From an uncultured Planctomycetota bacterium (GTDB lineage Bacteria > Planctomycetota > Planctomycetia > Gemmatales > Gemmataceae): 64,000 bases of DNA. The stretch spans positions 768,001 through 832,000 of the forward strand of contig CAWKHF010000006.1 of the NCBI GenBank assembly GCA_963849325.1. Reading direction: 5' to 3'. This document shows, piece after piece, positions 1-64,000 of this stretch; the stretch's first letter is position 1; each line of letters begins with the position of its first letter. Under the pieces are notes generated by a model that was given only the letters and a program-made list of their open reading frames with translations, ran no database searches and was not told the DNA's origin. Position numbers and translations under genes: made by a program.

Positions 1-3000
1 CGGCCGACGTGTTGCCGTCGCCCCAATTGATCGACGCCGTGTAGTCCGACGCCTGCACGTGCGGATCGGGATCGCTGAAACTGGCCACCGTCAGGCTCGA
101 CGGTAGACCGGCATAAATGTCGCCCACCACCACCGTACTGTCCGCCGTCGTCTTGATCCCATCGGCATTGATCACGGTCACCGTCGCCGTAAACGTGCCC
201 TGCTGACTGTAGCTGTTGCTGCCGCTGACGCCGAAGACGCCGTCGCCTAGGTCCATGATCGTCGCCGACTGCGGACCATTGCCATCGCCCCAATCGATGG
301 CCGCCGTGTAATCTCCGACCTGGGCGTTGGGATCGCTAGAAGTGAAGGTGGCCAACGTCAGCGTCGCGGATTGATACTGGATGGCGCCCAACTGGAAGCC
401 GCCCGTCACGGCCACGGTCGCCGCCTGCACCGTCGCCGTACCGGAAGTGGTGATGGTGGTGCCGTCGGGGCCGGTGATTTGTACTTGGAGGGCATAGTTG
501 CCCGGCGTGGCGTAGCTGTGATCGCCCGTCACCGTGAAACTGCCAGTGTCGCCGTCAACTATACCCGTGTCAGTCGTACCGTCGCCCCAGTCGATGGTCG
601 CCGTGAAGTCGCTGGCCTGACTGTTCAGGTCCGGCGTCGTGAATGTCGCCACGGTGATCGAACCGCTGTCGCTGCTGCCCACGATACTGACCGGCGTGGA
701 CTGGACCGTCAGCGTCGGGGCGTTGACCAGCCAGGTGAACGTCTGGCTGACGGACTGGCCGTTGGAGTCAGCGGCCGTCACGGTCACGGCGTAGGGTGTC
801 GTGCTGACGGCGTCGTCGGCCACCGTGCCGGAGATGACGCCGCTGGACGGGTCGATGTCCAGGCCATCGGGCAGTCCCGTCGCCGAGTAGGTCAGCGCAT
901 CGCCATCGGCATCGCTGGCGTTGACCGGCAACGATACGCTGTCGCCGGCCACGTTGGTCTGCGTGCCCGGAGTGCTCATCGTCGGCGGTGTCGTGTCCGT
1001 GTGCGTGATGGTCCAGTTGAATGCCTGGCTGGTGCTATAGGTGCCGTCGCTGGCCGCCACCGTCACGGCGTAGGGACCGCCGCTGGAATCACCGGCCGCG
1101 ATGGTGCCGGAGATCAGTCCCGTCGTGCTATTGATGCTCAACCCCGACGGCAGACCGTCCGCCGTGTAGGTCAGATTGGCGTTCATGCTGTCGCTGGCTG
1201 ACAGGGACAACGAGACGTTATCGCCCTCGCTGTTGCTCTGATCGGAGGGAGCGGTCAACGATACCACCGGATTGACGTTCCAGGTGAAGGTTTGACTGCT
1301 GCTGACCACGCCGTTGCTGACCGCCACGTCCACGGTGAAGGGACCCTCCGCCGCCGCGCCCGCCGCGATCACGCCGCTGATCAGGCCCGTCGTCGCATTG
1401 AGCGACAGGCCATCGGGCAGTCCGCTGGCGCTGTAGGTCAGCGAACCGCCATTGGACACACCTTGCAGTTGCAACGACACGCTATCGCCTTCCGTATTGG
1501 TCTGGTCCGCCGGCGCCGTCAACGCCACCGGACCTACCGTCCACAAAAACGATTGGCTCGCACTATTGACGCCATCGCCGACCGTCACGGTCACATTGTA
1601 TGGACTATTCGTGTCCGCATTAGACGCAATGGTGCCGGAGATCAGTCCCGTGCTACCGTTGATGCTCAAGCCCGTCGGCAAGCCGCTGGCCGTCCAACTC
1701 ACCGCATCGCCGTCCGCATCGCCGCCCTGCACAGCCAGCGACACCGTCTGACCGTCCGCACTGGCTTGCGAACCCGGATTGACCAGCGACAGGTGCATCA
1801 CCGTCCACGCGAACGACTGACTGACGCCGGCGACGCCATCATCGGCCGTCACCGTGACGTTGTAGGGACTGGAAGTATCCGCTCCTGTCGCGATTGTACC
1901 ACTGATGAGACCCGTGCTGCTATCGATATTCAATCCCGGCGGCAGGCCGCTGGCGCTGTACGTCAGCGTACCGTTGGCGGCGTCGCTGGCCGAAACTTGC
2001 AACGATACCACATCGCCCACGGCGTTCGTGGGATCGATGGGGTCCATCGACAGACGCGGACTGACCGTCCAATTGAAACTCTGGCTCGCCGTATTGGTCC
2101 CATCCGTGGCCGTCACCATCACTTGATACGGACTATTGGTGTCCGCTGTGCTGTCGATAGTGCCGCTGATCTGGCCGCTGCTGGGGTCGATGTTCAATCC
2201 CGGCGGCAGGCCGGTGGCGCTGTAGCTGAGCGTGCCGCTGCCGTGGTAACTCGTGGTCAACGGCAGCGACACCGTGTCGCCATCGAGATTGCTCGGATCG
2301 CCCGGCGATACCAGGTTGATCGCCGACACCGTCCAGGTGAAGGTCTGGCTGCTGCTGGACGTACCATCGGATGCCCTGACCGTCACCGTGTACGGCGTAC
2401 TGCTGGCGGCGTCGGCGGCCACGGTGCCGGAGAGCAGGCCCGTGCTGCTGTTGAGGCTGAGGCCATCGGGAAGGCCGCTGGCGCTGTAGCTCATGGTGCC
2501 GCCCGGCGAAGTCGCCGACAGTTGCAGCGAAACGTTATCGCCGGTGGCGTTGCTCTGGCTGCCGGGATTGACCAAGGCCACGCGCGGCGTCACCGTCCAC
2601 ACGAACGACTGGCTCGACGTGGCGCCGCCGTCCGTGGCCGTCACCGTCACCTGATAGGGACTGCTGCCATATAAGCCGATGCCGACGGTGCCCGAGATCA
2701 AGCCCGTCGCCGCGTTGAGGCTCAGACCGGCCGGCAGTCCCGTCGCGCTGTAAGTGGGCGCGCCGCCGACATCGGTGGCGTTCAGTTGCAGCGACACGGC
2801 CGTACCTTCCTGGCTCTCCTGATCGGCCGGCGCTCAGGGCCAGCTTGGCGATGGTCCAGGTGAACGACTGGCTGGCGCTGGAAGTGCCATCGCTGGCCGT
2901 CACGGTCACGGCATACGGACTATTCGTATCCGCCGTGCCGCTCAGGTTGCCGCTGATGAGTCCGCTGCTGCTGTTGATACTCAGCCCCGGCGGCAGGCCG

Positions 3001-3603
3001 GTGGCGCTGTAGGTCAGCGGCAGTCCGCTGGCATCACTGCCCCATAGGGACAGCGACACGGCATCGCCATCGACGTTGCTCTGATCGCCCGGATTGCTCA
3101 GCCCCACGGGGTTGACGGTCCACGAGAACGTCTGACTGCTGCTGGCCTGGCCATCGGAGGCCATGACCGTGACCGTGTACGGCGTGGCACTGGCGGCGGA
3201 GTTAGGTAAGGTGCCGGAGAGGAAGCCGCTGGACGGGTCGATGCTCAGGCCGGGCGGCAGTCCGCTGGCCGTGTAGGTGAGGCTGTCGCCGTCAGCGTCG
3301 TTGGCGGACAGCGACAGCGACACGTCATCGCCGGCGGTGTTGGTCTGATCGCCGGGGTTGCTGAGGATGGGAGCAACATTGGCTGGGCTGATGGTCCAGT
3401 TGAAGTTCTGGCTGACGCTCTGGTTGTTGGACTCGTCGGTAGCGGTGATGGTGACGGCGTAGGGCGTGCCCAAGGTCGAGCTGGGATCGATGGTGCCGGA
3501 GATGAGGCCGCTGTCGCTGTCGATGCTCAGTCCGGGCGGCAGGTTGCTGGCGTCGTAGACCAAGGCGTCGCCGTCGGCCTGCGTAGCATTGACCGGCACG
3601 CTG
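1..3603 (-). pseudogene. 5'-truncated (orphan/silent) copy of the Ig-repeat protein gene; runs off the left window edge
   Basis: Collinear with 6777-10379 at offset 6776 (e.g. ORFs 2535..3599 and 9311..12613 share their 3' ends). Homology stops abruptly at 3603, with no leader or RBS. It carries the same frameshift (~2831) as the main copy. The frame from 2797 still reads ...WGDGNTSA at the window edge. Confidence 0.8.
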
Positions 3604-3708
3604 CCCCGGATTGACAGCCCAGGTAAACGTCTGACTGCTGTCGATGCCGTTGCTGACGGCCGCGTCCACCGTGAATGAACTTCCCGCCGCCGCCTCCGCT
3701 CCCTCAGC

Positions 3709-3875
3709 CTAGGCTCTGTCTGGTAAAGAGCAACGTACGTCGTCGAAAAGCGCCGAAAAGCGCCGAACCCAGCAAAAGACGCTGTTTGAGAGCGCCGAAG
3801 CTTCGGCGCCGACAGCCAGTTGGAAGCCTTTTTGCCGAAAACGGCCTGAAATCGCAGTTACCAGACAGAGCCTAG
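3709..3875. mobile_element. MITE (167 bp) with 18-bp perfect terminal inverted repeats
   Basis: CTAGGCTCTGTCTGGTAA (3709-3726) and TTACCAGACAGAGCCTAG (3858-3875). CTAG/TA at both ends fits a duplicated target. No transposase inside. Confidence 0.8.
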
Positions 3876-5038
3876 CGGGGAGTGGAGGGATGACGCGGGG
3901 CTATCGATTCGCGGATGACCGTACCTAGAATTAAGCGAACATGAGGGGTTGTGCATTTGTCCCTCGCCGCCTTGACGATCTTTACCTCTTCCGCACTCAC
4001 TTTGCCCAGGTGTTCGAGCCAGTGGGCCGCGTACGCCCTGGTCTCTTCGTCTACCGATTTTTCGAGCAAGCGGAGGGCGTAGGTAATAATGCGCTGCCGT
4101 TCTCGGATGTGGCGCTTATCGGTCGCGGGATACGCTGAGTACAGTTTATATAACAACCCTTCCGAGAAGTGTTGTCGGACGACCCATTTCTCTATCAACG
4201 GAAGCCAGGTATCCAAATCCAGTTGGTCATTTTCCAGCGCGTAATGGAAACGAGCGATAATCATCTGAAGGTCATGCGTCCTGATAATGTCACCGCTGAC
4301 CCAACGGTCGAAGAGCGCCGCTCGCCGCCGCGAACCCACCCATTTATCCCGGTTGATCTCCCACAGGATCTCATCAATCGTCACCTGCCCGGCGACGGCC
4401 ACCTTGGGATCATCCGCCAACTTCTCCAGGAACGGGATCAAATCGGTGGGTTTCTCCGCCGCCAGAACCTGGATGGACCAAGCGGCAACATAGGGGTTGT
4501 TGCTGAAGACATACTGCCTCAGAAACTTCGGCCGTTCTGCGGGGCGGGCTTTGGAGGCAGTCTCCACGATACAAGCCCATTTCAGGGCGACGGTGTAATC
4601 GATATTATTCGCCGAGCCCCCAAGGATTTTCCGTGCGGGTACGGGGATAGACATATTCCACGGAAGTAAGCCGTCCCCCTCATAAGTGCCGTGATTCGGC
4701 CCGTATATGATCAGTCTGCCGTCATTGGAGATGAGCTGCCAGATACCGACTTCCCCTTCCTTTACGAACGGGTTGAGTTCGTCCTCCAAGTGCATACGCG
4801 AATGTCGTGTAAAGTGTCCTTGAAAGGTCGTGGTCTTCAGCTTCGGGTCGCCGCGGTAGACGTATTCGATCCGAAAGGTCACCTCCTGCCAAGGATCCTG
4901 CCAGTATAGTCGCTTCTCGTACACGACGCGGACGGCCTTGGCTCGGACCAAAACTTCCGGCCAGAATGTCTCTTTGTCTTCTTCTGCCTGGATGGATGCG
5001 GGCAGGATTAGGGCGGACATCAAGCAAGCCGTGAGCAT
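3872..5038 (-). CDS. Exported hypothetical protein with helical HEAT-like repeats; candidate cognate partner/immunity protein of the upstream Ig-repeat protein
   Basis: ORF 3872..5083. The likely start at 5038 (GAGAGG upstream) gives the signal-peptide-like MLTACLMSALILPASIQA. Visibly lower GC. Directly follows the stop of the giant gene. Confidence 0.7.
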   Translation of the reverse strand: MLTACLMSALILPASIQAEEDKETFWPEVLVRAKAVRVVYEKRLYWQDPWQEVTFRIEYVYRGDPKLKTTTFQGHFTRHSRMHLEDELNPFVKEGEVGIWQLISNDGRLIIYGPNHGTYEGDGLLPWNMSIPVPARKILGGSANNIDYTVALKWACIVETASKARPAERPKFLRQYVFSNNPYVAAWSIQVLAAEKPTDLIPFLEKLADDPKVAVAGQVTIDEILWEINRDKWVGSRRRAALFDRWVSGDIIRTHDLQMIIARFHYALENDQLDLDTWLPLIEKWVVRQHFSEGLLYKLYSAYPATDKRHIRERQRIITYALRLLEKSVDEETRAYAAHWLEHLGKVSAEEVKIVKAARDKCTTPHVRLILGTVIRESIAPRHPSTPR

Positions 5039-5088
5039 GGGAGTAACCTCTCTCGCCAAGTAGTGTTCGTCACGGTTTCGCATCGAGA

Positions 5089-8000
5089 TTACTCAAAATT
5101 GTATTGGCGAATTTCCTGATTGCCGTAGGCCCCACTTGTATCCACTTCGTGCGGCGCAGTGCGTGGCTGCCATCCGTCGGGAGCCGTGACTTGCGCATTC
5201 CCATCGTTGCTCCAAGCCAACGACGGGTTGATCTTACCGCTGCCGTTGAAGGCCCAGTTCATAAACGCCTCTGACCAGAAAGTGGAACTCCATGACGGGT
5301 TAACATCGGTGGTGGCCGTGATCTCCGTGAGGAAACTGTACGCTCCCTCAATGTAGGTCAGATAATTCCGTGCCACCTTGGGATCCTTCACCTGCACTGC
5401 TGACAACTGCTGGTAGGTCAACGGCACGTCAACGCTCGGAGTGTCCTGGACGCCTATCGTCTTGGAATTACCCGGAGGGGCCGTCGCATTGGAAAAACCG
5501 TTCGCGTAACCTCCCAGGCTCTGATAGTAGGGCGAGGACGTGTCGTCCCCCAGGTCCAGCATCGTATCCCCCTCCAGCGGGGATTTCAAAACCTTTCCGT
5601 TGTCATAATCGCCCTCCAATTTATTGATCGTCACGTGCTGGATGAAGCCTACACGCACCCAGCTCAAGGCGTTGGCATCGCGAGCGTTCAGAGTCACTGT
5701 CGCAAACCAGTACAAACCCGGCAGTTGGAGGAAAAATCGGCCCGTGGTGATCTGGTTGCCAGCAGCATCACCCGCCTGCCTACTGTTGACAGGAATCACC
5801 TTCGTGCTCGATTTCACCGATTTCATCAGGACATTTTTTTCCGTCGGCGTGAATTCGCCGTTGTCCGCCGGCGTGCCGACGAGGAACGGACTTCCGGCTT
5901 TCGCAAAGGTTACGCTGATCGCCGGCTTCCCATTCACTCGCACCGCTGTGGCCCCCGTGAGCCGCGTCGGCGACGTAACCACGACCTGCACAACGTTGAT
6001 AGTCGTCGCCCCACCCTCCACGTTTTTCCCACCCACTTTCAATTGGACGATCACCGTGGCAGGCTGGTTCTTGAAGACTAGGTTGACGGACGCCGTGCTG
6101 AGAACTCCATTGATATACGTCAAGCGCAGGGGGCCGGGTATCGCCACGTTCGTCGCCCCTCCCCCGGGCGTCGTGAACTGCAATGTTACATTTGGCTTGT
6201 CGCCCTCCTTGAAGTTGAAGCTCTCCAGCCCGCTCCATACGTACTTGTACTCCGAGTTGCCGGGGACAACGGACTTGCCGTCGATCGCAGCGCCACCAGG
6301 GTTCACGGCTAGTCCCATCCCAGCGCCCATCGCTGCCAGCAAGGTCGTGGACCATCCCTGGGACACTTCCACTTCGATGCGATACTCCCCCGCCGTCTGA
6401 TAGGTGTGGCTCCCCAGGACGCGGAACATACCGCCCGAACCCACGACCGTCGCACTCGTGTCCGGGGGCGTGCCGTCGCCCCAATCGATCATCGCATGGA
6501 ACTCGACGGACGTGTCACTGACATCCGGCTCCGTGAAGCTCGCCACCTCCATATTGCTGAAGGCCTCGCCCGGCTTCGCCTCCACCGAACCCACCACCAG
6601 CGACAACGGTGGACGCACCACCGTCACCTGCGTGCCGTACGTCAGCGTATCATTCTGCTCGCCGCCCCTGACCGTCACCGTCACCGAATAGACCCCGCCT
6701 GGCTGATCGATGCTGTCCATCGCATACTGGTGGCTGCCCTGCACGTAAAACGAACCATAGCCGCCCGCCACCGTGCCCTGGCTGGTGTTGCCGTCTCCCC
6801 AGTTGATCGAGGCCGTGAAGTCCGACGCCTGTACGTCCGGGTCCGGATCGCTGAAACTCGCCACCGTCAGGCTCGATGGCAGACCGGCATAGATATCGCC
6901 GACTACCACCGTACTCGCCGCCGACGCCTTCGACCCATCGGCATCCGTGACCGACACCGTCACCGCATACGTCCCCTTCAGGTTGTAGCTGTACGTGCCA
7001 CTGACGCCGAACAGACCATCCCCCAGGTCCGTGACCGTCGCCGGCATCGGGCCGCTGCCGTCGCCCCAATCGATCGCCGCCGTAAAGTCCGACGCCGTCG
7101 CATTCGGATTGCCGTCGGTGAACGTCGCCAGCGTCAAGGTCGCCGACTGCTGCTGGATGGCCCCCAACTCAAATCCGCCCGTCATCGACAATGGCGCGTC
7201 CGTCACCGTCGCCGTGCCGGCGGCCGTGGTGTTGTTGCCAATGCTATCGGTGAGGACCACACTCACCGGGTACTGGCCCGCCTCGGCATAGGTGTGATCG
7301 TCCGTCACCGTGAAACTGCCGTTGCCGCCGCTGACCGTTCCTGTATCCGTCGTGCCGTCGCCCCAGTCCACCGTGGCCGTGAAATCGCCGGCTTGGCTGC
7401 TCATGTCCGGGGTCGTGAACGTGGCCACGGTGATCGGGCCCGTGTCGTTGCCCTCCACGGCACTGATGGGTGTCGCCTGAGCGGTGATCGACGGGTCGTT
7501 GACGAGCCAATCGAGGGTTTGGCTGACGGACTGACCATTGCCATCACTGGCTGTCACCGTCACCACATAGGGTGTCGTACGCGCCGCATCGTTGGCGACG
7601 GTCCCCGAAATCTGGCCTGTGAACGGATCGATGTTCAGGCCATCGCGTAGTCCCGCCGCCGAATAGATCAAAGCATCGCCGTCCGGGTCGCTGGCCGTGA
7701 CGGCCAACGGCACGTTATCGCCTGCCACGTTGGTCTGTGTGCCCGGATTGGTCATGGTCAACGCCGTCGTATCAGTGTGGGTGACGGTCCAATTGAACGT
7801 CTGACTCGTGCTGTAGGCGCCGTCGCTGGCCGTCACCGTCACGACGTAGGGGTCGCCGCTGGAAGCGCCGGCCGCGATGGTGCCCGAGATCAAGCCCGTT
7901 GTGCTGTTGATGCTCAACCCCGACGGTAGACCATCCGCGCTGTAGGTCAGCGGCGCATCGAGCGCATCGCTGGCCGACACCTGCAACGAGACGTTGTCGC

Positions 8001-11000
8001 CCTCGTTGTTGTTCTGGTCCGCCGGGGCCGTCAGCGACACCACCGGATTGACGGTCCAAGTGAACTGCTGACTGGTGCTGACCGTACCGTTGCTGACCGC
8101 CACCGTCGTCGTGTACGGACCATCTGCCGCCGCGCCTGTCGCGATGACGCCGCTGATGAGGCCCGTCGTCGGATTGAGCGACAGACCATCCGGCAAGCCG
8201 CTGGCGCTGTAAGCCAGCGAATCGCTATCAGACACGCCTTGCAACTGCAATGACACGCTGTCGCCTTCCGTATTGGTCTGATCGGCCGGCACCGCCAACG
8301 CCACCGGACCCACCGTCCACAGGAACGTCTGGCTCGCGCTGTTGACGCTGTCGCTGACCGTCACCGTTACATTATAGGGACTATTCGTGTCCGCATTGGA
8401 AGCAATGGTGCCGGAGATCAGACCCGTGCTGCCGTTGATGCTCAAACCCGTCGGCAAACCCGTCGCCATCCACGTCACCGCATCGCCATCGGCATCGCCG
8501 CCCTGCACAGCCAGCGATACCGCCTGACCGTCCGCACTCGCTTGCGGCCCCGGATTGACCAGCGACAAGTGCGTCACTACCCAGGCGAACGACTGACTGA
8601 CGCTGGCGACGCCATCGCTGGTCGTCACCGTCACGTTGTAGGGACTGCTGGCATCCGCTCCCACAGCGATTGTACCACTAATCAGGCCCGTACTGCTATC
8701 GATAGTCAGACCCGGCGGCAGGCCGTAGGCGCTGTACGTCAGCGTACCGTTGGCGGCGTCGCTGGCCGAAACTGGCAACGACACCGCATCACCCACGGCG
8801 TTGCTCGGGTCGATGGGGTCCAGCGACAGACGCGGACTGACCGTCCAGTTGAACGTCTGACTGGCACTATCGGTCTCATCCGAAGCCGTCACCGTCACCT
8901 GATAGGGACTATTCGTATCCGCCGTGTTGTCGATGTTGCCGCTGATCTGGCCGCTGCTGGGGTCGATGTTCAATCCCGGCGGCAGGCCGGTGGCGCTGTA
9001 GCTGAGCGTGCCGCTGCCGTGGTAACTCGTGGTCAACGGCAGCGACACCGTGTCGCCATCGAGATTGCTCGGATCGCCCGGCGATACCAGGTTGATCGCC
9101 GACACCGTCCAGGTGAAGGTCTGGCTGCTGCTGGACGTACCATCGGATGCCCTGACCGTCACCGTGTACGGCGTACTGGTGGCGGCGTCGGCGGCCACGG
9201 TGCCGGAGAGCAGGCCCGTGCTGCTGTTGAGGCTGAGGCCATCGGGAAGGCCGCTGGCGCTGTAGCTCATGGTGCCGCCCGGCGAAGTCGCCGACAGTTG
9301 CAGCGAAACGTTATCGCCGGTGGCGTTGCTCTGGCTGCCGGGATTGACCAAGGCCACGCGCGGCGTCACCGTCCACACGAACGACTGGCTCGACGTGGCG
9401 CCGCCGTCCGTGGCCGTCACCGTCACCTGATAGGGACTGCTGCCATAGGAGCCGATGCCGACGGTGCCCGAGATCAAGCCCGTCGCCGCGTTGAGGCTCA
9501 GACCGGCCGGCAGTCCCGTCGCGCTGTACGTGGGCGTGCCGCCGACATCGGTGGCGTTCAGTTGCAGCGACACGGCCGTACCTTCCTGGCTCTCCTGATC
9601 GGCCGGCGCTCAGGGCCAGCTTGGCGATGGTCCAGGTGAACGACTGGCTGGCGCTGGAAGTGCCATCGCTGGCCGTCACGGTCACGGCATACGGACTATT
9701 CGTATCCGCCGTGCCGCTCAGGTTGCCGCTGATGAGTCCGCTGCTGCTGTTGATACTCAGCCCCGGCGGCAGGCCGGTGGCGCTGTAGGTCAGCGGCAGT
9801 CCGCTGGCATCACTGCCCCATAGGGACAGCGACACGGCATCGCCATCGACGTTGCTCTGATCGCCCGGATTGCTCAGCCCCACGGAGTTGACGGTCCACG
9901 AGAACGTCTGACTGCTGCTGGCCTGGCCATCGGAGGCCATGACCGTGACCGTGTACGGCGTGGCACTGGCGGCGGAGTTAGGTAAGGTGCCGGAGAGGAA
10001 GCCGCTGGACGGGTCGATGCTCAGGCCGGGCGGCAGTCCGTTGGCCGTGTAGGTGAGGTTATCGCTGTCAGCGTCGTTGGCGGACAGCGACAGCGACACG
10101 TCATCGCCGGCGGTGTTGGTCTGATCGCCGGGGTTGCTGAGGATGGGAGCGACGTTGGCCGGGCTGATGGTCCAGTTGAAGTTCTGACTGACGCTCTGGT
10201 TGTTGGACTCATCGGTAGCGGTGACGGTGACGGCGTAGGGCGTGCCCAGCGCCGAACTGGGATCGACGGTGCCGGAGATGAGACCGCTGTCGCTGTCGAT
10301 GCTCAGTCCGGGCGGCAGGTTGCTGGCGTCGTAGACCAGCGCGTCGCCGTCGGTCTGCGTGGCATTGACCGGCACGCTGACGTTGTCGCCACGGAGGTTG
10401 GTTTGATCGCCGGGGTTGGTCAAGACGGGAGCGGCGTTGGCGGAGTTGATGGTCCAGTTGAAGGAAGTCGTGGTGCTGCCGCCCTGGCCGTTGGCGATGG
10501 TGATGGTCGGGTTGTAGCTGCCGTCGAAGTCGGCAGAGGCGTCGTTGGCGATGGTGCCGGAGATCAGTCCGGTGCTGCTGTTGATGCTCAGTCCGAGCGG
10601 CAGACCGATGGCGTCGAAGGTGAGCGGATCGTTGTTGGGGTCGCTGGCCTGGATTTGCAGCGAGACGCTGTCGCCCTCGGTGCTGGTTTGAGAGCCGGGG
10701 CTGCTGGTGACGGAGGGCGACGCGACAGGCGTCTGCGTCCAGGTGGGGGTTGGTCCTTGCCAGGTGGGCGGGGCGTCGTCTTCCTTGATGGCGACCGTGG
10801 TGGTGTTGGGGTCGCCCAGGGTGGCGTTGCTGGGGTTGCTGAGGGACAGGGTGAACGACTGGATGTCGGCTTCGCCCTTGCCGTCGTCATCGAGAAGGGG
10901 GATGTTGATGTCCTGTACGGTCGTGCCGGGATCGAAGGTCAAGGTGCCGCTGACCGGCTGGTAATCGGTGCCGGCGAGGGCCGAGCCGTCGTTGCTGGCA

Positions 11001-12613
11001 TACTGCACGGTCACGGTCTGACTGGAGGCGGTGTTGAGGGTCACGTCCACGCCCACACTGCCATCGGTTTCGCCGACGTTGGTGGTGGGGCTGGCGAACT
11101 GGACCGTCATCGGCGTAACGCTGGCCGTGCCCGTGACCGTCGTTTGGCTGCCGCCCGCATCGGTGATGGCCGCGCTGATGGGGTAAGAGCCGACGGCGGC
11201 GTAGGTGTGATTGCCATAGATGTTGAAGAGGCTATCGTTGCCGTAGGGATCGTAGCCGCCCGAGAGGGTGCCCGGCGAAGTCTGTCCGTCGCCCCAGTTG
11301 ATCTGGACGGTGTAATCGCTGGCGGTGGCGAGGGGGTTGGCATCATCGAAGTAGCCGACCGGCCCGCTGTAGGGCAGGCCGGCGTACATCGAGAAGGTCT
11401 CGCCGGACTGCGGTGTCAGGACGGCGTTGCTGACGACGGCCGTGTCCGAGGCGGTGAAGATGCCGCCGGGTCCGCTGACGCTGACGGAGATGGGGTAGGT
11501 GCCTTCGTCGTCATAGGTCATGCTGTCAAACACAGAAATGGAATTGGTGGTGACCGTGGGATAGTCGGTCGTGGTTTGGCCGTTGCCCCAAGTGACGGTG
11601 GCGGTGTACTGGTCGTTGGGATTGCCGTCGGGATTGCCGAAAGAGGCCAGCGGCACGTCATAGTTGTAGGCCCCTTCGACGAAGTTGAAGGACGGCGACG
11701 GGTCGTCGGCCGGCGTCATGTCGTTGCCGGCGGGTCTGTCGGCGGTGGCAGCCGGCTGGTTCGGGCTGGCCATCGCATGAGGGGCGATCATCGTGGTCAG
11801 GGGAGCGGCGGGCGCTCCGTTCGGGACGGCCGCCGTCAGCGCCGGACCATTGAAGGCGCCGCGGATGCCCAGGGCGGTCAACTCGTTGGCGGCGCCGTTG
11901 CCTCCGCCTCCGCCGCCTCCACCACCGCCGCCCCCCAGCGAGCCGCCCGTCGAGGTGCCGCCCACCCCCGTGCCCATGCCGGTCAGGCTGTTCGCTCCAC
12001 CGGCAGCCGGCCCGTTCTTGGTCGGCGTGTCGGCGGAGTGATACTTGGGCTGCGCGCCGTTCGTCAACGCTGGATCGACCAGCGGATCCGCCGGGGCATG
12101 AGTCGCGGCAGCCCGCGCATCGAGACCGGAAGCATTCGTCTTGCCCACGTCGGAGGATGACGGCGGCTCGGCCGGCGCAAGTGTGTCCGTCTGAGCCAGG
12201 TAGCGGCTGGCGTCCACCGAGGAGGAGGGATGCGCTGCTGCGTGGAGGAAGAGGGCATCGGTCAGGGCGGCGTCTGGGTCGGCCGGCGTCCGACCGGCGC
12301 TCTCCGTCGTCGTGGCGGAATGGTCGTCCGCCGCCGGCGTGGGATGCGAGGGAGCGGTCCGAGCCGTATCGGCGACCTGAACCAGAGCGGTCTGGGCCAG
12401 TAACCCCTCCACGCCCATATTGGTCGGTGATTCGATCTCTTCCAACCGCTCCAGACAGAGGGCAGAGGAACGCGGGCGGCGGAGGCGCGGCAGCACTTCC
12501 CGGCCGCGCAGGACACGTGCGGGTTTGAGCCAAGCGAGCAAACTCTTCCAAGTCGTCGAGAGCCAAGCAGGCGGACAAACCTTGATGCGGAGAGGACGCT
12601 TCCACCGCAGCAT
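5089..12613 (-). CDS. Giant (~2500 aa) secreted/surface protein: LEPR-XLL-like leader, Calx-beta-like domain, many He_PIG (putative Ig) and PKD-like repeats, unique C-terminal domain; one frameshift at ~9607
   Basis: Joined ORFs 9311..12613 and 5089..9573. Repeats YSAxGLPxGLSINSSTGLISGT and TATIDWGDG; Calx-beta-like AGTDYQPVSGTLTFDPG. Restoring 2 nt at ~9607 gives LSAPADQ, like the other repeats (LTAPADQ, LAVPADQ). Confidence 0.85.
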
Positions 12614-12900
12614 GGGTGCGAATCCTTTGCAGACAAGCGAGTCGCGTCAACGGATGCGAGTAGGAGAACTCTTTGTTCCAGAATTCGTCCTATTGTAGCA
12701 GCCCGTGGATCGAGACGTAACGAAAAAAGTTAAAAAAAAGTAAGATTGTGAGGTCGCGTGCCGAAGTTGGTTCGGAGTGTAACCGATCCGGGCCCGCCTT
12801 GACGCCCAGTCGCAAAGCATCTACCATCGGCCGACCTCGGTGCCGGTAGACATCGAGATGCCGGAAGCATCGTTTCCTTCATCGAGAAGCGGGGTCGCTC

Positions 12901-14673
12901 ATGGAAGGGCAAAGATTGAGCGAATCGACGCAAGGGACGGAAACCACCTCTGCTCCGGCGGCCGGCGCGGCCTGGGCGAACCTGCGCCGCCTGGCGCTGC
13001 TGGTCCTCCTGGTCGTCGGGATACGGGCCTGGCAGATCAGCCACACCGAGGTCATCTCGCGCGACAGCATCAGTTACATCCGCATCGCCTGGCAGCTGGA
13101 GCATGGCGACTGGCGGCAAGTCCTGCCGCAATCGCCGCAGCACCCGGCGTATCCGTTGGCCGTCCTCGGCCTGTCGCGGATGGTGCATCCCTTCCTCCCC
13201 GAGAACCTGCCGGGAGCGTGGCAGCTCAGCGCCCAGCTCGCCAGCGCCCTGGCCAGCGTCCTGCTCGTCGTGCCGATGTTCTTCCTCGGACGCGAACTGT
13301 TCGACCGCCGCGCCGCCTTCTGGGCGTGCGTGCTGTTTCAGTGCCTGCCCACCAGCGGCAAGGTCATGGCCGATGGCCTCTCCGACACGCTCTTTCTGTT
13401 GTTCGCCTGCTGGGGCCTGTGGCTGGCGTGTGTCGCCCTGCGGCGCAGGTCGTCGGTCGTCTTCGCGCTGACGGGCCTGGCCGGCGGACTGGCCTACCTG
13501 ACGCGGCCGGAGGGGGCGCTGGTCCTCGGCGCTACTGGACTGGTGCTGCTCGCCCTGCAAGTCCGTCGCCAACGGCGCCGCCCGTGGCGGAGCGTCCTGG
13601 CCAACGGGGCCGCTCTGTCGGTGCCGGCGTTGGCCGTGATGGTGCCGTACATGGTCCTCATCGGCGGCATCACCGTGAAGAACACGCCCAACATCATGAT
13701 CGACAAGCCGCGGCCGGACGCCGACTGGGAAGGCCGGCTGCGTCCTCATGCGTCGAAAGACAAGGCGCTGCGGTCGCACGGCACGGCGGCCGGCTCGACG
13801 CTGCTGGCCATCTGGTGGGGCCCCGGCGATGCCGATTTTGAGAGTACCCTGAAACAGATCAAGGATCCGCGGGACTTGCCGAATGCCCAGCCGCCTTCGC
13901 ATTATCTGTGGGCGTTCAAGGCCCTTTACCTGGAGTTGTCCAAGGGGTTCTTCTACACGGCTTGGCTGCCGGCGCTGCTGGGACTGTGGTGGTTCCGCGA
14001 TCGCTTTCGGTTGCCCGGGACCTGGGTCCTGCTGCTGGTTTGCCTGCTCCTCGTCGCCTTGCTCTACCGCGTCGCCGAGAAGATGGGATACCTGTCCGAC
14101 CGCCATCTGCTCCTGGTCATCCTGTGCGGCTCGTACTGGGCCGCGGCGGCGACGGCTGCTCTCGGCGTCAAGCTGGCGCAGGGAGCGGCTCGCCTCCGGC
14201 CGACCCTGGCCGGCACACGATGGACGGATGGGCGGCTCTGGTCGCTGGGACTTCTGTTACTTTTGACCCTCGCCCCGCTACCGCGGACACTGCAACGACT
14301 GCACGCCGAACGAGCCGGCTTCCGATCCGTGGGTCAATGGCTGGCCGAGAACACCTGTCCCGGCGACTTCATTGAGGATCCCTTTTGCTGGAGCTATTAC
14401 TATGCCGGCCGTGTCTTCCTGGAGGGAGCGACCGGCCTTGCGGCCCAGCAACCGCCGTGTTTCTACGTGGTGCTGGAGCAGTCGAAGAACCGCCATCCGC
14501 ACCTGGTCTCCCTGTACATGGCGGTCGTCCACACGCTGCAACAGAAGGGATCGGAGATCATCCATCAGCGCGAAGTGCTGCGCGGCAAGGACAAGGTCCA
14601 AATCCTCGTGTGGAAGGTGCCGGGTCCGTATCAATGGGCGCCGCTACCGGCCCTGCCGAGTCAAAGTCGTTGA
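12901..14673 (+). CDS. GT-C fold membrane glycosyltransferase (ArnT/PMT-like, family 39-like)
   Basis: Many TM helices; N-terminal RDSISY...HPAYP loop; LAYLTRPEG motif. Confidence 0.7.
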   Translation: MEGQRLSESTQGTETTSAPAAGAAWANLRRLALLVLLVVGIRAWQISHTEVISRDSISYIRIAWQLEHGDWRQVLPQSPQHPAYPLAVLGLSRMVHPFLPENLPGAWQLSAQLASALASVLLVVPMFFLGRELFDRRAAFWACVLFQCLPTSGKVMADGLSDTLFLLFACWGLWLACVALRRRSSVVFALTGLAGGLAYLTRPEGALVLGATGLVLLALQVRRQRRRPWRSVLANGAALSVPALAVMVPYMVLIGGITVKNTPNIMIDKPRPDADWEGRLRPHASKDKALRSHGTAAGSTLLAIWWGPGDADFESTLKQIKDPRDLPNAQPPSHYLWAFKALYLELSKGFFYTAWLPALLGLWWFRDRFRLPGTWVLLLVCLLLVALLYRVAEKMGYLSDRHLLLVILCGSYWAAAATAALGVKLAQGAARLRPTLAGTRWTDGRLWSLGLLLLLTLAPLPRTLQRLHAERAGFRSVGQWLAENTCPGDFIEDPFCWSYYYAGRVFLEGATGLAAQQPPCFYVVLEQSKNRHPHLVSLYMAVVHTLQQKGSEIIHQREVLRGKDKVQILVWKVPGPYQWAPLPALPSQSR

Positions 14674-14751
14674 TCGGCGACGGTTGCCATTCGGTGCATC
14701 GACAATCTCATTCGGTTCCGGGAAGCCCTTCGCCGTCGTGTTCTTCCGGCG

Positions 14752-15081
14752 TTATTCACTCAACGCCTCAACCAGCGCCCTCAATTTTTTCATGCCGCCG
14801 ACCTCGTTGGCCCAGGATTTGATCTTCAAGATCGTGGACAACGCATCGGCATTGCCGGTGCCGGTGGATGCGGCGAACTTGGCGACCATCTTTCGGGCCT
14901 TGTTCCGGTGAGCCTGCCTGCCCAGCATTTTTCCCTTCACGAGATAGTACAGCTTCTCACTCACCTTGATGCCTTTGGCTCCCAAGGTGGAACAGACCTC
15001 TTTGGCAGTGATCTTCGGGTTCGCCTTCAGCAGTTGCCGGATTTCTTCACTCTTGTTGACGCCGTTTTTCTGCTTGGCCAT
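14752..15081 (-). CDS. Small Lys-rich putative DNA-binding protein of a planctomycete-type family
   Basis: NKSEEIRQLLKANPKITAKEV...GIKVS...VGGMKKLRALVEAL; very basic, about 109 aa. Confidence 0.65.
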   Translation of the reverse strand: MAKQKNGVNKSEEIRQLLKANPKITAKEVCSTLGAKGIKVSEKLYYLVKGKMLGRQAHRNKARKMVAKFAASTGTGNADALSTILKIKSWANEVGGMKKLRALVEALSE

Positions 15082-15195
15082 GAAACGCACTCCCGTAAAG
15101 GTAAAAGAATCCTCTCTGTGCAGTTTGTAGGATTGTTCTTGGTGTAGTCAACAGCCGAACTGGGGAAACCCTTCCCTCCGGAAAGTAGCGGATGT

Positions 15196-15550
15196 TCAGA
15201 GCATTTCCCTGAAACGAATGCGTCGAAACTCAAAGCGGCCATATTCGGACTGAAGCCCCATCGCGCCGGTTGCCGGAACCTTCATGGGCTTGCCGATGAG
15301 TTCTCCATTGCACTTGCAGATGGCCTCGGTCCCCTTCACGGTAATTTCGATCTCGTTCCAGTCGCCCGGCTTGAACTTGTTGAGCTTCTTGAAAACGCCG
15401 GTCCGTCCACCCTCGGTCACGGCATCCAGTTGCAGTTGCGGCCCTCGAATGGAAATGCCGCTGTTGTTCTTGGGCTTGTCCGTGGTGGTGCGGAACTCCA
15501 GCCTGAACGGAAAGTCCTTGTTGTACTCCTTGGCGGTGTACAGGGCCATG
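15196..15550 (-). pseudogene. C-terminal fragment of a DUF1080 (3-keto-disaccharide hydrolase-like) protein
   Basis: LYTAKEY..F.FRLEFR, NSGI, GDWNEIEITVKG, GLQSE, FEFRRIRFRE; the N-terminal half is missing. Confidence 0.7.
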
Positions 15551-15700
15551 AAAGGAGTGGTCGGCCGTGAAGATTTTCGTCTGCGCTTTCGGCAGACACA
15601 AGCCAGGGCGGCGGAGCATGAGAACGGCGGTAGCTGCTGCCGCTTCGGTGCCTTTCTCGTTGACCTCCACAAACGCCTTGTGGACGACCTCGGAAATCTG
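15551..15700 (-). pseudogene. Serpin reactive-centre-loop fragment
   Basis: QISEVVHKAFVEVNEKGTEAAAATAV...IFTADHSF (serpin hinge and F.ADHPF signature) inside ORF 15230..15979; rest of the serpin is absent. Confidence 0.75.
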
Positions 15701-15832
15701 GCGCTGCCGATGAGGGAGGTCAGAAGGAGCCACGGAGAGAACAGAGAACCGAGACCCTTGCCTATCCTCCCCGCTGCGGCGACAATGCCGGCAGTTCTCG
15801 CCCCGGACCTTCACGCATAAGGAGAACCCGCC

Positions 15833-16426
15833 ATGCGTCCGCTCGCACGTCTCTTCCTCGCTGGCCCGATCGTGGCCCTGGTGTCCCTCGCCAGTCCGTT
15901 TCCGCTCGCCGCCCGCGACGACACGCCGAAAGTCCAGGTCGGACAGCCGGCCCCGCCCATCGAGCTGCCCGCCACCCAAATTCAGAAGTATTTCCCGGAG
16001 GCCAAGGACAAGAAGACGCTCAAGCTCGCCGACTTCTCAAGAGGTATAAATGCAAAGAACGTCGTCCTCTTCTTCTATCCCAAGGCCATGACCCCCGGCT
16101 GCACGCGCGAATCCTGCAAGTTCCGCGATCTGAACAAGGAGTTCGCCAAGCTCGACACCGTGGTCCTCGGCATCAGCACCGACAAGCTGGAGGCGCAAAA
16201 ACAGTTCACGGAGAAGGAAAGTCTCAATTTCCCGCTGTTCGCCGACGCCGACAAGAAGATCGCCAAGGCCTACGGCGTCCTCAACTCGGAACGCGGCTTC
16301 GCCAAGCGGGCCACCTTCGTCATCGACAAGAAGGGCATCGTCCGCAAGATTTATCCGGCGGCCAACGCGGACAAGAACCCCGAGGAGGTGCTGACCTGGA
16401 TCAAGGAAAACCTCAAGGAGAAATGA
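15833..16426 (+). CDS. bcp: Peroxiredoxin, BCP/PrxQ family, with signal peptide
   Basis: FFYPKAMTPGCTRESC motif; AGGAG RBS; hydrophobic N-terminus. Confidence 0.85.
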   Translation: MRPLARLFLAGPIVALVSLASPFPLAARDDTPKVQVGQPAPPIELPATQIQKYFPEAKDKKTLKLADFSRGINAKNVVLFFYPKAMTPGCTRESCKFRDLNKEFAKLDTVVLGISTDKLEAQKQFTEKESLNFPLFADADKKIAKAYGVLNSERGFAKRATFVIDKKGIVRKIYPAANADKNPEEVLTWIKENLKEK

Positions 16427-16452
16427 GCAAGGCTTGAACGGCGACCGTTGAC

Positions 16453-16529
16453 TGTCCGAGCCTGAAGCGTAAGCGAAGAGACGGCAACCGAAGGTTGCCG
16501 TCTCTTCGCTTACGCTTCAGGCTCGGACA
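16453..16529. repeat. REP-like palindrome, family A (37-bp perfect stem) between convergent genes
   Basis: TGTCCGAGCCTGAAGCGTAAGCGAAG...CTTCGCTTACGCTTCAGGCTCGGACA. Confidence 0.9.
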
Positions 16530-16536
16530 AGTCGGC

Positions 16537-18720
16537 TCAGAACGGCAGCGTCATATCGAACTGGAACACGGCCATCTCATACTCGAACTCGGCGAACATC
16601 AGGTTGGCGAAGGCGTTCAACCGTCCCGTCGGCGACGCGAAGGCGGACAGCGCGAAGACGTATTGCGACGTCAGCAGGTTGGTCAGGGCGTTCTCCATGG
16701 TGTTGAACTGCACGTTGACGGTGCTGGTATCGGCCTGATACATGGGAATGAGCGGCGGGATGGCCGGCTTGCCGGCCACGTTCACGCCCGTCTGCACCGT
16801 GACCGAGGCGCCGCCGACGTCCGTGATGACCACCCGCACGACAAAGCTGCCGCTGGTGGCGTAGCTGAACGGGTTGCTGCCGTAGACGCCGAAGGTGTTG
16901 TTGCCCAGCGCCACGATGGTGCCGGTGGAGCTGCCGAACGCTCCGCCCGCCTGCTCGAAGAAGACCGTCGCCGTGTAGTTGCTCGGACTTTCCGGCGTCG
17001 TATCGGTGTCCTGGAAGGTCGCCACCAGGGCGTTGGCCAGGAACGATCCCGTCGCGGAGGTAAGGGGAGGCTGCGGCGAGGCGACCAACGGTGCGTCGGC
17101 CACGTTGATCGGGCCGCTGACCGTGCGCGATTTGCCTTGCCCCGGCTGGGATACGTTGACGGTGAGCGTGTAATTGCCCTCTTCCGAGTAGGTGTGACTG
17201 CCCAGGACCGTGTAGTTTTCCCCTCCGGAATTCACGACCGTACCGGCGGAACTGCTGCCATCGCCCCAGTAGATGGTGGCCGCGTAAGTGCCCGTGGCGT
17301 TGCTCTGGCCGTGGAAGACCGCCACGGGCACGTTCGTCAAGGGCTGTCCTTCCGTGGCGTTGTGCAGCGTGATCGAGACGTTCAGGCCGATCAGGTCGGG
17401 GATGAGCAGGTTGGCGGCCGGACTGCCCAGCCCGGTGACTTCATCGTAGCCCGGACCAGCCGAGAAGGCGCCGTTGTTGCCCGTGGTGATGTCGTGGAAA
17501 TCGCCGGGGTTCGATTGATACAGTTCGTAGAGGTCGGGGAGGGTCTGGGTGGCGCCATCCAGGGTGGTTCCCCCATTCTGAACCAAACCCTCGTCGGCGA
17601 TGGAGATGAGGGCAGCCCAGCTGGGCGACGCCAGGCTCGTTCCGCCGATGATGTTCCAGGGCGTGGCGGCGCCGTTGGTGAAGGAGTCGTAAACCCACAC
17701 ACCGGTATTGGGATCGGCGAGGAAAGCGACGTCCGGGATCGTCCGCTTGCCGGTCTTCTGTACGCTCTCCTGGTAGGCCGGTTCGTTCTCGAACTGGCTG
17801 ATGCCGCCGCCGCTGCCGCCCAGCGTTGAACTCTGCGCACCGTTCCCCCAGCCCGTTTCGCTTTTGTAGGTGTTGTTGGGGTTGAGCGTCAGGGCCGTGC
17901 CGCCGACCGCGATGACATTGGGAGAGTAGGCCGGGTAGCCTCCGGGAGAGCCGTTATCGCCGGTCGAGGCCAGGAACGTCACGGGGTTGTGGCCAGGCGG
18001 TGTCTGGAACGTCGTATCACTACCTTGTTCCCCGGCGAATTCGTTGCCGCCAAAGCTCATGGACACCACGGACACGCCGGGGGTGCCGGCGGCGGTGGCG
18101 ACGGCCGCGTACAGATTGGCGTTGCTGGCGTCGTTGGCCTCGAAGAGGATGATGTTGGCTCCGGGGGCGAGAGAGTGCGCCCATTCCACATCCAGAGCCT
18201 CCTCCCCTTCCCAACCTTTGGCCGGATCGGGGCCGGGCAGCGCACCCGTGCCGGTCTGACCCAGCTTGAGGAAACTGGGCGGATCGGGCAGGCCGTACTG
18301 CACGTCAAATTGGTGCAGGTCGCTGGTGTTGAAGGCGGGGTTGGTGCTGTCGAGCAAGTTGGGATCGTCGTAGGCATCCACGAGGGCGATGGTCTGGCCG
18401 GCGCCGTCGCCGATAATGCCGAAGAGTTGGTCGATCCCGTAGGCCGTTTGCACCTGCTGGGGACTGAAGCCCACCGGCCCCGTCGGGGTCGGGAACTGAA
18501 AGGGCTGATTGCCCGACGGGTGATAGACCACGTAGTCCGGGGTAGCGACCGACGGATCCACGCTCGGCAGCGTCGCGCTCAGCAGGGTCCGGTCCTCCAG
18601 CGCTTCCAACCTCAGGCGCGGAGGGCGATAGGATCCGCGCCTTGGCCGGGGAAGCCGCCGGGGCTGTCGAGACGAGGGGAACGTCCGCTGGAGCCAATTT
18701 CGCCAGAAAAGAATAAACAT
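16537..18720 (-). CDS. S53 (sedolisin/kumamolisin-like) peptidase with LEPR-XLL leader and PKD-like domain
   Basis: LEALEDRTLLS; EEALDVE; ASTGDNG; IPDVA; GGTSLASP; GYDEVTGLGSP. Confidence 0.9.
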   Translation of the reverse strand: MFILFWRNWLQRTFPSSRQPRRLPRPRRGSYRPPRLRLEALEDRTLLSATLPSVDPSVATPDYVVYHPSGNQPFQFPTPTGPVGFSPQQVQTAYGIDQLFGIIGDGAGQTIALVDAYDDPNLLDSTNPAFNTSDLHQFDVQYGLPDPPSFLKLGQTGTGALPGPDPAKGWEGEEALDVEWAHSLAPGANIILFEANDASNANLYAAVATAAGTPGVSVVSMSFGGNEFAGEQGSDTTFQTPPGHNPVTFLASTGDNGSPGGYPAYSPNVIAVGGTALTLNPNNTYKSETGWGNGAQSSTLGGSGGGISQFENEPAYQESVQKTGKRTIPDVAFLADPNTGVWVYDSFTNGAATPWNIIGGTSLASPSWAALISIADEGLVQNGGTTLDGATQTLPDLYELYQSNPGDFHDITTGNNGAFSAGPGYDEVTGLGSPAANLLIPDLIGLNVSITLHNATEGQPLTNVPVAVFHGQSNATGTYAATIYWGDGSSSAGTVVNSGGENYTVLGSHTYSEEGNYTLTVNVSQPGQGKSRTVSGPINVADAPLVASPQPPLTSATGSFLANALVATFQDTDTTPESPSNYTATVFFEQAGGAFGSSTGTIVALGNNTFGVYGSNPFSYATSGSFVVRVVITDVGGASVTVQTGVNVAGKPAIPPLIPMYQADTSTVNVQFNTMENALTNLLTSQYVFALSAFASPTGRLNAFANLMFAEFEYEMAVFQFDMTLPF

Positions 18721-19247
18721 AGGTGCAATCGCTTCGCTGCGGGGCCATCATCGGGTCGATGCGATGGGTGCGACGCCGCACTCGATCGGGATGCGCGATG
18801 GCCCGCGTCGGCCATCGGCGTCAAGTCTATCGCATGGGTGAGGGAACCGTATAGCAGAACAGAGAGACTTCCTGCTCACTCGGGGTCCGGAAGCGCTGCC
18901 CGGACGGAACAATCTACGCGGGTGCTATTCCCGGCAGAAAAAGCAGTGTGGTTCGCCCCTTCCTTCTCTCCGATGATGATGGAAGGTTTCGCGGAGGTTG
19001 TCAAGCAGTTCCTGGCGGAAAACAAGCCGTCGGCGCATTGAAGCGGGAGAATGAGTTGGCTGGGAAATTTGGGCAGATCGTGCGGCATGGAAGGACAGCA
19101 TGGGCGGAGCGCGTTTCAACGGTTTTCCCTGAACTTCGCCGTCTAGGGATTCCGATGGCTTTATGGAAGAGGGGAGTCCGCCTCGCCGCGAGGCCGCACC
19201 GATGACGTCCGAGGCGATGGATCACGCCGGGCACAAGGCAGGTCGCG

Positions 19248-20448
19248 ATGAGAAGAAAATTTCTGACCGCCCTTCTGGCCGGACTGGCCCTGGCCGGCCC
19301 GGTCTGGGCGGACGAGGAGCCGGACAGCACCATGCGCGTCTGGCTGGACGCCGACTACTTGCTGTGGGCGATCAAGAACTTTCCCGTCTCGCAACCGCTC
19401 GTGACGACCGCCACGGGACTGGCCACCACGGCCAACGAGGGCGCCCTCGGCACTTCGACCACGCGGGTCCTCGCCGGCGACGACAACATCAACCAGGGGT
19501 TTTTCAGTGGCTACCGCTTCAGCGCCGGTTGGATCAACTTACCCGGCACCTTCGGCCTGGAGGGCAACTTCTTCAACCTGACGCAACATGCCACGGCGGA
19601 CAGCTTCGCCTCCGGCGCCACCGGCTCGCCGCTGCTGTCGCGGCCGCTCTTCGAACGTCCGCAGCCAGACGCAGACGGTGCAGTTGGTATCGGCCCCCAA
19701 CGCCTTCGCCGGTTCGGTCACGATCGGCACCTCCTCCGAGCTGTGGGGCGCCGACGTCAACGCCCTGTGGCCGGTGCTGCGCGGTGGCAGCGATGACGAT
19801 GTCGTTCGCTATTTCAGCTTGCTGGCGGGCGGCCGTTACCTCAACCTGCGCGAGGACCTGACCGTCGGCCAGTCCGGCAATGTCCTGGGCACCGGCATCG
19901 CCTTCTTCGACGGCCAACCCCTGACCGCCGGCGGCAGCCTGCTCATCACCGACGATTTCCACACGCTCAATCAGTTCTACGGCGGACAGGTTGGCGCCCA
20001 GGCCGGCCTGGTGTGGTGGCGCTTCACCCTCCGCGCCACCGGCAAGATCGCGCTGGGTTCGATGCGCGAAGAAGCGATCGTGTCCGGCAGTACGTCGGCG
20101 ACCAGTCCCTTGATCGGTTCGCAGACGGTCAACGGCGGCGTGCTCGCCGCGCCGAGCAACATCGGCACCTACGCGCGTGGCGTACTGGCCTTTCTGCCGG
20201 AGGGCAATCTGAATTGCAGCCTGGAGATCACGCCGCAGATCCGCTTGACGCTCGGCTACACGTTTCTGTACGTCAGCAATGTGGCCCGGCCCGGCGAGCT
20301 GATCGACCTCGGCGTCAATCGCACCAACTTGCCGTCGTCGCAGACGTTCAACCCCGCCGCTGGCGGCCCGCAGCGACCCGGCTTCTCCTTTCAGGGCACC
20401 GATTTCTGGGCCCAGGGCATCAACGCCGGCATCTGGCTGCGCTTCTAA
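19248..20448 (+). CDS. Planctomycete outer-membrane beta-barrel protein (BBP7-like); frameshift ~19655
   Basis: Signal peptide, WLDADYLLW..PLVTT, NQFYGGQVG, LGYTFLYVSNVARPG, C-terminal GIWLRF; split over ORFs 19248..19796 and 19588..20448. Confidence 0.75.
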
Positions 20449-20455
20449 TCCATAA

Positions 20456-20548
20456 TCTATCGAAATACTCGTTTAGCCGCGACGCGCAGCGGAGCGCGGG
20501 CTGCCCGCGCTCCGCTGCGCGTCGCGGCTAAACGAGTATTTCGATAGA
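20456..20548. repeat. REP-like palindrome, family B, with extended stem
   Basis: TTTAGCCGCGACGCGCAGCGGAGCGCG...CGCGCTCCGCTGCGCGTCGCGGCTAAAC; also at 43591 and 45239. Confidence 0.9.
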
Positions 20549-20573
20549 ACAAGATAACCGCTAAAATAGCGGC

Positions 20574-20999
20574 ATGGACAACTACGATCCGCGTTACCTG
20601 GCCGGCATTCGCTTCTTCAACGAGCAGGACTTTTTTGAGGCCCACGAAGTCTGGGAAGACCTGTGGTCCGAGAGCCACGGCGCCGAGCGTCGCTTCTACC
20701 AGGGCTTGATCCAGGCGGCCGTCGGTCTGTTCCATTTCGGCGGCGGCAACCTCGGCGGGGCGGTGAAGTTATACCGATCCAGCTACGACTACATGAAAGG
20801 CTGCGGATCGCCGTTTCTCGGTCTGGACGTCGAGGACTTCTGGCGGCAGATGGGACAGTGTTTCGAGCCGCTGTTGAGCACATCCGCGCCGGATCGGGAC
20901 CTGCGACCGGCGCCGGAGCGGATGCCGGTCCTCACGCTCGACCCGCCGCCGTCGGCCTGGCCGGACCCCGCGGATTATGTCCACGACGACGACGAATGA
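20574..20999 (+). CDS. DUF309 family protein
   Basis: FNEQDFFEAHEVWEDLW...YQGLIQAAVG. Confidence 0.85.
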   Translation: MDNYDPRYLAGIRFFNEQDFFEAHEVWEDLWSESHGAERRFYQGLIQAAVGLFHFGGGNLGGAVKLYRSSYDYMKGCGSPFLGLDVEDFWRQMGQCFEPLLSTSAPDRDLRPAPERMPVLTLDPPPSAWPDPADYVHDDDE

Positions 21000-21021
21000 C
21001 GATGCGCAAAGGCGGCCCTCC

Positions 21022-21713
21022 ATGAGCGCGGAACCTTCTCTGCCGGCGAACTTCAGCGGTCGGGTTCGTCTGTTCCCCTTGCCGAACCTCGTCCTTTTCC
21101 CCGCCGCGGTGCAGCCGCTGCACATCTTCGAGCCGCGTTACCGCGAGCTGATGGCCGACGCCCTGGAGGATGACCGTCTCCTCGCCATGGCCGTGCTCCA
21201 ACCCGGTTGGGAGCCGCACTACCACGATCGGCCGCCGATCTCTCCGATGGTCTGCGTCGGCCGAATCCTCCAGGAGGAACACCTGCCGGATGGGCGCTAC
21301 AACCTGCTGCTCCACGGGCTGAGCCGGGCACGCGTTCTGGGAGAGCTGGAAACGGACAAATCGTATCGCATAGCTCAGGTAGCGGCGCTGGTGGATGTGC
21401 CGCCGGCCTCGCCCGCCGTGGAGCAAGAGCTGCGGCGGAAACTGACCGAGTGCCTGCACGCCTGGTTCGCCGCGCAGAGCGCCGACCTCGATCCGCTGCG
21501 CAACTCCTGGAGAGCGGCCTGTCGCTGGGAACGCTGTGCGACATCTTCAGCTTCACCTTAGGCCTGGAGGTGGAGGTCAAACGGCAACTGCTCGAACAGG
21601 TCCACGTCGAGCGGCGCGCGCGGATGCTGCTGGACTACCTGGTCCCCCGACTGCCGACCCAATCGGCGCCGGAGACGCCTCGCCGCTTCCCGCCGGACTT
21701 CAGCGCCAACTGA
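21022..21713 (+). CDS. LON peptidase N-terminal substrate-binding domain protein; frameshift ~21505
   Basis: LFPLPNLVLFP...PLHIFEPRYR...LPDGRYN; C-terminus lies in ORF 21207..21713 (FPPDFSAN). Confidence 0.8.
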
Positions 21714-21837
21714 GCGCCCTCCTTTCGCCTCGTGCTTATCGGAGAAATTGCTTGCCGTGGGCTGATCCTGTGGCCATGATGGGGGCATGCACGCCGGCAG
21801 GACGGCTGCGACCTCTTCTCCCTGAAAGGAAACCACG

Positions 21838-22905
21838 ATGCCGGACCATGCGAACGCGAGTTGCCCCGAATGCGCCGACTCCTTCGAGGGTCGGGAGTCT
21901 TTCGATCGACGCGATTTCATCCGCGTCGTCGGCGGTCAAGCGGCCGCCCTGGCGGCCCTCGCCGGCGGCGCCGGCGCGGCCGGCCGTGTCTTCGCCGCCG
22001 AGGACGCCAAACTGAAGAAAGTCAAACGCCCGGTCAAGCCGGCCGAAGACCTGGTCCGCGAGCTGTACGCCAGCCTGTCGTCGGACCAGAAGAAGGACGT
22101 CGTGCTGGCCTGGGACCACGGCTCCGAGGGCGGCAAGCGCCGGCCGACCCGCCTGCGCATGTTCAACGCCCCGATCGGCAAGCAGATCGCCAAGGTCTAC
22201 ACCAGGCCGCAGCAGGAGTTGATCGAGCGCATCCTGCGGGCGATCTGCTCGGACGAGGACGGCTATCGCCGCATCAGCCGTAATGGCAACTTCGACACCA
22301 GCGGTTCGCTGGCCGGCTGCGGGGCCACGCTATTCGGCGAGCCGGACGGCGGCAAGAAATACGCCTGGGTGTTCACCGGCCATCATCTGACGGTGCGCTG
22401 CGATGGCAACTCGGAACCGGGTGCCGCTTTCGGCGGGCCGATGTACTATGGGCACAGCCCCAACGGCTACAGCGAAAGAAACGTCTTCAACTACCAGACG
22501 AAGAGCGTGCTGAGCGTCTATACCGCCCTGTCCGAGGAGCAGCGCAAAAAGGCCGTCGTCACCGGCACTCCCGGCGAGGGCGAATCGTCCATTCAGTTCA
22601 AGAAGAAGATCGAGGAGCAGCCGGGTATTCTTTACAAGGACTTGAAGGCGGACCAGCAACAGCTCGTCGAGAAGGTCATGCGCGACATCCTCTCGCCATA
22701 CCGCAAGGAAGATGTCGATGAGGTCATGGACATCATCAAGGCCAACGGCGGCATGGAGAAGATTCACCTGGCCTTCTACCCGGATCGCCGCATGAACGAC
22801 AACGAACCGTGGCACTTCTGGCGGCTGGAAGGGCCGGGCTTCGTGTGGAACTATCGCGTCCTGCCGCACGTTCACACCTACGTCAACATCTCCGCCAAGG
22901 TGTGA
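21838..22905 (+). CDS. DUF3500-like protein with Tat signal
   Basis: SFDRRDFIR twin-arginine motif; FTGHHLT; WRLEGP..VW..HVH. Confidence 0.75.
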   Translation: MPDHANASCPECADSFEGRESFDRRDFIRVVGGQAAALAALAGGAGAAGRVFAAEDAKLKKVKRPVKPAEDLVRELYASLSSDQKKDVVLAWDHGSEGGKRRPTRLRMFNAPIGKQIAKVYTRPQQELIERILRAICSDEDGYRRISRNGNFDTSGSLAGCGATLFGEPDGGKKYAWVFTGHHLTVRCDGNSEPGAAFGGPMYYGHSPNGYSERNVFNYQTKSVLSVYTALSEEQRKKAVVTGTPGEGESSIQFKKKIEEQPGILYKDLKADQQQLVEKVMRDILSPYRKEDVDEVMDIIKANGGMEKIHLAFYPDRRMNDNEPWHFWRLEGPGFVWNYRVLPHVHTYVNISAKV

Positions 22906-22920
22906 GACACGGGCGTTGAT

Positions 22921-22982
22921 TGTCCGAGCCGGAAGGGTAAGCGAGAGTGGACTTTCCCTCGCTTACCCTTCCGGCTCGGACA
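22921..22982. repeat. REP-like palindrome, family A variant
   Basis: TGTCCGAGCCGGAAGGGTAAGCGAG...CTCGCTTACCCTTCCGGCTCGGACA. Confidence 0.85.
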
Positions 22983-23113
22983 GTTGGCAAGTGAGATGAT
23001 TTGCGCGGGAGCGTCGATCGAGTGATAAGATAACGAGAAGAAGGTTCCGCTTGACGCAGGTCTCCTCGTCCCTTAGAAGCCCACGGGGAATCGCCACTTT
23101 AGGAGGTTTCGCC

Positions 23114-23629
23114 ATGCCAACGCTGACGGCCCCGTCACTCGATCGACGGCTCTTGCAGACGGTGAAAGAAGAGGTCGAGGCCAAATCCGTCCGCGACTGG
23201 CCCCCGGAATCGGTTGAGCTTTGCTTGGTCCTCTTGCGGCAAATCCGCGAGACGACCGCCGGTATGCTCCGGACCCTGGAGGAAGTCCTGGCGGGAGGCG
23301 TCGAGGCTCGCTCCTTCGTCCGCGATGGCGTTCCTCTCCTGGCCGCCGCGGAGGACCGCGTCGCGACCATTCGGGAGTTTCTCGAAAAGCTGTCCTCGTC
23401 GGAAGACGCCGCTTCCGCAAGACTCTTGGCCGTGTTGCACTCCTTGGAGGAGAAAGAAAAGGCTTTCCGCGGCCTTTTGGCCGAGGCGTTGGCCCGAGTC
23501 TCGGCGCCGTCCCCGTCGATGGATTGGGACCGTCTCAAGCGGGAAGCGGATGCCGACTTCGCCGATGGTCATATGGTGAGTTTTGCAACCACCGAGGAGA
23601 TGTTCGAGGGGTTGGCAAATCCTGATTGA
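23114..23629 (+). CDS. Hypothetical protein, possible antitoxin
   Basis: AGGAGG RBS before ATG 23114; acidic antitoxin-like tail READADFADGHMVSFATTEEMFEGL. Confidence 0.6.
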   Translation: MPTLTAPSLDRRLLQTVKEEVEAKSVRDWPPESVELCLVLLRQIRETTAGMLRTLEEVLAGGVEARSFVRDGVPLLAAAEDRVATIREFLEKLSSSEDAASARLLAVLHSLEEKEKAFRGLLAEALARVSAPSPSMDWDRLKREADADFADGHMVSFATTEEMFEGLANPD

Positions 23630-23643
23630 CCCGGAGGTTGGAT

Positions 23644-23929
23644 GTGCGTTACAGGCTCGAATTCCGCGCGTCCGTCCGCGATTATCTCCGGCAGCTGCCT
23701 CTTACGCGCGAAGGTCGGAAGACTCCACGCGAATCTGATTCCGTTGACCGCTGAAGTCCCGGACTCCTTTCAGTCTGATCCGGCCAACCGACCCGATCCG
23801 TCTTCTCCCTTCTACCATTTCACCTATCACTTCCGGGACGGGGGCCGCTGGTGGAGGCTCTTTGTCGTCGTGGATGACTCAACAGCTGCCTACGGCGTCC
23901 TGCGCATTGTTTACGCCGACTGCCAGTAA
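23644..23929 (+). CDS. Small protein, possibly RelE/ParE-like toxin; frameshift ~23718
   Basis: GGAGGT then GTG 23644 reads MRYRLEFRASVRDYLRQLP...; continues in ORF 23642..23929 (...GGRWWRLFVVVDD...VLRIVY). Confidence 0.45.
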
Positions 23930-23949
23930 TGAGAAGCACAAGTGAGTGA

Positions 23950-23998
23950 GAAAGGTCATAGGGTCTTTTTCGCTCCGAAAAAGACCCTATGACCTTTC
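23950..23998. terminator. 23-bp perfect hairpin between convergent genes
   Basis: GAAAGGTCATAGGGTCTTTTTCG-CTC-CGAAAAAGACCCTATGACCTTTC. Confidence 0.6.
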
Positions 23999-24150
23999 CC
24001 TGCATTCAGACAAATCCCTCTTCTTCTTCTTCAGGGAGCTTAACCCGTCGCATTGTCTTTCAGGACAGTTCAGGCTCGACGCCTGCATGCTCCGTTTACT
24101 CGGTAGGGAACCTGGTGGCCTCCTCTAAGTCGTTGCGCAGGGTAGGTCGC

Positions 24151-25287
24151 TTAGAACAATTTTTGTTTGACCATCTCAAGGAACGCGGTCACGTTCGATA
24201 CACAAGGAACTTCCGAAACCATAGCCACATCTCCGTCAGATGCACGAACCGGTGGAACCGTGTGTTCGACCATCAAGGCTTTAATGCGCTCCCAATTTAT
24301 CGCATCGTCTGCCAGAAAGCCTGGGCTGGCCATCGCCTTTCCTCCAGCAGCATGGATTCGTTCAAGTTGCCGGTGGATGCCGAGATATTCGGTTCGGTTC
24401 ATGACGCGGGCAGGGCCGAGCATGATCCCTCTCATAACCTCGTTGTAATGTTTCGCGTGCAGGAGTCCTTCTTCGATTAGCACCTGACGGAGTTCATAAC
24501 CGATGGTTTCTGCAAGGCCGCCAGCGGGGGCTTGCGACTCCAGTCTCTGGAGCATTCGGAAGACTGCGTGATCAGGACGGGGAGTCGCAAGGGCAAGGCT
24601 ACAGACAATCACTGTCAATCGGTCGATCGTCACCGGGACAACATTATGCTCATAACGCGGCTGCGACAGGATATTCCGGATCCCGTCGTAAAACTCGGTT
24701 TCAATGGCGGATGCGGGCCATGTATGGGTGTTGTAAGCCATATTGGTTTTCAGCCACTGATCGATTCGCCGCGCCATACCCTCTGCCAAGAGGCCGGGAG
24801 AGAACGGCCGAAAGCGTTTTCCCGGCGTCACAAACCCGGCCATCATCTCTGTGTATGTTCCGTTTGTTACTTCCTGCTGTTCGACCGTCCAAGGTCCGCT
24901 CCCACCCATGTAGGGAAAGTCCATTGGTGAAAACAGCAGTTTGGTCTCGTCCGCAAATTGTTGTGCCCGGTAACGTATATCGGCGTGGTTTGTGCCCTCA
25001 TGGTCAGGTAAGGTTGCCAGCTTCGGAAGGATTTTGTGATAGCCATTGATCTCTCCCCCAGCGGCTGAAATATCCCCTGCCAGTTGGAATGCCGAGTGGA
25101 CTCCGAAATCCACCAATTCGGCGAGGATTCGGAATCCTGGGTTACTGCTAATCAGCTGTAAATAGTGAATGTACTCATGGGAGAAGGACATAGTCATGAC
25201 CGCGTTGGCCGGCATACCAGCCAAGTCAGACGATGATCCACGATCCGAGACATCGATCCTACACGAGAAAAAGTCGAAATACGCCAT
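24151..25287 (-). CDS. Low-GC hypothetical protein with HExxH zincin-type motif
   Basis: SHEYIHYLQ near the N-terminus and a downstream LAEGMA; likely start MAYFDF at 25287; composition differs from flanks. Confidence 0.65.
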   Translation of the reverse strand: MAYFDFFSCRIDVSDRGSSSDLAGMPANAVMTMSFSHEYIHYLQLISSNPGFRILAELVDFGVHSAFQLAGDISAAGGEINGYHKILPKLATLPDHEGTNHADIRYRAQQFADETKLLFSPMDFPYMGGSGPWTVEQQEVTNGTYTEMMAGFVTPGKRFRPFSPGLLAEGMARRIDQWLKTNMAYNTHTWPASAIETEFYDGIRNILSQPRYEHNVVPVTIDRLTVIVCSLALATPRPDHAVFRMLQRLESQAPAGGLAETIGYELRQVLIEEGLLHAKHYNEVMRGIMLGPARVMNRTEYLGIHRQLERIHAAGGKAMASPGFLADDAINWERIKALMVEHTVPPVRASDGDVAMVSEVPCVSNVTAFLEMVKQKLF

Positions 25288-25490
25288 AATTATTCCTGAT
25301 GATGTATTAAAGTCAGCGCTGTGTGTTACCCCTGGCGAAGGAAGCAACCAGTCAATCGATCCAACCTCGCCGAACTACTAGCTAGGGCGTGTCGCGCGTT
25401 CTAACTCCCTCCCGTCAATTCTCGCCTGGGGCGCTTGCCTGTCAAGCGAAGTCGTAACTCCCGGCCAATCTTTCCGATTGTCCCCACAGC

Positions 25491-25514
25491 GCCGGGGGTA
25501 TCTCTACCCCCGGC
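25491..25514. terminator. GC-rich hairpin after the oxidoreductase beta gene
   Basis: GCCGGGGGTA-TCTC-TACCCCCGGC. Confidence 0.45.
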
Positions 25515-25535
25515 AAGCGAGGTTCTGTGAGGCGA

Positions 25536-26431
25536 TTACATGAACTCCTCAACCAACTCACGGCGCTGGTCCTTGGTCAGGCCGCGCGCCTTGCCGACGA
25601 GTGGGCCGTCCTGCAAGGCCGCGTCGAGCTGATCCAGCGACGGGCGCGGATTGGGGTTTTTGTAGAACAGGCCAATGGGGATTTTCGCGCCCATTCCAGC
25701 GCCCGGTCCATCGCCGCGTGGAAGTCGGTCGAATCGTGGCCGTTGTCTTCCAGGCGGTAGACGTGATCGCGGAACCAGTGATACGTGTTCTGCTTGTTGA
25801 AGGTCACGCACGGGCTGAACACGTCGATCAGGGCGAAGCCGGGGTGCTGAATGCCGTCCATGTACAGCTTGAGCAGGTGCTTGGGATCGCCGCTGAAGCC
25901 GCGGGCGATGTAGCCGCAGCCGATGGCCAGGGCCAGGGCCAGCGGGTTGAGCATGTGCTCCAGGTTGCCGCCCGGCGTGCTCTTGGTCACCATGCCGTGC
26001 TCGCTGGTCGGCGATACCTGACCCGTCGTCAGGCCGTAAATCTCGTTGTTCATGACGATGTAGGTCAGATTGATGTTGCGACGCATGGCCTGGATGAAGT
26101 GGTTCAAGCCGATGCCATAACCGTCGCCGTCGCCGCCGGTGGCGATGACGGTCAGGTGATGGTTGGCCAGCTTGGCGCCGGTGGCGAAGGGCAAGGCCCG
26201 GCCGTGCAAGCTGTGTACGCCGTAGGAGCGGAAGAAACCGGGCAGGTTCGACGAGCAACCGATGCCGGACACGACCAGCAATTCATGCGGCCGAATCTCC
26301 AGCTCGGCGCACGCCTTCTGCAAGACGTTGAGCACACCGAAATCGCCGCAGCCCGGACACCAGTCCGGCGCCACGTCCGCTTTGAAGTCCTTCACTTCGA
26401 GTTTGCGAGGGGTTGCGGTCAGGGTCGTCAT
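25536..26431 (-). CDS. korB: 2-oxoacid:ferredoxin oxidoreductase beta subunit; frameshift ~25685
   Basis: WCPGCGDFG, SGIGCS, HGRALP, GGDGD, NNEIYGLTTGQ, SPCVTFN; C-terminus KIPIGLFY in another frame. Confidence 0.9.
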
Positions 26432-26465
26432 TATGGAGAACTCCTTCGTTCGGTTTCGTGAGGGA

Positions 26466-26867
26466 TCAGGCTTTGTCCCGGCGGAAAATGATGCACAGGT
26501 GCTGCGTGTCTCCCTCGGGAGGGAAGGCGCGCATGCGGTTGCCGGTGCCCGGCTCGGCCGGGCACCAAATGAGATGATCGCCATCCAGTTCGTAGATAAT
26601 CAGCGACGTCTTGCCGCGGTGCTTCTCCGGGCCTTCGCGGATGGTCATGTCCATCATCTTGGGCTTGGCCGTCGGATCGAGGGTGTAGGTGCCGAGGTAA
26701 ACGTCGCCGTTCTTGAAGGTGACGGTGAAGTGTTCGCCGGCGATGAGCATATGCGCCTCGCGGATGCCGGAGACGAATTTCCACATCCCTTGCAGGCGCT
26801 CTTTATCTCTTCCGGCGGCAGCTTCGCGCGCCAGGTCGGGGTCGAGTAACGCGGTTTCCATGAACAT
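26466..26867 (-). CDS. TIGR03067 planctomycete domain protein
   Basis: LQGMWKFVS...YTLDPTAKPKMMD...IYELDGDHL.WC...R..F. Confidence 0.8.
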   Translation of the reverse strand: MFMETALLDPDLAREAAAGRDKERLQGMWKFVSGIREAHMLIAGEHFTVTFKNGDVYLGTYTLDPTAKPKMMDMTIREGPEKHRGKTSLIIYELDGDHLIWCPAEPGTGNRMRAFPPEGDTQHLCIIFRRDKA

Positions 26868-26895
26868 CTCCCTTGATGAGATAGCCTCTCGTTCT

Positions 26896-26992
26896 CCCCT
26901 CTCCCCCGCTTCGGGGGAGAGGGGTTGGGGGTGAGGGGGCGGCGTCTCCCCCTCACCCCCAACCCCTCTCCCCCGCTTCGGGGGAGAGGGGG
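26896..26992. repeat. Composite hairpin repeat, family C (PLTPNPSP-type)
   Basis: CCCCTCTCCCCCG...GGGGGAGAGGGGTTGGGGGTGAGGGGG and its inverse; second copy at 53207. Confidence 0.85.
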
Positions 26993-26999
26993 GCAGTTC

Positions 27000-28889
27000 T
27001 TAATGCGTGGTGGCGGGGGCAACGCCGGAAAGCCGGCCGGCCCAGTCGGCGCTGGTGCCGCTGGGATGGTCGGTACGCCAGCCCGGCTCGGTGGATTGCA
27101 CAATGACCACCTCCGCCTTGCCGTCCAGGATGTCCTGGACGCCGGCGACGACGTGCTTCGGTTCCAACGGTTCGCCGTCGTATTTGCGAATGTGGCCGTT
27201 GGCCGCGATGCCGGTCTCGGCCCGCAGGTGGCGGGCGAACTGGCCGCTCTGGTTGTTCTCGACCACGATGATGCGCCGGCTGCGGCCGAGCAACTTCTGC
27301 ACCTCGCGCACCTGGAACGGCAGCAGATAACGCACCTGCAGATGATTGGTCGAGACCCCCTCGCGGTTGAGACGTTCGACCGCCTCGGTCAGCACGCCCC
27401 AGGTCGAACCCCAGCCGACCAGCGTTACCTCGGCGTCGGCCGGCCCGCTGAACAGCGGCGGCGGCAGATGGGCCAGCACCGTACTCATCTTGCGGACGCG
27501 CTTGTCCACCATTTTCTGACGCCGCACCGGGTCGGTGAAGACGTCGCTGAGCAGCACGCCGTCCTCGTCGTGCTCGTCGCTGGCGGCCACGTACAGATGG
27601 CCGGGCACGCCGGGCACGGCGCGCGGCGAGATGCCCGACTCCGTGTTCTTGTAGCGCAGGTACGGCTCGCCATTGGCGTGATGCGCCTCGCCGTTGCTCG
27701 AACCGTTGCCGCTGGGCAAAATCACCTCGCCGCGGTCGATCTCCAGGATCTGCTCGAACACGGCGGGATCGACGGTCTCGTTGCCCTCGCTGAGAAGCAG
27801 GTCGGAGACGACGATTACCGGGCACTGGTAGCGATCGGCCAGGTTGAAGGATTGCTGAATGACGGCGAAGCAATCGGGAATGCTGAGCGGAGCGACGATG
27901 ATGCGCGGGAAATCGCCCTGGCTGGCGCCGATGGCCTGGTTGAGGTCGCCCTGTTCGGTCTTAGTCGGCACGCCGGTGGACGGCCCGGCCCGCATGACGT
28001 TGATGGCGACGACCGGCGTCTCGAAGATGCCGGCCATGCCGATGGCCTCGGTCATCAGAGCGAAGCCGCCGCCGGAGGTGGCGCACATGCCGCGCACGCC
28101 CATGTGGTTGGCGCCGATGGTCATGTTGATGACGGAGATTTCGTCCTCGACCTGGCGCACGCAGATGCCGAGCTGCTTGCCGTGGGCGGCCATCCAGTGC
28201 AGGACGCCGGAAGCCGGACTCATCGGATAGGCACAGTAGAATTTGCAATCGGCCATCGCCGCAGACATCGCCAGCACTTCGTTGCCGGTGACGAGCGCCC
28301 ATTTCTGGTCTGTCGGCGTCAGCTGGCGCGGCATCGGCTGGAAGTGTTGGCCGGCGTAGTCGAAGCCGGCCCGCGCCGCCTCGACGTTGGTGCCGATGAC
28401 CTTCGGCTTCTTGGCGAAGGTGGTGCTGATGACCGATTCGAGTCCGGCGAAGTCCAGGCCCATCAGGCGCATCACGGCGCCGACGGCGACGGTGTTCTGC
28501 ATGACCGGCAGTTCTTTGTAGGCGGTGGTCAAGTCAGGCACGGGCAGCGGGCAGAGCTGCACGCCCCTGGGCGGCTCGTAGCTGGGTTTGACCTTGGCGC
28601 TGTTGTACAGGGCCACCCCCCCAGGCCCCAACTCTTGCAGATGACGGTCGAGCGTATCCTGATTCAAGGCGATCAAGCCGTCGATCTGATCGCCGTGATT
28701 GAGCGGTTTGTGCGCCGAGACGCGCAGGCGCAGCCAGGAATGTCCGCCGCGAATGACGGACTGGTAACTGTTGTAGGCGTAAACGCCCTGCCCTTGCCGG
28801 GCCACGGCCAGGGCGAGCGTGTTTCCGGCCGAGGCGACGCCGTCGCCCGCGGCCCCACCGATACCGACGATCAGGTTGGCATGGTCCAT
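27000..28889 (-). CDS. korA: 2-oxoacid:ferredoxin oxidoreductase alpha(-gamma) subunit
   Basis: IGGAAGDG, IRGGHS, YPMSPAS, QVEDEI, ATSGGGFALM, RAGPSTGVPT, GWGST; start MDHANL at 28889. Confidence 0.92.
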   Translation of the reverse strand: MDHANLIVGIGGAAGDGVASAGNTLALAVARQGQGVYAYNSYQSVIRGGHSWLRLRVSAHKPLNHGDQIDGLIALNQDTLDRHLQELGPGGVALYNSAKVKPSYEPPRGVQLCPLPVPDLTTAYKELPVMQNTVAVGAVMRLMGLDFAGLESVISTTFAKKPKVIGTNVEAARAGFDYAGQHFQPMPRQLTPTDQKWALVTGNEVLAMSAAMADCKFYCAYPMSPASGVLHWMAAHGKQLGICVRQVEDEISVINMTIGANHMGVRGMCATSGGGFALMTEAIGMAGIFETPVVAINVMRAGPSTGVPTKTEQGDLNQAIGASQGDFPRIIVAPLSIPDCFAVIQQSFNLADRYQCPVIVVSDLLLSEGNETVDPAVFEQILEIDRGEVILPSGNGSSNGEAHHANGEPYLRYKNTESGISPRAVPGVPGHLYVAASDEHDEDGVLLSDVFTDPVRRQKMVDKRVRKMSTVLAHLPPPLFSGPADAEVTLVGWGSTWGVLTEAVERLNREGVSTNHLQVRYLLPFQVREVQKLLGRSRRIIVVENNQSGQFARHLRAETGIAANGHIRKYDGEPLEPKHVVAGVQDILDGKAEVVIVQSTEPGWRTDHPSGTSADWAGRLSGVAPATTH

Positions 28890-29264
28890 TACTTCAGTCC
28901 CCCGCCAAAATGGAACAACTCGGGCCACGAATCCCCCAACGGCCGTCCGCGAATGCGGACGGAACGTGGCCCCCTCGTGCAATCGTCCTCTGCTCTCGAA
29001 CCGTCGTTGTTGCGTGTGCCGCGGCGCGAACGGACTCGTTCGGAATGGACAAGCGTCGGCGGCAAAAACCGGAATCTTCCCCGATCATAAGAGGTTTTTC
29101 GCCGCGTGCAACTGAATAACGGTTGCGATTCTGTTTTCTCCCATTTTTTCCTTGACGCGCTCGCCAGGTGAGACTACCTTACTTCTTCGTTAGCATTTTC
29201 TCATTTACTTCCAGACCGTTGACACGAGAGATTCCGTCGTTTATCGCCCGCGAGGATCGCACCT

Positions 29265-32200
29265 ATGATGCGCTGGAAGCACTCGATCCGCATCGATCTC
29301 TGTCCGCCGGAATGGCTCGCCAACGCCTGGGCTACCCTGCGCGGCTGGCTCAAAGACTCGCGCGTTCTCTCACGCCGCGACTTCGGGCCGCCCCGGCCAT
29401 GGCGACGCCGCGTCTACCTCGAAGTGGAAGCGCTCGAATTAAGACTGCTGCCCGCAGTTGACTTGTCCCAGTTCATCTCCACTTTCAACGCAGGAAACAC
29501 GCTGCCTATCTTGGCGGTTGCTTCCGCTTACCCGGCTCACGGCAGCACAGCCGGTCCTGGTCAGGATGACCTGAACACGAGCGGCACCCCCACGCCGAGT
29601 GTCCACAACGCCTTCCCGGGCGATAACGCTATCGACGAATCCTCTACCCGAAACGTAGGATCTGACGTTCCGCAACGCCCCCAAGAACAGCTTGGGCGAC
29701 CCGAGCACAGTCCCCATCGAAATCCAGGAAGACAACCAGATCCTACACCGACGACTACCCCAACGCCGATCACGCCTCAGGTTATAGGCCCGCACGCTAA
29801 GCTGCCTCCGAATTACGTCACCGGCCCCAGTTGCAACTGCGGTTGCCCTGACGAACCGGGCAGCACGGTGCAGTCAGCCGCGAATACCAACGCCACGACG
29901 AGTTCCGCCTCCTCCAGCGGAGCGACCGGCGGCAATGGTCCCGTCTACACACCCGGCGGCGGAGGCACGGGCGGGGTCGCTGTCCAAACAACGCCCCAGG
30001 TTGAGACCCCCTACCCTGTGCGCTTCGCCGACGGCACGGTGAACATTGCCGAGACCGACCTGCACTCCGACGCTTTCGGCTTCGCCTGGGGACAGACACG
30101 CTCCTGGAGCAACGGTCCCGGCTACGCCACCGGCTCCGACAACGGCAACGGCTGGGTCGATACCTACACGCCGCATCTCATCCAGGCCGGCGGCTGGGCT
30201 CCCAACAATACCCTCGCCGTCATCGCCAACGGCACCACCGCCTACTACTTCGACCTCCAGGACGACGGCAGCTACCAGGGACGATTCAGCGATCCCGCCA
30301 AGCTAACCGTCAACAGCAGCAACGACACCTACACGCTGACTGACGGCCAGGGCGATCAGATCGTCTTCGACGGCTTCGGCTCCAGTTGGCTGCCCGCCCA
30401 GAAGGGCCAGATGCAAAGCTACACCGACGCCAACGGCATCACCCTGGCCGTCACGTCTTACACCGCCGACGGCCACATCGCCGAGATGCAGCGTTCGGGC
30501 ACCAGCAACGGCAACACCGTCACCGAATCGTGGCTGTACAGTTACCTACCCTCGACCGACGCCAACGCCGGCCTGCTCCAGAGCGTCACCCTGCGACAGC
30601 AGACCAACGGCGGCGCCTGGACCACCGTGCAGCAGGTCCAGTACACCTACTACGACGGCAGCCAGCAGTACGGCGGCAGCCTCGGCGACTTGATGACCGC
30701 CACCGTACTCGATGGCAATAACAACGTCCTGTCCACCAGTTACTACCGCTACTACACGGCGGGGCAGGCCAACGGCTACGCCGGCGGTCTGGAGTACGTC
30801 TTCAATCCCGCCTCCTACACTCGACTGACCGCCGCTCTGGGCACCGACCTCGGCGACCTCACCGACGCGCAGGTGGCCCCCTTCGCCGACAACTATTTCC
30901 AGTACGACAGCCAGCAGCGCGTCATCCAGGAAGTAGCGCAAGGCGCGGGCGACTCGCAGACGGCCGGCGGCCTGGGTACCTACACCTTCAGCTACACCGC
31001 CAGCAACAACGCTCCCGGCTACAACAGTTGGGCAACCAAGACGGTCGTCACCAATCCCGACGGTAGTACGGACACGGTCTATACCAACGCCTACGGCCAG
31101 ACCATGCTCATCGATCACTACGATCCGATCAGCGGTCTGGATACCGATAACTTCTATGCCTACAACGATCAGGGCCAACTCATCCTGCAAGCGGCACCGT
31201 CGGCCGTCACCGGCTATGACGACAGCTACGCCGACCTGCTGAACAACGATCAGTATCTCAACAGCAACAGCGGCCTGATTACGCGCTACGACTATTACAC
31301 GACGACCACGGCGACGGAGACGACGGCGGGCGGCGTGGCCGGCTACCTGGAAGACAAGCAGATCCAGCAGGGGCAGCAAGGCGCGCTCGTACCGCAAGAG
31401 ACCTGGCAGTATTACGCCCACGCTTACGGTGGTCAGACCGTCGCGCCCATCGCCACCGACACCGTGTATCGCAACAGCGATGGCACCGGTGCCGAGACGA
31501 CTTCCTACGCTTACACCTGGTATAGCGGCACGGCCGAGATGCAGTCGGAGACGGTCAGCGCCCCAGTCATCTCGTCGGCCCAGAATGGTCCGGGCACGGC
31601 CGACGTGACCACGACCGTCTTCGATACCAACGGCAACCCCATCTGGGTGCAAGATCCCGACGGTTACATCCAGTACTTCGCCTACGATCCGCTGACGGGG
31701 GCGTTGGTCACGAGTATCGCCGACGTGAACACGGCGGACACGAGTGAATTCACGAACCTGCCGACGGGCTGGACGACGCCGACGGGCGGCGGCCTGAACC
31801 TGGTGACGCAGTATCAGGTGGACGACCGGGGACGGACCACGAAAGAGACCTCGCCCGATGGCAACATCACCTACTACGTCTATCTCGACGCCCAGCACGA
31901 AGAGCGCATCTACCAGGGCTGGAACGCCAGCAGCGGCATGCCCACCGGGCCTACCGAGGTCATCCGCGAAGACGCCGCCGACGGCTACGACGAAGTCTTC
32001 ACCATGACGGCGGCGCCCAACCTCAACCCCGACGGTACGCCCAACGGCAGCGAAGCCACCAGCGGCTTGCAAAGCCTGACACGCGACTACACCAACGACG
32101 CCAGCCAGATGATCGCCGAGGACGACTACTTCAACCTGGGCGGCCTGGCCTATAGCACCGGCGTCATGGGCACGCTTAACGTCAATTACTACCAGACACA

Positions 32201-35200
32201 GTATGGTTACGACAGCGGCGGCCGCTTGACGCGCACACAAACGGCCAACGGCACTATCTATCGCACGGTGTACAACAGCCTGGGCCAGCCTCTCAGCGAT
32301 TGGGTCGGTACCAATGACACGCCGGATTACGGCGAGTGGTCGCCGGACAACAACACCGGCACGTCGAACATGGTGCAGGTGCGCAGCTACCAGTACGACA
32401 ATGGTGGTGTCGGCGATGGTAACCTGACGCAAGTGACCGACTCTCCGGGACTGGGCCAGGCGGATCGCGTCACCCAACTCTGGTACGACTGGCGCGATCG
32501 GGTGGTGGCCACGAAGTCGGGCGTACAGTACAGCGAAAACGACGGCACCAACCGGCCTATCATCGTCACCACCTACGACAATCTCAACGAAGCCATCGAG
32601 ACGCAGCAGTACGATGGCGATGGAGTGACGCCGCAGATCGTCAACGGTGTACTGCAAGCGTTGGACCCATCGCTGTTGCGGGCGCAGGAGGTCGATAGCT
32701 ACGACGATCAGGGCCGTATCTACCAGACGCAGGTTTACGACGTGAACCCGAGCACGGGTGCGGTGTCGAGCACGGCGTTGACCACCAACGACTACTACGG
32801 TCACCGCGGCAATTTGATCGCCGAGTCGGCGCCGGGCGGGCTATGGACCAAGAGCCAGTTCGACGGCACCGGCCGCGATGTGATGGATTCCACTACCGAC
32901 GGCGCGGGTGGCACGACTTGGGCGGCGGCGGCGAGCGTGGCCAACGATACGGTCTTGGAGCAGCAGCAGACGGTCTACGACGCGGACGGCAACGCCATCG
33001 AGACGATTGACAGCCAGCGTTTCGACAACGCCACCGGTACGGGTCCGCTGGGCAATCCGACCAGCGGCATCGGGGCGCGGGTGTACTACGCGGCTGCTTA
33101 TTACGACAATACGGATCGTGTGACGGCGACGGTGGACATGGGCACCAACGGCGGGGTGGCCTGGACGCGGCCGAACACGCCACCGGCCGCGTCGGCGACG
33201 GCGTTGGTGACGACGTATGCCTACAACGGGATGGGCCAGGTGCAAGACGTGACCGACCCGATGGGTATCGTCAATCGCACCTACTACGACAACCTGGGCC
33301 GCGCCACCGAGACTATTCAGGACTACACCGACGGTACGGAGACCGACGAAAGCAACATCACCACCGAGTACGGCTACGATGGCGACAACAACGTGGTGTA
33401 CGTGCGTGCCGACGAACCGGGCGGGGCGTATCAACAGACACAGTACGTCTACGGCGTGACCACGGCCAGCGGCAGCGGTGTCAACAGCAATGATATTCTG
33501 TCGGCGATCCAGCATCCCGACCCGACGACGGGCATTCCCAGCAGCAGCGATCAGGACAGTTACCTCGTCAACGCCCTGGGCCAGACGGTGCAGTACACCG
33601 ACGCCAACGGTAACGTCCACCAGTACACCTACGACGTGCTGGGACGCTTGACCGCGGATGCGGTGACGACGTTGGGCGCGGGCGTCGATGGCAGTGTGCA
33701 GCGCATCGAGTACGGCTACGACAGCCAAGGCAACCTGTCCCTCATCACCAGCTACGATGCGCCGACGGGCGGAAACATCGTCAACCAGGTGCAGGACGGT
33801 TACAACGGCTTAGGTCAGTTGACCGGCGAGTATCAGTCGCACAGCGGGGCGGTGGTGCCGGGCACGACGCCGGAGGTGCAGTACGGTTACACGGAGATGT
33901 CCGGCGGTCAGAACAACAGCCGGCTGACGCAAGTGGTCTATCCCAGCGGCTACGCCGTCTACTACAACTACGCCAGCGGGTTGGACAGCAACATCAGCCG
34001 CCTGTCGTCGCTGTCGGATGGTACGGGCACGCTGGAGAGCTACAAGTACCTGGGCCTGAACACGGTGGTCGAGCGTGACCACCCGCAAAACCACGTCAAT
34101 CAGACTTTCATCGCCCAGCCGAACCAGTCGCAGACGGGCGATGCCGGCGATAAGTATGTGGGGTTGGACCGTTTTGGCCGGATAGTGTCGGACAACTGGT
34201 ACAACACGGCGACGCAGCAATCGACGGGCGATTTCGACTATGGTTATGACCAGGATGGCGATGTGCTATACCAGCAGAACTTGGTCGATGCGGCGATGAG
34301 CCAGTTGTTCCAATACAACGACCTCAACGAACTCATCAGCTACCAGCAAGGTACGTTGAACTCCACGAATACGGGGATCGTAGGTACGCCATCGGCGAGC
34401 CAGAGTTGGACGCCGGATGCGCTGGGTAATTTCACCAGCACGACGACCAACGGCGTGACGCAGACGGAGACGTTCAACCAGCAGAACGAGATCGCGAGCA
34501 TCTCGGGGTCGGGAGCGGTAACATATGATGCCAACGGCAACCTGACGGCGGACGGCAGCGGCAATACCTACGTCTATGATGTCTGGAACCGCCTGGTGGC
34601 GATACAGAACAATGGCACGACGGTGGCGGCCTACGGCTATGACGGGTTGGGCCGCCGGATCACGCAGACGGATGGCGGTACGACGACGGACCTGTACCTG
34701 TCGTCGGCGGGACAGGTGTTGGAGGAGCGTATCGGCGGCGTGGTGCAGGCACGGAACGTGTGGAGTCCGGTGTATGTCAACGCTCTGGTGCTACGCGATC
34801 AATCGAGTCAAGGCAACGGCGTTCTGGACCAGTGGCTGTACATGCAACAGGACGCCAACTGGAATGTGACGGCGTTGATGGACACGAGCGGCAACGTGGT
34901 CGAGCGCTACGCCTACGAGCCTTATGGTGCCGTGACCGTGCTGAATCCAGACGGTTCGGTGCGGGGAATAAGTGCCTACGCTATGCCGTACCTATGGCAG
35001 GGGGAGCGCTATGACTGGGTTGCGAATCTGTACCATACGTTCATCCGCGATGATTCGCCAGCTATAATGCGGCCTTTGCAGGCGGATCCGACGGGGCAGG
35101 CAGCGGGTCTCAACCTCTATCGCTGGGAGGACGACGCGCCAACGTATTCTTTGGATCCCACTGGCTTGGATCCGACCGATGAGGGCCATATCAAGGTGAA

Positions 35201-35945
35201 TGTCCCTCGCCGTGACCCGATCGACTGGGGCCGTATCGATAAAATCTTCAGAGGTGGTGGCGGGGCCATCGGGGGCGGTGGTGGGGGCAATGGCAGGGTC
35301 ATCAATCCGATCGACTGGGGACGTATCGATCAGATCTTCGGGGATGATGGCGGGACCATTGGAGGCGGTGGTGGGGGTAGCGGAGGCCGTATCGATCTGA
35401 CAACGGCCGGAGGTGGGGACGCCGGGTGCGGTGATTGGAGTTTTTACAAGTGGCTTTATACTGGAGACGGTTACACCTCGGATGCAATCTATGAGGCGTT
35501 GATGGCAGAAGGAGGCGAATACCTATTTCAGCATAGTCCGTTTCGGGGAGCCTATGTATTTGTTGGCGCTGAAGGAAGTCTTGGCCCTGAGCGTTCCGGC
35601 GGTGAGGTTCTCGGACTGGGCGGATATGATCTGAATGATGGTTTTTGGGGAGGAGGGCTCGGTGGTGTTAGCCTCAATGCCGGCCCCGTAGCAATAACGG
35701 GGGGTGTTGAGAATACGACAAATCATGGCGCTGAAGGAATTGTCTTGGTCGATCCCAAGCACCACGGAAGCACGCATGGCAAAATACCTTGTGGAATGTT
35801 TTTTACAGGTGACGAGGTGGGGGTTTATGGCTCGAAATCTTTCAGTCGATTCTTTTTTGTTGGAGGAGGTGTCTATTTTTCATACAGTAATCTTCCAAAT
35901 TATTATGATAGCAATTATTGGATGGGTCGTCTTCCTGTAAAATAG
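29265..35945 (+). CDS. RHS/YD-repeat protein (2226 aa) with LEPR-XLL-like leader, DUF6531-like region, RHS core and C-terminal effector domain
   Basis: YD repeats (YTYDVLGRLT, YGYDGLGRRI); core ...QADPTG...NLYRW...PTYSLDPTGL at ~35151-35168; GC falls towards the 3' end. Confidence 0.92.
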   Translation: MMRWKHSIRIDLCPPEWLANAWATLRGWLKDSRVLSRRDFGPPRPWRRRVYLEVEALELRLLPAVDLSQFISTFNAGNTLPILAVASAYPAHGSTAGPGQDDLNTSGTPTPSVHNAFPGDNAIDESSTRNVGSDVPQRPQEQLGRPEHSPHRNPGRQPDPTPTTTPTPITPQVIGPHAKLPPNYVTGPSCNCGCPDEPGSTVQSAANTNATTSSASSSGATGGNGPVYTPGGGGTGGVAVQTTPQVETPYPVRFADGTVNIAETDLHSDAFGFAWGQTRSWSNGPGYATGSDNGNGWVDTYTPHLIQAGGWAPNNTLAVIANGTTAYYFDLQDDGSYQGRFSDPAKLTVNSSNDTYTLTDGQGDQIVFDGFGSSWLPAQKGQMQSYTDANGITLAVTSYTADGHIAEMQRSGTSNGNTVTESWLYSYLPSTDANAGLLQSVTLRQQTNGGAWTTVQQVQYTYYDGSQQYGGSLGDLMTATVLDGNNNVLSTSYYRYYTAGQANGYAGGLEYVFNPASYTRLTAALGTDLGDLTDAQVAPFADNYFQYDSQQRVIQEVAQGAGDSQTAGGLGTYTFSYTASNNAPGYNSWATKTVVTNPDGSTDTVYTNAYGQTMLIDHYDPISGLDTDNFYAYNDQGQLILQAAPSAVTGYDDSYADLLNNDQYLNSNSGLITRYDYYTTTTATETTAGGVAGYLEDKQIQQGQQGALVPQETWQYYAHAYGGQTVAPIATDTVYRNSDGTGAETTSYAYTWYSGTAEMQSETVSAPVISSAQNGPGTADVTTTVFDTNGNPIWVQDPDGYIQYFAYDPLTGALVTSIADVNTADTSEFTNLPTGWTTPTGGGLNLVTQYQVDDRGRTTKETSPDGNITYYVYLDAQHEERIYQGWNASSGMPTGPTEVIREDAADGYDEVFTMTAAPNLNPDGTPNGSEATSGLQSLTRDYTNDASQMIAEDDYFNLGGLAYSTGVMGTLNVNYYQTQYGYDSGGRLTRTQTANGTIYRTVYNSLGQPLSDWVGTNDTPDYGEWSPDNNTGTSNMVQVRSYQYDNGGVGDGNLTQVTDSPGLGQADRVTQLWYDWRDRVVATKSGVQYSENDGTNRPIIVTTYDNLNEAIETQQYDGDGVTPQIVNGVLQALDPSLLRAQEVDSYDDQGRIYQTQVYDVNPSTGAVSSTALTTNDYYGHRGNLIAESAPGGLWTKSQFDGTGRDVMDSTTDGAGGTTWAAAASVANDTVLEQQQTVYDADGNAIETIDSQRFDNATGTGPLGNPTSGIGARVYYAAAYYDNTDRVTATVDMGTNGGVAWTRPNTPPAASATALVTTYAYNGMGQVQDVTDPMGIVNRTYYDNLGRATETIQDYTDGTETDESNITTEYGYDGDNNVVYVRADEPGGAYQQTQYVYGVTTASGSGVNSNDILSAIQHPDPTTGIPSSSDQDSYLVNALGQTVQYTDANGNVHQYTYDVLGRLTADAVTTLGAGVDGSVQRIEYGYDSQGNLSLITSYDAPTGGNIVNQVQDGYNGLGQLTGEYQSHSGAVVPGTTPEVQYGYTEMSGGQNNSRLTQVVYPSGYAVYYNYASGLDSNISRLSSLSDGTGTLESYKYLGLNTVVERDHPQNHVNQTFIAQPNQSQTGDAGDKYVGLDRFGRIVSDNWYNTATQQSTGDFDYGYDQDGDVLYQQNLVDAAMSQLFQYNDLNELISYQQGTLNSTNTGIVGTPSASQSWTPDALGNFTSTTTNGVTQTETFNQQNEIASISGSGAVTYDANGNLTADGSGNTYVYDVWNRLVAIQNNGTTVAAYGYDGLGRRITQTDGGTTTDLYLSSAGQVLEERIGGVVQARNVWSPVYVNALVLRDQSSQGNGVLDQWLYMQQDANWNVTALMDTSGNVVERYAYEPYGAVTVLNPDGSVRGISAYAMPYLWQGERYDWVANLYHTFIRDDSPAIMRPLQADPTGQAAGLNLYRWEDDAPTYSLDPTGLDPTDEGHIKVNVPRRDPIDWGRIDKIFRGGGGAIGGGGGGNGRVINPIDWGRIDQIFGDDGGTIGGGGGGSGGRIDLTTAGGGDAGCGDWSFYKWLYTGDGYTSDAIYEALMAEGGEYLFQHSPFRGAYVFVGAEGSLGPERSGGEVLGLGGYDLNDGFWGGGLGGVSLNAGPVAITGGVENTTNHGAEGIVLVDPKHHGSTHGKIPCGMFFTGDEVGVYGSKSFSRFFFVGGGVYFSYSNLPNYYDSNYWMGRLPVK

Positions 35946-36112
35946 AAAAAATGGTAATTATGTAATATAAGACTCAGATTTATGCTCGGTCACTACTTCC
36001 TGGTGATTGGGAGGCTCTGCCGCCTTCCCGGACTCCGCAGGTAGCTACAAGTCCGATTGGGAACGGAGGGAGACATGGTTTTTTTTCAGTATGAAGCAAG
36101 GAGACGTCTTCC

Positions 36113-36598
36113 TTGAAATCATTCTGCTTGTATCGAGAACGTCGTGTAATTGCTCCATCACGAGTCGTGGTTGATTACCAGCCAGAGGAATTGACACGGT
36201 TCCGTACAGAATTCGATCCGGTTGCTCGACACTATCGCCAATGTATACACATTGGATACATCTTTATTATCGTTGGTTTCGCCTGCATCCTACTGTGCAT
36301 GGTCTTCCCTGTGTTCTCCTCCTGGTTTCTAGTCACTTTTGTTTTCTGCTGGTTGATAGTGATGCTCCTTGCCTTTTTATCGCCAGTGCCGGATTGCCCG
36401 GCGTGCCATAATGCGCTCGACCAAGGTGTAGGTGACTACTGCCCAGAATGCGGCGCGCATGCGATTCAGCGTGGCGATTGGTTCCGCGCGACCCAGTGCT
36501 TGTCATGTGGAAGAACCTTGCAACGAATTAAGGCACGTCACTACACGATTCGAGCTTGCACCCATTGCGGGGTTCCACTTGATGAAAAGGGGGTGTGA
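36113..36598 (+). CDS. Membrane protein with two TM helices and four CxxC motifs; candidate RHS immunity protein
   Basis: Low GC, directly downstream of RHS; CPAC, CPEC, CLSC, CTHC; AGGAG before TTG. Confidence 0.6.
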   Translation: MKSFCLYRERRVIAPSRVVVDYQPEELTRFRTEFDPVARHYRQCIHIGYIFIIVGFACILLCMVFPVFSSWFLVTFVFCWLIVMLLAFLSPVPDCPACHNALDQGVGDYCPECGAHAIQRGDWFRATQCLSCGRTLQRIKARHYTIRACTHCGVPLDEKGV

Positions 36599-36619
36599 GT
36601 CAGAAAAGAAAAAGAGGTT

Positions 36620-36652
36620 GGTCGAGAAAAGGTCGAGAAAAGGTCGAGAAAA
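36620..36652 (+). repeat. 3 x 11-bp tandem repeat GGTCGAGAAAA
   Basis: Read directly; abuts the IS4 target site. Confidence 0.85.
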
Positions 36653-36664
36653 GGGGTCGGGACT

Positions 36665-38169
36665 GAATGGCGTTCGGTTAAGCCGCATCTTCTTGTGGTG
36701 GTGACGTTTGATGCAACAATCTCTCGCGCAGCGCGGCTCGTGGTTGGTTCATCAAGTCGTAGGGTTTGGCCCGACGTTTCTTCACCCGCGGTTCCACGCG
36801 ACCGGGACGACACGGTACTACCTGCAGCCGCGGCAATTCTTCGCCATGCCGCGCTTCCCGCAACCAACGCCACGCATCCGCGAAGCTAATACGTTCTGGT
36901 TCCACCTCTTGCTGTCGCGCCGCCTCCACCATCACCCGACGCACCAGATTATACACCAGCACGAAGACCAACAGTTCCTTCCACACACCTTGCCACGTCT
37001 CACAACGCAGCACGTCCATGCGCAAGGTCTGTTTCAGGTGACGCAGATTGACTTCCACGCCCCAACGCTTCTCGTACAGCCGAGCCAACACCTCCGGCGG
37101 ATAACGCCGTCGATCCAACAGCGTTGTCACCAGGGTCAACTCCCGCACCCGGCAAGTCGGCGTCCGGATCGGCACACGCACCTCACGGACCACCAGCGAC
37201 GACGGCAAGGATTCATACTCCTGGCTGTCCATCCAGGCCGGACACTCGGCTGGCTTAACGTACTCGACGAGTTGATCGTCGCGGCCCAGCCGACGCAGCC
37301 AGCGCGAGCGGGGCAAGCCCGCTTCTGCCTTGCGGGGCTGACGGTTCGGCGCTACGTGCTTCCGCCGCGGCTTGAAGGAGATGATAAGACGCTGATGGGC
37401 ACGAAAGAGGCTGAAAACGCCTCGTTGGTGTCGCATCGCCAGGTGAGCATAGGAGCAGAAAGCGCGATCGCCGGCCACCACGTCGCCAGCCCGCAGTCCG
37501 CGGTGGGTCCAGGTCAGGTCGGCCAGGTCGTGCGTCCGTAACGGTCCCGGCATGACGTTGATCAGATAGCCGGTGTAGGCATGAAACTGCACCAGCAGGT
37601 GGGCCGTGGGGAAGCCGCAGCCTTGGGCCTGCTGGCCACTCTGACCGAAGGCGGCATGCAAGTCGGGCGTGTCCGGCATGGAGAAACTGGAACCATCGAG
37701 GAAAAAGACGCGATGACCATGCCACAAGGCGCGTGGGTCGTTGTCGCTGGAGCGGCAGCGGTCGAGGACGGCGACGCCCAGTCGTTGGAAGAAGGGCACG
37801 GGCAGGCGTTGTCGGGCCTCGCAGTAGGACGAGTCTGCGAAGGAAAGCTTGGCGAGGCGGCGGAGTTCGGAGACCGAGGTGTTCCCTTCGAGGATTTGGC
37901 GGATGAACAAGTGGGTGGTGACCAGGGGAGTCAGCCGACGCTGACGTCCGCCCAGACGGAGCGCTCGTGCGAGGGAATGGATGAGGGGGGCATCGATCCA
38001 TTGGGCGGTAGCACCCTTGATGCGTTCGAGGGCTTGCGACATACTAAGCATGGCGGCCTCCTGAGATGATGAGGTCTGGACAACTCCATCATGGCAGGAG
38101 GCTGCCGCCTTTCCAAGATCGTCAGAAGTTCAAGCAGCGAAAGAGGCTACGCTTAACCGAACGCCATTC
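36665..38169 (-). mobile_element. Complete IS4-family insertion sequence (1505 bp)
   Basis: 19-bp perfect IRs GAATGGCGTTCGGTTAAGC (36665-36683) / GCTTAACCGAACGCCATTC (38151-38169); 11-bp target duplication GGGTCGGGACT (36654-36664, 38170-38180). Confidence 0.95.
36678..38051 (-). CDS. IS4-family DDE transposase
   Basis: FLDGSS, GDRAF, LYEKRWGVEVNLRHLK (YREK motif). Confidence 0.93.
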   Translation of the reverse strand: MLSMSQALERIKGATAQWIDAPLIHSLARALRLGGRQRRLTPLVTTHLFIRQILEGNTSVSELRRLAKLSFADSSYCEARQRLPVPFFQRLGVAVLDRCRSSDNDPRALWHGHRVFFLDGSSFSMPDTPDLHAAFGQSGQQAQGCGFPTAHLLVQFHAYTGYLINVMPGPLRTHDLADLTWTHRGLRAGDVVAGDRAFCSYAHLAMRHQRGVFSLFRAHQRLIISFKPRRKHVAPNRQPRKAEAGLPRSRWLRRLGRDDQLVEYVKPAECPAWMDSQEYESLPSSLVVREVRVPIRTPTCRVRELTLVTTLLDRRRYPPEVLARLYEKRWGVEVNLRHLKQTLRMDVLRCETWQGVWKELLVFVLVYNLVRRVMVEAARQQEVEPERISFADAWRWLREARHGEELPRLQVVPCRPGRVEPRVKKRRAKPYDLMNQPRAALRERLLHQTSPPQEDAA

Positions 38170-38545
38170 GGGTCGGGACTCGTAGTTGTTATAGAAGCAC
38201 TGGGGCCGAAGCCAGGGACGGTTGGAGGAACTATCGGGCAAATTTCCAAGGGACCGCCCCTAACTATCTGGAATAACACGGGCTCCGTTTGGTCGCAGGC
38301 CGGACACAATGGCGCTCCGATACGCTGGTGGTTCCCCGTGTTGAACCGAGAGATTGCTGCTCAATCCGGTGGCAAAGCTTGGTACTGCTTCACTGCGCCC
38401 GTCAGTGCGTGGAACCGAGGGAATTATTATCTGCCGCCCTACATTGGAACGCATGGGGGAGCGGACTTGTGGAACTTGCTATTCGGACCAGAGAACTCAT
38501 CGGGGGAGTAGACGTCCATGTTGTAGAGGATCTCATTATTCCGGG

Positions 38546-39358
38546 ATGGAGAAGCGAGGTCCGTTCGCTATGGGAATTCCCCTTTTTTGGTGTCCGGATG
38601 AGCTGGGACCGGTCTGGTGGATTCCGGTAATGTGCGCTGGATATCCGGTTTATCTACCTTCAGAAGCGTGTGTGACGCGAATCCTTGGTTCACGGCTTAA
38701 CCGGTCTCGCACCGCTGGGGCTTCGCTCCAGACGAATTGCTTCGGTCTCGTGCTTGCACCGAGTTGGCCGGAAAGCCCGCCCCTATCTAATCCGCCTCCT
38801 CTTGCCGATTTTGATGTAGTTGCGGAGCGTGCGTGTGGCCTTTCTGTTCCATGTGCCCATGTTTCATCTACTCTTGACTTGGATGGTATCTGGGGTTGGG
38901 AGGGGTCTTCCTGGGTGATGCTAGGAGGAGATCGTACTCTAACCCCAGCGCTGCTTCGGATCCTGCTCGGGTCCGGCTGTTTGTGTTGTGGAGAAATGAT
39001 GGGATGCAAGAAATACTACCTGACTTCGCAAGAGATTGCACTGCATTGGCCAACCCTTCTTCATTTGCCAGGTATTGAAATCGATGTGGGAGAATGGGGC
39101 ACAATTTTTGGATCTGATTCTCCTGCAGCTGGTAGGTATCAGAATGGAGAGATCAAGCGCGGTCCCGTTTCGATCGAGATGTTTTCTGGTCAGGGTTTCG
39201 ATGTCCGTTCAAATCAGGACACATATTACATGGCTATCGATTACCATCAGAGATTCTTTGGATCACGCTCAATGGACAACTTAGTAGCAGAGGTAGACCT
39301 GGAGTTAGCACGACTTGCATGTATTTGTGTTGACAAGGTTCACATTCTTCGGCGCTGA
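38546..39358 (+). CDS. Low-GC hypothetical protein (start uncertain); possible additional immunity-type cassette
   Basis: Long open frame 38354..39358 in the AT-richer segment after RHS/IS4; no recognisable motif. Confidence 0.4.
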   Translation: MEKRGPFAMGIPLFWCPDELGPVWWIPVMCAGYPVYLPSEACVTRILGSRLNRSRTAGASLQTNCFGLVLAPSWPESPPLSNPPPLADFDVVAERACGLSVPCAHVSSTLDLDGIWGWEGSSWVMLGGDRTLTPALLRILLGSGCLCCGEMMGCKKYYLTSQEIALHWPTLLHLPGIEIDVGEWGTIFGSDSPAAGRYQNGEIKRGPVSIEMFSGQGFDVRSNQDTYYMAIDYHQRFFGSRSMDNLVAEVDLELARLACICVDKVHILRR

Positions 39359-39514
39359 TAGGGGAGAATGCAGAAAAGAAATGAGAAATGAGAAAAGGCG
39401 CCAGAAAAGAGAAAAGAATGGAAATTGGTGACATTCTAGGCATTTTTTGCTTCTTCCTTTGATTCTGCTGAAAAGCGAGCCGTTACTTCACCCATTGGAC
39501 GAAAGCGATGGCCA

Positions 39515-41213
39515 TTATCGACGCAGCGATTCGTGGCGTAGAAAATCGAAGTCGGCACCCAGATGCGCTTGCTGGATCGTCTGCTGATACAGCCAGGCGT
39601 AACCGCGCAGGAACGGACCGAGGTGGCGGCAGCTGTGCCCGACGTGCGTCCAGTTCGCGGGCCTCGACGAGTAATTCCAGGGACCGACGCTCGGCATCCA
39701 GGGCGATGCGGTCACCGGTGCGGACCAGTCCGAGCGGGCCGCCGGCGGCTGCCTCTGGCGCGACGTGCAGAACGACCGTGCCGAACGCCGTGCCGCTCAT
39801 CCGCGCGTCGGAGATGCGAATCATGTCCTGGAGGCCGCGCAGCTTCTTCGGGATCGGCAGGGCGCCGGCTTCCGGCATCCCCGATCCTCCCAGCGGGCCG
39901 GCGTTCTGCAACACGAGAATATCGTCCGGCGTCACGTCCAGGTCCGGGGCGTCGATACGCGCGGCGAGGTCTGACAGCGAGGAGAAGACAATCGCGCGGC
40001 CGGTCTTGCGCAGCAACTCCGGCGAAGCCGCCGAACGCTTGAGGATCGCTCCCTCTGGGGCGAGATTGCCGTGCAGAACGATCAGCGAACCGCGCGGCGC
40101 CAGCGGCTCACGGAGCGGGCGAATGACAGTCTGCCACGAGGGAAATTCATACGGCCCATCGAGAATCGCGCCGAGCGTGCGGCCGTCCACCGTCGGAACG
40201 TCGAGGTGCAGCAGCGGTTTCAATTCCTGCAAGACGACGCCCATGCCGCCGGCGCGGTGAAAGTCCTCCATGTAGCCCTGCCCGGACGGTTTCAGATCGA
40301 CGAGCAACGGCGTCGAATCGCTGACGCGATCCAGCGCGTCCAGTGACAGTCTGATGCCACAACGACCGGCAATGGCAATCAGGTGAATGATGGCGTTCGT
40401 CGAGCCGCCGAGGGCTTGCAGCACGCGCCAGGCGTTCTCGAAAGACTTCTCCGTGAGCAGGCGTGCGGGCGTTCGGCTGGAACCGACCAGCGCCACGGCG
40501 CAGCGGCCGGCGAGTTCGGCGTGGCGCAGGCGCTCGCCGTAAACCGCCGGGATCGTCGCGCCGCCCGGCAGCAGGAGTCCGAGCGCTTCGAGCAGACAGG
40601 CCATCGTGCTCGCCGTGCCCATCACGCCGCAGGTGCCCGCCGTGGGAATGAGGCTGGACTCCACGCGCCGGATGGTATCGTCGTCGATTTCGCCACGGCG
40701 ATAGCGGCCCCAGAAGCGGCGGCAGTCGGTACATGCCGCCACGCGCTCGCCGTCGAAGTCGCCGCTGAGCATCGGGCCTGTCACCAGGGCGACGCTTGGC
40801 ACGCCAGCGCTGGCCGCCCCCATGACCAGGGCCGGCATCGTCTTGTCGCAGCCGCCGACCAGGACTGCCGCATCGATTGGCTGCGCCGTCAACATCACCT
40901 CCACGTCCATCGACATCAGGTTGCGCATCATCATGGCGCTGGGGTTGAGGAACGGTTCGCCCAGCGAAATGACGGGAAACTCGCGCGGCAAGCCGCCCGC
41001 CTGCCAGACGCCGCGCTTCACCGCGTCGATCAACTCGGGCAGACCGCGATGACAGTGGTTGAACTCGCTGAAGGTGTTGACGATGCCGACGATCGGTTTG
41101 CCCAGCGCGTCGTCGGATAGACCCATCGACTTGACGCAGGAACGGCGGAAAAAGGCGGCGAAATCGCGGTCGCCGTATTCCGTGAGATGACCGCCGAGAC
41201 CGTGGGTAGTCAT
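39515..41213 (-). CDS. IlvD/Edd-family dehydratase (probably sugar-acid type); frameshift ~39620
   Basis: GGCDKT, CGVMGTASTM, GGSTNA, GMPE, SDARMSGT, LHVAPEAA; canonical tail RGYAWLYQQTIQQAHLGADFDFL in ORF 39515..39715. Confidence 0.88.
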
Positions 41214-41428
41214 GAGAAAAAAGTTCTCCGCTCCTCTGGAGAGGCGGTAACGGAATGCCGCTGGACACACGCGAAGCCGCAAGCGGCCCCTTTCGTTCGG
41301 GCCTCTACTATACCGATTCCGGACGAGACGGAGAAGTCGTGCGGGGGAGGCACGACTGCGGGAATCCCGTTGGCCTCGCCTCGCCTCGGGAGTAAGCTGT
41401 TTGAAGACGCCATACGAGAACAAGACCC

Positions 41429-42707
41429 ATGAAAGCGAAATCTCTCCTGATGGTCGGCTTCGCCCTGATCGGGACCAACTCCGCGGTCGCGGCAGCACTG
41501 TCGCCGGGCTATCACGCCAAGGTCGCGGTCGGCGCCCCAACGCGCATCGATTGGACCTTCGCCGTGGCCAATCGCAGCCTGGCGAGTCCGCCCGCCGACT
41601 GGCTGGGCGACTACGATTCCCAACGGCAATCGTATGAGCTGTTCGTGCCGCCGCGGCGCGATGCCCGGAAACCCTTGCCGGTCCTCGTCTTCATCTCGCC
41701 CGGAAACGAACCGATGGGCTGGAAGCGTTTCGAGAACGTCTGCAAGCAGCGCGGCATCCTTTTCGCCGGCCCGCGCGGCGCCGGCAACGACTGCCCATCG
41801 AAGAAGCGCGTGCGCCTCGTCCTCGACGTGCTCGACGACGTGCGCCGAAATTATCCGACCGACCCGGATCGGACGTACCTGGCCGGCTTCTCGGGAGGCG
41901 GACGCATCGCCTGCGCCATCGCCTTCGCCCTGCCGGAATACATTGGCGGCGCGATGCCGATTTGCGCCAGCGGCGATCTGCGCGGCGAGTCGTGGCTGCG
42001 GCAGCGTGTCATCGATCGCCTCAGTGTCGCGCTGCTGACAGGAGAGAAGGACTTCAACCGCGCCGAGGTCGAACGGCTACGCGGCCCTCTGCTGAAGGAA
42101 GTGGGTATGACGGCCCGCGTCTGGGTGCAGCCGGGCATGGGCCATGACGTCCCCTCCGAGAAGACGCTGCTCGAAGCGATCCGCTGGCTCGACGACTCCG
42201 CGACGCGGCGCCAGGAGGAAGCGAAGCGCTATCCAGCGTCGCGCATGGCTGGAACTGCCGCGCCCGGCCGCGCAGGAGCAGGCCAAGGCGCTATTCGCCG
42301 AGGCGAAAAAGCGGCTGGGCAAGCGCGAGACCCTGTATTCCGGTTTGATGCAGTTGCAGGGCTGCATGCAGCGTTGGCCGGACCTGCCCATCGGCGCGGA
42401 AGCCAAGAAAGTCCTTCTGGAGTACGACGGCCGCACGGAACGACCGTGGGAAGCGGACGACCTCGCCGAGCAGCGCCGTTTCCTCATCGCCCAGGCACGG
42501 GCCATCGATGCCTACGCCTGCGGCGATTTGCCTCCACAGTACGCCAAGGAACGGCCGGACGCCGCCCGACAGGCCATCCAACTCTGGGAGAAAGTGCTGG
42601 CCGATGGACCCGACACAGCCGCCGGGCGCGAGGCGAAGAAACGCATCCCCGCGCTGGAGAAAATCGCGGCCCCCGAGAAAGGAGATTTATCCGAGCCTGA
42701 AGCGTAA
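41429..42707 (+). CDS. Exported alpha/beta-hydrolase (esterase-like) with helical C-terminus; frameshift ~42270
   Basis: Signal peptide; DPDRTYLAGFSGGG; GEKD; PGMGH. Confidence 0.75.
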
Positions 42708-42748
42708 GCGAAGGAACAGCAAACTTCGCTTACGCTTCAGGCTCGGAT
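42689..42748. repeat. REP-like palindrome, family A, overlapping the hydrolase stop codon
   Basis: ATCCGAGCCTGAAGCGTAAGCGAAG...CTTCGCTTACGCTTCAGGCTCGGAT. Confidence 0.9.
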
Positions 42749-42764
42749 CTACGCTCCGGAAGCG

Positions 42765-43556
42765 TCACTCGCCGATCCAGGTCGGACGGCGTTTCTGCAG
42801 AAAGGCGCTCATGCCCTCCTGGGCGTCCCGGCACACCGCATTGTCGGTCATCACCTGCGTGGCCCGCTCGTACGCCCTCGACTCATCGAGGGCCAGCTGA
42901 TCGTAGAACGCCTGCTTGCCGATGCGCACAGTCAGAGGGCTTGAGGCCCGGATGGCGTCGGTGAATTCCTGGACGGCGGCATCCAGCTCGCCGGTAGGAA
43001 CGACGCGATTGACCAGTCCCCAGGCGAGGGCTTGCGCGGCGGAGATGGCCTTGCCGGTCAGCAGCATCTCCAGGGCGGCGCGCGGCGGGATGGCGCGTAC
43101 CAGCGGTACCATCGGCGTCGTGCAGAACAAACCAATTTTCACGCCCGGCGTGGCGAAGGTGGCGGCGTCGGCGGCGACGACCAGGTCGCAGGTGGCGACG
43201 AGCTGGCAGCCGGCTGCCGTCGCCAGGCCGTGGACCCGCGCAATCACCGGCTGCGGCAGGGCGCGGAATTGCTGCATCACCCGCGAACAGAGCGCGAACA
43301 GCTCGCGGTAATCCTCCTCGGAACAACCGACCATCTCACCCAGGTCGTGGCCGGCGCAGAAGGCCGGGCCTCGCGCCGCCAGGACGACGACACGCACCCG
43401 AGCATCGGCGGCGATGTCCTCGAGGATGGCGTTCAACTGCAACAGCAATTCCCGCGATAAGGCGTTGCGCTTGTCGGGACGGTTCAGCGTCAGGTGCATC
43501 ACCTCGTCACGCACCTCGGTCAGAAGGATCGGGGCGCTGGTGGCGACGGGTTGCAT
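42765..43556 (-). CDS. Enoyl-CoA hydratase/isomerase family protein
   Basis: [42 protein letters not shown]. Confidence 0.9.
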
Positions 43557-43590
43557 GGAAAGTTCTCCTTTCGCCAGCCGCTTGCAGTTT

Positions 43591-43656
43591 GTTTAGCCGC
43601 GACGCGCAGCGGAGCGCGGAGCGTCTCCCGCGCTCCGCTGCGCGTCGCGGCTAAAC
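43591..43656. repeat. REP-like palindrome, family B
   Basis: Same core as 20456-20548. Confidence 0.9.
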
Positions 43657-43669
43657 GAAGAATGGACCC

Positions 43670-45131
43670 TTACAGCTGACGCATGAAGGCGACGAGTTGC
43701 TTCTTCTCCTCGGAGGACAGCTTCGTCTCCAGAATCAGGTTGAAGAACTCGACCGTGTCCTCCAGGGTCAGCAGGCGGCCATCGTGGAAGTACGGCGGCG
43801 ACTCCTTGATGCCGCGCAGCGGGAACGTCTTGATCGGACCCTGAGTGGTGGCATACAGGCCGTTGACGGTTCGCGGCGTGTAGAAGCGCTCGACCTGCAA
43901 ATCGTGCATGGTGTTGTCGGTGTAGTAGGGGGCCGGATGACAGGTGCCGCACTGCGCCTTGCCGAAGAACAGGTGTTGCCCCTTCATCTCGGCCGTGTCG
44001 GCGGCGAACTTCCTTGGGTCGAGCTTGCCGTCGATGCCGAGTCCGGGAGCGGGCGGGAAGGCGAGCAGTTCCTGGAACTCGGACATGAAATGCACCTGGC
44101 TGCCGCGCTCCAGCGGGTTGATGCCCTTGGCCGACGCCGAAACCTGGTCGCCGTCGAAGTAGGCGGCACGCTGCTCGAACTCCGTGAAGTCCTCGATGGT
44201 CTTCAGCGCTCGCTGCGAGCCGAACAGACGCTGAATGTGAACGCCGCGCAGGCTCGGCGTATCGAGGCGGCGGCGGTGCGATTGCGGGCGGATGTCGCCG
44301 ACCAGGTGCGTCGCGGCGGACGTGTGGCCGTTGACGTGACAGTCGAAACAAGTGACGCCTTGCATGCCGATGGCCTGCTCGGTCTTGCGATCGGCGGTGG
44401 CGTTGAACTGCTGCTGCGGAAACTGCGTGACGAGCAAACGAACGCCCTCCAGGTCCTTCGAATTGAGGATGCCGTTGAAGATCTCCTGGAAGTTCTCGAC
44501 CGTGACCAACTTGCCCTTGGAGACGTCGCCCAGGTCGGGCCGCGTGGTCAGGTAGATGGCTGGCGGGAACTCCGGCAGGAAATGCTCGGGGATGTCGAAA
44601 TCCAGATCGAAGCGCTGCAAGCGCGACAGCTGCTTGATCTCCATCTGCGGGAAGACCATGCCGCCGACCTCGTGATGCGGATGCGGCAGGGGCAGGAAGC
44701 CTTGCGGGAAGACGCCTTTGTCGCGGACCTCGTCGGGCGCCAGGGCGGCGAGTTGCGCCCACGTCATGCCGTCCGGCAGGCGCGTCGCCGGGCCGACGGG
44801 GATCGGCTTGCCGCGCGACATCTTCACCTTCTTGTCGGGCTGAGAGCGGAGGTCGTAGCGCTTTTCCAGGAGTTGGTGCTGCCGCGCCATGACCTTGTCC
44901 TTGGCCGCCTTGTCCTTGGCCATCATGGCCGCGAATGTCTCCTGGCCGAGCAGCACCGGGCTGATCTGGTCGTAACTGGTGCGAACGGGGGGTTGTCCGG
45001 CGCCGTCCTTCGGGCGCGTCGACGTCTCGTTTGGGCTGGGTCAGCGAGGGACGGGCCAGGTACAGGCACAGGAGGCAGACGGCCAACCACGGGAGCCATC
45101 GCCTCGTTTGCCAACGGTTTTCGACTTGCAT
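43670..45131 (-). CDS. Di-heme cytochrome c (peroxidase/MauG-like); frameshift ~44960-45000
   Basis: CFDCH and CGTCH; DTPSLRG; PPYFHDGR; signal peptide in ORF 43593..45143. Confidence 0.8.
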
Positions 45132-45238
45132 GAGGACCTCCACACGGAACGACGGAACAAGCGGTGGGACGAACGCTTGTGATCTTATTGCCGCGCCGGG
45201 CGGGAGGGTAGCAAGAAACCGTCGAGAAAGCGCTTCCG

Positions 45239-45299
45239 CGTTTAGCCGCGACGCGCAGCGGAGCGCGCAGAGCGCTCCGCTGCGCGTCGCGGCTAAACG
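45239..45299. repeat. REP-like palindrome, family B
   Basis: Same core as the other B copies. Confidence 0.9.
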
Positions 45300-45321
45300 A
45301 ACTCATTCGTAGACACGACGT

Positions 45322-46281
45322 TTACCGGCCCGGCCCGCCAGCCGGTTTCGACGGCGTCTCCGAGCGCGTGATCTCGGACTTGCGCACCGTCACCTCGCCC
45401 TTGTCGGTCTGCAGGACGAGCCAGCCGGGACGATCCTCCTTCACGGTGCCCGTGTACTTGTCGTTGCCCAGCCAGATGGTGATCTTGTCGCCCTTGGCGA
45501 AGGACGGTTCGCGGTCGGCGTAGGCGGCAGGGCCTTTGCGCAGCGACAGATCGCGCGACAGCGTCGCCGAGGAGGCGGCGCGGCCGGCGGCGGTATCGTA
45601 GCGGCGCAGGGCCGCGTCGGCGTAGTCCGACGAAGCCTCACGGGCAAGGACGGAAACCATCGCGTTCTTGAGACGGCCCTCGTCGCCCATGCCGAATTGT
45701 AGGCTGCGGACCACCGAATACGAGGTCGAGCCGACAGAGCCGGACGGGGAACGGCGGTAGCCGAGGCCACCGAAGGCGTAAGGGGAATAGATGCCGGAAC
45801 TGCCGTACCCACCATAGCCATATCCGCCATACCCATTCCCACCGTACCCGTAGCCGCCGTAACCGCCATAGCTGGTGTTGGAGCCACCGTAGCGGATCTG
45901 CGTGCCGTACAACTGCTCCTGCACGTAGCGGCGCTGCGGTTCCATGATCCGCTCGCTGTTGACGTACTGCTGCTTGAGACGCTGAAGGTCGTGAATGTAG
46001 GTCAATTCGTTCTCGGCACGCTCCAGATCGAAAGCGGCCAGGCGGTCGGCGGTCGAAAGCGCGCCCGACGTGACGTAGTGGACGCTGCGATTGGCGCCCT
46101 CGAAGACGACGATGCGGTGGACCGAGCCGGGGGGAGTGCGATCGGCGGTGTCCTTGGCGGCCGGGGCTTTCGCCCGGGCGGAGTGGGCCACGACGATGGG
46201 TTGCCCCTGGGCCGTCGCGGTCACGACCACACCGAGCAACAGCCCCAGCCCGCGGCCGAGGTGGACGGGGAGAGAACGCAT
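45322..46281 (-). CDS. Exported hypothetical protein with GYG-rich segment
   Basis: Start MRSLPVHL with signal-like segment; YGGYGGYGYGG repeat; the upstream extension of the ORF is antisense to the CDF gene. Confidence 0.7.
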   Translation of the reverse strand: MRSLPVHLGRGLGLLLGVVVTATAQGQPIVVAHSARAKAPAAKDTADRTPPGSVHRIVVFEGANRSVHYVTSGALSTADRLAAFDLERAENELTYIHDLQRLKQQYVNSERIMEPQRRYVQEQLYGTQIRYGGSNTSYGGYGGYGYGGNGYGGYGYGGYGSSGIYSPYAFGGLGYRRSPSGSVGSTSYSVVRSLQFGMGDEGRLKNAMVSVLAREASSDYADAALRRYDTAAGRAASSATLSRDLSLRKGPAAYADREPSFAKGDKITIWLGNDKYTGTVKEDRPGWLVLQTDKGEVTVRKSEITRSETPSKPAGGPGR

Positions 46282-46509
46282 GACAGTACCCTCTCTTGCA
46301 ATGAGGCTCCACGGTGCGGACTCATGAAGAGATACCTCATCGTTTATTGTAATCGCCGCCCAGTCATTCGCATAAGGAAAGTCGGTTTTTTCTTGGTCGC
46401 TCTTCCTCGGGCGGGCGGCGGTAGTGGCTGGCGGCATCGGCTCGTACAATAGCCCGCGAGGCGGCGGGCCGTCCGTTCGTCGTGTTTCCTTCTCCAGCGG
46501 ATGCGGCGC

Positions 46510-47452
46510 ATGCTGGAAGCGCGTTTGAAGGTCCCGATCCGGCTCTCCATCCTCGCGGCCGTGGCGACGATCGCCTTGAAGTCGGCGGCGTACATCCTGA
46601 CCGGCTCGGTGGGCCTGCTCTCCGACGCCGTCGAATCGCTGGTGAACCTGGTGGCGGCGGTGACGGCTTACCTGTCGCTGTGGTATGCGGCGCGTCCGGT
46701 CGATGAATCGCACACCTACGGACACGAGAAGATCGAGTTCTTCTCCAGCGGACTGGAAGGCGTGCTGATCGTCGTGGCGGCCCTGGCCATCGCCTGGTAC
46801 GCCGTGCATCGGCTGATCGTACCCGAGCCGCTGCAACCGCTCGGGCCGGGATTGCTGATGGCCCTCGTCGCCGCGGTCGTCAACGGCGCCGTGGCCCTCG
46901 TCCTGCTCCGCGCCGGCCGCAAGTACGGATCGATCGTCCTGGAAGCGGACGGCCGGCACTTGCTGACGGACGTGTGGACCAGCGGCGCCGTGCTCGCCGG
47001 GTTGGGCCTGGTCTGGCTGACGAATGTGCATGCGCTCGACCCGTTGATCGCCCTGGGCGTGTCGGCGAACATCGTTTGGACGGGGCTGGACCTGATTCGT
47101 CGCTCCTTCGACGGCCTGATGGATCACGCCTTGCCGGCCGCGGAGCAGGCGGCGGTGCGGGCGGCCATCGAGGAGCGCCTGGGGCCGGACATGGATTATC
47201 ACGCCCTGCGGACAAGGCAGGCCGGCCGGCGGCGCTTCGTCGATTTTCATCTGCTGGTGCCTGGCCGCCTGACCGTGCAGCAGGCGCATACGCTCACCGG
47301 CGCCATCGAGGAGGCGGTGCGCGGCGCTGCCGGAGCTGGAGGTATCGGTTCACATCGAGCCGATCGAGGACTCGACGGCGTGGCGCGACAGCGCCCTGCT
47401 GCCGCTGGAGCAGGCGCGGCGCGAACGGGGCGACGCGAACGCACAGTCCTAA
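46510..47452 (+). CDS. Cation diffusion facilitator (FieF-like); frameshift ~47325
   Basis: SVGLLSDAVES, HTYGHEKIE, ADGRHLLTD, AH..T; tail VHIEP in the shifted frame, stop 47450-47452. Confidence 0.88.
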
Positions 47453-47460
47453 TGCTCCTG

Positions 47461-47517
47461 TCCGAGCCGGAAGCGTAAGCGAAGGAGCAACAACTTCGCT
47501 TACGCTTCCGGCTCGGA
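47461..47517. repeat. REP-like palindrome, family A
   Basis: TCCGAGCCGGAAGCGTAAGCGAAG...CTTCGCTTACGCTTCCGGCTCGGA. Confidence 0.9.
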
Positions 47518-47536
47518 TAGACGGGAGACGTTATCC

Positions 47537-48370
47537 GTGAGTGTGCTGGAATTCACGAGTTTGATCGCGGCCGGGGCGATGGCGGCCGGCTTCCTGGGAT
47601 CGTTGACCGGCCTGGGCGGCGGCGTCATCATCGTGCCCATGCTGGTCCTGCTCAAGGTGGACATTCATTACGCCATCGGTGCCTCGCTGGTGTCGGTCAT
47701 CGCCACCTCGTCGGGGGCGGCGGCCGCCTACGTCAAGGAGGGCTACTCCAACATCCGCATCGGCATGTTGCTGGAAATCGCCACCACCTTCGGAGCGCTG
47801 ACCGGCGCCTACCTGACGACCGTGGCCCCTGCGGAAACGATCTCCATCGTCTTTGGCGTCGTCCTCCTCGTCTCCGCTTACCTGTCGGTGCGACAGCGGC
47901 GCCCGCGCACGGACACCGAGAAGGCCGACCCGGTCGCGGTTCGACTGCGGCTGGACGGCAGTTATCCAGGGCCGAAGGGCCGACAGGCTTATCACGTCCA
48001 TCGCGTGTCGCTGGGTTTCGGCCTGATGTACGTGGCCGGCTGCCTGTCGGGACTGCTCGGCATCGGCTCGGGCGCCCTGAAGGTGCTGGCCATGGACCAG
48101 GCCATGCGCATCCCCTTCAAGGTGTCCACGACGACGAGCAATTTCATGATCGGCGTCACCGCCGCCGCCAGCGCCGGCATCTACTTGCACCGCGGCTACA
48201 TTGACCCGGACCTGGCCATGCCGGTCATGCTCGGCGTCCTGGCCGGCTCGCTGCTGGGGGCGCGCGTGCTGATGGCCGTTCAAACGCGCCTGCTGCGGCG
48301 CGTCTTCGCCGTGGTCATCCTGGCCATGGCCGTCGAGATGATTTACAAGGGCTGCACCGGAGAGTTGTGA
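47537..48370 (+). CDS. Sulfite exporter TauE/SafE family protein
   Basis: GLGGGVIIVP; GLLGIGSG; STTTSNFMIGVT. Confidence 0.88.
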   Translation: MSVLEFTSLIAAGAMAAGFLGSLTGLGGGVIIVPMLVLLKVDIHYAIGASLVSVIATSSGAAAAYVKEGYSNIRIGMLLEIATTFGALTGAYLTTVAPAETISIVFGVVLLVSAYLSVRQRRPRTDTEKADPVAVRLRLDGSYPGPKGRQAYHVHRVSLGFGLMYVAGCLSGLLGIGSGALKVLAMDQAMRIPFKVSTTTSNFMIGVTAAASAGIYLHRGYIDPDLAMPVMLGVLAGSLLGARVLMAVQTRLLRRVFAVVILAMAVEMIYKGCTGEL

Positions 48371-48371
48371 C

Positions 48372-48791
48372 ATGGCCGAAACGCCGCGCCGGGACCCGCC
48401 CGATGGTCCCGCGCCCGACTGGAGCGATGAGGGGATCGACCAGGTCATCGGCAACCTGCTGCGGATCGGCGTGATCGTGTCCGCCCTCGTGGTCGCCGTC
48501 GGTGGGATGCTGTTCCTGGCGGAGAACGGCCGCAACGCGGCCCCCAACCTGGAGAAGTTCGAGCCGGAGGAGTTGCGCGGTCCCGGCGGCATCCTCCACG
48601 AGTGCGCCGCCGGGAACAGTCGCGGCCTCATCCTGCTCGGCCTTCTGCTGTTGATCGCTACGCCAGTGGCGCGGGTGATTTTCTCGGTCGCCGCCTTTGC
48701 CGTCCAGCGCGACTTGCTCTACGTCCTTTTCACCCTCGTCGTGCTGGCCGTACTCCTTTACAGTTTGTTCAACGGCTATTTTTCGGAATGA
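48372..48791 (+). CDS. DUF1634 membrane protein
   Basis: IGNLLRIGV; GLLLLIATPVARV; usual partner of TauE genes. Confidence 0.82.
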   Translation: MAETPRRDPPDGPAPDWSDEGIDQVIGNLLRIGVIVSALVVAVGGMLFLAENGRNAAPNLEKFEPEELRGPGGILHECAAGNSRGLILLGLLLLIATPVARVIFSVAAFAVQRDLLYVLFTLVVLAVLLYSLFNGYFSE

Positions 48792-48911
48792 CGCCGCCGC
48801 CGCGCCGCCGCGGCGTGGAGGAAATCCGTCTTTCCTCACGGGCGCGGAACCCTATAATGACGGTTTACCTGCCGGACGGATCGAAAGGAATTCTTTTGCG
48901 GGGGTGCGCTC

Positions 48912-49241
48912 ATGAGCTTGTGGGCCGTTTGGGGGTGGCTTCCCCCTTTGTTGAACGTCGTGCTGCTGATAATCGGCGTGTTTCTGATCCTGCTCGTGCT
49001 GATCCAGAAGGGCAAGGGCGGCGGTTTGGCTGGCGCCTTCGGCGGCTCCGGCGGCTCCAGCGCCTTCGGTTCCCGAGCCGGCGACACCTTCACGCGCATC
49101 ACCATCTACGTCGCGGCCGTGTGGATCTTACTCATCATGATCACCATCAAGGTCGTGCAGCCGACCACTCCTCTGCAACCGGATGCCGGCCAGGTGCAGC
49201 CGGTCTCTCCGAACCAACCGCCCGGCGAGGAAGAACAGTAA
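48912..49241 (+). CDS. secG: Preprotein translocase subunit SecG
   Basis: LVLIQKGKGGGLAGAFGG...FTRIT. Confidence 0.92.
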   Translation: MSLWAVWGWLPPLLNVVLLIIGVFLILLVLIQKGKGGGLAGAFGGSGGSSAFGSRAGDTFTRITIYVAAVWILLIMITIKVVQPTTPLQPDAGQVQPVSPNQPPGEEEQ

Positions 49242-49310
49242 TCAGGGGTCAGGGATCAGGGGTCAGGGGTCAGAAAAACCGGCAACTTCTCTTCTGACCC
49301 CTGATCCCTG
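49242..49310. repeat. Inverted heptamer repeat (TCAGGGG-like) hairpin
   Basis: TCAGGGG TCAGGGA TCAGGGG TCAGGGG TCAG...CTGACCCCTGATCCCTG. Confidence 0.75.
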
Positions 49311-49326
49311 TTCAGAGGAGGTGCGC

Positions 49327-50217
49327 GTGCTGTGCAGCATGACCGGCTACGGTGAGGCGAATTATCAAAGCGATGCCCTTCATCTGGCCATCGAACTGCG
49401 CGCCGTCAACAACCGCTACCTGAAAGTCAGCCTCCGCGCCGGCGAACCGTATAACCTGCTGGAGCCGGAGTTCGAGAAGGTCATCCGCCGCGTCGTCCGC
49501 CGCGGCACCATCCAGGTACATCTGCGCTGCCAGCGGCAGTTTTCCTCGCAGGACTTCCAGGTCAACGTCGTCGCCCTGCAAAGTTACGTCCGCCAGCTGC
49601 GCGAACAGGCGATCGCGTTGGGTCTGGCCGATCACGGCCAGGTGCTGCTGTCTCAGGTACTCGCCCTGCCCGGCGTCGTGCCCGAACCGGCCACCGCCGC
49701 CTTCCATCTGGAAGAAGAATGGCCGATGATGGAGCGCGTTCTCGACCAGGCGCTGGGACGCTTGCAGGCCATGCGGCAAGAAGAGGGACGGGCGATGGCT
49801 CAGGAGATGTTGCAGATGCGCGACCACATCGGCCGACATCTCGAGCACATCCGTCAGCGCGTGCCGTCCGTCGCCACGCTGTACCGCGATCGTCTTCTCG
49901 ACCGCGTGCGCAACCTGCTCGGCGAACTGGACGTGAAGCTCGATCGTAGTGACCTTATCAAGGAAGTCGCCATCTTCGCCGAGCGCAGCGACATCGCCGA
50001 GGAGGTAGTTCGCCTGGCCAGCCACCTCGATCAGTTTCAGGAGATCGTCAACGAACCGGAGAGCGCCGGCCGCAAACTCGAGTTTTTGACGCAGGAGATG
50101 TTCCGCGAGACCAACACCATCGGCTCCAAGGCCGGCGACGTGGAAATCTCCCGCCACGTGGTCGAAATCAAAGGTACACTCGAAAAGGTCCGCGAACTGG
50201 TGCAAAACATCGAATAA
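49327..50217 (+). CDS. yicC: YicC/YloC family endoribonuclease
   Basis: SMTGYG, VNNRYL, DIAEEVVRL, GRKLEFLTQEMFRETNTIGSK, RELVQNIE. Confidence 0.92.
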   Translation: MLCSMTGYGEANYQSDALHLAIELRAVNNRYLKVSLRAGEPYNLLEPEFEKVIRRVVRRGTIQVHLRCQRQFSSQDFQVNVVALQSYVRQLREQAIALGLADHGQVLLSQVLALPGVVPEPATAAFHLEEEWPMMERVLDQALGRLQAMRQEEGRAMAQEMLQMRDHIGRHLEHIRQRVPSVATLYRDRLLDRVRNLLGELDVKLDRSDLIKEVAIFAERSDIAEEVVRLASHLDQFQEIVNEPESAGRKLEFLTQEMFRETNTIGSKAGDVEISRHVVEIKGTLEKVRELVQNIE

Positions 50218-50218
50218 A

Positions 50219-50309
50219 AGTTCTGAGTTCTGAGTTCTGAGTTCTGAGTGAAAACGAGATTCAGAACTCAGAACTCAGAACTCAGAACTCAGAACTCAGA
50301 ACTCAGAAA
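50219..50309. repeat. Inverted heptamer arrays (AGTTCTG)4 / (TCAGAAC)6+
   Basis: Read directly; fills the yicC-gmk intergenic space. Confidence 0.9.
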
Positions 50310-50894
50310 ATGGCAAAGGCGCCGTTGATTATCCTGGCCGGGCCGAGCGGCAGCGGCAAGTCCACCATCATTGCCCGTCTGCTCCAGGACGGACGACTGC
50401 CGTTGCGGCTGTCGGTGTCGGCCACCACCCGCCGGCCGCGCCCCTATGAGCGCGACGGCGTTCATTACTGGTTCTGGACGCCCGAGCAGTTTCAGAAGCA
50501 GTTGCAGGCCGGCGCCTTCCTCGAATGGGCCGAGGTGAACGGACAGCGATACGGCACCTTGCGCTGCGAAGTGGACGCCTACCGGAACAAGGGCGTCGGC
50601 GTCCTGCTGGACATCGACGTACAGGGGGCCGCCCAGGTGCGGGCGCGCTATCCCGATTGCCTTTCCCTTTTCCTGCGAACGTCGTCGTGGGAGGTGTATG
50701 AGCAGCGTCTGCGGAAGCGCGGCACGGAAACCGAGGAGCAAATCGCTCGCCGGTTGGCCACGGCCCAGCGCGAGCTGGAACGAATCCACGAGTTCGATCA
50801 CGTGATTGTCAATGACGATCTGGACTCCGCGGTCTGTCAGGTCCGCGGCCTGATCGCACAGGCTTTTCCGAAAGGGAATGGCAATGCTGGATGA
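50310..50894 (+). CDS. gmk: Guanylate kinase
   Basis: [30 protein letters not shown]. Confidence 0.95.
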
Positions 50895-51165
50895 ACTGAA
50901 GGAAGAGGCCATCGTCAACAAGGTGGGTGGCCGTTTCAAGCTGTCGACGCTGATCCAGAAGCGGATGGTGGCGCTGAACACCGGCGCTCGGCCGCTGGTC
51001 GAAGTGCGCGGCGGCGACAAGATGGCCATCGTCATTCAAGAAATCTTGCAGGACAAGATTTATCTGGACACGTCGGGTCAGGTGCAAGCGCGTGGCGTTA
51101 GCGCCAGCGACGCCGCCCGCCGGGCCATGCTCGGCGACATCTCCGCCGACCTCGGCGGCGACTGA
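50884..51165 (+). CDS. rpoZ: RNA polymerase omega subunit
   Basis: [15 protein letters not shown]...EI; position after gmk. Confidence 0.85.
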
Positions 51166-51187
51166 AGCCAGATCGAAGGGGGACGTC

Positions 51188-52639
51188 ATGGCCGAAGCAA
51201 CCGACCGTCCGCGGGGCGCCGCCGGGGCGACCCCCGCCCCGGGGCTGGGGACAACCGCGCCCGAACCGTATCGCCCGTTGTCGCTGCTGGCCCTGGTCGC
51301 CTTCGCGGGGGCGGTCGTCTACGCCCTGATCGTGGCGGCGGGCGCCGTGGTTGCCCTGTTCAATCGGATACCCTGGTTGATGCCGGGCTGGTCCTTTCTC
51401 TTGCCCATCCTCGTTCTGGTCCTTTGCTGGGTGGCCCGCGCACGCATCCGCGGCTCCGAGGGAACGCTGGGCGGCCTGGCCTTCACCGCCTGGGGCGTGC
51501 GCCTGACCGTCGTGGTCGGACTCACCTACGCCGCCTATTACGGCTTCACCTTTTTCGCCGTGAGCTTGCAGGCCAAGGACTGCGCCAACCAGTTCTTCGA
51601 CCAGCTCAAGCAGGGCCACACGGAACGCGCCTTTCTGCTCGGCATGGACGTCGCCGCCAAGGACATTGACGACGCCGACCTGCGCAATACGCTGGAGTTC
51701 CGCTTTAACTCCCCCACCGGCCCCGGCGGCTCCGGCGGCGCCTTCACCACGTTCCGGCAAAGCCCCCTCGTCCGCGCCATCGAGTCCGGCGGCGGCGCCA
51801 CGCGCATCGCGCCGTTGGGTGTCAGCGATTGGAGTTACCAGCAGGGCGGCTACCGCGTCCTCCTCAAGTACGAGGTGTCCACGCCCCTGATGGCCGTCGA
51901 GATGGCGGTGGAGACGTTCGGTCGCGACAGCAAGACCGGCGGCCGGCAATGGCAGGTCATGCTCAACCGAGGCGACACGCGCCTCATCCCCGAGACCATG
52001 AAACTCACCCCGGCGGGGGCGGAGTGGATGCAAAAGGCGATGTTGGCCCAGAATTTTGCTTCCACCTGGCAGGACAAGGTCAATCAACGTCTCTGGACGG
52101 ACGTGTATCTGGATACCCTCAAGCCCTCCCAGCGCGAGCGGTTGCACAAGGGCCGGCAGGTGCTGCGCGTGCTGCCGGCGGTGTCGCTGGCCGGCCTGGC
52201 TCCGCTGGGTCTGTGGGACCAATCCTGTCTCGAACTTCTGGATGGCTCGCGGAAGCTCGCCGAGGGCAAGCTGATCCGCATCGACGACAAAACCTTCTGG
52301 ACCAGCAAGCTCGAGCGCAAGGCTATCCTGGCGAACCTCCAGCAGACCTTTCACCCTCGATCCGACGGCAAGGCCCGCTTCACCCTCCAGCTTCAGAAGA
52401 CGCAGATGCCGCCGTCGCGCACGGCCGGGGATGAGTTGACTTTCCTCCTCGACGCCGTTCTGACGTACCTGGACGAGACCGGATCGCGGCCCAAGTATCT
52501 CGTCCAGGCCCAGGTCGCCGTGACGGCGGAGCAAAACGAGGCCGATCGTTCTCCGTCGGCCTGGCGCATTGAGGCCATCGAGATCAGCAGCGGCCGCACG
52601 CCGCCGGAGCCGCCACAGAAAGGGCGCCTGGGAGGCTGA
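51188..52639 (+). CDS. Hypothetical membrane protein
   Basis: YRPLSLLA followed by three TM segments and a soluble C-terminal domain. Confidence 0.7.
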   Translation: MAEATDRPRGAAGATPAPGLGTTAPEPYRPLSLLALVAFAGAVVYALIVAAGAVVALFNRIPWLMPGWSFLLPILVLVLCWVARARIRGSEGTLGGLAFTAWGVRLTVVVGLTYAAYYGFTFFAVSLQAKDCANQFFDQLKQGHTERAFLLGMDVAAKDIDDADLRNTLEFRFNSPTGPGGSGGAFTTFRQSPLVRAIESGGGATRIAPLGVSDWSYQQGGYRVLLKYEVSTPLMAVEMAVETFGRDSKTGGRQWQVMLNRGDTRLIPETMKLTPAGAEWMQKAMLAQNFASTWQDKVNQRLWTDVYLDTLKPSQRERLHKGRQVLRVLPAVSLAGLAPLGLWDQSCLELLDGSRKLAEGKLIRIDDKTFWTSKLERKAILANLQQTFHPRSDGKARFTLQLQKTQMPPSRTAGDELTFLLDAVLTYLDETGSRPKYLVQAQVAVTAEQNEADRSPSAWRIEAIEISSGRTPPEPPQKGRLGG

Positions 52640-52688
52640 GCAGGAAGAAGGGTCATGCCCCCTCCCTCCGGTGCTTCCCAGCGATAAC

Positions 52689-52716
52689 TTGACGGCGCCA
52701 CCGGCTGCCGTAAACT
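52689..52716 (+). promoter_or_regulatory. Sigma70-type promoter for the tRNA
   Basis: TTGACG-16 nt-TAAACT about 80 nt upstream of the tRNA. Confidence 0.6.
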
Positions 52717-52793
52717 GCTAGTGCCCAGACAAGCGAGTTCCCGTCCGAGCCGGAAACGGAAGCGAAGGAAGACGGACGAAAGAGCGAAACCAC

Positions 52794-52905
52794 GGCCAAG
52801 TGGCGGAATTGGCAGACGCGCTGGACTTCATCATCGTTGCATGATCGGTGCAGCAAAATCCAGTGCCCGCAAGGGCGTGTGGGTTCGAGTCCCACCTTGG
52901 CCACC
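52794..52905 (+). tRNA. tRNA-Leu (most likely CAA) interrupted by a 26-nt insert in the anticodon loop
   Basis: Acceptor GGCCAAG/CTTGGCC+A; D arm TGGCGGAATTGGCAGACGC; anticodon stem CTGGA/TCCAG enclosing 33 nt; long variable arm GCCC-GCAA-GGGC; T arm GTGGG-TTCGAGT-CCCAC. Confidence 0.9.
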
Positions 52906-53206
52906 TTAACTTCTTTACTAGTAAGTACTTGTGATGACAGCGGATGACTAACTTCCCGCGAGAGAGAGGGTTGCGTCAACTGCTGTCCTCCGCAGTCCGT
53001 CGAGGCTGCCCCGAGCGTGCAGCCCCAGGCGATAGTCGCCGGTGGGCGTCTCCAGCAGGCCGCTCCGCGCTTGCGGTAGCAGACGCGGCACCAGCAGCCG
53101 GCCATCCCGGAGAGCCGCCTGCGGTTCGCGGTCCGGAGCCAGCAGCATGTCAACTAGGCCCGAGGCAGCGAGAGACTCGACATCGAGTAAGAGTCTGTCC
53201 CGGAAG

Positions 53207-53320
53207 CCCCTCTCCCCCTGTACTCCGGGGGAGAGGGGTTGGGGTGAGGGGGTGTGCTTTCCGCCGGTTTCTCCCCCTCACCCCCAACCCCTCTCCCCCG
53301 AGTACGGGGGAGAGGGGGGC
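53207..53320. repeat. Composite hairpin repeat, family C
   Basis: Same architecture as 26896-26992. Confidence 0.85.
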
Positions 53321-53768
53321 TTGGAGGACAGACTCTAAGGCGTTTCCTCTCTGCCACGGGTAACTATTCGAACTCCTCCAGAGGCGGCAGGTTCACGCCG
53401 CAAGGGGTTGGCCGCCAGGCCGATAGCCGGTGCTTCTGTTCGGCCAGCGGCAGGCCGCAGAACTCGTCGATGGGCGGCAAGACCCCTTGCTGAGATCGGG
53501 CGGCAGCGTCGGGCCGACCGGAATGCACCTTGGCCAGGATTTCCAGGCGTCGGACTTTCACCGCCAAAGCACGAGCGGTCATGATTGTCCCCTGTGGATG
53601 ATTCTGCGCGGTTTCTGTCGGTCCCAAGAGTTCCGCTGGTGTATCACCCGACCAGCCGTCCCTCGAAGCGCGTACTCCATGAGACTGCCGACGGGATTGC
53701 CTACTTAGCCGGTAGGGAATCACGCCAACGCTGTCAGGCGAAGGGATCAACGTCCTCCTCTCACCGTT

Positions 53769-56074
53769 CTATTTCCCCGCGGAGTTCCGACCGACCGGGT
53801 TCGCTCCCTTCCGCGTTATGGACGCGTTGCGGTCGGGCGGCTCGACGCCGAGTAGGTGACGGACGAAAAAGTCACGCTCGCGGCGCTTGGCGTAGCCGCC
53901 GCCAGCGCCGTGGCCGACGCCGGGCACTACCAGCAGCTCGAAGTCCTTCCCGGCCTTGATAAGTGCGTCGACCACCTGCATCGTCGAGGCCGGATCGACA
54001 TTGCGGTCCAGTTCGCCGACGATCAACAGCAATTTGCCTCGCAGTTCGTGGGCGTTGGTGACATTGGACTGCTCCGCGTAGTGCGGGCCAATCGGCCATC
54101 CCATCCACAGCTCGTTCCACCAGATTTTGTCCATGCGGTTATCGTGACAGCCGCAGTTGGCGGAAGCGGCCTTGTAGAATTCGGGGTGAGCGAGGACGGC
54201 GCGGAGGGCGCTCTGGCCGCCGGCGGAGCCGCCGTAGATGCCGACGCGGTGCAGGTCCATGTATGGATATTTCGTCGCGGCCGCCTTCGTCCAGCGGATG
54301 CGGTCGGGGAAACCGGAATCGCCCAGGTTCTTCCAGCACACATCATGGAATGCCTTGGAGCGATGGTTCGTGCCCATGCCGTCGATCTGCACCACGATGA
54401 AACCGAGTTCCGCCAATTCCTGCGGATCGTGGAACGGCCGAAACGGCTTCGGCACAAACGAGCCTTGTGGCCCGGCGTAAATCTGCTCGATCACCGGATA
54501 CTTCTTGTGAGGATCGAAGTGCATCGGCCGGAAAATCACACCGTAAATGTCCGTGTGGTCGTCGCGGCCCTTGGCGACGAAGCGCTCCGGCATTTGCCAG
54601 CCGGTCTTCCGCAGAGCGCTCATGTCGCCGCATTCCAGTACGCACACACGCTTGCCGTCGGAGACGCGGCGCAGTTCCGTCACGGGAGCCAAATCCACAC
54701 GCGAATACGTGTCGATGAGAAAGCGACGATCCGGCGAGTAGGCGATCGTGTGCGTGCCGTCGCCGTCCGTGAGGAGGACCAGGCCGCTGCCATCGAAGTT
54801 GATGCGACAATAGTGGAGGTAATAGGGGTCTTGATCGGGGTAAATGCCACCAGCGTGGAACCAGATTTGCCGCGCTTTCTCATCGACGCGATCGATGCCG
54901 CGAACCACCCATTGCCCTTTCGTGATCGGATTCTTCATCCGGCCCGTCGCGGCGTCGTAGAGATAAAGGTGGTTCCAGCCGTCGCGCTCCGACATCCAGA
55001 TGATCTCATTCGTCGAATCAAGATAGTGGACGAAGAACTTGCTGTTGTAGTCGATAAACGTCTTGCTCTGCTCGTCGAGGAGGGCGGCGGAGGCGCCGGT
55101 TCCGGCGTCAACGGCAACGATGCGAAGCACTTGATGGCCGCGCTGGTTGTACAGGAACGTGAAGCGCCGCGAGTCGGCCGACCAGCGCAGGTCGCGGACT
55201 TCCCAGGGATTGGCGAACAGGTCGTCCGGGACGGGGATTTTCTTGCGGGCGACCACGTCGAAGAGATGCGGCTTCGTCACGGCAATGCGATCGCCGGGCT
55301 TGAGGTAATCGAGGGTGTGCAGTTTGGGTTGCAACCGATCGCGCGGCGACGATTCGATGAGATGGACCTTGTGCTCTTGTGCTTTCTTGGTGCGCAAAGC
55401 CACCAGTTTTTTGCTGTCGGGCGACCAGAACACTCCATCCGAGTAGGCGTCTTCCACCTGGCCGTCGTGGCTCAGTTGAAACTCCCGGCCGCTCGCCTTC
55501 TCACGCAGGTAGAGGTTGCCGTCCCGGACGAATATGGTCCACTTGCCGTCCGGAGAAGTCGCCCGCCGCGAACGGCTGGACGATCGGCGCGGTGTGTTCG
55601 GCTCTTTTTTGGCGGGGGGCGGATCGACGGCGGGGGCTTTGTCTTCTTCCAGCCTGTACGTCTGCAGTTCGCATTTCCAGTACTTGCCGGCGGCGCGGAA
55701 GCGGAGCGTCGATCCATCCGGCGTGAAGTCGAGGGCGTCGATACGCAGACGGACCGCCTGTTGCTTCTGGTCCGTGGTTTGCATCAGGGCCGCAGCCAGG
55801 CGAGCGTGATCGAAGGCGAGCTTGCGTTCGCCCTTGATGGCATCGACGAGGATGAATTCGCGGGTTTCACCAGCGAGATCGTTGCGATACCAAAAGCGCT
55901 TGTTGTCCGTGAGCCAGTGAGGAACAACGCGATCGCGGAAGACCTTGTTGCGCGTAATCTCGCGCAGGTTCGCGAGCGTTCGTAATCCTCGGGAGTGCCC
56001 TGGCCGAATGCGGGTAGCACCGCGGCGATGAGCCAGAATACGAGAGTTGCGGTGAGCGGACGGGAACGAATCAT
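53769..56074 (-). CDS. S9B dipeptidyl-peptidase IV family peptidase; frameshift ~55975
   Basis: GGSAGG nucleophile, GELDRNV, PGVGH; signal peptide MIRSRPL...PAFGQG in ORF 55784..56143. Confidence 0.88.
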
Positions 56075-56740
56075 GGGAGCATTCCTTGGAGCAGAACTCG
56101 CCTTCTTCACCCGCGGCCCAGGGCGGGGTCGATGTACCATCACCGACCGACCCGGTTATTTGATCCGAGGAGCTGCCGGTGTGATACGGCCATCTGGTCG
56201 TAACGACCTGGGCAGGGTAGATTCTCCCGGAACCTCGACCCGGTCGCAACTCCGAAGGAGCTGTCCCTACGGAAATAGTCATTCGGATCGTCGCGCAGCC
56301 GATTGCGAACGGCGAATCCGTGCGGACCACTCCGGCATAGCTGAGAAGCTCGGGTACGCTACGCGATTGGGTGGCATCTCGGGCGGCTAATTGGTGCGGC
56401 GACGGCTGCAACCTCTCCTCTCCTACGTGGAGATCCAGCCGGATCGCCCCATCGCCGGCGGCATCTATTCCAACCGACCGTGTTACCTGGCGCCGGGACG
56501 GGCTGGCGCGACGGCGCTCAAAACAAAGTCGAGCCTTTTCACCAACTCTGGGCCTTTGCTCAGTTTACGGGTAGCGACAGCGCGGACGGCAGGAAGTTCA
56601 CGGATTCTACCGAGGGGTAAACCGGATCTTCGGGGAACAGGGCAGGTGTCGTTGAATCGCTCGCCGACATGCCCATAGATGCGCCATCGGCGTAGCGGTC
56701 GGGCGAAAGAACGGTTGTTCTCAGCTATCCTCAGCAGTAA

Positions 56741-59004
<2,264 letters not shown>

Positions 59005-59284
59005 TTCGTGTGTGGACGTTTTCGGGCGTTTTCGAGCCGGTGGCGGAGCCTCGCCTCGTGCGGGTGAATCGACTTCGGGTGGCGACACGAACCGAAGCTG
59101 CTCCCCCGCACGAGGTTCAGCTCACTCCCGGCCTGCATCTCTTGCTCGCCCTTATGGGGCCGCCCGAACTTGCCCGCGGCGGTCCGACACGCGGGAGCGC
59201 GTTTGCGAAACGGAAGGAACATCCCCGCTCCCCGACAGCCTCTTTGCAGAGTACGCGGGCAAGACCAGTCGCGACCTGACGCGC

Positions 59285-59394
59285 TCCACGGCGGAGGTCG
59301 GGTGAGTAGGCACGCATGGCATCTCCTGGGGTGATGCCTGCAAAGTCTACTCACCCCTCCTGGATAGCGCTAGATCAAAATCGAAAGCGCTCTA
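59285..59394 (-). mobile_element. IS630-family left-end remnant
   Basis: End TAGAGCGCTTTCGA (59394-59381), GGAG RBS, then MRAYSPDLR (typical IS630 transposase start) which breaks off. Confidence 0.6.
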
Positions 59395-59660
59395 ACGGCG
59401 GTTTTTCGTCGCGAAGGGCTGGTTAGCGGGCGCCTCAGGAGAGCGCGCCAGGCTGTGACGGGACTTCCCTACCTTACCGCTTTTGCCACCCACCTTACGC
59501 AGAATGTCAAGAGCCTTGGGATTTCGGTCGCGAAGTGACGGTTTGCGTGGCAACGGAGCTTCGGCCCCAGAGCCCTGAAACGGGGCCACAGCCTCGCCTG
59601 CCCTCGCGAATCCCTCGGTGACGAGGGCCGAGGTCGGAACGATCAGCGGAACAAGGGTTT

Positions 59661-59900
59661 TCACGGTCGTAGGTGCTCCAGGAAGTAGTCCCGGCAGGCG
59701 GTGCGCCAACAATCTCGGCTGCGCCCCGTCGGGTCATGGGGCTGTCCAGGCAGGACGATTAGGTCACACGACTTGCTGCTCTCGATCAGGGCGGACATCA
59801 GTTTCATGGTGTCGGCAAAGGACACGTTCACGTCACGGGTTCCCTGGACCAGCAGCAGCTTACCCTGGAGCCGTGGCGCCAGGGTCAGGTTGGATCCCGT
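59661..59900 (-). pseudogene. C-terminal fragment of a second S9B peptidase
   Basis: SNLTLAPRLQGKLLLVQGTRDVNV...PGQPH...DYFLEHL aligns with the C-terminus of 53769-56074; lacks the nucleophile region. Confidence 0.75.
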
Positions 59901-60109
59901 GTCAAGCGACAATTGTTCTTCCCTTTCAGCGACAACTGGATTTCCCGATGGGATGACCTCCTTCTGTGTCGTCAGCGACAATTAGATTTCCCGATGCGGC
60001 GGTGGCGTCGGCGCCGCGGACACTCTTTGCAATCTCCGACGAACCTGTTCTAATAGCTGGGTTCCCGCCGGATCGTGTCCCACCTTTGTCTGGAAGGAAT
60101 GTCGTCGTG

Positions 60110-61517
60110 ATGTCATCCCCTGGCTCCGCTCATCGGCATCCCATCGGCGTCACCCGCCGCGAACTGCTGCAAGTGGGATATACCGGCCTGCTGGGCATCA
60201 GTCTCCCGGCATTGCTCCATCAGCAAGCCGCCCAGGCCAAGACGGAGCGTCCCGAGAAGAACCGACCGAGGAAGGGGAAGTCCGTCATCCTCGTCTTCCT
60301 CACGGGCGCTCCCAGCCACCTCGATACCTTCGACATGAAGCCGGACGCCCCGCCGGAAGTGCGCGGCGAGTTCAAGCCGATCGCCACGAAGGTAGCAGGC
60401 TATCCTCTCTGCGAGCACCTGCCGCGCCTGGCCGCCCGGGCGAACCAGTACGCGGTGGTCCGTTCGCTGGCGCACCGGGAAAACAACCACCTGGTCGCCA
60501 CGCATCACCTGCTGACCGGCTATCCGCAGCCGGGAGCGTTCTTTGATAAGGTGGCGTCGCGTGATGACTGGCCCTGCTACTCCTCCGGACTCGATTACCT
60601 GCGGCCGCGGAACGACGGCATCCCTTGCGGCGTGAACCTGCCGACGTTCCTCATGCAAGGGCCGCTGACCTGGCCGGGCCAGCACGCCGGCTTCCTCGGT
60701 CCCAAGCATGACCCCTGGCAGATCAACCATGACCCCAACGCGGCCGATTTTCGCGTGGACAGCGTGCCGCCTGTCGCCCGGCCTGGAAGCGGATCGCCTC
60801 CGCGATCGGCGGGCGCTGCTCGACCAGGTCGATCGGCAGCAACGGCAACTCGAAGAGCAGGCCGAGTGCCGCCGTTTGTCCGATCAGCAGCAATTGGCCT
60901 TCTCCATCCTGACCTCAGGCAAGATCGCTCGGGCCTTCGAGCTGGACCGGGAGCCGGCCGCGGTGCGCGATCGTTACGGCCGGCACAGCTTCGGACAATC
61001 GCTGCTCCTGGCCCGCCGACTGGTGCAGGCCGGCGTGCCGGTCGTGCAGGCCAACATGGGCCGCGTACAGAACTGGGACAATCACGGCGCCATCTTCCCG
61101 ACCCTGAAAAATCGACTGCTGCCGCCCCTGGACCAGGGCGTCGCCGCCCTGCTCGACGACCTACAGGCAACGGGCTTGCTGGAAGAGACGCTCGTGCTGT
61201 TGCTGGGCGAGTTCGGCCGGACGCCGAAGATCAGCCGTCAAGGCGGATCGAAAGCACCGGGCCGCGATCACTGGGCGCCGTGCTTCTTCGGCCTGTTCGC
61301 CGGCGCCGGCGTCCGCGGCGGACAGGTGATCGGCAAGTCGGACAAGATCGGCGCGTATCCGGCGACGGCCCCGTACACCCCGGACGACGTGGGCGCCACG
61401 GTCTATCACGTCCTGGGCGTCGATCCCGCCTCCGAGGTGCGCGACCGCCAGGGGCGGCCGGTTCAGCTCAACCGCGGTCAGGTGATGGAGTCGCTGTTCA
61501 CCGGCGCGGCCGGGTAG
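60110..61517 (+). CDS. DUF1501 family protein (Tat-like signal); frameshift ~60765
   Basis: TRRELLQ; SVILVFLTGAPSHLDTFDMKP; WDNH; GEFGRTP; GRDHW. Confidence 0.9.
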
Positions 61518-61528
61518 CGTAGGGCCGC

Positions 61529-62245
61529 ATGCATTTCCTGGATCGGACCTTGCCTTCCCCAGCGGAGAACCTCGCCCTGGACGAGGCGCTCTTGCTCGCG
61601 GCCGAGGCCGGCCAAAGCGGCGAGGTACTGCGTCTGTGGCAATGGCCCCAGCCCGCCGTCGTGCTCGGCTCCGGCTGCCGGCTGGCCGACGATGTGAACG
61701 AAGCCGCCTGCGCCGCCGACGATGTGCCGATCCTGCGCCGCTCCAGCGGCGGCGGCACGGTCCTGCTCGGCGGTGGTTGCCTGCTCTACAGCTTGATTCT
61801 CCGTTACGACCGCGATCCGGCGCTGGCGGAGGTCCGACCATCCTATCGTCATATCCTCGGTCGGATCAGCCAGGCGCTGGCACAAGGGACCGGCCGCATC
61901 GAGCAAGCCGGCATCAGCGATCTAATCCTGGACGGCCGTAAGTTCTCCGGCACGGCCCAGCAGCGCAAGCGTTTCCATCTGCTGCATCACGGCACGCTGC
62001 TGTACGCCTTCGACCGGACGTTGCTGCCGCGCTACCTCCGTCAACCGCAGCGACAGCCGGACTACCGGGCCGGACGCGATCATCTGGCGTTCGTGCGCAA
62101 CCTGCCTTTATCGGGAGAGGAGCTGAAGCGCCGGCTGCGGCAGGCGTGGGACGCCGTGGAGCCGGCGGCGGAGTGGTCCGCGGAGACGGTGAGCCGGCTG
62201 ACGGCGGAGAAGTACAACGCGCTGGAGTGGACCCGGCGCCGGTAG
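61529..62245 (+). CDS. Lipoate-protein ligase A family protein
   Basis: NLALDEALL, RRSSGGGTV, RKFSGTAQ, HHGTLL. Confidence 0.88.
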   Translation: MHFLDRTLPSPAENLALDEALLLAAEAGQSGEVLRLWQWPQPAVVLGSGCRLADDVNEAACAADDVPILRRSSGGGTVLLGGGCLLYSLILRYDRDPALAEVRPSYRHILGRISQALAQGTGRIEQAGISDLILDGRKFSGTAQQRKRFHLLHHGTLLYAFDRTLLPRYLRQPQRQPDYRAGRDHLAFVRNLPLSGEELKRRLRQAWDAVEPAAEWSAETVSRLTAEKYNALEWTRRR

Positions 62246-62260
62246 CCGATCGTGTCCCCG

Positions 62261-62892
62261 TCAGTATTCTCGGTATTCTTCCAGGTGATGACGTAAACGC
62301 TCCAGAGCGCGGCGCCAGAGTTGCGCACCGCTTCCGGCGAGCGATGCAGCCGCAGGCCAATCTCGGCGAACGACTGCCGGTCGTCATGGCGGAACTGGAG
62401 TACCTGCCGGTAGCACAACGGCAAGCGCTGCACGGCGGCGACGAGGGCGCACTGCCGTTCCTGGGCAATCAACTGCTCACACACTGACATGCCATTGACA
62501 AAGGACGGGCCGCGCCGCGCGGAGCGGCCGAGGGAACCCGGCAGGCGCACCTCCTGGGACAGACATCGGCACGACGTTTCATAGCGGCGCGTGAGGTCGG
62601 CGACATTGTGCCGCAGGATGCCGCGCAGCCAGCCAAGGAATTGCGGGCCCGTCTCGCCGCGGAAGGCGGCGAAGTCGCGCTGGGCCTCGATGAACGTCTC
62701 CTGAACCACGTCGGCGGCATCGACTTTCGCTTGCATCGACGCACGCAATTCCTGCCGGGCGATGGCGAGCAGGTAGGGACGGCACGCTTCAAACAATTGT
62801 CCCAGCGCGTCGGCGGAACCGGCACGAGCATCTTGCAACCATTCCGTCCGCGGGGCTTCGAGGACGCGAGCAACGGAAGGAGTCATGGCCAT
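62261..62892 (-). CDS. ECF sigma-70 factor, planctomycete-type; frameshift ~62320
   Basis: RPYLLAIAR, KVDAADVVQET, FLGWLRGIL, SFAEIG..L.RS.EAVR; corrected tail LWRRALERLRHHLEEYREY*. Confidence 0.85.
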
Positions 62893-63192
62893 CCCGAAAC
62901 GGCGAGTGCTGGCGAGGAGGAATCGAGTTCCCAGGTGGTGCCGAAGGGCGGATCATTCCATGACGGCGTTGTCTTCACGATGCAACTTGTGCGCCGCACG
63001 GCGGAGCGAGGAGGGGCGACGTTTCCTACTCGCATGAGGTAGAGCGATTTCGAGCGGTGGACGACCCAGGAGAAAAAAGGCGTCCGCTTTCACGAATTCG
63101 CACGCCTAGGAGATATGCGGGCCTTCCACGAGAGGGGCCGTGTTTCGCCAGGTGGGGGAAACACTTCTTCACGTAATCGGGGAGGACTTGTG

Positions 63193-63768
63193 ATGCTGGC
63201 GCGATTGTTTGGCAGCCGCACGACTCGTCCGTCGGAGCGTGGCCGTTCCTTCCGGCCGGAACTGGAACACCTCGAAGACCGCCTCACGCCTTCACCCATG
63301 GGCGGACCCGGAGGACCGCCGGACCATGGACCGCCGGACCATGGCCCTCCTGGTGGTCCTCCCGGGCACATCAACGCCCACGACTCGTTCAATACGACGA
63401 TCACGGACTCGTTCAATACCTCGATCAACAACGTGACCGTCAATCAGTATTTTAACGTGGCGCAAATGCCCCAGGCGCAGGTGCAGCAGCAACTCACGGG
63501 CAACCTCGTGGTCGCGTACCAACAGAACCTTTCCGCTCTCATCCAGCTGGTGGGCGATGAGTTTCGGTTGGCGGCGGACACCTATTTCTCGTTCACCGGC
63601 TCCTTCTTCAACAACACCGCCCTGGTGACGGACATGCACAACCTGCAATTGTCCATCCAGCAAAACCCGCTGGAGGCGGCCACGTCCGGCGAGGCGGTGG
63701 GCTATCTGGTGTTCGACCTGGCCCTAGGCGCGTACGTTTCCGCTGGCGCCAATGGGCAGCACCACTAA
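63193..63768 (+). CDS. Small secreted protein with LEPR-XLL leader
   Basis: GGAGG RBS; FRPELEHLEDRLTPS; GPPDH repeats; (DSFNT)2. Confidence 0.75.
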   Translation: MLARLFGSRTTRPSERGRSFRPELEHLEDRLTPSPMGGPGGPPDHGPPDHGPPGGPPGHINAHDSFNTTITDSFNTSINNVTVNQYFNVAQMPQAQVQQQLTGNLVVAYQQNLSALIQLVGDEFRLAADTYFSFTGSFFNNTALVTDMHNLQLSIQQNPLEAATSGEAVGYLVFDLALGAYVSAGANGQHH

Positions 63769-63777
63769 GTAGCTCGA

Positions 63778-63831
63778 TCCGAGCCGGAATCGTAAGCGAA
63801 GGACATCCTTCGCTTACGATTCCGGCTCGGA
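63778..63831. repeat. REP-like palindrome, family A, with compensatory change
   Basis: TCCGAGCCGGAATCGTAAGCGAAG...CTTCGCTTACGATTCCGGCTCGGA. Confidence 0.9.
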
Positions 63832-64000
63832 AACAATGTCCCTGGATCGGGCACTCGCTTCCACGGCGGCGAGCACCTCCTCGATCTGCCGCACGCTGGC
63901 CGTCAAGGACAGCGCCGCCATCTCGAAATTGGTGTGCGCCGACACGCGGCGGAACTCCTGCTGAAGCAGCTCCGCCGCGCGGCGCAGCTTCGGCAGCTTG
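63814..64000 (-). CDS. 3' end of a hypothetical gene entering from the right edge
   Basis: Open frame ...AAELLQQEFRRVSAHTNFEMAALSL...DIVSEPES* ending inside the repeat. Confidence 0.55.
   Translation of the reverse strand, partial: KLPKLRRAAELLQQEFRRVSAHTNFEMAALSLTASVRQIEEVLAAVEASARSRDIVSEPES

Follow-up and report, generated by a model that had tools for sequence, protein, structure and literature searches.

A conserved 26-nt insert in the anticodon loop of a planctomycete tRNA-Leu(CAA) gene

The tRNA-Leu(CAA) locus

Above-threshold Rfam matches in the window, the whole 64-kb stretch of planctomycete DNA that was analysed, are confined to one family, the tRNA family RF00005, which matches the + strand at 52794-52903 with 48.9 bits against a cut-off of 29, covers model positions 1-71 and skips 29 bases of the anticodon loop in the alignment. 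The gene is a class II tRNA-Leu with an acceptor stem of GGCCAAG/CTTGGCC, a 3-bp D stem, an anticodon stem of CTGGA/TCCAG, a long variable arm and a T arm, and its anticodon loop is 33 nt long as encoded (52826-58); the first-pass annotation of this DNA had recognised both the oversized loop and the well-paired stems, and both descriptions hold. The gene is otherwise intact, and a seven-nucleotide loop, CU-CAA-AA, is obtained only after 52828-52853 are removed. ARAGORN does not call a tRNA-Leu(CAA) at 52794-52903 in a default run, and with introns allowed it reports a tRNA-Leu(CAA) of 86 nt plus a 26-nt intron.

The 5' exon (52794-52827, + strand) comprises the acceptor strand, the 3-bp D arm, the 5' strand of the anticodon stem, C32 and U33. 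It is followed by a 26-nt intervening sequence, a mini-intron candidate (52828-52853, +) lying between U33 and C34, with boundaries taken from uninterrupted orthologues, and then by the 3' exon (52854-52903, +), which carries the anticodon CAA (52854-56), A37, A38, the 3' strand of the anticodon stem, the long variable arm, the T arm, the acceptor strand and the discriminator A at 52903. The next bases are CC (52904-05) and then T, and a full CCA is not encoded. Within the insert the ATCAT/ATGAT hairpin that had been noted earlier is confirmed at 52830-52845 (+; 52830-34 paired with 52841-45), with a 6-nt loop in this window, and it is followed by a 3' tail (CGGTGCAG; 52846-52853, +) in which G21, G23 and C24 are invariant.

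A sigma-70-like promoter candidate, TTGACG-16 nt-TAAACT, lies 78 nt upstream of the tRNA (52689-52716, +), where the first-pass annotation had placed it. It is identified by its consensus match (9 of 12 positions) and is the single such site in 52400-53200, with 0.1 expected in shuffled sequence; TTGACG is also seen upstream of the tRNA in two insert-less relatives, G004 and G008.

Boundaries and distribution of the insert

The genome bearing the window (G000) is 84.69% complete and belongs to a genus-level Gemmataceae group of 11 genomes. The region was compared by BLAST with 60 relatives and with G000 itself, and nine genus sequences were aligned. A 26-nt insert is present at the identical site in four other species genomes (G001, G005, G007 and G009), and carriers thus make up five of the 11 genus genomes. 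Four further members of the genus (G002, G003, G004 and G008), as well as other genera, have an uninterrupted CT-CAA-AA loop in which the two exon halves abut. ARAGORN calls an uninterrupted tRNA-Leu(CAA) in G006, and no tRNA-Leu(CAA) gene was found in G010 (64% complete). The exons in the window align base for base with the uninterrupted Leu(CAA) genes of G003, G004, G008 and G002, and every insert-less allele is exactly CT|CAAAA. Because the uninterrupted orthologues read CT-CAA-AA, the insert lies exactly between U33 and C34 and the anticodon is CAA, in agreement with the earlier proposal that removal of 52828-52853 restores a Leu CAA loop; the alternative registers that had been considered, giving anticodons UAA or UCA, are not needed, since the relatives fix the insert at 33/34.

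An order-wide search with a pattern of this tRNA that allowed 10-40 nt of insert had hits in six of 267 genomes, five of which are the genus carriers; the sixth, G243, with an 11-nt 'insert', is a chance match in a sequence that is not a tRNA. A longer pattern run over public collections retrieved 10 metagenome contigs and three MAG records (Planctomycetota, Gemmataceae), always with an insert of 26 nt, and the three GTDB MAG records duplicate variants of three of the four other species genomes. Genomes, metagenome contigs and MAGs together yield 10 distinct insert variants with different flanks, all 26 nt long, and the insert thus occurs in at least ten lineages of one Gemmataceae genus-level group (this soil planctomycete and at least nine relatives). 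The insert-bearing form is also present in contigs from three RNA-library runs. Its recurrence across the four species genomes, the 10 metagenome contigs, the three MAG records and the three RNA-library runs establishes that it is real and not an assembly artefact; in the DNA run X1 the contig starts at 52858, and the insert lies outside its coverage. That short inserts might be present at the same site elsewhere in the Planctomycetota had been raised in the first-pass annotation and is borne out by BLAST.

The insert has one copy in G000 at up to five mismatches, and its motif has one exact copy in each of G001, G005, G007 and G009; a sample of 400 further genomes from the phylum yielded none. 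With a single copy per carrier genome it does not behave as a mobile palindromic or miniature element of the MITE or REP kind, which would be expected in multiple copies. Neither the pattern of the gene with its insert nor the commonest insert motif was found in viral contigs. We note that G000 contains a second tRNA-like gene with an oversized anticodon loop (C1:476146-476235), but this was not found in 40 relatives and has no U33 loop in any register, and it is not evidence of a general mechanism.

Conservation of exons and insert

Mean pairwise identity among the 10 lineages is 0.98 in the exons, a value inflated for the metagenome and MAG rows because these were retrieved with a pattern fixing 25 exon bases, and 0.85 in the insert, and the 30-nt segments flanking the tRNA are at the random level (0.28 upstream and 0.35 downstream). 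Only three of 84 exon columns vary, all of them in loops (one in the D-loop and two in the loop of the variable arm), and every exon stem is 100% paired. Within the insert 14 of the 26 positions are invariant across variants, and identity ranges from 1.0 in the first two bases through 0.94 in the hairpin stem and 0.80 in the tail to 0.59 in the hairpin loop. The five carrier genomes found by BLAST are free of the pattern bias, and in these the nucleotides of the future loop (CU, CAA and AA) are invariant and the hairpin loop varies. Among the carriers the syntenic upstream neighbour gene has diverged to 64-74% identity at the DNA level and 38-57% at the protein level.

Conservation of exons and insert amid random flanks is not the look of a dead gene. 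The relaxed exon constraint expected of a tRNA pseudogene is not seen (0.98 in exons against 0.28-0.35 in flanks), and the suggestion in the first-pass annotation that the insert might be a 'dead relic' is rejected by the conservation of both. We are confident that the insert is genuine and selectively maintained; its constrained sequence would fit a signal required for excision.

A tree of the syntenic neighbour protein from nine genomes (a single gene, with midpoint rooting and no outgroup) does not place the carriers in one group. Its groups are the carriers G000 and G009, the carrier G007, the insert-less G004 and G008, and the insert-less G003 with the carrier pair G005 and G001, and the insert-less G002 is outermost; the well-supported branches force at least two gains or losses of the insert. 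A C at insert position 13 is common to G000 and G009, and G007 has exon variants in common with G004 and G008; derived states of both insert and exons follow the neighbour-protein tree, in favour of vertical descent. The simplest history would be a single gain followed by two base-exact losses, the alternative being repeated exact gains. Under either history, relatives have the insert or lack it with single-base precision in every case, which is intron-like behaviour.

Structure of the insert

The only robust structural element of the insert is a hairpin of 5-6 bp with a variable tetraloop. In eight of the 10 variants a sixth pair (C or U with G) closes the tetraloop; 95% of cells in the stem are paired, four of six pairs are invariant, and one changes from C-G to U-G. 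Compensatory covariation was not found in any insert helix among the 10 variants, no pair having changed on both sides, and what is recognised in the stem may thus be its sequence as much as its shape.

Pairing of the last seven bases of the insert (20-26) with exon C27-U33 would produce an irregular hairpin of up to 13 bp at the expense of the anticodon stem. When the arm is folded in isolation, seven of 10 variants take this extended hairpin as their minimum-energy fold, and it is not the best fold for the variant in the window, for G009 or for L078. In 92-134 of 500 trials a shuffled insert also displaced the anticodon stem, and for the seven variants predicted to adopt the extended hairpin 22-56 of 500 shuffles equal its count of pairs with the exon strand. 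The predicted fold is thus weakly above shuffles, and we keep it as a possibility. The L078 variant has lost several otherwise conserved bases of the tail.

Relation to group I introns

In the textbook view the introns of bacterial tRNAs are group I ribozymes that splice themselves, and splicing by proteins is the mark of archaeal and eukaryotic tRNA introns. Group I introns in the anticodon loops of bacterial tRNAs include the classes Leu.3Ug, fMet.2Ug, Arg.5Ug and Ile2.5Ug and 17 further ones (Williams 2020, bioRxiv 10.1101/2020.01.27.920355). The insert is like these in lying in the anticodon loop of a bacterial chromosomal tRNA directly after a U, in occupying the loop position of the fMet.2Ug class, which uses the site after U33 (Williams 2020, bioRxiv 10.1101/2020.01.27.920355), and in its patchy, base-exact presence and absence among relatives. 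It differs in its length (26 nt here against about 200 nt or more) and in having neither a P3-P9 core nor a CM match. The Williams 2020 survey admitted only introns of 50 bp or more that had a CM match, and so could not have found it.

The first-pass annotation had read the insert as P1 plus the terminal (omega) G of a group I intron whose core has been deleted. Of the features behind that reading, the terminal G and the GGT/ACT pairing with a U.G pair at the cut hold in the window but are not invariant. The base opposite U33 is G in seven of 10 variants, A in two and C in one, and is U in an RNA-library contig; the last base of the insert is G in nine variants and A in L078, the exons of which are intact. 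U33 is universal in tRNAs, and a U before the cut is therefore uninformative. Exon ACU and insert position 1 can pair with insert positions 19-22, and in the extended helix 94% of cells are paired. The insert, at just 26 nt, lacks the P3-P9 catalytic core and its guanosine-binding site in P7, and neither RF00028 nor another ribozyme family matches 52700-53000 even at E<=10. The central idea of the core-deleted intron is thus unsupported: the insert is not a group I intron, as it lacks the defining core, and would be unable to self-splice by the known mechanism; descent from a group I intron is conceivable, but no test here favours it.

Genuine group I introns do exist in tRNA genes of G000, and they coexist there with the insert. 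One, in tRNA-Leu(UAA), is 218 nt long and located at CUU|...|AAAA; the other, in tRNA-Asn, is about 660 nt long and has a LAGLIDADG-like ORF. The carrier G005 (91% complete) has intron-less tRNA-Leu(UAA) and tRNA-Asn genes and no RF00028 match, in a search that missed known intron copies in G008, G009 and G010 and whose negatives are thus weak alone. The Leu(UAA) intron is found in four of five carriers and two of five non-carriers, showing no association with the insert. Two candidate guides for splicing in trans were examined: 18 nt at C10:534246-534263 that are identical to the exon-intron junction, and 15 nt at C7:146624-146638 identical to the beginning of the 3' exon. Each lies in a coding frame of common codons and was judged a coincidence. 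An antisense Rfam match to an archaeal C/D RNA (14.2 bits, E=0.42) is weak and was dismissed.

These data bear on the proposal that a group I intron cut down to P1 and a terminal G could be spliced in trans by a core encoded elsewhere, which we consider very unlikely. The 5' exon does end in U, the insert ends in G in most variants, pairing is possible between exon ACU and insert positions 20-22 and between positions 1 and 19, the fMet.2Ug class uses the same site, and G000 has two genuine group I tRNA introns. However, the insert has no core of its own, the partner of U33 and the omega base both vary (the latter in a lineage with intact exons), G005 has no group I intron detectable by the search described above, and the Leu(UAA) intron guide would be expected to pair one base out of register with this exon. 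To our knowledge no natural trans-acting group I core has been described, and nothing specific favours a core-less group I intron working in trans.

Archaeal-type splicing and the RtcB-archease pair

The insert is like the protein-spliced tRNA introns of archaea and eukaryotes in being short, free of a ribozyme, able to form a hairpin, and located in the anticodon loop. It differs in its position (33/34 rather than the canonical 37/38) and in its bacterial host, and neither the bulge-helix-bulge motif nor its relaxed hBH form was found in the inspected sequences or in the computed folds of the variants. A bulge-helix-bulge at 33/34 would need insert positions 2-5 (CAUC) to pair with A35-A38, and only one of the four pairs is possible. 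The EndA family (PF01974) has no match in G000, which is 84.69% complete, in a search with positive controls in four archaea. The insert does not belong to the bulge-helix-bulge introns of archaea and eukaryotes. A search for the KEN/RNase L domain also gave no match in G000, but its control was positive in no genome and it is uninformative.

G000 does encode an RtcB ligase (C10:46269-47539) and an archease (C10:47709-48113), adjacent and on the same strand, and the presence of rtcB, which the first-pass annotation had singled out as worth checking, is thus confirmed. The pair is called a 'tRNA splicing operon' in the accessible text of Desai et al. 2015 (PMC4604427). Each of the two is present in 10 of the 11 genus genomes, with RtcB not found in the carrier G007 (78% complete), and both occur with or without the insert; they are not carrier-specific and represent a capacity, not a link. 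Among 14 control genomes archease was found only in Thermus, Thermotoga and four archaea, and the genus accordingly has the multiple-turnover form of the ligase. A 499-aa ORF upstream of archease was considered as an operon partner and rejected, as codon-position GC shows the ORF on the opposite strand to be the real gene. A YicC-like endoribonuclease is encoded 2.6 kb upstream of the tRNA; the family is widespread, and nothing here connects it with the insert.

RNA evidence and the need for the gene

Contigs of two RNA-library runs, X16 and X17, contain the insert-bearing gene of relatives with its flanks and match the L069 lineage, and those of a third run, X15, contain a further insert variant with flanks. 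These are assembled contigs in which DNA carry-over is possible, and they are a hint of transcription. The contigs contain the unspliced form only, with no spliced junction, in a kind of data in which mature tRNAs rarely assemble; moreover, since insert-less relatives have the same exons, a joined form would not be attributable to a carrier.

The codon UUG accounts for 12.7% of 65,302 leucine codons in 904 long ORFs of G000. A check of G000 for an uninterrupted Leu-CAA gene found no canonical one, and searches of the five carriers for a near relative of this tRNA gene gave only matches with three mismatches, about as many as a reversed control pattern. All carriers have a tRNA-Leu(UAA) gene, split by an intron in four of them; this tRNA could read UUG, and the interrupted gene may thus be dispensable. 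There is also a 74-nt class-I-shaped tRNA with anticodon CAA in a conserved tRNA array, present in carriers and non-carriers alike and not tracking the insert; it was not found in the carrier G005 or in G004 and G008. The interrupted gene is accordingly the only canonical (class II) tRNA-Leu(CAA) gene, and may not be strictly essential.

Proposed maturation of the tRNA and alternatives

We consider it rather probable that the insert is removed from the RNA, and the carriers probably do so by a route not yet described. Our best reading, held tentatively and somewhat short of an even chance, is that the insert is a genuine mini-intron cut by a putative RNase and sealed by RtcB. The transcript would be cut after U33 and after the last base of the insert by a putative protein endoribonuclease recognising the sequence-conserved hairpin and its flanks; the cuts would leave 2',3'-cyclic phosphate and 5'-OH ends, which the archease-RtcB pair encoded by the genus would seal, and the rejoined exons would form a normal CU-CAA-AA loop reading UUG. 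That removal itself depends on a nuclease together with RtcB is quite possible, with the doubts outweighing our confidence. An RtcB-type ligase acting with a nuclease was among the options of the first-pass annotation, of which the ligase has been located and no nuclease has been found, and it remains the best reading.

The main rival, which we regard as unlikely, is that the gene is never spliced and gives a tRNA-shaped, non-decoding RNA that is retained for some different function. Recognition by LeuRS is independent of the anticodon, and such an RNA could be dedicated to supplying leucine to a non-ribosomal transferase, could act as a regulator, or could be a decoy that draws off an anticodon nuclease. 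The exclusively unspliced RNA-library contigs agree with this, as does the presence of tRNA-Leu(UAA) in all carriers and of the array CAA tRNA in most, such that UUG decoding may not need the gene; and exon conservation fits any role requiring a tRNA shape. However, CAA, A37 and A38 are unpaired in the cloverleaf and are nonetheless invariant where the hairpin loop varies, the genes around the tRNA include none suggesting a tRNA-dependent transferase, and the sister insert-less alleles are ordinary tRNA-Leu(CAA) genes, with at least two exact switches needed on the neighbour-protein tree that would mean repeated changes of function. Far less probable is a neutral relic, that is, a dispensable tRNA gene inactivated by an insertion and now in slow decay. 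Coverage of UUG by tRNA-Leu(UAA), the lack of covariation in the insert and the tail bases lost in L078 would suit such decay, but all exon stems are intact in ten lineages and only three of 84 exon columns, all in loops, vary beside randomised flanks and a neighbour protein down to 38-57% identity; within the insert, change is confined to the loop and a few positions of the tail.

Bacteria are also able to excise intervening sequences from 23S rRNA without ligation, in the manner of RNase III, and excision of this type would leave the tRNA as two base-paired halves. The irregular hairpin of up to 13 bp between insert and exon strand is the point in its favour. This helix is however short for RNase III, it is weakly above shuffles (22-56 of 500) and is not the best fold in three of 10 variants, and the junctions are unlike a staggered RNase III cut; moreover a break between U33 and the wobble base should leave the tRNA unable to decode. 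We consider excision without religation to be highly improbable.

Comparison with other short introns

The closest mechanistic analogy to cleavage by a nuclease and sealing by RtcB would be the splicing of XBP1 mRNA by IRE1 and RtcB, and it is an analogy of mechanism only. As described in the available portion of PMC5435141, the XBP1 intron is also 26 nt long and is cut from a structured RNA by the metal-independent RNase IRE1 before being sealed by RtcB. The 3' junction of the insert, CAG|CAA, resembles the IRE1 sites CAGCAG and CTGCAA among those listed there. In contrast, XBP1 is a eukaryotic mRNA with twin 7-nt stem-loops, and the 5' junction of the insert, ACU|UCA, does not fit the IRE1 sites in that portion of the source.

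Short introns described as 'enigmatic' are present in tRNA genes of the Lak megaphages, according to the accessible text of Devoto et al. 2019 (PMC6784885). So far as described there, they are likewise short, conserved tRNA inserts outside archaea and eukaryotes, with neither an Rfam family nor a known route of removal. They differ in being phage-borne, whereas the insert lies in a bacterial chromosome at a syntenic housekeeping position, with deep inheritance and exact insert-less alleles. The literature searched, which did not extend to the class table of Williams 2020, yielded no account of a short intron outside group I in a tRNA gene of a bacterial chromosome.

What is observed is a short, ribozyme-free insert in a bacterial chromosomal tRNA gene that has been kept by selection through deep divergence. 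We propose, with considerable doubt, that it may represent a third kind of tRNA intron, bacterial, 26 nt long, lacking both a group I core and a bulge-helix-bulge, and handled by a dedicated, sequence-specific endoribonuclease together with archease-RtcB. If so, the insert would be the first housekeeping splicing substrate of a bacterial RtcB, and maturation of the UUG-reading tRNA would be a step open to regulation by the cell. If the insert is spliced, bacteria would own an undescribed pathway for cutting and joining RNA, and the long-standing question of the role of bacterial RtcB, here accompanied by archease, would gain a concrete and testable substrate. If it is not spliced, the gene would specify a charged-looking, non-decoding tRNA kept for some other purpose, which would also be new. 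A practical consequence is that tRNA finders run with default settings overlook the gene, and the canonical tRNA-Leu(CAA) is therefore recorded as missing from genomes of this group.

Group I introns in other tRNA genes

Two further tRNA genes of the source genome of the window (G000) are split by group I introns. The tRNA-Leu(UAA) gene (locus L002/L047; C2:959701-960004, minus strand) contains a 218-nt intron at the classical CUU/...G/AAAA site, and is similarly split in seven of the 11 genomes of the genus; two of these seven genes carry an extra insertion of ~500 nt, and G002–G005 have alleles exactly lacking the intron. The G000 intron scores 35.1 bits with the Rfam group I model (RF00028), below the 50-bit cut-off applied, and the copies in G008, G009 and G010 also escaped this model. 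The second is the tRNA-Asn(GUU) gene (L001; C3:92897-93633, minus strand), whose ~660-nt intron (RF00028, 56.6 bits) encloses a LAGLIDADG-like ORF. Among the genus genomes this intron is present in G000 alone and the exons are contiguous in the eight others in which the gene was located (G001 and G003 have no match, and G010 has no exon match), suggesting a recent homing event.

Unusual tRNAs and tRNA arrays

Two other G000 genes with matches to the tRNA model RF00005 have unusual structures. At C1:476146-476235 (plus strand; L082, 54.2 bits) there is a tRNA-like gene with an oversized anticodon loop of 27 nt containing CAU; U33 is restored in no register, and no match to the gene was found in the 40 relatives searched. 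The second (C6:234193-234278, plus strand; L083, 53.3 bits) is class-II-shaped, with a long variable arm and a 3-bp D stem, and we note that its alanine-type anticodon AGC is at odds with the class II body.

There are also three dense tRNA arrays in G000 (C1:515629-516193, C4:433741-435175 and C12:838476-839555), with gene counts ranging from 7 to at least 13. Among their genes are 74-nt tRNAs of class I shape that carry CAA and UAA, both leucine anticodons. Across several genus genomes the C1 array retains 80-94% identity, and so does not represent a recent mobile acquisition.

The archease-RtcB operon

The candidate exon-sealing ligase pair is encoded in G000 by an archease-RtcB operon (L091; C10:46269-48113, minus strand). 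G000 RtcB is spread over three reading frames and the nearby FtsK over two, and these breaks suggest indel errors of long-read assembly. In G009 (C378) and G002 (C3), RtcB model positions 1-50 and 46/47-426 are separated by ~1.5 kb, with both segments inside one long open frame; this interruption looks like an intein.

Genes upstream of the interrupted tRNA-Leu(CAA)

Immediately upstream of tRNA-Leu(CAA) is a 515-aa ORF (window 51092-52639, plus strand) with no matches in Pfam or NCBIfam. Its synteny with the tRNA holds in every one of the nine genus genomes examined, and its sequence evolves fast (38-57% identity). Further upstream, 2.6 kb from the interrupted tRNA, is a gene for a YicC-like endoribonuclease (window 49183-50217, plus strand), which matches the Pfam families YicC-like_N and YicC-like_C.
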